Notes under the pieces: generated by a model
Seen by the model: only the letters and a program-made list of their open reading frames with translations
The model's database searches: none
Told to the model about the DNA's origin: nothing
In this document: positions 1 to 25,538 of the stretch, piece by piece
How positions within the stretch are numbered: position 1 is the stretch's first letter
Layout: each line of letters begins with the position of its first letter
Virus record (IMG/VR): IMGVR_UViG_3300027138_000030
Location: 1-25,538 of that record
Length of the DNA: 25,538 nt
Direction: 5' to 3' (one strand)
DNA from: a virus
Lineage: Duplodnaviria > Caudoviricetes
Translations under genes and position numbers: made by a program

Positions 1-20
1 GATAGTGTGGATAACTTCTG

Positions 21-33
21 TAAGCTGTTGATT
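21..33 (-). promoter_or_regulatory. IHF-binding consensus site
   Basis: Minus strand reads AATCAACAGCTTA, an exact match to WATCAANNNNTTR, next to DnaA box 1. Confidence 0.55.
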
Positions 34-77
34 TTGCTAGTGTTTTTCTAGACGCTTACAAACGGCTGACAAAATCC

Positions 78-105
78 ATTTAATACAATGTCCATTATGT
101 TAACT
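78..105 (+). other. dif-like XerC/XerD recombination site
   Basis: ATTTAATACAA-TGTCCA-TTATGTTAACT has the 11-6-11 layout. The right arm matches the E. coli XerD arm TTATGTTAAAT at 10/11, and the arms are imperfect inverted repeats. Confidence 0.7.
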
Positions 106-284
106 CAAAATCATAGAAAGTATTACTGATTTGGGCATTCTGAGATGCAAACTGCAACCAGACTGTGCATATGTGGATAACTTGCCCTCCGATCTGTGGA
201 TAACCTGTGGATAACTTTTGGCTCGGCGGATTCTGGCTGGCGGAGGCGGAGAGGGAAAGAGGCGGATGGTGCATTATTGGGGGA

Positions 285-323
285 CATTCCATATTATGGG
301 ATTGCATTTCACATTATGAAATG
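285..323. promoter_or_regulatory. Tandem pair of palindromic operator-like sites
   Basis: CATTTCA-CATTA-TGAAATG (305-323) is a perfect 7-5-7 palindrome; a degenerate copy CATTCCA-TATTA-TGGGATT (285-303) lies 20 bp upstream. Confidence 0.5.
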
Positions 324-375
324 GTGTTTAGAGATCGTAACCAAGGATAGCAATAACTCTAGCCACGCAATGCCT

Positions 376-612
376 CTAATCCTCGTCAGAATCGCCTACA
401 ACAGGTTTATATGGCTCTCCCTTATCTACCCCTAAGAAATCATATAAATCGTTTCTAGGGCGGTATCCAAGTTCCCATAAGATGGCGTAGCAGTCCAAGG
501 CATTCTTAAAGCCATTGGTGATGTTCCCTTTGCCGGCACACAATAGGATTGTCCTTTGTTCCTCAGTCAGCTTCCGCCTGAACTGGACAGTGTTGATCTG
601 AGGACTCGCCAT
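376..612 (-). CDS. Small hypothetical protein, possibly ribbon-helix-helix-like DNA-binding
   Basis: 78 aa; TAATG coupling to the upstream ORF; strand-helix-G.GN-helix pattern (QFRRKLTEEQRTILLCAGKGNITNGFKNAL). Confidence 0.6.
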   Translation of the reverse strand: MASPQINTVQFRRKLTEEQRTILLCAGKGNITNGFKNALDCYAILWELGYRPRNDLYDFLGVDKGEPYKPVVGDSDED

Positions 613-1265
613 TACTTCCTCTTTGGCGGTAGGTTAAACATCTTCGGCGCATCACCACCGCCGTAAATAGGTTCAAGGTCATCGACCATATCGTCAAAGC
701 CTGAGCCTTTGCCAAAGTCATCACCAGCTTTGAACCTCTTGACCTGTGCGGTTGGGTCAAACGCTTTGGCCTTGATGATGAACTGGATTGCTGGCTCATT
801 GATGATGGCCTCAAACTCTTCCAGAGTCCAGATGGTTAGGTCTTTGCGTAGCTTTTGCAAATCAATGCAATCATTTATCGTTTCTGTAACTGCCATGATC
901 TGACCTGATTGAGTTTTCCATTCAACGAATCTGATGTTTGTGGGGCTTGGGTTGATCTCATTATCTTCACCCCATTTCTCTAGATGGTCATAACCTTTGA
1001 CCATCCCTGCAATTGCTTTACGCAGCCGTTCAATGTCTTTGTGATCGATGGCATCCCAAACCCTAGCCATCTGACCCCAAAACCTCTCCCTAAACTCACT
1101 GTCAACTAAAGTAATCAATCTCTCACAACCCCATTTCTGGTGATGTTCCTCTTTCCTTGACTCAAGTTCAACCAAAACCGCACTGGCTTGAATATCCCAA
1201 GTAGTTGGCTCATACCTTTTAATCTCAACTTTAGGAACATCTTTTCTTAACCGTGATTTAACCAT
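612..1265 (-). CDS. Hypothetical phage protein (217 aa), downstream of the primase-helicase
   Basis: Start re-called at MVKSRLRK with SD GAAAGGA; the longer track start runs through the repeat region. Confidence 0.75.
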   Translation of the reverse strand: MVKSRLRKDVPKVEIKRYEPTTWDIQASAVLVELESRKEEHHQKWGCERLITLVDSEFRERFWGQMARVWDAIDHKDIERLRKAIAGMVKGYDHLEKWGEDNEINPSPTNIRFVEWKTQSGQIMAVTETINDCIDLQKLRKDLTIWTLEEFEAIINEPAIQFIIKAKAFDPTAQVKRFKAGDDFGKGSGFDDMVDDLEPIYGGGDAPKMFNLPPKRK

Positions 1266-1286
1266 TTTCAATTTCCTTTCAAAAAC

Positions 1287-1400
1287 GACAAAGAGACAAA
1301 GGGACAGGAGACAAACCTCTTGTTTATAGACAAGAGGTGGTTTGTCCCCATCTCCTCGAAAAGACATTTGGGACATTTGTCCCTGTTTGTCTCGTTTGTC
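1287..1400. repeat. Iteron-like GACA(AA)/TTTGTC repeat array with central palindrome; putative replication origin
   Basis: GACA at 1287, 1295, 1303, 1310; 9-bp inverted repeat ACCTCTTGT/ACAAGAGGT (1315-1338); TTTGTC at 1341, 1376, 1386, 1395; GGGACA-TT-TGTCCC at 1370-1383; intergenic, just downstream of the primase-helicase. Confidence 0.65.
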
Positions 1401-1420
1401 ACTGGATAGATGTACAGCAT

Positions 1421-3472
1421 CTAATTATCCAAACTGGATTTCAACCAAACCCAATTTGACCCAATGACAATCTTATTTACGCTAACAAGACGCTCCCTAG
1501 CACGAAGCCATGCTTTCTTAAAGGCCGTCTTATCATCCTCAGTACACCCTTTCATAGACCAGAATTCGGCTCTCCAATCGTCCAAACTGACTCCATACCT
1601 ACTAGTACCATCTACTTCACTGTATGTTCCTTTAGACTTAATCACTTTCATTAACGAATCCATCTCAATCCGCTGATTGTTGCCGCTACCTGAGTTGTTT
1701 TTAGACCCTTTAGGCTTGTCATTTGCGATGTCGGGGTTGTGCCTGATGGCTAATGAGGTGGTAATTTCAAACCCAAGGTCTGATGTTCCAATCTCCACCA
1801 GCACGATTTCAATGCCGATCTGGATGCTATCTGCACCGTCTTTTTGTTTGCTAACGGTCAAGATTGCGTTACCTATGACGCTTGAATCTGCTGAGTTGAT
1901 AACTGAATCCTGCCGCTGTATCTCAAGTTCAGTGTCTACAGCACCTAGCAAGGAGCTATGACCTCGCAAGCCCTTACTGATGTCCTTACCACTATGATGA
2001 ATTACCATCAAGGCACATTCGAAGAGTTCTTGGAGTTTTCCTGCTTGGGTGATGAATGCACCCATGTCTTCAGAACTGTTCTCGTTAAATCCACCGCCAG
2101 ACATACGCATCAGGGTATCAAGGATGATGATCTCTAAAGGTTCACCTATCTCAGCTATCAGGTCATTGATTGCGTTGAGTAGTTCTATGAAGTCTTCGGG
2201 ACTTGATCTCAGGTTGAGTTGCGCCCTGATGATGTACAGGTTTGCGCCATCTGGACTTTGATTCTGTATCTTGCAAGCCTTCACCCTTGCGCCCATACCG
2301 CCATGACCCTCACCACATATATATAAGACTGCGCCTTTCTTGGGTATCTTGTAACCCATCCAATCTCTGCCTGTTGCAATCGCCTCTGCCAAATCAAGGG
2401 AGATGAATGACTTGTATGAGGCAGGGGGTGCGTAGAGAGCTACAAATGCTTTCTTCGGGACAATTGACTGCACGAGCCACTCAACTGGCTCATCTTTAAT
2501 TGAGTCCCAAGACTCGACCAGTAATCTGGAGGGTTTTGCTTCTTTGACGGTAGCACTAGATTCTTTTGGTTGTGGCTCAGGCACATAATCATGCAGCCTT
2601 GATGGTTGCCATACATCTTCTACAGACTTGACGATAGGACAGGCTTTTGCCAGTTGTGCCAACAGCGACCTTGAACCGTCATACCTATTGACCCACTCAT
2701 AGGCATCTTCCTTGGGTTGAGTAAGGGGTAAATCCAAGACCCTGATGCTCTTTGTGCTACCTGATCCAAGTAAGGACTCAACAATCTTATGGGCGTAACC
2801 CCATCCAGCGGCATCATTGTCGGGAACTATCACGACATTTGCGCCAGCAAAGTACTGGTTCAAGTCCTGATTCCAACCACCAGCACCAGCGTGAGAGGTG
2901 GTCGCCACTACCCCAAGACTGCATAAGCTATCTGCCGCTTTCTCACCCTCAGTTATATATATGACTCTGCCATCGGCAATTGCTTGTCGCAGTTCGGGGA
3001 GTCGGTAGGGGATGATGCGGCAGTCACCTAACTTGCCTACTCGACTGCCATCGGGCATGACTCGTAAGGTCTTATATGTCTTTCCTTTGATGTCATTGGT
3101 CTTATATCTTTGCTTGAGAAAGAGGGAGATGCCGTCCTCATCAACGTAATGCCATTCATGCTCAAGTGTCATGACTGTCGGGGTTGTGGCCTGTGAACTG
3201 TTAGATATCGGCTTGATGCTGGACAGGTATTCAGGTCTATCTGGTAGCTGCGGGAGTATGCCCATGTCCTTGATGGTGCTGAACACTGTGTGCTGGTCGC
3301 AGCCACCGTGACATTTGAAGAGGTAATTCCCGTCAACTGATTCGGTGATGGATAGGGATGGATGCTTATCTCCCTTACCTTGACCGTGATCGGGTACGGG
3401 GCATGATGCTAGGTAACCATTGCCTACCTTTTTTGCATTGCCCAAGGTAGTGGCTATTTGTTGTGCTGACAT
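1421..3472 (-). CDS. Primase-helicase (N-terminal Zn finger, TOPRIM domain, RecA-like AAA_25/RepA-type helicase)
   Basis: CPVPDH...CHGGC zinc finger; TOPRIM motifs ITEGEKAAD and VPDND; variant Walker A APPASYKS, Walker B IIILDTL, HHSGKD and LRGHSSL. Confidence 0.92.
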   Translation of the reverse strand: MSAQQIATTLGNAKKVGNGYLASCPVPDHGQGKGDKHPSLSITESVDGNYLFKCHGGCDQHTVFSTIKDMGILPQLPDRPEYLSSIKPISNSSQATTPTVMTLEHEWHYVDEDGISLFLKQRYKTNDIKGKTYKTLRVMPDGSRVGKLGDCRIIPYRLPELRQAIADGRVIYITEGEKAADSLCSLGVVATTSHAGAGGWNQDLNQYFAGANVVIVPDNDAAGWGYAHKIVESLLGSGSTKSIRVLDLPLTQPKEDAYEWVNRYDGSRSLLAQLAKACPIVKSVEDVWQPSRLHDYVPEPQPKESSATVKEAKPSRLLVESWDSIKDEPVEWLVQSIVPKKAFVALYAPPASYKSFISLDLAEAIATGRDWMGYKIPKKGAVLYICGEGHGGMGARVKACKIQNQSPDGANLYIIRAQLNLRSSPEDFIELLNAINDLIAEIGEPLEIIILDTLMRMSGGGFNENSSEDMGAFITQAGKLQELFECALMVIHHSGKDISKGLRGHSSLLGAVDTELEIQRQDSVINSADSSVIGNAILTVSKQKDGADSIQIGIEIVLVEIGTSDLGFEITTSLAIRHNPDIANDKPKGSKNNSGSGNNQRIEMDSLMKVIKSKGTYSEVDGTSRYGVSLDDWRAEFWSMKGCTEDDKTAFKKAWLRARERLVSVNKIVIGSNWVWLKSSLDN

Positions 3473-4291
3473 TTAGTTATCTTTCTGTGAGTATTCGCCA
3501 TGCTGTTGCAGCACATAATGGGACTTGTCCATTTCCAATGGCTTTAAGTCTGTCCACCCTAGCGGCCACCCCATCAGCCACTCGACCCACATCGGGTTCA
3601 ATTTTCCACCAGCTTGAGCCGCAAGCGTAGGAGTATTTCTGTTCATTTCGCTCGGCGCATTCGTTTCTTTTGAATTGTGTGCTGTTGGGGTTGTAAACTT
3701 CTCCCTCAATGCCACAACTTCCTCTAAATTGCCCTTGTGACCCTTTTCTATGTCCAATCTGATTTTTACTGGCCGGGTCATTTGACATCTTGGGGTAGGC
3801 CATGTTTGTTCCGACAATCCAGATTCTGTCCCTCTGATGGTTTGCTCCAACGTTAGCTGCTCCCAACACTCCCCATTTCGCATCAAACCCCATTGAGGCC
3901 AAGTCTCCGAGAACTCGTCCAAGTCCCCTAGAAGTGAGCATTGGTGAGTTTTCCACGAACACGAATCTGGGTCGTACTTCACGAATGATGCGAGCCATTT
4001 CTGACCACATCCCTGATCGTTCTCCGTCAATTCCTGCGCCTTTTCCTGCGGCACTGATGTCCTGGCATGGAAACCCGCCAGATACGACATCAACAATTCC
4101 TCGCCAAGGTTTTCCGTCAAAGGTTTGTACGTCATCCCAAATCGGGAAAGGCGGGAGAAGACCATCATTTTGTCGGGCGCACAATACGCTTGCTGGATAG
4201 GCTTCCCACTCGACTGCACAGACTGTTCTCCATCCAAGCAACTTGCCGCCGAGTATTCCTCCACCAGCGCCTGCGAATAAAGCCAACTCAT
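3473..4291 (-). CDS. Alternative-frame beta polypeptide of the C5-MTase (motif IX and TRD-like segments)
   Basis: 272-aa open frame overlapping the MTase in the +1 frame. LNPMWVEWLMGWPLGWT resembles motif IX; its stop abuts the primase ATG. Same design as M.EcoHK31I alpha/beta. Confidence 0.75.
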   Translation of the reverse strand: MSWLYSQALVEEYSAASCLDGEQSVQSSGKPIQQAYCAPDKMMVFSRLSRFGMTYKPLTENLGEELLMSYLAGFHARTSVPQEKAQELTENDQGCGQKWLASFVKYDPDSCSWKTHQCSLLGDLDEFSETWPQWGLMRNGECWEQLTLEQTIRGTESGLSEQTWPTPRCQMTRPVKIRLDIEKGHKGNLEEVVALREKFTTPTAHNSKETNAPSEMNRNTPTLAAQAGGKLNPMWVEWLMGWPLGWTDLKPLEMDKSHYVLQQHGEYSQKDN

Positions 4292-4295
4292 TCAT
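3477..4295 (-). CDS. C5-cytosine DNA methyltransferase, catalytic (alpha) polypeptide lacking motif IX
   Basis: Motif I LFAGAGG, IV GGFPCQD, VI ENSP, VIII HQRDRIW, X RLKAIGNGQVP. Start re-called at MNELALF; 272 aa. Confidence 0.93.
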   Translation of the reverse strand: MNELALFAGAGGGILGGKLLGWRTVCAVEWEAYPASVLCARQNDGLLPPFPIWDDVQTFDGKPWRGIVDVVSGGFPCQDISAAGKGAGIDGERSGMWSEMARIIREVRPRFVFVENSPMLTSRGLGRVLGDLASMGFDAKWGVLGAANVGANHQRDRIWIVGTNMAYPKMSNDPASKNQIGHRKGSQGQFRGSCGIEGEVYNPNSTQFKRNECAERNEQKYSYACGSSWWKIEPDVGRVADGVAARVDRLKAIGNGQVPLCAATAWRILTER

Positions 4296-4319
4296 ACCAC
4301 CTACCAAAGTTAAAGAGAC

Positions 4320-4353
4320 AAAAAAACCAGAGTTCTCCCCCGAAAACTCTGGT
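4320..4353 (-). terminator. Rho-independent terminator after the SSB-like gene
   Basis: Minus strand ACCAGAGUUUUC-GGGG-GAGAACUCUGGU followed by a U tract. Confidence 0.85.
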
Positions 4354-4370
4354 GCTGGTTAGTTCAGTGT

Positions 4371-4970
4371 TTAACTAAACATCTCATCATCATCCATTGC
4401 TGGTGTAGTTACTGGCTTGGCCTTGATAGGGCTAGGTGCTGGTTTAGCGGGTACTGGTGCTGAGATTTCGGGATCAAAGCCGCCTGAGTTGTCATCTGAC
4501 AATGCCGCTGGTCTTGCTACCCAACCCGTTACGTTGAACTCAGGTACACGAGTGCTACCTTTACCAACCTTTTCGGGTCTACTACCCTTGTACTCCACCA
4601 CTGGCAACTTGCCAGCGTTAGCAGATGCCTGTGCTTGCACTTGTTTCCATAAAGCCTCTAAGCCCATGTTTGCACCCGCACCGTTGGCACTGTACTCAAC
4701 AACACCCATTGTCTTGTTGAAGAAAGTTGCTTTGAATCCACGCTTATGCTCGGCACTTGGCTGAGAACCTTTCTGACCAAGACTGCCATCAGGGAAGAAT
4801 TCAAAGATGCCAGTAGCAATCAGCAACCAACCTGTTTCAAGGTTCTCATGGTCAAAGACAAACTTCTCTAAGATGAACTCGCCATCTTGGTTTGACCATG
4901 CGTTTGCTTGTGGGCTGAATCTAATGTAGTTACCGTTACCACCGCCTGAGTTACTGAGGTTTAAATTCAC
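4371..4970 (-). CDS. Putative single-stranded DNA-binding protein (199 aa)
   Basis: GTG start at 4970 with SD AAAGGA; Pro-rich linker and acidic tail ending DDDEMFS; lies between nuclease and primase. Confidence 0.65.
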   Translation of the reverse strand: MNLNLSNSGGGNGNYIRFSPQANAWSNQDGEFILEKFVFDHENLETGWLLIATGIFEFFPDGSLGQKGSQPSAEHKRGFKATFFNKTMGVVEYSANGAGANMGLEALWKQVQAQASANAGKLPVVEYKGSRPEKVGKGSTRVPEFNVTGWVARPAALSDDNSGGFDPEISAPVPAKPAPSPIKAKPVTTPAMDDDEMFS

Positions 4971-5023
4971 AATGTTTCCTTTTAAAAGTTTTAAGAATGT
5001 GACAGATGTCACGGTTGGGGGAT

Positions 5024-5710
5024 TCATATTAAAGATGTTTGTTCTTGCTTGGGTCTTACATCCTCAAATAATCTTGGTTGCGCTACTGCTTGTTCTATGC
5101 GTTGGCAAGCAATGTCAAAGTATTTAGGTTCACGCTCAATGCCAATGAACTTGCGTCCCATCTGGATAGCGGCTACGCCTGTAGTGCCGCTTCCCATGAA
5201 GGGGTCGAGGATTGTTTCTGATTTTGGGCATAGGGTAATTACCCATTTCATAACCTCAAGCGGCTTTTGTGTTGGGTGATAGCGTTCTTCATTACCTTGA
5301 CGAATCATGCCATTCCATCGCCACTGAAGTCTACGAACAGCTTTATCCCAATTAGTCCATGCAAGTTCACAATCGGCAAAATCGTTGTCACCATTCAATT
5401 TGTCCCATACAAGCCAGCATGACGTAGGAGGTAATGTGAAATAGTTTCCACCAAAAAATGCTTGGTGTTGTCCTTTTGTGCGTATTAAATCAATCAGTTC
5501 ATTTGATGGCGGTGCTTTGTCCCAATCAAAATCACCATAGTCTTTTGGAGCCGCCAACTTTCCACGGCTTGCAACTTTTTTACTGTTTTCATTGATCCCA
5601 TAAGGTGGGTCAGTAATCACCGCATCAACCTTTGGCAAGGTTGGCAGAATGTCCATGCAATCCCCCAAGTACAGGGTTGCATCTCCGATTGTTTCGATTC
5701 TTGTATTCAT
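5024..5710 (-). CDS. Orphan N6-adenine/N4-cytosine DNA methyltransferase (beta class)
   Basis: DPPY precedes HPTQKP and DPFMGSGTTG; no adjacent restriction endonuclease recognised. Confidence 0.93.
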   Translation of the reverse strand: MNTRIETIGDATLYLGDCMDILPTLPKVDAVITDPPYGINENSKKVASRGKLAAPKDYGDFDWDKAPPSNELIDLIRTKGQHQAFFGGNYFTLPPTSCWLVWDKLNGDNDFADCELAWTNWDKAVRRLQWRWNGMIRQGNEERYHPTQKPLEVMKWVITLCPKSETILDPFMGSGTTGVAAIQMGRKFIGIEREPKYFDIACQRIEQAVAQPRLFEDVRPKQEQTSLI

Positions 5711-5720
5711 GGGGTTGGGA

Positions 5721-6809
5721 TTATTGACTCAAACCTTTGTCTCTGGCAAGGGTCAATCCTGAAGATATGCGGGAAGTTAACTCATCAAGACCAAGTCTTT
5801 GTTCCTTTGTTAGCAGTTTCTCTGCCGCTGCTGGGGTGATGAGTTCTTGCTTGACGATCTGGTCAATGTTGAGTCCACGAGCTAAAAGGTGAGTAACAAC
5901 ACCTGATTCATCAGTCCAAGACCTCAACGCACGTTTGGGTGCAAGCTGCCATCCATCAATAACTGCACCAGATTCCATGCGTTTTAAAGCATGATCTCGT
6001 ACTGCCTTGATGTAGTCCTCAACCATGTCAAACTTAGTCAGCAAGACGCTGATTTGCTCTTCTGTGAGCATCTCTACAGGGGGCGAAACATGGACAGTCT
6101 CAACGATATTTGCTTGTGCAGGGCAGATTGTTTTAGCTGGACAGTACTGACAGGCAGAGTCTGAGGGGACGGGCGGGAATGCAGGATTCAGGGAATTATC
6201 AATTGCTGGATGAAGTACGTAGTGTTCCCAATCCACGAGTTCCTGAGTGGTCATTTTGTGCTTTCTGACCTCACCGTGAAAGGGTTGGATGATCCAGAGT
6301 TCAACCTTGTCAATGTCTTGGTACAGGTTAAATTCTTCCATAGCTGCCAGTGCGTAAAGGCGTAGCTGGTCATTGTCTTCACTGACGTAGCCTCTACCAG
6401 TTTTAAGGTCTGCAATGATGATCTTGCGTTGCTCATTGCCGATACCTATAACGTCAGCAGTACCACCGACTTTGTGTGTTGCTCTGTCTACATAGGGTAG
6501 GAACTTCTCAACGCTAACGCATCCCTTACCCAACTCATCCTCAATAGCCCAAATAGCTTTAAGGTGCTGAAGTGCAAACTCGCAGTTCTCCTCAGTCATC
6601 AAGATGCCCTCATAGACCTTGCCCTCAAACTTCATCGGGTCTAAGTCACGTTTGAAGCAATGCTCTGCTAAGGCATGAATTGCAGTACCCATCTTCGCCG
6701 CATCGCCTCCCTCAACGTAAGGCATGAGGCTTGAGAGTCTGGCAGAGGCGGGACAGGCAATCCAACGGGCTGATGCAGAGGCTCTGAGGTTTAGTTGTTT
6801 GATTGCCAT
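5721..6809 (-). CDS. DUF2800 / Cas4-like PD-(D/E)XK exonuclease
   Basis: SASARWIACPAS, GTAIH, GGTAD, DLKTG, QLRLYA and C-terminal CQYCPAKTIC cysteine cluster. Confidence 0.88.
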   Translation of the reverse strand: MAIKQLNLRASASARWIACPASARLSSLMPYVEGGDAAKMGTAIHALAEHCFKRDLDPMKFEGKVYEGILMTEENCEFALQHLKAIWAIEDELGKGCVSVEKFLPYVDRATHKVGGTADVIGIGNEQRKIIIADLKTGRGYVSEDNDQLRLYALAAMEEFNLYQDIDKVELWIIQPFHGEVRKHKMTTQELVDWEHYVLHPAIDNSLNPAFPPVPSDSACQYCPAKTICPAQANIVETVHVSPPVEMLTEEQISVLLTKFDMVEDYIKAVRDHALKRMESGAVIDGWQLAPKRALRSWTDESGVVTHLLARGLNIDQIVKQELITPAAAEKLLTKEQRLGLDELTSRISSGLTLARDKGLSQ

Positions 6810-7015
6810 GATGTTCTTTCAGCGTGATGTTGATTGATTAAAAGTTGATAGGCAAGTTGCCTGATTTCGTGAGTTGCTGAATGACCTAAGTCTTCGGGGT
6901 CAAGTAGTTGTTTCAAGAAACTTATGTTTGCAAGGTTTTGCTTGCGTTCCTTTTCGAGTTCAGAGGCAAGCCAGACGATATGCTCACGCATTGCTTGACG
7001 TTCTTTATCATCCAT
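6791..7015 (-). CDS. Hypothetical protein (74 aa)
   Basis: Start at MDDKERQ; fits tightly between the RuvC-like and DUF2800 genes. Confidence 0.65.
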   Translation of the reverse strand: MDDKERQAMREHIVWLASELEKERKQNLANISFLKQLLDPEDLGHSATHEIRQLAYQLLINQHHAERTSWQSNN

Positions 7016-7481
7016 TTCTGTACCCCCAAAGTGCAATCAAACTGGCATCTGATCTGCCATCATCCTTGACTCTTTTAAACAGAACTAAATCACGAGGGAA
7101 CAACTCCATTGCTCTGGCTCTAGACCCGTCCTTACCGCCTACAACTCCCATAGCTTTGATCCAAGTCTGCGGGGTCATCAAAGTGGTCTTGATGCGTAAG
7201 GCTGTGAGTGATCCCTCAACGACCCCAAGGCTGCGGGCTAGACTAAAGACACTGGTAACGCCTTGCCCACTCATAGCAAAGACCTTTTCTACATAAGCCT
7301 CAGTAGGGTCAAAGTCCTTGATGATGTCAACGAGTTCAGGCACTGATACCTGACGCTTATTCTTACCGTTGCGAGTCAATGTCACTGTGGGCATATCCTC
7401 AACCCTTACCAGTTCACCATCGACCACAAGGGCAATAGCACCGTTTAGACCGCAGTCAATACCAATGGTGCGCCTAGTCAT
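7008..7481 (-). CDS. RuvC-like Holliday junction resolvase
   Basis: IGIDCG, AYVEKV, PQTWIKA and DGRSDASLIA motifs. Confidence 0.88.
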   Translation of the reverse strand: MTRRTIGIDCGLNGAIALVVDGELVRVEDMPTVTLTRNGKNKRQVSVPELVDIIKDFDPTEAYVEKVFAMSGQGVTSVFSLARSLGVVEGSLTALRIKTTLMTPQTWIKAMGVVGGKDGSRARAMELFPRDLVLFKRVKDDGRSDASLIALWGYRNG

Positions 7482-7704
7482 TGAGAAGCCCTCTGATGGC
7501 CTTAAAACGAGCCTGAATCAGGGAATTCACCGACTCATCTAACCGCCTGATGGTGGTGACAAGTGGTATGGTTTTACCTGTGGCGTATCGGGAGACTTGA
7601 GCAGGGTGAAAGCCAGCATGACGAGCAACATCGGTGATGGTGTAGCCAGCCACTTCAGCCTTTTCCTTAATGTTTTCAATGGTTTGCATAGTTTGTGTTG
7701 TCAT
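7474..7704 (-). CDS. XRE/Cro-like HTH transcriptional regulator
   Basis: TITDVARHAGFHPAQVSRYATGKTIP helix-turn-helix; first gene of the leftward operon. Confidence 0.85.
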   Translation of the reverse strand: MTTQTMQTIENIKEKAEVAGYTITDVARHAGFHPAQVSRYATGKTIPLVTTIRRLDESVNSLIQARFKAIRGLLND

Positions 7705-7714
7705 AGTGGGGAGG

Positions 7715-7743
7715 AGTCTAAAGACTTTTAATCCATTGGTCAA
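7715..7743 (-). promoter_or_regulatory. Sigma70 promoter for the HTH/replication operon
   Basis: TTGACC-17 bp-TAGACT on the minus strand, ending 10 nt before ATG 7704. Confidence 0.75.
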
Positions 7744-7796
7744 GCCCTTTGTGATTTAATAGTTGAGTTAATTGTGGGGGATTAGTTACAGGGTAG

Positions 7797-7824
7797 TTGA
7801 CAAGGTAGTTAATCGGTATATGAT
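7797..7824 (+). promoter_or_regulatory. Sigma70 promoter for the rightward early operon
   Basis: TTGACA-16 bp-TATGAT upstream of ATG 7857. Confidence 0.65.
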
Positions 7825-7856
7825 TCACTACATCAACAACGCAACAGGGGAACAAA

Positions 7857-8078
7857 ATGAAAGCAGATAGATTCACTAACCTACATATTGCCAAGCATTC
7901 AAACAATGTATTGAGAACAGAATATGTTGTATCAAGTGATACAGATACATGGAGTGTTACAGAACGTAATAACGAATGGTGTGTTGTGCATCAAGGTCGT
8001 ACATATCGACCAGTTACCTCAACCCCACAAGGTCAAACTATTTTGCAATTTGTACAAGATCAGTTAGCAGCCGCCTAA
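7857..8078 (+). CDS. Early hypothetical protein
   Basis: 73 aa; SD AGGGGA; first gene after the promoter. Confidence 0.75.
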   Translation: MKADRFTNLHIAKHSNNVLRTEYVVSSDTDTWSVTERNNEWCVVHQGRTYRPVTSTPQGQTILQFVQDQLAAA

Positions 8079-8088
8079 CCAACCCAAG

Positions 8089-8302
8089 GGGGCGCAAGCC
8101 CCTATACATAGAAAGCACAACATGAACAAATACTTTACAAGCAAAGAATTTCGCGCTGGCTTTGATGTAGCATCATTGTGCGAGTCTTGCGACAAATCTA
8201 AATCTAAAGATTGGATTGATGGTTGGAATCATTACCAAGACAAAATGACTGCAAGCGAAACAGCTTGCTGGTTTTAAATTAACAACAAGGGGCGCAAGCC
8301 CC
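8089..8302 (+). repeat. Two identical intergenic GGGGC-GCAA-GCCCC hairpins
   Basis: Copies at 8089-8102 and 8289-8302, each between a stop codon and the next RBS. Confidence 0.85.
8122..8277 (+). CDS. Small early protein (51 aa) with a weak RMF-like pattern
   Basis: Not in the ORF track. MNKYFTSKEFRAGFDVASLCESCDKSKSKDWIDGWNHYQDKMTASETACWF fills the space between the two hairpins. Confidence 0.7.
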   Translation: MNKYFTSKEFRAGFDVASLCESCDKSKSKDWIDGWNHYQDKMTASETACWF

Positions 8303-8318
8303 ATCTTTAAGGACAACC

Positions 8319-8474
8319 ATGTACCCAATTGAAGAATCAGAAGCAAACGAGATACGGCTTGAAGCCATGTACCTCAGACGCTACAACAACCAGTTGCTCA
8401 ACCACCCCGATTGCCGTGACCCCAACCACCCAACCTGTGAACTCTGTGATGAGGAGAATGATGATGACGCTTAA
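8319..8474 (+). CDS. Small acidic Cys/His protein (51 aa), putative metal-binding
   Basis: Not in the track; SD AAGGA; MYPIEESEANEIRLEAMYLRRYNNQLLNHPDCRDPNHPTCELCDEENDDDA. Confidence 0.75.
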   Translation: MYPIEESEANEIRLEAMYLRRYNNQLLNHPDCRDPNHPTCELCDEENDDDA

Positions 8475-8556
8475 AGAAACCTTTCAGGCCACAATAATCG
8501 GCTTGATTCTGGCTGTGCCTTTCCTGATTGAGATTGCAAAGGAGTTAGTGAAATGA
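8464..8556 (+). CDS. Single-TM peptide (about 30 aa)
   Basis: SD GAGGAG; MTLKETFQATIIGLILAVPFLIEIAKELVK; ATGA overlap with the next gene. Confidence 0.6.
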   Translation: MTLKETFQATIIGLILAVPFLIEIAKELVK

Positions 8557-8801
8557 CACCATTACAAGACTTCTGCCAAGAACCTCGTTCAATGGAAGAG
8601 TTAGAAGAGGCTGAATTTAAGCCTCACAGCGTCTATAACGCCGTCAAAAAGGGTGACTTGAAGAACGTCAAGGCAACAGACGATTGGGGGCGTAAAACGC
8701 ATGGTAAGGGCTTGTTCCTGTCCACCGTGACACCTATTCCCTATAACGCAACCCTGTTAGTGCAAGCATGGAATACACAACCACAAGGAGAGACAGCATG
8801 A
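8553..8801 (+). CDS. Hypothetical protein
   Basis: 82 aa; SD AAGGAG; ATGA coupling at both ends. Confidence 0.75.
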   Translation: MTPLQDFCQEPRSMEELEEAEFKPHSVYNAVKKGDLKNVKATDDWGRKTHGKGLFLSTVTPIPYNATLLVQAWNTQPQGETA

Positions 8802-9064
8802 GTCTGCATAAAGAATTAAAAGAACTGGTTACCAAGATTGCACCCCCCAGAAACATTCTTGGTGGTTTCATGACCCGTAACGACATCATCCAACTGATTG
8901 AAAAGGTAGCTGATGAGGCATCCTTGTTGGGTTGGATTCATGCAGAAACTATGAGCCGCAAAAGGCTAGAGAATAAGATTTTGAGACTTGAGCAGGAAGT
9001 CGAGATTCTAAAAGGCCAACTCAAGGACGCTGAGCTAGAACTGATTGCTGTAGCAGCCAAATGA
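8798..9064 (+). CDS. Hypothetical protein with C-terminal coiled coil
   Basis: Start re-called at MSLHKEL (SD AAGGAG, ATGA overlap). Confidence 0.75.
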   Translation: MSLHKELKELVTKIAPPRNILGGFMTRNDIIQLIEKVADEASLLGWIHAETMSRKRLENKILRLEQEVEILKGQLKDAELELIAVAAK

Positions 9065-9363
9065 GCCACTTGAACAAAGTCATCTTGGCTTTGCTTTGTG
9101 CTGGCGCACTCTTTTACTTTGATTCAAGGGAGAAAACTCATGTTGGAAACAATAATAAATTTCGTGCTAATAGCGACATTAGCATTCGCCTTGGGAATAG
9201 CAGTTTGCGTAGCATTTGTTTTCTGGCTTCTAAGAGAAAGCAAACAAGAGTGATTTGTCCAGATTGCAAGAAGTGGGTCAGAGATGTAGGGGCAAAAACT
9301 TACAGTTGCGCCAACTCAAAGATCAAAAGAGGATTGCTATTTACTCATAGGGGACGCAAATGA
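9061..9363 (+). CDS. Hypothetical protein (N-terminal hydrophobic segment, C-terminal CPDC motif); may be two products
   Basis: 100-aa ORF coupled by ATGA; an internal in-frame GTG at 9250 gives MICPDCKKW. Confidence 0.5.
   Translation: MSHLNKVILALLCAGALFYFDSREKTHVGNNNKFRANSDISIRLGNSSLRSICFLASKRKQTRVICPDCKKWVRDVGAKTYSCANSKIKRGLLFTHRGRK
9140..9253 (+). CDS. Nested single-TM peptide (37 aa)
   Basis: SD AAGGGAG; MLETIINFVLIATLAFALGIAVCVAFVFWLLRESKQE; stop overlaps GTG 9250. Confidence 0.6.
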   Translation: MLETIINFVLIATLAFALGIAVCVAFVFWLLRESKQE

Positions 9364-9554
9364 AAGGCGGTGCAAGAGTAGGGTCAGGCAGGAAGCTACC
9401 CATCATTGACGAGCGTAGAGCGTTTAGCTTGTATGAACAGGGGTTCACCAAGCTAGAGATTGCCAACAGATTCAATGTCTTATATAAGTCTATGCTGACC
9501 ATCTTTCGCAAGGCCGGAAGATTTAAAGAAACTACAAAAAGGAAAAAGGCATGA
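9360..9554 (+). CDS. Small HTH DNA-binding protein with N-terminal GGAR.GSGRK motif
   Basis: LYEQGFTKLEIANRFNV is HTH-like; basic protein. Confidence 0.7.
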   Translation: MKGGARVGSGRKLPIIDERRAFSLYEQGFTKLEIANRFNVLYKSMLTIFRKAGRFKETTKRKKA

Positions 9555-9793
9555 ACTGGCGGCAACTAACGATTCAGTACGTCAAGGATTTACTCAGGGC
9601 AAAGACACCTGTCGAGATGGTGGAAAAGGAACTGACTGAGGCACAACTTGCCAAGCTGCAAGCAGAGACTTCAGTAGAGTATTCGCAAGCCATTGTGGAC
9701 TACAACAAGCAACGCATCATGCGTCTTAGCAAAAGAATTCAAGAACTTGGGGGAAACAATGTCCGAATCATTGAATCGAAAACGACAAATTGA
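9551..9793 (+). CDS. Hypothetical coiled-coil protein
   Basis: 80 aa; ATGA coupling. Confidence 0.7.
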   Translation: MNWRQLTIQYVKDLLRAKTPVEMVEKELTEAQLAKLQAETSVEYSQAIVDYNKQRIMRLSKRIQELGGNNVRIIESKTTN

Positions 9794-9944
9794 GGAACTC
9801 AAACTAGTTGATGTTGAGCTAAACCCGTATCGCAATATTGTGATTGAGGAAGTGGCAACAGAGATTCAGACAAAGTTTAAGTCGGCATTCCCACCAGATA
9901 CAACAGACAGTTTTGCAGTTTTTGTAAGGAACATGAAAAAATGA
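9759..9944 (+). CDS. Hypothetical protein (61 aa)
   Basis: Start re-called at MSESLNRK with SD GGGGGA. Confidence 0.65.
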   Translation: MSESLNRKRQIEELKLVDVELNPYRNIVIEEVATEIQTKFKSAFPPDTTDSFAVFVRNMKK

Positions 9945-10180
9945 CACAAGATGAAATTATTGAGATGGCAAGACAGGCTGGATTCATGATGGAAAACTCA
10001 GCCGCAATTCAAGCCGCAGAAATCTTTGCCAAACTTGTAGCCGCCAAGGAACGTAAAGCGTGTGTTCTGGAATGTGCAGACTTTATTGATTCCAAATTTG
10101 ATATTTCTCCAGATAGCGGCGAAGTTGTTTCTTATGCAGATGGCGGTCAGTTGAAAGAACATTTTGGAATTGAATCATGA
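9941..10180 (+). CDS. Hypothetical protein (MTQDEIIEMARQAG type)
   Basis: 79 aa; ATGA coupling; FAKLVAAKERKAC segment typical of phage accessory genes. Confidence 0.75.
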   Translation: MTQDEIIEMARQAGFMMENSAAIQAAEIFAKLVAAKERKACVLECADFIDSKFDISPDSGEVVSYADGGQLKEHFGIES

Positions 10181-10680
10181 CACAAGAAGAATTAAAGCTG
10201 GTGTTTGATGCGCTAAAACAATGCAACACTTATGCGTTTGCAGGTGGTTTTGGTGTTCGAGCAACAGCGCATACAGATGCCCTTGCTATTCTTGAAAAAG
10301 CCTTGGCACAGCCAGAGCAAGAGCCTAATTGGGCATGGACTTGCAACGAATGCGGAGCGCAGGAATTTACATTAGCACTCTGTAAAGCTGACCTTGACTA
10401 TCTTGCGTGTTCAGGATGTGGGAGCAACGAATTTCACAAAGAAGCCTTGGCACAAGAGCAAGAGCCTGTGTGCGATAAAGACCCTCAAGGTTGTTGGAAT
10501 GTGCGCTGCCAACTTGGTAAGAAATGCAAGAACACCCCACCCGCAGCACAGCGCACATGGGTAGGGCTGACGGATGAGCAGATTGATGCTTGCTGGAACA
10601 AAACCTTGTGGAAAGAGAAGCAACCTCACCATATTTTTGCCAAAGCCATTGAAGCCAAACTCAAGGATAAAAATTCTTGA
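10177..10680 (+). CDS. Mosaic hypothetical protein with Cys-rich inserts and C-terminal WVGLTDEQI domain
   Basis: ALAQ(P)EQEP linker twice, CxxC...CxxC module, FAKAIEAKLK end. Confidence 0.8.
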   Translation: MTQEELKLVFDALKQCNTYAFAGGFGVRATAHTDALAILEKALAQPEQEPNWAWTCNECGAQEFTLALCKADLDYLACSGCGSNEFHKEALAQEQEPVCDKDPQGCWNVRCQLGKKCKNTPPAAQRTWVGLTDEQIDACWNKTLWKEKQPHHIFAKAIEAKLKDKNS

Positions 10681-10880
10681 TTGTAAAAATCCGCACGTTT
10701 TACGGTAAGCAACGGGGTCTAAGAGGTGACCGCCAGCATCAAGTGGATGAGGGAGTTGCTTGGTTATGCCAGAAGTGTGGACAGGTGATCTTGCATGAAC
10801 ACCTGATCCACAAACACTTTTGCAAGACTCAGATTAAGCCTGTAGTCCATTCAAATACTGAGTCTTCCCTGCAACCTTGA
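10677..10880 (+). CDS. Small putative Zn-binding protein; last rightward gene
   Basis: TTG start overlapping the upstream stop; CQKC...HKHFC; overlaps the endolysin 3' end by 47 bp. Confidence 0.55.
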   Translation: MIVKIRTFYGKQRGLRGDRQHQVDEGVAWLCQKCGQVILHEHLIHKHFCKTQIKPVVHSNTESSLQP

Positions 10881-11298
10881 CAGCAGTCAACTCTTGATTC
10901 TTCAGGTTGTTGGGGTCATACGACACATGAACCCATCCACTATCAGGTACGCCTTGTGTGTAAAACTCTAAGATCAACTGTGTGTAGTCCAAGTTGTCCA
11001 TGATCCACTGTGCGAGGTCAGCGTTGGCAACGCCAGCAATCTCAATATCTGCCGCCATGCCCTTGCAATGGTCTGAGGACTTCGATCCATTCACAGCAGC
11101 ATTACTTTCAGGACTACGATAGGCTGAGTTCACGGTAACAGACTTGCCGAAATGCTCTCTAACAGGCTGTAGGACGTTCTCACACAATGCTTTGAGGTTC
11201 TCAATGGTTGCTTCATCAGGCGTGTTGTCCAGACCCAAACGAGTGGCAGTGTCGGACTTTGTCAGTTCTTTCAGGGTGAAGTTGGCAGATAAGTTCAT
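10834..11298 (-). CDS. Endolysin, peptidase M15A family
   Basis: SAYRSPESN, SDHCKGMAADI and WVHVSY zinc-peptidase motifs. Confidence 0.92.
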   Translation of the reverse strand: MNLSANFTLKELTKSDTATRLGLDNTPDEATIENLKALCENVLQPVREHFGKSVTVNSAYRSPESNAAVNGSKSSDHCKGMAADIEIAGVANADLAQWIMDNLDYTQLILEFYTQGVPDSGWVHVSYDPNNLKNQELTAVKVAGKTQYLNGLQA

Positions 11299-11780
11299 GG
11301 TTTGACTTTCAAGGTTTGGAGGGCTTCGTTGTAGAGGGAGACACAGGTTGCGAGTTTTCTGATGGCGGCATCTCCTTCGTCTGTGATGGCGATAAGAGCT
11401 TTAGAAGTCTCTCCGTCAAGTTCGGCTGATGCACTTCCTGAGTTATCTCCGCTGGTAACGGGGGCATCTGAGGAGGCTTGTACGGCGCACTCTGAGGCTT
11501 TGACAGCGACCCGCAACCGCAAAGCACCACTGTCAATATCACTATTGCGCTTTTGCTGTAAAAGTTTAGCATTTTGATTTGCCTTTTGGAGTTTTAAAGA
11601 TTGGTTCTGAACAGCAGTAATAAGGACTTGCTCCTTTTGCCTTGCGTCCTCATTAAGCGCAGCAATCTCAAGTTTTTGACGATCATTCTCGTCATTTGTT
11701 CCCTTGAGATAACCAGTGCCAAATGAACTCGCTACCGCCAAAAAGATGCCTAAAAGTACCCAAGGGTTAAACAGGCTCAT
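11295..11780 (-). CDS. Rz-like inner-membrane spanin
   Basis: N-terminal TM, coiled coil, GALRLRV, C-terminal Cys; hosts a nested lipoprotein gene. Confidence 0.85.
   Translation of the reverse strand: MSLFNPWVLLGIFLAVASSFGTGYLKGTNDENDRQKLEIAALNEDARQKEQVLITAVQNQSLKLQKANQNAKLLQQKRNSDIDSGALRLRVAVKASECAVQASSDAPVTSGDNSGSASAELDGETSKALIAITDEGDAAIRKLATCVSLYNEALQTLKVKP
11309..11572 (-). CDS. Rz1-like outer-membrane spanin lipoprotein (nested)
   Basis: Lipobox LCGC and Pro-rich mature part; embedded in Rz in another frame. Confidence 0.8.
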   Translation of the reverse strand: MLNFYSKSAIVILTVVLCGCGSLSKPQSAPYKPPQMPPLPAEITQEVHQPNLTERLLKLLSPSQTKEMPPSENSQPVSPSTTKPSKP

Positions 11781-12097
11781 GGCTTTGGGGGTTCATCATT
11801 GTCAACAGCCTCTGCCTTTGCTGTAGCAGTTGCTATTGCTTTAACACCAGACCTGCCAGCAACACCACCAAGAACACCAGTGATAAACACCATGATGGTG
11901 GAAATCTGTTGTGTGTACACCTTGTCAATGGGAGCCATACCAGCCATAGGCTGAGTGACGTATGTCAAAGCATAGAGAAACATGGCTACCGAGCCGAAAA
12001 GAATCAGCATCAAGCAAACAATCACAAACGCCCATACCCTAGCTTCAATATCGTCAGCAGTCATACGACTATTTTTGTTCATCACGATTGTTGGCAT
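11777..12097 (-). CDS. Two-TM membrane protein, holin candidate
   Basis: Two hydrophobic helices; within the lysis cassette. Confidence 0.6.
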   Translation of the reverse strand: MPTIVMNKNSRMTADDIEARVWAFVIVCLMLILFGSVAMFLYALTYVTQPMAGMAPIDKVYTQQISTIMVFITGVLGGVAGRSGVKAIATATAKAEAVDNDEPPKP

Positions 12098-12270
12098 TAC
12101 TTTTTCTCCTGTTCGGGTTTAACGAGTTGCTCTGGACAAGTACCTGTAGCGGTACAAATTGGGGGCTTACATTCAGCATTTTGCCAATTCTGAGGGTCTT
12201 GGCAACTATAGCGAAATCGGTCTTCACAGCCCGTCAACAGTACCAATGCCATCAAAAATAATATTCTCAT
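12097..12270 (-). CDS. Small Cys-rich lipoprotein (57 aa)
   Basis: Not in the track. MRILFLMALVLLTGCEDRFRYSCQDPQNWQNAECKPPICTATGTCPEQLVKPEQEKK; lipobox LTGC; SD GGGAG; coupled at both ends. Confidence 0.8.
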   Translation of the reverse strand: MRILFLMALVLLTGCEDRFRYSCQDPQNWQNAECKPPICTATGTCPEQLVKPEQEKK

Positions 12271-12554
12271 TTGCTTTTCTCCCTTTCTTTTTGCTCAATC
12301 TTTTGCCGCATTTTCTCTACCTTCTCCACCTCAGACTTGACCTCATTCTTAGCCTCTAAGATGTCAAGATAAAGAAACCCCATTACAGGCAACAACAAGG
12401 CAATCAGCAAGCAAGCAGCAATCCATCCCACTATGTCTTCCTCCACTGACTTACGAACAGTAACCACGCCCACAGGTAGAGGAGGAATATAGTAGTCGCT
12501 GCTAGGTACGCTAGTTTTAGCTGGAAGTTTCTTTCTTCCTGTTTGCGTTGCCAT
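12267..12554 (-). CDS. Single-TM protein with C-terminal coiled coil
   Basis: IVGWIAACLLIALLLPVMGFLYL TM followed by a charged helix; exact start uncertain. Confidence 0.65.
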   Translation of the reverse strand: MATQTGRKKLPAKTSVPSSDYYIPPLPVGVVTVRKSVEEDIVGWIAACLLIALLLPVMGFLYLDILEAKNEVKSEVEKVEKMRQKIEQKEREKSK

Positions 12555-13129
12555 AATTCCCGCCGTTTTACTGCTTCTTGCTTTAGCCTTGCCTGAGTTT
12601 GCTCCTCTTGTATTGTTTCCCTCATTGCAAATACCTCTGAGTACAGTGCGCCCATCTCAGGAGGACTCTGATACACCATACATTCCCTGATCTGCACCAC
12701 CAACTCAGCCATCTGCTGCTGTGCCATCACTCTCTTGAGTGCGGCTTCCATGTAGTTCTGGTCAGGGTCGTAGACGTTCTTTGACTTTTCTTCTTCTTCC
12801 CTTATGTGCGCTTCTAATTGTTCTTGAATCTTGAAAAACTCTGTCAGACTTTGGACGATACCAACTTTGACCTGAGTCTCATCAACAGGTGCATAAACAG
12901 ACTTCTTAGCCTTAGCCACAGGCTTTGCAGCTTGAGGCTTAGGTTTAGCACCAAAGAGTTTAAGGAAGTTACCCCAAAATCCAGTAACTTCCTTATATAT
13001 CCCAACGACTTCATCAGCAGTGGCTTTAATCTCAACAAAAGATTCTTTAGCTTGTTTGTAGAGTTCGCAACCAGCTTGAATCTGTTTGACCAGACCAGCC
13101 GCCATGAGGCATAACGTGATTGGATCAAT
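12431..13129 (-). CDS. Helical protein with C-terminal TM; first gene of the lysis region (probable ATT start)
   Basis: 224 aa from ATG 13105; extends to ATT 13129 (MDPITLCLMAAG) with SD AGGAG. Confidence 0.75.
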   Translation of the reverse strand: MDPITLCLMAAGLVKQIQAGCELYKQAKESFVEIKATADEVVGIYKEVTGFWGNFLKLFGAKPKPQAAKPVAKAKKSVYAPVDETQVKVGIVQSLTEFFKIQEQLEAHIREEEEKSKNVYDPDQNYMEAALKRVMAQQQMAELVVQIRECMVYQSPPEMGALYSEVFAMRETIQEEQTQARLKQEAVKRRELWQRKQEERNFQLKLAYLAATTIFLLYLWAWLLFVSQWRKT

Positions 13130-13130
13130 T

Positions 13131-14963
13131 TCAGTCTCCTTTTTTCAAGGCATCTTCAATTCGTGCTTTCAGTTTGCGGTCTTTTACAAATTGATTTGCA
13201 TAACGAATTCCAGCTAAAACAGGAATTGGTAATCCTGTGAATGCAAGACCACCACCAACCTCAGTTATTGCCAATAGAATAGTTCCAGCAGTACCAGATG
13301 TATTCACCAAAGTTCCTGGCGGTACTGTTTGAACATACTGCAAGACTTCATTCAGATCACGAATGGTTTGAGCCTTATCCTTGCCAAGCACAATATCTAA
13401 ACGACCATTTTTGTCTAAAGCTGTGATTGCCTCATTAAGTTTTGCTGGCGAAACAATCTTTCTACCCATTGAGTCAGTTCCAACGCCACTTGTTGCAACT
13501 TCTTGAATGTGATTGATGGTTGATCCTTGAACCTCTTTCCATGCAGACTGACCATCTTTTCCGCTAGTGTAAAGAACACGCTTTAAGAACGTAATCTCCT
13601 CTGGACTACCATTCAAAATTGATTTTTGGAATACTTCACTAGCCTCAATTTTGGGATCATCCTTGCCTTTTACCTTGGTAAGTAAATTTGCAACAATGGC
13701 ACGACCTTCAAACTTACGAGCCTGTTGCTCACGCAATGCTCTAGCTTGTTTGTACAAATCACCGCCAACACCATCAGTAGATGCGTCAATTACTTGTTTG
13801 AGTTCACTACCAAACTTTTTATTTGTTGGTTCTATGCCAATTGTTTTGCCAATGCTTTGACGCAATAACTCAGTATTTTTTAAATCTGCTGGCAAGGCTC
13901 TGATTGTTCCATCATCAAGTTGCTCAAATACTCCAAGTTGAATGCCTTTATTTTTTGCAACATTGATAATAGGCGCAACTGATGACTCTGGCATATTTTG
14001 ATTGATGTAGTCAGCCAATGAATCAAGTTTCACTGGTGCTTGAAGTTGACCAGCATTTTCAGCCTTTGTATATGCTGCATTTGTCTTTGCTTTTGCGCCT
14101 TGCCAACCTTGAGATAAGGCATCAATAACCTTGTTTCCTGTGCCGGCAAATCCAGTTTGAGCCGCTTGAGCACCTGTCATTTCCATTAAGGCATCAAAGT
14201 TTTGCAAAACTTCTAAATTATTTTGCTCTGCTCTTTCCCTCAAAGGTGCGCCTTGTTGACCTTTCATTTGTTCTTTTTCAAATGCAAGTTGTTGAGCCTC
14301 TCTGGTTGAAGCACCTTTGGTTAAAGTCACTGGTACAGGCAAATTAGCAGAAGTAGTTTCACGAACTAATGGCATTGCAGTAGCAGCAGCACCACCGCTT
14401 TGACGCATAGCTTGTGCTGATGGGGCATCTTGGAAAGCACTACGAACAGTAGAAACTCCACGCTGGACAGGTGCAACAATGGCTTGTTTTGTACCTTGAG
14501 AAAACAAACCTGATGGCAATACTGGCGCAATTGGAATCAACTCAGCCCCTACTCTACCAAGCATTTCAACCTGTTCTTGTCCAGCTTGAGTCCTTGGGGC
14601 GTAAGTGTATTGCTGACCACCTAATGCGGCTCTCTGCTCAATTCTTCTAGCCGCTTCAGGAGTACCAAACTGACCAGATTTAACTTCCTCATAAGCACCA
14701 GTTATAGCCCCGCCAACAGTACCAGCAAGACCAGTAGTGCCGCCAGTTAAGAGAGTCAATCCTGTCTCACCAGCACCAATCAACTTTTCACCAAAAGTAG
14801 GTTCTCTATAAGGCTGTGTCTGTGGTTGTGGTTGTGGTTGAGAAACTGCAAAATCTTCAGGCTTAGCCAAACCGTTACGAATGGCCTTTTCCATGATTTG
14901 AGCCTTAGTTGTTCCTTCTGGAACATCCTTAATAACTACGCCGTTTGGCAGTTCAATATCCAT
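13131..14963 (-). CDS. Internal virion / DNA ejection protein (large)
   Basis: 610 aa, Ala/Gly/Gln-rich and helical with a Gly-rich hydrophobic segment; third of three genes after the tail module. Confidence 0.7.
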   Translation of the reverse strand: MDIELPNGVVIKDVPEGTTKAQIMEKAIRNGLAKPEDFAVSQPQPQPQTQPYREPTFGEKLIGAGETGLTLLTGGTTGLAGTVGGAITGAYEEVKSGQFGTPEAARRIEQRAALGGQQYTYAPRTQAGQEQVEMLGRVGAELIPIAPVLPSGLFSQGTKQAIVAPVQRGVSTVRSAFQDAPSAQAMRQSGGAAATAMPLVRETTSANLPVPVTLTKGASTREAQQLAFEKEQMKGQQGAPLRERAEQNNLEVLQNFDALMEMTGAQAAQTGFAGTGNKVIDALSQGWQGAKAKTNAAYTKAENAGQLQAPVKLDSLADYINQNMPESSVAPIINVAKNKGIQLGVFEQLDDGTIRALPADLKNTELLRQSIGKTIGIEPTNKKFGSELKQVIDASTDGVGGDLYKQARALREQQARKFEGRAIVANLLTKVKGKDDPKIEASEVFQKSILNGSPEEITFLKRVLYTSGKDGQSAWKEVQGSTINHIQEVATSGVGTDSMGRKIVSPAKLNEAITALDKNGRLDIVLGKDKAQTIRDLNEVLQYVQTVPPGTLVNTSGTAGTILLAITEVGGGLAFTGLPIPVLAGIRYANQFVKDRKLKARIEDALKKGD

Positions 14964-14972
14964 GACAATCCT

Positions 14973-16475
14973 TTAATTGAGGTCATTCCAGCTTTTTGCG
15001 GATTTACCTGATTTTTGTGTTGGTATTTGCTCAACAGCACCACTTGAATCAATCTTAATCAAACCCGCATACGGGTTTAAAATGTCTTCATCATCACCAC
15101 CAAATGTTTTGTTTTTCTTGATATATTGTTTACGGTATATTTGTAATTGTTCTTCACGACCCTTGATAATTTGAGTACCAATTTTTAGTATTTCAATACG
15201 TTGTTCAGGAGTAAGACTACCACCCTCAAATACTCGTTGTGCATAGCCTTGAATCTTTCGAGGAATTGACGGGTTGCCAAGAATGGTGTTTTTATCACCC
15301 TCTTGAACAGCACCTGATGGGTCATAAATCTTACCAATGTTAAAGATTGTTGCGCCATCAGCAGTTGGGTTTCCACCTTGAGCTAATGAAACAGAAGATT
15401 GCAATGCTTTGAATCGACTTGCAACCTCAACATCACCACCTTGTTTTAAGAAGCCCTCCCACTTGGTCATAACATCAAGATTTGCTTTAGCAACAGCAGT
15501 TGGGTCTTTCAAATCAACCTGAAACTTGGGGGCTTTCTTAATTGCATCTTCTTCAACCAACTTACTGACAACAGCACGTTCTTTTTGATTTAGATCATAA
15601 TAATTCTTGTTGAATTCTTTTAAGGAAAGTCTTTCTGTATCACTACCAACAGACGGCCTTGGCTCTGGCTTTTCAGGCTTCATTAGTCGAGCTTTTTCTT
15701 CTTCTGCATCTTGATACTCAACGCTATCAGGCGGCAACATACGCATCTTCTGATTGAGTTCATTGATGCGGTTAGAGATTTGCAAAGGTACACCTATTGC
15801 AGCTTGACGCTCTTTGTTTGCTTGTGCAATCTTTACCTTTGAACTAAGGGCATTTTGATAAATGTTCATTGCTAATTCAGGTGCGGCTTGTCCGTATTTT
15901 TTAGCAATTCTTATGTTTTGATCAGGGTCACTAGGGTCTAATTCACTCAATATTCTTGATTGCAAACCAATCATTTGCAACTGTGGGTCTTTACCACCCA
16001 AAGCACTGCCAATAGCACCACCCAACTGTTGACCCCCCATATACAGGCTGTATTGCGCCTGTTGCATGGGAGATAGCCGTGCAAATTGCATTGCCTGTGC
16101 TTGCATTGCTTCATTTTGCTTTTGTTGGTACAAAGCACGTTGCATGGCTTCTACTTCAGGAAACATTCCTGCGACAACTGATTGTTGTTGTGGTTGTTGA
16201 CCAGAAGTGAAATTAGGCTCAGGAGTAAACATTCCCCCTGACAAAGTTTGTAGTTGCGTTTGTGGAATACCGCCAGCAGCTATTTGAGCATCATTAGCTT
16301 GCAACATTGCCAAAAATCTTGGGTCTGATTGCAACAAACTTTCTTCGGGAAGCAAATTAGGATTTACTAATACTGGTAAATCAGGATAAACTCGATCCCT
16401 AATTACAGGATCAGGATTTCCATCTGCCTCTGTAAGAGGGACAACTCTATTTAAATTTGTTATATTAAATGGCAT
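14973..16475 (-). CDS. Internal virion / DNA ejection protein
   Basis: 500 aa, Gln-rich, GGQQLGGAIGSALGG segment; position in the ejection cluster. Confidence 0.7.
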   Translation of the reverse strand: MPFNITNLNRVVPLTEADGNPDPVIRDRVYPDLPVLVNPNLLPEESLLQSDPRFLAMLQANDAQIAAGGIPQTQLQTLSGGMFTPEPNFTSGQQPQQQSVVAGMFPEVEAMQRALYQQKQNEAMQAQAMQFARLSPMQQAQYSLYMGGQQLGGAIGSALGGKDPQLQMIGLQSRILSELDPSDPDQNIRIAKKYGQAAPELAMNIYQNALSSKVKIAQANKERQAAIGVPLQISNRINELNQKMRMLPPDSVEYQDAEEEKARLMKPEKPEPRPSVGSDTERLSLKEFNKNYYDLNQKERAVVSKLVEEDAIKKAPKFQVDLKDPTAVAKANLDVMTKWEGFLKQGGDVEVASRFKALQSSVSLAQGGNPTADGATIFNIGKIYDPSGAVQEGDKNTILGNPSIPRKIQGYAQRVFEGGSLTPEQRIEILKIGTQIIKGREEQLQIYRKQYIKKNKTFGGDDEDILNPYAGLIKIDSSGAVEQIPTQKSGKSAKSWNDLN

Positions 16476-16484
16476 GACTTTTCC

Positions 16485-17534
16485 TTAATAGTATCCAGAA
16501 GATTGATTGTTTACAGGAATAGACGCTTGATAGGAATCTGAAAACGCACTTGTTGCAAAAGGCGATGGAGCAAAGTATTTTTCTAAACCTTGTTGAAAGC
16601 TCTGATTGTTTGAAAGACCACTTAGAGCAGTAGCAAATGGGTTGTATGCACCTGCTTGTTGCGCTCTAGCTGCACTTATTCCACCAGTAAGCAATGATTG
16701 ACCAACATTAGCACCAGCGGCAGCGGATCGACCACCTAAAGCAGAACCCATCTCCAAAGGCTGTTGTCCAAGTTGCTCAAGAGTAGAACCAGCACCCAAA
16801 TACGTTGTAAACGGGTTCAATGCACCTACTTGACCAGATTGATACTGACCTAACAATTGAGAGCCACTACCAAACAATCCAGCACCAAATGCTGTTCTTT
16901 GTTGTCCAGCTTGATCCGCTTGACTTGCAATTTGTAAATCTTGTTGAGCTAATGCGTTGTAATATGCCTCCATTTCAGGAGATGTTGCTCTCAAACCTTC
17001 TCCACCACCCGGACGCAATCCAGTACCGCCAACAGACAAACCACTTCTGCCTTGCTGATATAACTGGTTTTGCAATTGAGCAAGTTGACGCTCACGACTA
17101 GGAGCAAGCAAGTTGTATTGACTCTCCATGTATTTTTGTGCTGTTTGCTCAGGAGTCTGTTGCAGATATAACTCACCCAATCCAAACAAACTTTCAGCAG
17201 ATGTAGACAATGGCAAATACTGTTTCTGTGCTATCTCAGCTTGAGTCAATCCTCTTTCAGTTAAGCCTTGTAGACGGTCTTGGTAAGCCTTTAACTCAGG
17301 ACTGACATCGTAACCAGCACCAATAACATTACCTTGTCCATCAGTCTGAAAGTTAGATGTACCGTATCTGGTAGTTATGCCAACAGGACGAAACTTTGCC
17401 GCATCCGCTGCAATTCGTGCCGCTTCAAGTTGTGCTTGGGCAGAAGTTCCTGCTGCTTCTCTTGCAGAACTCCCCGCCATTGCGCCACCTAATAGTGATG
17501 CACCTCCCAATACTAATGCTGCTTCTACTCCCAT
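16485..17534 (-). CDS. DNA transfer/ejection protein (P22 gp7-like position)
   Basis: N-terminal LGGASLLGGAMAG followed by Ala/Gln/Gly-rich sequence. Confidence 0.72.
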   Translation of the reverse strand: MGVEAALVLGGASLLGGAMAGSSAREAAGTSAQAQLEAARIAADAAKFRPVGITTRYGTSNFQTDGQGNVIGAGYDVSPELKAYQDRLQGLTERGLTQAEIAQKQYLPLSTSAESLFGLGELYLQQTPEQTAQKYMESQYNLLAPSRERQLAQLQNQLYQQGRSGLSVGGTGLRPGGGEGLRATSPEMEAYYNALAQQDLQIASQADQAGQQRTAFGAGLFGSGSQLLGQYQSGQVGALNPFTTYLGAGSTLEQLGQQPLEMGSALGGRSAAAGANVGQSLLTGGISAARAQQAGAYNPFATALSGLSNNQSFQQGLEKYFAPSPFATSAFSDSYQASIPVNNQSSGYY

Positions 17535-17821
17535 TACGTTCTCCTAATAAATATTTGCCTTAATTTTGCATCTGACCCAACAAAATCTTTCAGATACTCA
17601 AATCCAACAATACCTAGAAATTTCTTATGCTTTACATCATCAATCTCATGTATTGCATAAACATCATTTCTATGTATTTCAAACAACTTTTTCAAATCAC
17701 TCAAAAATTCTTTCTTTACTTCCTTTGTCCACCTTACGCAATCACAATGAATAAAGGTGAACCCACAATCATTTTCCAAGAAGACAATGTAATCATTGTT
17801 GTAGATTACTGGAATCTTCAT
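17534..17821 (-). CDS. Small GNAT-like virion assembly protein (P22 gp14-like position)
   Basis: FIHCDC...KFLGIVGFEY pattern; directly upstream of the ejection genes. Confidence 0.5.
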   Translation of the reverse strand: MKIPVIYNNDYIVFLENDCGFTFIHCDCVRWTKEVKKEFLSDLKKLFEIHRNDVYAIHEIDDVKHKKFLGIVGFEYLKDFVGSDAKLRQIFIRRT

Positions 17822-17842
17822 GCCGTCTATTCTTGTTTGTAA

Positions 17843-18067
17843 TCATGGCATTGCTGCTTTAAGTTGATCTGTTGTTGTTGCTGCATCAATGGCTGTCTGC
17901 ATGGTGGCGTACTTGTCACGCACAACCTGCCTTGCCGCTTCAGCAGCTACTGCTTCAGAGGGAATGGTTGCCTTGATGTCCAAAGGCGCAAACTCAGCAG
18001 ATCGAGCAGTACGTCTAGCATCATGCGCTATGTTCTTTGCTTTAGTGATGTTGATGGTAATGCTCAT
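17843..18067 (-). CDS. Tail-fibre-associated small protein
   Basis: Start MSITINITKAK, SD GGGAG, ATGA overlap. Confidence 0.65.
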   Translation of the reverse strand: MSITINITKAKNIAHDARRTARSAEFAPLDIKATIPSEAVAAEAARQVVRDKYATMQTAIDAATTTDQLKAAMP

Positions 18068-18249
18068 GTGTACTCCCATGCGTTGCGGAATGTGCGGTCT
18101 GTTGGAATGTCAGCAACATCAACGATCTTGAATGGTTTGCCAGCAGGAACATCCTTGGCGGCAATTTCTTCAATGGTTAAACCGCACTCATCGGCAGGAA
18201 TAACAATAGCCACACCGCCGTCATCTGTTGGATAAATGATTCTTTTCAT
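18064..18249 (-). CDS. Tail-fibre-associated small protein
   Basis: KDVPAGKPFKIVD...DRTFRNAW; immediately after the fibre gene. Confidence 0.7.
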   Translation of the reverse strand: MKRIIYPTDDGGVAIVIPADECGLTIEEIAAKDVPAGKPFKIVDVADIPTDRTFRNAWEYT

Positions 18250-18257
18250 GGTTGTCC

Positions 18258-19118
18258 TTATCTAAAAACTGAAACATTAATATAAACCGGATCAAAAGTT
18301 CCAACCCCATAAACACCAGCATTTATTCTGGCAGCAGAAGTTGTTGGCGCAACATTTGCCCCAGTTGAAGCATTTGTAAATACTGTTGTTCCGATGAAAT
18401 TATTTGATCCATTGGATGAGCAAGTTGTATTTACAGAATAATTAATATCACTCATCGCAGTTGTAAAGTTAACTGTGTAATCGCCAACACCGTTATCAGT
18501 AAGACTAGACACGTTACCGCTGCCACGAATAGCTGGAGTACCAGTGCCGTTGAAGTTAACCCATGCCCTTGCAAAATAAAGTGGTGCAGTACCTAATACA
18601 GTAGGAACTGAGGCTGAATCAATATTCGGTGTTGTCAATGTTTTGTTGGTAAAAGTCTCTGTTCCTGCAAGCGTAGCCAAAGTTCCAGTTGTAGGTAGCG
18701 TGACGTTTGTTACCCCTGTCAAAGTTCGAGTGTAAGCAAAGTTTCCAGAACCTGTGACAGTCATTGCCGCATTGTTTGCAACCCCTGTACCGCCTTGATC
18801 AGCCCCTAAAGTGCCTGTACTCACCAAACCTTTAGATGCGTTTGTAAATACAGGCTTAGAAGCTGTCAAGCTAGAAAGGATTGGTTGGGAAATTAATGTT
18901 GCTACACCTGTTAGTGTTGATGTACCAGTAACATCCAATGTAGGAATTGTCACCGTACCAGTAAAGGTAGGACTAGCCGAATCTGCTTTAGTTGCTACAG
19001 CAGTTGCAATATTTGCAAACTCAACATTAATCTCAGTTCCCTTAACAACTTTTAAAGGATTACCAGATGCAAGTGCATCCTTGGTTGCAAAATTTGTTGT
19101 TTGTGTATAGTTTGACAT
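18258..19118 (-). CDS. Short tail fibre / receptor-binding protein
   Basis: N-terminal anchor (TNFATKD...GTEINVEF), SPTFTGT, Thr-rich shaft, C-terminal ARAWVNFNGTGT domain. Confidence 0.8.
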   Translation of the reverse strand: MSNYTQTTNFATKDALASGNPLKVVKGTEINVEFANIATAVATKADSASPTFTGTVTIPTLDVTGTSTLTGVATLISQPILSSLTASKPVFTNASKGLVSTGTLGADQGGTGVANNAAMTVTGSGNFAYTRTLTGVTNVTLPTTGTLATLAGTETFTNKTLTTPNIDSASVPTVLGTAPLYFARAWVNFNGTGTPAIRGSGNVSSLTDNGVGDYTVNFTTAMSDINYSVNTTCSSNGSNNFIGTTVFTNASTGANVAPTTSAARINAGVYGVGTFDPVYINVSVFR

Positions 19119-19126
19119 TTTTTCCC

Positions 19127-20686
19127 TTATGCAATCTTGCCATTTTTGGCTTGAAGTTCAATCTTTTGAATGGATAATTGACTGTTGTTTATATCCATCT
19201 CAACCCCTATTTGAACAATTTTCCCCTTGCTGCTTGCATTTGTTTCTATTGTTGTTAATGCAACTCCAGATGTGTAATATGCTACTACTGTGGCATTTGC
19301 ACCATATTCAGCAGTACCATATTCGGCTGTTGTTTGACTAGGTATATTTACTTGTGCAGAGTAATAACTTCCTGTGAAATCATATCCCCACTTTAATGTT
19401 ACCAATTGATTAGAACCGCCAACAACAATAACCTTTATCTTCTTCAAAATAGAGGTGACATTTATATCACCAAGATCAGAATTATTTGTATAGTATGACA
19501 ACCTATATGACGTTGCATCGTCCAAGTATGTGCCGTATTTTCCAACATACCCATTTTTACCAAGCAACAAATCACCATTACGTCTTGCACAAAAAGATGT
19601 TGGCTCAATACTGTCCCAAATCGTTGACCTAGAAGAACCATCTTGCATGATTCCTTTTGTATCAAATGCGTAAACATATTTTGATACTGGAAGATTTAAC
19701 AAGTAAAGTGCATTTGTTTCAGAATATATAGCTTTAATATTTGATGCAGTTTCAGCAGAAACAGCACTCATCAAATCATTACGCACATTCTTAGATAAAT
19801 CACGTTCAGGAGAAGACTTCTCTTGAATCGTTCTCATCAAAGATCGAACACCAGAGTTGGACAAGAACAACACATCAGTGCTAGTAGTCTGAATGCTATC
19901 CCTAGCAATACAACCAATGCCCTCAACAGTGTCACTCAATTGCATTGAAGCTGGTGTAGTGGCATTTTGATAAATCAGAATCTGACGCTTACCAAAGATG
20001 AACAGAAAGCCATTGTGTGCAGCAAGTCCCGTAATCTCATCAGCACCATTGACCCACACACGGTCTACATTCAAAGAACCTGATGTACCTGTTGACCAAA
20101 CATGACCAGCAATCAAGTCAGAGAAAAAGACTGTTGCATTGTTGGATGTAGTGTTTGCCGCCCACAATCTACCAAAAGCAGATATAACAATATTTGCTGA
20201 TGGGACTGTAGCTACGTAACCTGTCTTTTCAGATACCCTGCGATATGTTGTAGTTGAGACAGTAGGATCAAATATTAGTGGATCATGACCTGATTGAAAG
20301 AAATATGTAATGCTATTAAGTGAAGCACATTGCCAATTGTTAGCAGTAATAGTTGGTGTTGTACCACCACCCCCATAGGTCAATTCAACCACAGCATTAG
20401 TGCCATCAAGTTTGAATAACTTTAAATTTCCAGTAAATAAAACAGTCAAAGTTCCATCTGCTTGCACTAATTCATGGATGACAGTTACATCATTTGCACC
20501 TAAAGCACCACTAGAAGAATTTACCTTAGAGTATCCTTTACGTGAACCAATACGACCATACTGGTCAATGATTGCATTTTGAGCAACTAAGGCAAATCCA
20601 AGAGACAAATCAAGAGGCGATTCTTGGGTATTCAACCCCTGAAAGCCAGGGGCTGTTAAAGAATAAGTCTGTAGTACTTGACTCAT
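19127..20686 (-). CDS. Tail nozzle / packaged-DNA stabilisation protein (beta-propeller; P22 gp10 or T7 gp12 analogue)
   Basis: 519 aa, beta-rich, IGCIARDSI motif; follows the adaptor gene. Confidence 0.75.
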   Translation of the reverse strand: MSQVLQTYSLTAPGFQGLNTQESPLDLSLGFALVAQNAIIDQYGRIGSRKGYSKVNSSSGALGANDVTVIHELVQADGTLTVLFTGNLKLFKLDGTNAVVELTYGGGGTTPTITANNWQCASLNSITYFFQSGHDPLIFDPTVSTTTYRRVSEKTGYVATVPSANIVISAFGRLWAANTTSNNATVFFSDLIAGHVWSTGTSGSLNVDRVWVNGADEITGLAAHNGFLFIFGKRQILIYQNATTPASMQLSDTVEGIGCIARDSIQTTSTDVLFLSNSGVRSLMRTIQEKSSPERDLSKNVRNDLMSAVSAETASNIKAIYSETNALYLLNLPVSKYVYAFDTKGIMQDGSSRSTIWDSIEPTSFCARRNGDLLLGKNGYVGKYGTYLDDATSYRLSYYTNNSDLGDINVTSILKKIKVIVVGGSNQLVTLKWGYDFTGSYYSAQVNIPSQTTAEYGTAEYGANATVVAYYTSGVALTTIETNASSKGKIVQIGVEMDINNSQLSIQKIELQAKNGKIA

Positions 20687-21330
20687 GTTGCCACAAACTC
20701 TTGATTTTCAGGATAGCGAGTGCCTTCCAATGCAATGTAATCAGCCAACATAGCTTTGTAAAGCAAATAAGCCTCAGATGAAGATAGGCCGCCATCTTCA
20801 CCACGTTCTACCAATGCACGAGCATAAGCATTCTGAGACACTAGAGTATCAGCAACAGAAACAACAGTTGCATCTGATGTCAACGTAGCCTGTGGCACTG
20901 TCAAAGCAAACTTAATTGTGTATGCACCATCAGGGATTGGATAAAGATTTACCTTGGTGTCGTAGCTCCCATCAACCCCATCAAAAGCAAATTCAGTAGG
21001 GATTGAATTAACTAGTGGTGTAAAGTTCAGCTTGCGGTTCATGTCCACAAAGCTGATGTTTATAAGGCCAACATTGCTTGTGGTGTTGATTACATCCATT
21101 ACTTGAAACTTCTGACCAGCACCCGTCAAAGAATAAGCTGGTGTAGATGCCGCAGTAGTGACTGTGATTGTTTGACCTAATACATTCCACGAAAAAGCAT
21201 CTTCAATCTGACGCTTTGCATCATTGACAAACTTTCCAATTAAGGAAGAATAAGTTGTTTCGGAAACAGTTGAAACTGTTGCTTCACGCAACCTTACGAG
21301 TACATCGTTTACAAGTTCAAGGTAGGTCAT
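20683..21330 (-). CDS. Head-tail adaptor (tail tubular protein A-like)
   Basis: MTYLELVNDVLVRLRE start and LYPIPD motif; synteny. Confidence 0.75.
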   Translation of the reverse strand: MTYLELVNDVLVRLREATVSTVSETTYSSLIGKFVNDAKRQIEDAFSWNVLGQTITVTTAASTPAYSLTGAGQKFQVMDVINTTSNVGLINISFVDMNRKLNFTPLVNSIPTEFAFDGVDGSYDTKVNLYPIPDGAYTIKFALTVPQATLTSDATVVSVADTLVSQNAYARALVERGEDGGLSSSEAYLLYKAMLADYIALEGTRYPENQEFVAT

Positions 21331-21662
21331 GCTCTTGTCAACCCTTCTTCTTCAAATGTGGCTATAAAACTAAATGAGCTTGCAGATTGAGTAGTTATTT
21401 TTAACTTATCGCCTTCTTCAAAAACAATGTAGGCATTGCCATCAAACTGCAAATAGTTTTTTGATGTGAAATCGTATTGAGTCAATATATCAAGGGTTGT
21501 ATTAGTACTTGCGTCAAACCATTGAACAGTTATATGCTTGGTAGAACCACCTGTATTGTGTATATACATTACAGTAAATTTAGAGTAATAGCCAGTAGGA
21601 CAGGTATAGACTGTTGTGTCTACTGCCGCTGTAGGACTAACACCAACTGATAATGCTCTCAT
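21327..21662 (-). CDS. Small beta-rich virion protein
   Basis: 111 aa; TVYTCP, FEEGDKL; structural operon. Confidence 0.65.
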   Translation of the reverse strand: MRALSVGVSPTAAVDTTVYTCPTGYYSKFTVMYIHNTGGSTKHITVQWFDASTNTTLDILTQYDFTSKNYLQFDGNAYIVFEEGDKLKITTQSASSFSFIATFEEEGLTRA

Positions 21663-21961
21663 TTTGCTTTTGCCTTGTTCCTTGCGGATATAGCTTGAGC
21701 TTTTGCCTTTGCGTCAGCCTTAGAGTTAGCACCCCATGCCTTAAGCGAAAGAAGCAGTCTTGTTGGTTCACCATCCTTGTACTCTGCACCGCTGTTACCA
21801 GCCATACGAGCCAAGAAACTTGCCCTGCGAGGGTTATCCCCTGACTTTACTGGTGCTTTCAAGTTGCCACCAGTTTCTGCATTATAAGATGCTCTGCCCT
21901 TGGCATTCAAGCCGCCTTTTGGATTTTGACCAGCTTTTGTTTGCCAAGTGGGTGTTTTCAT
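21659..21961 (-). CDS. Basic conserved phage protein (DUF6321-like)
   Basis: GQNPKGGLNAKGRASY...RRASFLARM...LSLKAW. Confidence 0.75.
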   Translation of the reverse strand: MKTPTWQTKAGQNPKGGLNAKGRASYNAETGGNLKAPVKSGDNPRRASFLARMAGNSGAEYKDGEPTRLLLSLKAWGANSKADAKAKAQAISARNKAKAK

Positions 21962-22120
21962 CTACTTTACCTTTTTAGGCTTCTTTGCAGTCTTTGCTGC
22001 TTGTTTGAAGTCAGCAGCAGTAGGTGCGTCTTTAGACCCCACCTTGTTCATCTTCTCACCAGACCCTGCCTTGATACGAGCCTGTTTTGCGTTAATGTTG
22101 GCGTAAAGTCCTTGTTTCAT
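21962..22120 (-). CDS. Small basic protein (52 aa)
   Basis: Not in the track. MKQGLYANINAKQARIKAGSGEKMNKVGSKDAPTAADFKQAAKTAKKPKKVK; SD AAGGA. Confidence 0.8.
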   Translation of the reverse strand: MKQGLYANINAKQARIKAGSGEKMNKVGSKDAPTAADFKQAAKTAKKPKKVK

Positions 22121-22129
22121 GGCTTTTCC

Positions 22130-22414
22130 TTAGTACAACACTTTTGCCGTGATAGTTCCAGAGGTGTAAGCAGTGCAATTTGCTCTCAAATACTTGGGAG
22201 CATTGGCTATAGTGACAATGCCATCAGCAGTCAAAGCAGTGCCAATTGTGGCAAAGGTTGTTCCATCCAAGCTACCTTGGAATGCAACAGTTGCAGTAGT
22301 AATACCACTAACTTGCAAGAATGCGGGTTGACCAGCATCTGCTTGCACAGATCGAGATGCACCTGATGCTGTAACAGCACTCAATAGAGTGGCGGGAGTA
22401 GTTAAGGATGACAT
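22130..22414 (-). CDS. Small beta-rich virion protein
   Basis: 94 aa; FQGSLDG, YLRANCT. Confidence 0.7.
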   Translation of the reverse strand: MSSLTTPATLLSAVTASGASRSVQADAGQPAFLQVSGITTATVAFQGSLDGTTFATIGTALTADGIVTIANAPKYLRANCTAYTSGTITAKVLY

Positions 22415-22602
22415 TATTTACCTCTTGAGGATTTCTTCATCATGTTAGTAGCGGTACGACCACCACGCATAGGCATTGGCATCTTTGGCTTACCAACCGC
22501 AACCATAATGGTCACAGGAACGCCCTTTTTCTTGCCATACTCTTTGGCTTCTTTCTCGCCTTTTTCAGAGTAGGGAAACTTCTTTTTTCCAACCATAGGC
22601 AT
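22414..22602 (-). CDS. Small basic protein (62 aa)
   Basis: Start MPMVGKKKFPY with SD AAGGAG. Confidence 0.7.
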   Translation of the reverse strand: MPMVGKKKFPYSEKGEKEAKEYGKKKGVPVTIMVAVGKPKMPMPMRGGRTATNMMKKSSRGK

Positions 22603-22612
22603 AGCATTCTCC

Positions 22613-22816
22613 TTATTTCCAGACACGATCAGCAATAAAGGTAATGATGCCGCCCATGAATGAAGCGATAGTCATACCCACCCAAAATCCACCTTTGCCT
22701 TTGTTGGCAAGTTCAAGTAAGGCTTTTACATCAGTACTCAATTGAGTTACCTGACCATGCAAAGTCTCAACTTGAGCCTCTAACCGACCAAAATCACGAG
22801 CATCTATCTCAGACAT
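22613..22816 (-). CDS. Coiled-coil plus C-terminal TM protein (XhlA-like architecture)
   Basis: FGRLEAQVETLH coiled coil, then KGKGGFWVGMTIASFMGG TM. Confidence 0.65.
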   Translation of the reverse strand: MSEIDARDFGRLEAQVETLHGQVTQLSTDVKALLELANKGKGGFWVGMTIASFMGGIITFIADRVWK

Positions 22817-23027
22817 TTGCTACCTTTCGGGGTCTTCCCATACGCTTAAATGTTGGAATCACAGGCGCAAATGCGGTATCTGTTCTAGTCTCTGATTCTA
22901 CAGATTCTGTGGTTACTTCTGCCTCGTCTATCCTCACATATCCCTGATGACCCTTCATAGAATCAATATCATGCTGATATGTAAAAGTTACAGTGTTACC
23001 TGATTGAAGACAGCGAAAAGTAGCCAT
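22809..23027 (-). CDS. Hypothetical protein with C-terminal GRPRK motif
   Basis: 72 aa; in the head operon. Confidence 0.7.
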   Translation of the reverse strand: MATFRCLQSGNTVTFTYQHDIDSMKGHQGYVRIDEAEVTTESVESETRTDTAFAPVIPTFKRMGRPRKVANV

Positions 23028-23044
23028 AAAACCCTTTAAATGAG

Positions 23045-23066
23045 AAAGGGGGGACTAGCCCCCCCC
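23045..23066 (-). terminator. Putative terminator hairpin
   Basis: G-run/CUAG loop/UCCCCCC stem followed by UUUCUC. Confidence 0.55.
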
Positions 23067-23071
23067 TATCT

Positions 23072-23395
23072 TTACACCATACGGACAATAACTATATCCA
23101 TAGTGGCTGATGCCAAGTCCACTGTTGAACCTGATTCGTTTTGGATGCGGAACTTGACGGTATTGGCAGCACTGACATAACCAGTAACTGTTAAACCAAC
23201 CAAATCCACAGCCAAAGATGTACCAAGAACCATGTCACCCAAAGCGACACCAGGAACTGTTACATCATCTGTTTCACCAGCACCATCAACTAATGAACCA
23301 GCATTTAAGGTACAAACAACTGACCAAGTATCGGAGAACAAACCCCGAAAACTGTCATTACCTCTGCGTGTTACAACTGCACTTGCTGTTGCCAT
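23072..23395 (-). CDS. Capsid decoration / cement-like protein
   Basis: 107 aa, beta-rich (VTVPGVALGD, GYVSAANTV); right after the major capsid gene. Confidence 0.65.
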   Translation of the reverse strand: MATASAVVTRRGNDSFRGLFSDTWSVVCTLNAGSLVDGAGETDDVTVPGVALGDMVLGTSLAVDLVGLTVTGYVSAANTVKFRIQNESGSTVDLASATMDIVIVRMV

Positions 23396-23418
23396 TTTGA
23401 TTTCTCCTAATTAGGTTT

Positions 23419-23450
23419 AAAAAAGTCCCCCCACCACTAGGGCAGGGGGC
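23419..23450 (-). terminator. Rho-independent terminator after the major capsid gene
   Basis: GCCCCCUGCC-CUAGU-GGUGGGGG stem followed by U6. Confidence 0.75.
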
Positions 23451-23460
23451 GCAACTGCAA

Positions 23461-24414
23461 TTAGGCAGGAACCAACAAAGCGAACATAGATGCAGACTTA
23501 GCCGCACCAGTGCTTGCCGCATTACGAAGAATCTGAACGCCATACAGAGTGTCAGATGTGAACAGATTAGCAAGATACTCTTGCTTGTACTGTACTTGTG
23601 AACGCAAAGCAACTTGCTCAACCAGCACCATTGAATCACGGTGACCCATTAAACAAACTCGTGCGCCAGCAGAACCTGATGCAGTATCAGTGTTGCTTGA
23701 GACAAACACAGGGATGCCGTACAGGTTGCCAATTTCACCAGTGCGAATAGTACTGTTAGTACCACCAACAAAGGCTTGTTCAGTGTAACGAGCCAAACCC
23801 ATCAATGTGTTACGGCTTGATGGAGGAATCAAGAAGAAACGCTGATCCATTGGGGTATCAGTGTCATCAAGACGCTGAATAGTGCGGCGAATAGCGGCAT
23901 CGGTCAATGCTGACTCATTGTTGCTTGCAGCAACATAAGCAGTAGTACCGTCACCACCAATAAACGCACCAGTTGCGTAAGCATTTGTACCAGCACCGCC
24001 ATTGGTTGAACGACCCAACTGAACCAAGTCAGTATCGACTTGTTTAGCCAGAGCATAACCAGCGTCAGAGGTATAGAAGTTACGCAAGCTGTTCAGGGCT
24101 TGGGCTTCAACAATATCCTCAATCAAACGGCTGTATTCGTAATGCTTGTTGATAGAAACTTGAACTTCAGACTCTGTAGCAGCAATCAAAGTGACTGCTG
24201 TTTCAGCGGCTTTAGCGGAAGCAGAACCACGGGTAGGTGCAGGGATGTGAACTACATCACCCTTCTTACCTTTAAAGTTCATCTTCATAACGAGGTTAGC
24301 AAGAACCAAGTTTTTCTTGTAGGCAGCTACGATTTCATCTGACCAAATTTCAGGGATGAATGTATTTGCTGTGGTAACAGTAACTGAATTACTGGGGGAA
24401 AATGATGTTGCCAT
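23461..24414 (-). CDS. Major capsid protein (HK97 fold, P22 coat-like)
   Basis: FIPEIWS, KGDVVHIP, GYALAKQVD, GEIGNLYGIPV, DTLYGV; follows the scaffold and has its own terminator. Confidence 0.9.
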   Translation of the reverse strand: MATSFSPSNSVTVTTANTFIPEIWSDEIVAAYKKNLVLANLVMKMNFKGKKGDVVHIPAPTRGSASAKAAETAVTLIAATESEVQVSINKHYEYSRLIEDIVEAQALNSLRNFYTSDAGYALAKQVDTDLVQLGRSTNGGAGTNAYATGAFIGGDGTTAYVAASNNESALTDAAIRRTIQRLDDTDTPMDQRFFLIPPSSRNTLMGLARYTEQAFVGGTNSTIRTGEIGNLYGIPVFVSSNTDTASGSAGARVCLMGHRDSMVLVEQVALRSQVQYKQEYLANLFTSDTLYGVQILRNAASTGAAKSASMFALLVPA

Positions 24415-24443
24415 GTTAAATCTCCAAAAAACGATAAGTTAAA

Positions 24444-25199
24444 TTATCTAACCCGTCCGTCTTGATACGCTTGCATGATTTCTCCGCTCAACGCTTCATA
24501 ACGGTCTGGGTCAGTCATCTTCAGCCGAATTAGATCAGCCCTTCGATAGACTCTTTTTCCAGACTCCCCACTTCCACCTACATCAACACCCGCTGCTTTA
24601 AGGCTAGACTTGCGCTGAGTTTCCCCTGCTTCTGTAGTCTGTCTTGTCTTAACGCCACGCAACTGTTTATAGGTACTCAACAATTCGTTTGCACTGTCGT
24701 AATCATATTCACCATCAGCTTTTGCATACAAACCAAGGCGAATAGGTGAAGATTTCACCCAATTCACAAAGTCTGCATCTTGAGCAATCTGACCGAAATC
24801 AGGATGTTCTTGCGCCAGCTTTTGTTGAATCTGCATCTTTTTGAAATCTTGACCAGCTTGTCTAGCGGCAAGTACATCGGGATGGTTGTCAACAGTCCTG
24901 CGAACTGCCTCTTGTGGATTCTCGAAAAAATCTACTTCAGGCTCTTTCTCAATAGGTTGCTGTTTTGAGGAGAGGTTTTGCTTTATAAGTTCATCTGCCA
25001 GCTTTCGCACTTCCCCAACTTCCTGCGCTTGCTTTCCAATCAGCTTTTCAGCTTCTTGGTGCATTTTGACCACTTCTTCTAGAGATTTCTGCCTGTATTT
25101 CTCAGGCATCTCAGTCAGTGGTGCTACTTCAGGTAGTTGCTTCTTTTGCTCGACTGCATCTAACTCACTTAGCGACTCATCATCATTGTCAATCAACAT
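24444..25199 (-). CDS. Capsid scaffolding protein
   Basis: Start re-called at MLIDNDD; acidic N-terminus, PEKY..KS, coiled coil, C-terminal EIMQAYQDGRVR. Confidence 0.8.
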   Translation of the reverse strand: MLIDNDDESLSELDAVEQKKQLPEVAPLTEMPEKYRQKSLEEVVKMHQEAEKLIGKQAQEVGEVRKLADELIKQNLSSKQQPIEKEPEVDFFENPQEAVRRTVDNHPDVLAARQAGQDFKKMQIQQKLAQEHPDFGQIAQDADFVNWVKSSPIRLGLYAKADGEYDYDSANELLSTYKQLRGVKTRQTTEAGETQRKSSLKAAGVDVGGSGESGKRVYRRADLIRLKMTDPDRYEALSGEIMQAYQDGRVR

Positions 25200-25255
25200 A
25201 TTTTTACCTTTTCCTGCCGTTATCGGTTCTAGGACATTCAACTCGACATTTCTGT

Positions 25256-25483
25256 TTATGAGTTGTGCTTTTGCTCCCACTTCAACTGATCTAGGTGTTT
25301 TTTCTCGAACTTCCCATGCTCTGACGGGAAAGAACCAGACCACCCTTCAAGTTTGAAGTTTGGAGCAGACAGAGTACGGTTGGCTGTTTCTCCGCACTCA
25401 CATCGAAAACTCGTTAACTCATAATTAACAAGTCTTTCAGTTTTATGCCCGTTTGCACAGGCAAAATCAAACATTCTTTTCAT
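25256..25483 (-). CDS. FmdB-like zinc-ribbon protein
   Basis: FDFACANGH...CECG...RTLSAPNF pattern. Confidence 0.75.
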   Translation of the reverse strand: MKRMFDFACANGHKTERLVNYELTSFRCECGETANRTLSAPNFKLEGWSGSFPSEHGKFEKKHLDQLKWEQKHNS

Positions 25484-25538
25484 TCAATTCCTCATACGCT
25501 TGTTCGCTGACCTCTTTCAAGGTTTTTAGCCAAGTCAA
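25467..25538 (-). CDS. 3' end of a hypothetical head-region gene (truncated by the window)
   Basis: Open frame LTWLKTLKEVSEQAYEELNEKNV-stop overlapping the next start. Confidence 0.55.
   Translation of the reverse strand: MTWLKTLKEVSEQAYEELNEKNV

Follow-up and report, generated by a model that had tools for sequence, protein, structure and literature searches.

A gene-free stretch beside the DNA-packaging genes of a tailed phage carries a conserved array of putative sites for host proteins. The array is real and conserved and is probably functional; to judge from its sequence, it is probably a variant of a host-Xer site and not a copy of oriC or datA. The unit within the array is an Xer site together with a match to the IHF consensus, and perfect DnaA boxes lie around this unit. 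We consider it an evenly balanced proposition that the site works like psi or cer, that is, that host XerCD circularises or monomerises the phage DNA at a repeated genome end, with IHF as an accessory bender.

We analysed a DNA stretch of 25,538 nucleotides (hereafter, the window), a 25.5-kb fragment of a tailed phage in which Pfam and PHROG scans of the ORFs found primase-helicase, exonuclease, RuvC, endolysin, Rz and capsid genes. The sequencing runs that contain the window sequence are labelled riverine. The phage belongs to a freshwater family without a recombinase gene of its own, in which the array (hereafter, the module) adjoins the packaging genes.

Motifs in the module

The first-pass annotation of this DNA had reported four perfect DnaA boxes, an IHF consensus and an 11-6-11 site in a stretch with no credible gene, and every one of these motifs was found where it had been placed. 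The two overlapping ORFs scanned in this stretch (95-307 and 196-435) had no Pfam or PHROG match. The features of the module and of the adjoining genes are listed below, with offsets relative to the XerC arm; clades A and B, and the sets of sequences to which the counts refer, are described in the next sections.

6..14, minus strand: perfect DnaA box, the variable one in the left cluster; past the contig end, L001 has two further perfect boxes in the opposite orientation
21..33, minus strand: match to the IHF consensus, lying 57 bp ahead of the XerC arm at a conserved offset
55..60, plus strand: first short direct repeat CTKRCA, 11-bp period; offset -23 in 52 of 54 segments
66..71, plus strand: second direct repeat CTKRCA; offset -12 in 50 of 54 segments
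78..105, plus strand: Xer-type 11-6-11 site, with XerC-like arm (78-88), hexamer TGTCCA (89-94) and XerD-like arm (95-105)
172..180, minus strand: perfect DnaA box (+94), 9/9 columns invariant
195..203, minus strand: perfect DnaA box (+117), the sole position common to clades A and B, 9/9 columns invariant
206..214, minus strand: perfect DnaA box (+128), 11 bp past the previous box, 8/9 columns invariant
376..612, minus strand: ORF of 78 aa at the end of the replication operon, with a weak ribbon-helix-helix lead; clade A only
612..1376, minus strand: conserved protein, about 217 aa long if translated from the probable start near 1265; adjoins the module in clades A and B
1421..3472, minus strand: phage primase-helicase (AAA_25), from Pfam/PHROG scans
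3473-5710, minus strand: two DNA methyltransferase-like genes in the replication operon, from ORF scans

The four DnaA boxes are perfect copies of TTATCCACA on the minus strand, and there is none elsewhere in the window; 0.34 would be expected by chance, and none of 100 shuffled sequences reached four. By itself the IHF consensus is at chance level (two matches in the window versus 1.9 expected), and what supports the match is its conservation. The 28-bp site has the layout of an Xer site (two 11-bp arms, a 6-bp centre, a XerD arm near the consensus and a non-coding location), and it agrees with the Rhodoferax dif given in PMC2731167 at 18 of the 22 positions in the arms. The best score in the rest of the window was 15, and only one of 200 shuffled windows reached 18. 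The repeats at 55-71 are kept in both clades, and we take their spacing to be like that of OmpR/PhoB-family boxes.

Some other identities of the module were considered and dropped. Rfam gave no match at E up to 1, which argues against a small RNA, and a sigma-70 promoter pattern matched once versus 1.3 expected. The G-tract was not retained as KOPS because its orientation differs between clades. A search with parS and matS patterns gave nothing convincing. The module contains one GATC.

Genomic context

The contig of the window is truncated inside the module. A second sequence (L001/G001), 99.94% identical across the whole window, extends further and has, past the window end, two perfect DnaA boxes in the opposite orientation, a G/C tract, terS, terL and the portal gene; terS is probable, having been assigned by position and having no Pfam match. 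Thus, the DnaA array, which had been called co-oriented, is so for the four boxes in the window but not as a whole. The module is bordered by the end of the replication operon on one side and by the packaging genes on the other. Many contigs, including single contigs from run X6, which may be the source sample, and from run X13, span it in phage surroundings; it is therefore phage DNA, and a host oriC joined by misassembly or at a prophage boundary, of which the first-pass annotation had warned, was rejected. The location at the terminase genes and the likely genome end is the most informative context, and it could not be seen from the window. GC skew tracks gene direction only. The 41-kb contig G002 (L027, L032, L283 and L284) carries two divergent copies of the module 33.3 kb apart; it is probably a chimeric assembly of two strains, and the genome would therefore be about 33-34 kb.

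The 217-aa protein always lies between the primase-helicase and the module. It is predicted to be a helical bundle with a small sheet (model pLDDT 77), and its matches are uncharacterised phage proteins, with one weak row named terminase small subunit. Since it has no PDB match and its relatives are uncharacterised, a role as an Xer activator or loader found no support. The 78-aa ORF was rejected as a binder of the direct repeats because clade B keeps the repeats without this ORF. A C5 methylase in clade B occupies a place similar to that of the methyltransferase-like genes of the window.

Conservation and geometry

Through the neighbouring protein (58-100% identity) we found 36 loci, of which 33 reach the site and three end too early; the 33 include several near duplicates, and two come from one contig. 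Each of the 33 has the 28-bp site together with the IHF match, and none has fewer than two perfect DnaA boxes, so that the motifs noted at first pass are indeed kept together in relatives. In 29 distinct relatives, 24 of the 28 columns of the Xer site are invariant, and the four N positions of the IHF site vary while its consensus positions hold. The three right DnaA boxes have 26 of 27 invariant columns in 29 distinct sequences, compared with 44 of 124 in the three main spacers. The box beside the IHF match, to which the first-pass annotation had drawn attention, is present in the window but is the least conserved of the boxes (3/9 columns invariant): among the 33 relatives it is in place in 18, shifted to -88 in seven and absent in eight.

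A pattern scan (119 loci) uncovered clade B, in which the neighbouring protein is about 40% identical, the 28-bp site is nearly the same and the DnaA boxes are rearranged. The clade B terL has no match to that of clade A, and the module lies at the 3' end of an Sf6-type terS, between this end and the unrelated terL. We then compared 54 segments of less than 90% identity, using a slightly loosened IHF pattern. All 54 have the IHF-like site on the XerC side and in the same orientation, at -57/-56 in 36 and at -47/-46 in 18, two positions one helical turn apart. A DnaA box at +116/+117 is kept in 50 of the 54. Together with the direct repeats, the core therefore has conserved DNA at fixed offsets on its XerC side, as psi/cer-type sites have.

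A wider scan returned about 880 stretches, of which 120 were read. In a third, GC-rich clade, IHF is at -33/-32, again on the XerC side; the site is flanked by DnaA arrays, and terL is found on the opposite side. In 64 segments of less than 75% identity, IHF lay on the XerC side in this orientation in 23, in the opposite orientation in two and on the XerD side in 10. These segment counts are not independent events because the clades are related. As IHF is tied to the XerC arm across clades between which terL changes side, it follows the Xer core and neither the terminase nor a DnaA box.

We also observed a phage family (L499, L503, L521 and 13 more loci) whose sites have the host-type centre TGTATA. 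On the XerC side these carry an IHF consensus at -43, they are accompanied by a G/C tract, and in some members a terL similar to that of clade B is nearby.

Resemblance to host dif

According to the accessible parts of PMC2731167 and PMC3025954, the dif sites of Rhodoferax, Acidovorax and Polaromonas have the inner XerC arm ACGA in common with the phage site, the XerD arm of Rhodoferax dif is exactly that of clade B, and Polynucleobacter dif differs from the phage site. These Comamonadaceae sites have the same 11-6-11 layout and similar arms, suggesting that the host is likely a member of the Comamonadaceae. The centre is different (TGTATA in the host sites versus TGTCCA), and KOPS-like octamers by the phage module point inconsistently. 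In the phage family the XerD-side end of the hexamer is always CCA or TCA, whereas the XerC-side triplet is mostly TGT but CAT or TCT in eight of 54 segments; a fixed XerD-side end with a varying XerC-side triplet fits self-recombination better than recombination with host dif. On viral contigs, a perfect DnaA box lay within about 150 bp of 36 of 72 NNYCCA sites versus none of 78 non-redundant host-type sites. Some NNYCCA sites carry the centre GATCCA, which we take to be that of psi.

No match to PF00589 was found in five relatives of 97-100% completeness. Likewise, the 49 ORFs of the window and seven of the missing part, the set in which serine recombinases were covered, contain no integrase, ParA/ParB partition or Rep family, in agreement with the earlier statement that the window lacks integrase and partition genes. 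An exact copy of the site is absent from 185,579 genomes; a protein scan of the same collection gave two related stretches, known as a count only. No hybrid of phage arm and host centre was found in metagenome contigs with an exact pattern for one of the two junctions. At 79 metagenome loci, 75 had a readable XerC-side flank, and all 75 were phage-type: 74 passed a rule requiring IHF plus the repeats, and the last has the same flank with a one-base variant of IHF.

Nearly symmetric XerD-XerD 11-6-11 sites were seen on other viral contigs (L044, L090, L098, L106, L114, L116, L120, L121, L141, L144 and L150), one of which is 358 kb long; except in L150, no DnaA box is nearby.

Cultured phages and genome ends

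In cultured phages, and in a provirus, Xer-like sites occur at genome ends and at terminase genes. Hena1 (site at 289, within an annotated 519-bp terminal repeat) and RpY2 (within a 236-bp end repeat) have them inside both terminal repeats, and SYP has one at two places. Such sites adjoin terL in ZF40, in Mulock and in a provirus that has an integrase of its own, although the ZF40 match failed the strict pattern; the provirus keeps its site intact. In the stretches examined, none of the cultured phages with an Xer-like site has a perfect DnaA box. DnaA and Xer signals are thus separable, and both gather near ends and terminases. In the E. coli phage WildeMaa (L489:2000-2043), a divergent gap contains an Xer-like site whose XerD side is directly adjoined by an exact IHF consensus; Seurat-type phages of K-12 also carry such a site.

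The terL belonging to the window has no close cultured relative, the best match being 45% over half the length, and a blastn search of cultured phages with the window's own 36-bp site gave chance matches only. In the case of clade B, the nearest named cultured terL is that of phiM5 (55%), whose 357-bp direct terminal repeat ends shortly after a C-tract in front of terL, at the place of the module; this repeat has no Xer, IHF or DnaA consensus. The analogy with phiM5, as far as it may be drawn, applies to clade B and not to the terL of the window. Pooled ends of assembled contigs scatter around the module with no sharp peak, and we therefore dropped genome ends suggested by three clade-B contig ends (+292, +292 and +302). 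What the module has in common with a terminal repeat or pac region is its adjacency to terS/terL.

DnaA boxes: comparison with origins and a wider survey

As in E. coli oriC, datA and DARS2, the module has perfect, helically phased DnaA boxes and an IHF consensus. It differs from these in lacking DnaA-trios and a separate unwinding element, and in that the position of IHF follows the Xer core rather than a box. None of 226 boxes was followed by a trio-like run, and the AT-rich part of the module is the Xer core itself. datA needs DnaA boxes flanking an IHF site at a fixed distance. In the module the box adjacent to IHF is variable, as described above, and on the other side 139 bp, including the Xer site, separate IHF from the next perfect box. 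As the motifs are co-conserved in contiguous phage DNA, the proposal of the first-pass annotation that the phage uses host DnaA, IHF and XerCD is a fair inference; its oriC/datA part is weak, given the spacing of IHF and the missing trios.

Tandem perfect DnaA boxes occurred in about 11,000 viral stretches versus about 1,600 for one permuted control. Their spacings (n=174) were 11-13 bp in 86, 20-25 bp in 53 and 14-16 bp in none, whereas 114 of 133 spacings in the permuted control were multiples of three. When 218 ORFs (up to four per locus) were scanned at 80 tandem-box loci, 19 loci had a terminase match, and 15 lay within 1.5 kb upstream of the terminase ORF, a count without a matched control. 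A dif-like site was near tandem boxes in six of 120 cases versus three of 252 distant windows. DnaA boxes are thus a common, separable add-on near phage ends. Tandem boxes also recur by GP88 (L159, L180, L192 and L199), DUF932 (L198 and L233) and Phage_gp49 (L172, L184, L189 and L228), where they possibly mark early or end regions. Microbacterium phage Squash has a pair of perfect boxes 12 bp apart near its left genome end (L156:346-366), with no Xer site in the first 3 kb, and 17 Microbacterium phage records contain a similar stretch. For phage G and PseuGes_254, the accessible parts of PMC12484599 and PMC11512268 give Ori-Finder calls that include DnaA boxes.

Discussion

On the psi/cer-like reading, the gene-free region by the terminase genes is likely the repeated genome end. 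We infer that the site lies inside the terminal redundancy and that XerCD and IHF act on it: the 28-bp site would likely bind host XerC and XerD, and IHF would bend the DNA beside it. Recombination between the two end copies would close the injected DNA into a circle; alternatively, it could resolve replication multimers into single genomes. Host DnaA is likely to bind the DnaA boxes. Our leading guess is that bound DnaA may help to hold or prime the end region, either by bridging the two ends or by loading early replication, and that any titration would be a side effect.

In psi and cer, the accessory DNA lies on the XerC side. Accessible portions of published work describe, for psi of pSC101 and cer of ColE1, a dif-like core with a non-host centre and one-sided conserved accessory DNA, used by host XerCD only, and report that this accessory DNA beside the core is required (10.64898/2026.02.23.706985; PMC5357621). 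The phage site is similar in these respects, but the conserved motifs of its accessory DNA are an IHF consensus, an 11-bp-period repeat and DnaA boxes, whereas psi and cer use PepA with ArgR or ArcA, and it is a putative site, known from sequence alone, at the packaging region of a tailed phage. The psi/cer-like reading, which accounts for more of the observations than any other, explains the non-host centre, the one-sided phased IHF and the link to the terminase, as well as why no recombinase gene is present and no integrated copies were found. Several points are against it. The contig ends show no sharp peak at the module, and the repeat of phiM5 lacks these motifs. The selectivity of psi and cer needs supercoiled DNA, according to the accessible part of 10.64898/2026.02.23.706985, and freshly injected linear DNA would lack supercoils. 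The cultured phages with a site in their repeats have no perfect DnaA box in the stretches examined, which leaves the fixed phase of the DnaA boxes unexplained. In most family members the XerC-side triplet is TGT, as would be expected of an integrating element of the VGJ type.

Phage P1 offers a precedent. Its tyrosine-recombinase site loxP, used by Cre, lies near pac, and the terminal redundancy holds two copies for circularisation. P1 encodes Cre, whereas in the phages studied here host XerCD would act. Circularisation of P1 through terminal redundancy is described in the accessible part of 10.1101/2021.07.08.451572.

The main idea of the first-pass annotation, a DnaA-licensed origin of a plasmid-like or carrier state whose dimers are resolved at the Xer site, seems to us unlikely, though it heads the alternatives. 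It gains from the phased perfect boxes that flank an AT-rich 50-bp window (rank 18 of 3436 in the genome), from an HTH regulator beside a divergent gap, from the missing integrase, from psi and cer being plasmid sites in the literature accessible to us, and from the SSU5-type phages, which we take to have a plasmid lifestyle, being among the nearest cultured matches to terL. On the other hand, the trios are missing and there is a single GATC, the AT-rich segment coincides with the Xer core, a primase-helicase is encoded by the phage itself, the ORFs scanned include no ParA/ParB or Rep family and the site did not occur in the genome collection; the plasmid-prophage thus has no direct support. 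A sink for DnaA like datA, which would titrate or inactivate host DnaA and so halt replication of the host, the Xer site being a neighbour with no connection to it, is the least probable of the readings. Each genome has two to six perfect boxes, all inside the module, and the excess and helical phasing of tandem boxes in viruses would suit such a sink, but the box next to IHF is often missing or moved, the fixed distance is that between IHF and the Xer site, and a sink need not sit at the terminase.

Two further readings fall between these. The one that we rank higher, itself quite improbable, is that IHF, DnaA and XerD bind and shape the end region for packaging or ejection without strand exchange, either in terminase assembly or in anchoring during DNA entry, as proposed for T5. 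IHF acts in lambda cos and P1 pac, which counts for this reading, as do the constant terS/terL link across unrelated terminases and the tandem boxes upstream of terminase ORFs. In T5, as described in the accessible part of 10.1101/866236, the non-coding injection-stop region in the left terminal repeat has phased DnaA boxes apart from the origins; their function is unproven there as well, and T5 differs in its two-step injection, its far larger genome and the lack of an Xer site in that description. However, the orientation of the IHF-Xer unit with respect to terL differs between clades, which would not be expected of a site oriented by the terminase, and the two arms, like the 6-bp spacer between them, show the conservation expected of a catalytic site. 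Ranked lower, and doubtful, is integration at host dif through XerCD, with the site as attP. The IMEX phages (VGJ, TLC, CTX and gokushoviruses) are, in the available text of the sources, likewise integrase-less with one dif-like site, and VGJ integrates with homology on the XerC side only (PMC5357621). The arms of the phage site match Comamonadaceae dif, most members have the TGT of the host on that side and the near-complete genomes have no integrase. The IMEX phages, however, are small or filamentous and are found integrated, whereas here exact-pattern searches found no integrated or hybrid copy and all readable flanks were phage-type. In addition, the XerC-side triplet departs from the host's in some segments, integration would split terS from terL in clade B, and the provirus that has its own integrase keeps such a site intact.

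In the literature that we covered, which was incomplete and lacked most subscription papers and the bioRxiv supplements, neither a DnaA/IHF/Xer module nor host-Xer sites at the ends of tailed phages were reported; the DnaA boxes of T5 were the only related case found. In the accessible parts of PMC9703825 and 10.1101/633727, respectively, Tyroviruses encode their own recombinases and the dif-integrating phage is an inovirus.

DnaA arrays near phage ends are common and are known from T5, so the DnaA half of the module is less surprising. What this locus contributes is IHF phased to the XerC arm across clades, together with the non-host centre. The XerC arm gives a hint of the host, the Comamonadaceae, for uncultured phages. 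In small phages without recombinase genes, how the DNA is circularised or monomerised has mostly been assumed and not demonstrated. It is conceivable, although we think it rather unlikely, that in many tailed phages host XerCD joins the end copies, with IHF and DnaA oligomers replacing the PepA/ArgR/ArcA scaffold, so that the state of host DnaA, and with it the host cell cycle, would gate circularisation.

Follow-up and report, generated by a model that had tools for sequence, protein, structure and literature searches.

Can one stretch of phage DNA, read in two frames from end to end, encode both chains of a single enzyme? The question is raised by a gene on the minus strand of a 25.5-kb linear virus record (the window: the whole stretch of 25,538 nucleotides that was analysed; completeness estimate 73%), in which genes for capsid, SU10 adaptor, endolysin, exonuclease, RuvC-like resolvase and a second, N6/N4 methyltransferase are also found. 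The first-pass annotation had proposed that a C5-methyltransferase (C5-MTase) is dual-coded here over its full length, as two 272-aa products offset by 4 nt, and both the coordinates and our null models confirm this. To our knowledge, same-strand overlaps of more than 800 nt in which both frames are selected as protein, and which run across the active site of an enzyme, are rare. We refer to the catalytic frame as alpha and to its +1 frame as beta, and the locus is laid out as follows.

3477..4295, minus strand: alpha ORF (C5-MTase catalytic chain, 272 aa), with motifs I-VIII at residues 4-161, catalytic Cys77, and motif X at about 249-270
4295-4293, minus strand: alpha ATG
3479-3477, minus strand: alpha stop
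3473..4291, minus strand: beta ORF (272 aa, +1 frame of alpha), with an N-terminal arm, two WPTP cassettes and a motif IX-like segment
4291-4289, minus strand: beta ATG
3475-3473, minus strand: beta stop
4001..4291, minus strand: N-terminal arm of beta, approximately residues 1-97, which overlies alpha motifs I-V; constrained at the protein level and absent from the EcoHK31I-type beta
3698..3802, minus strand: beta cassette 1 (W164-K198), likely target-recognition module
3602..3697, minus strand: beta cassette 2 (F199-K230), with PTLA at 221-224
3551..3601, minus strand: beta motif IX-like segment (L231-T247), predicted to pack on alpha motif X
3615..3809, minus strand: alpha variable region (about residues 163-227), an unconserved linker whose DNA is shared with the beta cassettes
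4296..4305, minus strand: Shine-Dalgarno-like site GGTAGGTGGT, common to both ORFs, at an aligned spacing of 3 nt from the alpha start and 7 nt from the beta start
4316..4353, minus strand: terminator-like hairpin (12-pair stem and T run) that separates the methyltransferase from the gene upstream, a consensus match only
1421..3472, minus strand: primase/helicase gene (AAA_25, phrog_239), whose ATG at 3472 abuts the beta stop

Read on the minus strand, the two starts are interleaved as ATGAATGAG directly behind GGTAGGTGGT, and the ends read TAA-C-TAA-ATG into the primase/helicase gene. The hairpin at 4316-4353 (minus) lies directly 5' of the methyltransferase and primase genes, whose expression may depend on read-through or on a separate promoter. 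Upstream, a 218-aa gene at 4371-5027 (minus) has no match in Pfam, PHROG or NCBIfam; its product has an acidic C-terminal tail (DDDEMFS), which we take to resemble that of phage single-stranded DNA-binding proteins. The N6/N4 DNA methyltransferase, whose family provides the control set used below, lies two genes upstream of the C5 gene at 5024-5710 (minus). No restriction endonuclease gene was found beside the C5 gene among the 20 ORFs scanned.

Alpha looks like the catalytic part of a C5-MTase. The motif labels I-X follow the established C5-MTase numbering, applied through PF00145 and an alignment to M.HhaI. Residues 4-179 match Pfam PF00145 (E = 2.5e-32, 113 bits), residues 4-161 align with M.HhaI (E = 6.7e-13), and the chain also matches phrog_363. 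The motifs shared by C5-MTases of PF00145, namely I, IV (PC), VI (EN), VIII and X, are all present as LFAGAGG (I), GFPCQ (IV), ENS (VI), QRDRIWI (VIII) and RLKAIGNGQVP (X). No IX-like stretch was found in alpha, and the target-recognition domain (TRD) and motif IX that would stand between VIII and X of the same chain are missing, which agrees with the first-pass reading of this frame as carrying I, IV, VI, VIII and X without IX. Residues 163-227 show no conservation, with a high content of S, G, R, Q and E and a pN/pS of 2.06. Modelled alone with AlphaFold2, alpha is of low confidence (pLDDT 54.0, pTM 0.51), with pLDDT below 50 in the variable stretch. Judged by its substitution pattern, the variable region of alpha is a passive linker, read through the beta cassettes.

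The +1 frame of this gene stays open beyond what chance predicts. In a null model that fixes the alpha protein, applies the codon usage of the window's phage and counts +1 stops, 4.9 stops are expected over codons 2-160 and none is seen (P0 = 0.002); over the whole alpha gene 8.8 are expected, and 0 of 20,000 resamplings was free of stops. A within-gene shuffle gives P values of 0.0085 for codons 2-160 and 0.00005 for the whole gene. Among 14 single-chain C5-MTases with motifs IX and X in frame, a set that left out 14 loci failing the motif filter and 6 without motif IX in frame, the first 150 codons contain 1-10 +1 stops. The first-pass annotation had named stop avoidance among homologues as a check, and it is evident: in the 70 distinct sequences left from the alpha-selected viral loci after removal of duplicates (one from the window, 69 from relatives), alpha codons 2-160 contain 0 +1 stops against about 356 expected, a comparison in which P values overstate independence because the sequences are related. 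A viral set of 80 loci, picked by alpha peptides only, contains 78 that are complete at motif I; in every one of these 78 the beta ATG lies 14 nt before the Phe codon of motif I, and the +1 frame is open to 50 nt or less from the alpha end. Cultured phages encode full-length beta from the same ATG in 8 of 11 cases, and the +1 frame of Che9d, S-H1 and SOVA965 opens only after alpha motif I. Each of the 11 cultured-phage records examined annotates one of the two frames only. By these comparisons, dual coding is real and strongly conserved, end to end over about 820 bases.

Constrained silent sites in alpha and a re-created start in beta indicate that selection acts on the protein sequence of beta. 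Across motifs I-VIII and at matched pN (0.06-0.10), synonymous divergence (pS) is 0.41 in alpha and 0.70 in the N6/N4 MTase family used as control; the alpha value falls to 0.25 where motifs IX and X overlap. Avoidance of +1 stops can act only at codons with a middle T, and our test of four-fold sites used conserved sites without that T. Heterozygosity at these sites is 0.34 (11 of 39 below 0.2) versus 0.59 (0 of 48) in the closest control set, in a comparison of related sequences whose alpha set is slightly closer (87% identity) than the control (84%). The frozen alpha-silent sites fix L4, L9, V10, D20, R47, R50, P57, Q117, D123 and G135 of beta. The pN/pS of the beta frame over motifs I-VIII is about 1 (0.177/0.160), a ratio confounded by the constraint that alpha places on beta third positions. 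The codon for beta Trp3 is lost in 6 of the 78 viral loci, and M-S-W-(L/I) reappears 27 nt upstream, with ATG TCA TGG in place of ATG AGT TGG. A second set of 80 loci was found in GTDB with beta patterns (74 analysable). Because of that choice their open frame is not an independent test; their starts nonetheless vary in the same manner. The canonical beta start is missing in 10 of the 74, eight of which have an upstream MSW, MTW, MAW or VW start; the remaining two (L226 and L229) have MTWYF in translation.

What kind of protein, then, is beta? It matches phrog_1008, labelled DNA methyltransferase (E = 6.6e-24), and searches of Pfam, NCBIfam and PDB sequences with beta and its alignment gave no informative match. 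Folded alone with AlphaFold2, beta is of low confidence (pLDDT 52.9, pTM 0.28, residues 1-55 below 50); a fold search with this model gave no match, and the ESM Atlas returned only unnamed viral clusters. Residues 230-247, KLNPMWVEWLMGWPLGWT, are motif IX-like, and a profile of 12 single-chain motif IX segments, a small one, scored at best 0.9 bits against beta. Given the lack of a Pfam or PDB match and of a score from this profile, the assignment of motif IX and the TRD to beta rests on position, pattern and model. The position is informative. In the mycobacteriophage Darrell (gp82), in L271 and in L226/L229, PTP cassettes, an EWxMG.P segment and motif X follow one another in a single chain, which is the TRD-IX-X order of C5-MTases and so places the cassettes as TRD and EWxMG.P as motif IX. 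The first-pass claim of a motif IX-like segment in the second frame is supported in this way by position and pattern, together with a predicted packing of IX on X.

The segment of beta between the end of motif VIII and the IX-like stretch consists of cassettes beginning (W/F)PTP. The TRD of C5-MTases is located between motifs VIII and IX (PMC5944983). We counted 108 cassettes in 70 betas (32 betas have one, 36 have two and a single beta has four; in one further beta no cassette was detected), which fall into 36 clusters with shuffled order and partners; cassette type 0, for example, stands at positions 1/1, 1/2 and 2/2. Differences within clusters are distributed over the three beta codon positions as 0.22, 0.19 and 0.52, and within-cluster pN/pS is 0.32 in the beta frame versus 2.06 in the alpha frame. 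The window beta has two cassettes, of which the second is of the commonest type (26 of 108), and a close relative of the first is the sole cassette of L174 and L177. Module heads read PTP; cassette 2 also has PTLA, 8-10 residues before motif IX, and cassette 1 is without it. From the published TRD consensus PT(ILV)(TASV), as given in the available text of PMC2413257, WPTP departs, and only the PTLA of cassette 2 fits. As in multispecific phage C5-MTases, exchangeable modules stand in series in the variable region. These patterns make it likely that the WPTP cassettes are DNA-recognition modules of the methyltransferase, and we slightly favour an enzyme that is multispecific through them. The heterodimer proposed in the first-pass annotation is supported in its two-chain design; what it missed is that beta, in whose frame the variable region is selected, carries the likely recognition cassettes while alpha provides a passive linker, the opposite of the division described for M.EcoHK31I. 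A search for long single-chain proteins with WPTP, a weak one with only 38 candidates, found five, all beta-like and none with a catalytic domain.

Long betas occur elsewhere (P0124, P0125, P0126 and P0127), P0124 having many more cassettes in series. The N-terminal half of P0125 contains an insert that resembles a LAGLIDADG homing endonuclease segment. In P0123 the C-terminus of beta is fused to a DUF2800/PD-(D/E)XK exonuclease, possibly through a lost stop codon or an assembly error.

The first-pass annotation also suggested modelling the heterodimer, and the prediction favours one. Three ESMFold2 runs with SAH gave an alpha-beta score of 0.90, against 0.00 for the best of 3 controls; among solved complexes 116 of 157 reach the score mark, and among mismatched pairs 2 of 215 do, a calibration that is only rough with custom alignments. 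At least 76% of contacts agree between runs, and partner pLDDT is at least 63, compared with 33 beside an unrelated protein. The predicted interface includes beta 1-9, 31-53 and 227-253. In the model beta 233-247 packs on alpha 249-260, as IX does on X, and beta L4 touches alpha P51 and I52, with L4-I52 as the most confident contact. Of the cassettes, only cassette 2 (196-208) is in the interface of this model, which was built without DNA. As the same nucleotides encode both chains, contacts near the diagonal (alpha 137-141 with beta 134-137) might be an artefact of the overlap, and the complex score may reflect likeness to solved single-chain C5-MTases. The model supports, but does not show, binding of alpha to beta.

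Both starts lie behind a single Shine-Dalgarno site, as the first-pass annotation had it. In the viral loci the site stands at a median aligned spacing of 2 nt from alpha and 6 nt from beta (site in 45 of 52 loci); in the GTDB loci the median to alpha is 3 nt (52 of 56), so that spacing to beta is 6-7 nt overall; flanking control ORFs have 5 nt (55 of 88). The shared site straddles the usual spacing, which would fit one site serving two starts and slightly favouring beta. An upstream ORF of at least 50 codons ends on the TGA of ATGAATG in 23 of 52 relatives and is so annotated in ABMM1 and S9-5. Coupling from the upstream gene is ruled out in the window, where only 2 codons precede this TGA. 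At the other end, the first-pass observation of TAACTAA followed by the primase ATG is correct for the window and does not extend to the family: an ATG directly follows the last stop in only 4 of 70 distinct sequences, which makes the primase junction local to the window, and the downstream gene varies among the cultured phages examined. We therefore reject coupling to primase as a family trait. RNA contigs at the locus, from 4 of 24 listed runs, are short, of low depth and without information on strand, start or level, and give no evidence either way.

Taken together, we think that the locus most likely encodes an orphan C5-MTase of two chains, made from end-to-end overlapping frames, in which beta functions at full length and bears the recognition cassettes. 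The sequences show the two frames, how well these are conserved, the selection on each and the shuffling of cassettes; the complex is a prediction, and translation, activity, the recognition role of the cassettes and an anti-restriction function are inferred. In such a scheme, ribosomes would start at either ATG from one shared Shine-Dalgarno site and, in many relatives, could also re-initiate after translating an upstream gene whose stop is the TGA of ATGAATG. Alpha and beta chains would assemble and methylate cytosines at a site or sites set by the WPTP cassettes, and methylation would likely shield phage DNA from host restriction enzymes. Gain, loss and exchange of cassettes take place in whole codons, and alpha need only stay open across them to reach motif X. 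Avoidance of GGCC, CGCG, GATC, CCGG, CCWGG and GGWCC in the window (word counts, both strands) is a sign of restriction pressure. The window (1-25538, both strands) also strongly avoids CG and TA dinucleotides, GAAGG and several 6-base palindromes. With so many sites depleted, naming the methylation target from word avoidance is ruled out.

Several other explanations would account for part of these data. That the open +1 frame is a by-product of amino-acid and codon constraints on alpha, with alpha working alone, strikes us as barely credible. It is true that +1 frames have fewer stops than +2 frames (5.3 vs 9.7 per 100 codons in the 12 other window genes) and that language-model look-alike scores can come from shifted frames, but the null models and the stops in all 14 single-chain controls contradict this explanation, and the variable region is selected in the beta frame, not in the alpha frame. 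We also consider it very improbable that the two frames make one chain, for instance by a ribosomal frameshift that joins alpha I-VIII to the beta cassettes and IX. Such a joint would recall single-chain C5-MTases, in which TRD and IX follow VIII, and L189 has a frame switch in its linker. However, a single chain with I-X needs two shifts (0 to +1, then back), the RNA contigs, of thin cover, contain no indels or joints, and a frameshift leaves unexplained why the +1 frame over I-VIII is open and selected and why the beta ATG is invariant.

Alternatively, the enzyme could have two chains of which the functional beta starts at an internal Met (the window beta contains Met42, Met43 and Met53), or its first 100 or so residues could be only a spacer, whose open frame lets ribosomes that begin at the shared start get through to the C-terminal part. 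The beta of M.EcoHK31I tolerates N-terminal deletions, and in-frame internal Met codons also gave activity, according to the available text of PMC2836561; in out-of-clade relatives the open +1 frame begins only past alpha codon 14-21 or further downstream; and the low pLDDT of beta 1-55 and the confounded pN/pS near 1 over motifs I-VIII point the same way. Set against this are the frozen alpha-silent sites that fix L4, L9, V10, D20, R47, R50 and P57, the re-creation of the MSW start upstream in other codons, and the top-confidence predicted contact of beta L4 with alpha I52, and we regard an internal start or a mere spacer as improbable. A milder alternative keeps the two-chain model and its full-length beta but takes the WPTP cassettes as structural repeats, or only the last one as working, so that specificity is single. 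The absence of a profile match to known TRDs, the departure of WPTP from the TL consensus and the restriction of the predicted interface to cassette 2 would all suit it, yet the cassettes occupy the TRD slot, fall into 36 clusters, are found singly as well as in series and shift in position, some betas (P0124) have many, and they are like the recognition domains in multispecific MTases of Bacillus phages in the available text of PMC12707154. We judge single specificity unlikely, and retain recognition by the cassettes of a full-length beta as our reading.

Relatives of the gene are abundant. The beta profile matches 7,999 of 8,000 scored candidates; among the best 120, nearly all lack a name or are labelled hypothetical. 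Relatives occur in many phyla and in cultured phages, whose members include Pseudomonas phage PS-1 and Microcystis phage Mel-JY01. By pattern, 71 of the 75 distinct viral loci that a beta query retrieved have motif X in alpha. In L271, L226/L229 and L369:911-1928 (Darrell gp83/gp82) alpha ends after VIII and motif X is on the beta chain, and L271 and L226/L229 retain the full 5' overlap. Alpha is interrupted in 8 of the 74 beta-selected GTDB loci. In L176 and L294 (80% nucleotide identity) TAA-ATG stands in the alpha linker with the motif X segment intact behind it, and in L174 and L177 (91%) a stop after motif VIII is followed six codons on by an ATG and an intact motif X segment. Both pairs may represent three-chain methyltransferases, or else prophage genes in decay; L189, L210 and L239 seem broken. 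In a tree of 50 alpha cores, which is quick, midpoint-rooted, with long branches and with 26 single-chain loci skipped by the motif filter, 37 full-overlap sequences form one group (SH-aLRT 93) inside a WPTP group (96). Outer members of the WPTP group open the +1 frame at codons 14, 19, 21, 53 and 106, and EcoHK31I lies outside the group. This tree fits a stepwise 5' growth of beta.

Further dual-frame arrangements came to light in the survey. L357 and L361 (G039 and G034) have a 276-aa alpha and a 260-269-codon open +1 frame that ends RWLSGSERLKMMGF, opens near motif I and is without WPTP cassettes; this type is apparently separate from the end-to-end WPTP clade. In Streptococcus phage IPP21 (L371:1039-2130), a single-chain C5-MTase with motif IX in frame nevertheless has a long open +1 frame over IV-VIII, which resembles part of EcoHK31I beta.

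One could envision a wider picture, which as a whole we rate at somewhat less than an even chance: a very large phage family that builds a multispecific methyltransferase from one double-read gene, in which beta grew stepwise at its 5' end across the catalytic motifs until its newly made arm became required, the cassettes form a swappable library, and some members have three chains through stop and restart in the passive linker. More narrowly, both products of the overlap likely form one enzyme. All 11 cultured-phage records annotate one frame only, so the cloning and counting of phage methyltransferases, and the specificities given to them, leave out what is likely their recognition chain. 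The relatives whose overlap is shorter offer a natural series for studying how a function arises in an overprinted segment. Should the cassettes be recognition modules, they would provide a catalogue of exchangeable DNA-reading units and give phages a fast route to track host restriction systems.

In the literature searched, outside which lie most subscription journals and REBASE, we found no description of the end-to-end form with its cassettes. The available texts of PMC11855218, PMC9957025, PMC6070908, PMC8637289, PMC6755750, PMC5056774 and bioRxiv 2022.06.14.493971 do not describe the end-to-end form, and the overlap of ORF13 and ORF14 in phage MM1 is not described in those of PMC8637289 or PMC6755750. 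RANI_51 of Paenibacillus phage Rani ('g50 Internal gene', KP296793) is likewise a +1-frame ORF with WPTP cassettes and the same IX-like segment; unlike beta of the window, it starts 202 nt into alpha, a partial overlap, and is annotated as hypothetical with no subunit role. Temperate Bacillus phages encode multispecific C5-MTases with recognition modules in series (available text of PMC12707154 and PMC2413257). Like these, the enzyme described here is a probable phage orphan C5-MTase with exchangeable modules in series between VIII and IX; theirs is a single chain with TL-type modules, whereas here the modules are of WPTP type and lie in a second frame.

The closest parallels are with two-chain enzymes. 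M.EcoHK31I requires both chains (available text of PMC2836561); its alpha has I-VIII, X and the TRD, and its beta has motif IX in another frame (available text of PMC2836561 and PMC3404938). We compared M.EcoHK31I (E. coli, YGGCCR) through L252, an allele found with a published primer, which encodes a 309-aa alpha and a 176-aa beta starting 310 nt in, in the same +1 frame and with 3 upstream stops in the beta frame. In both systems two chains come from one DNA stretch, with beta in the +1 frame and I-VIII and X on alpha, and the alpha cores align (hhalign probability 99.1, 34% identity, 158 columns); the betas align with a probability of 10.7 over 36 columns, all over conserved alpha motifs. 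The starts are offset by +4 nt here and by +310 nt in L252, and the beta described here spans the whole gene. A restriction endonuclease gene lies beside L252, and none flanks the window gene. The TRD of M.EcoHK31I is in alpha (YTLDSRG in L252; available text of PMC2836561 and PMC3404938), but here it is probably in beta, where the variable region is selected, rather than beta supplying motif IX only. The first-pass annotation had described an extreme EcoHK31I with about 160 overprinted N-terminal residues. The full-length beta stands, but only some 95-100 residues, over motifs I-V, are new, because the beta of M.EcoHK31I already overlaps VI-VIII. The window enzyme most likely works like M.EcoHK31I and belongs to a different family, since in M.EcoHK31I beta begins 310 nt inside alpha and the TRD stays with alpha. 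M.AquI (CYCGRG) is also an alpha/beta C5-MTase, whose small chain has the distal variable region and motifs IX and X (available text of PMC3404938). It shares with our locus two chains and, as assigned here by position and pattern, a variable region and motif IX on the second one; motif X, however, is on alpha in the window and on beta in M.AquI, and the M.AquI-like partition, with IX and X on the small chain, is found in L271, L226/L229 and Darrell gp83/gp82. On these motif assignments, the partition seen in the window, with TRD and IX on beta and X on alpha, lies between those of M.EcoHK31I and M.AquI.
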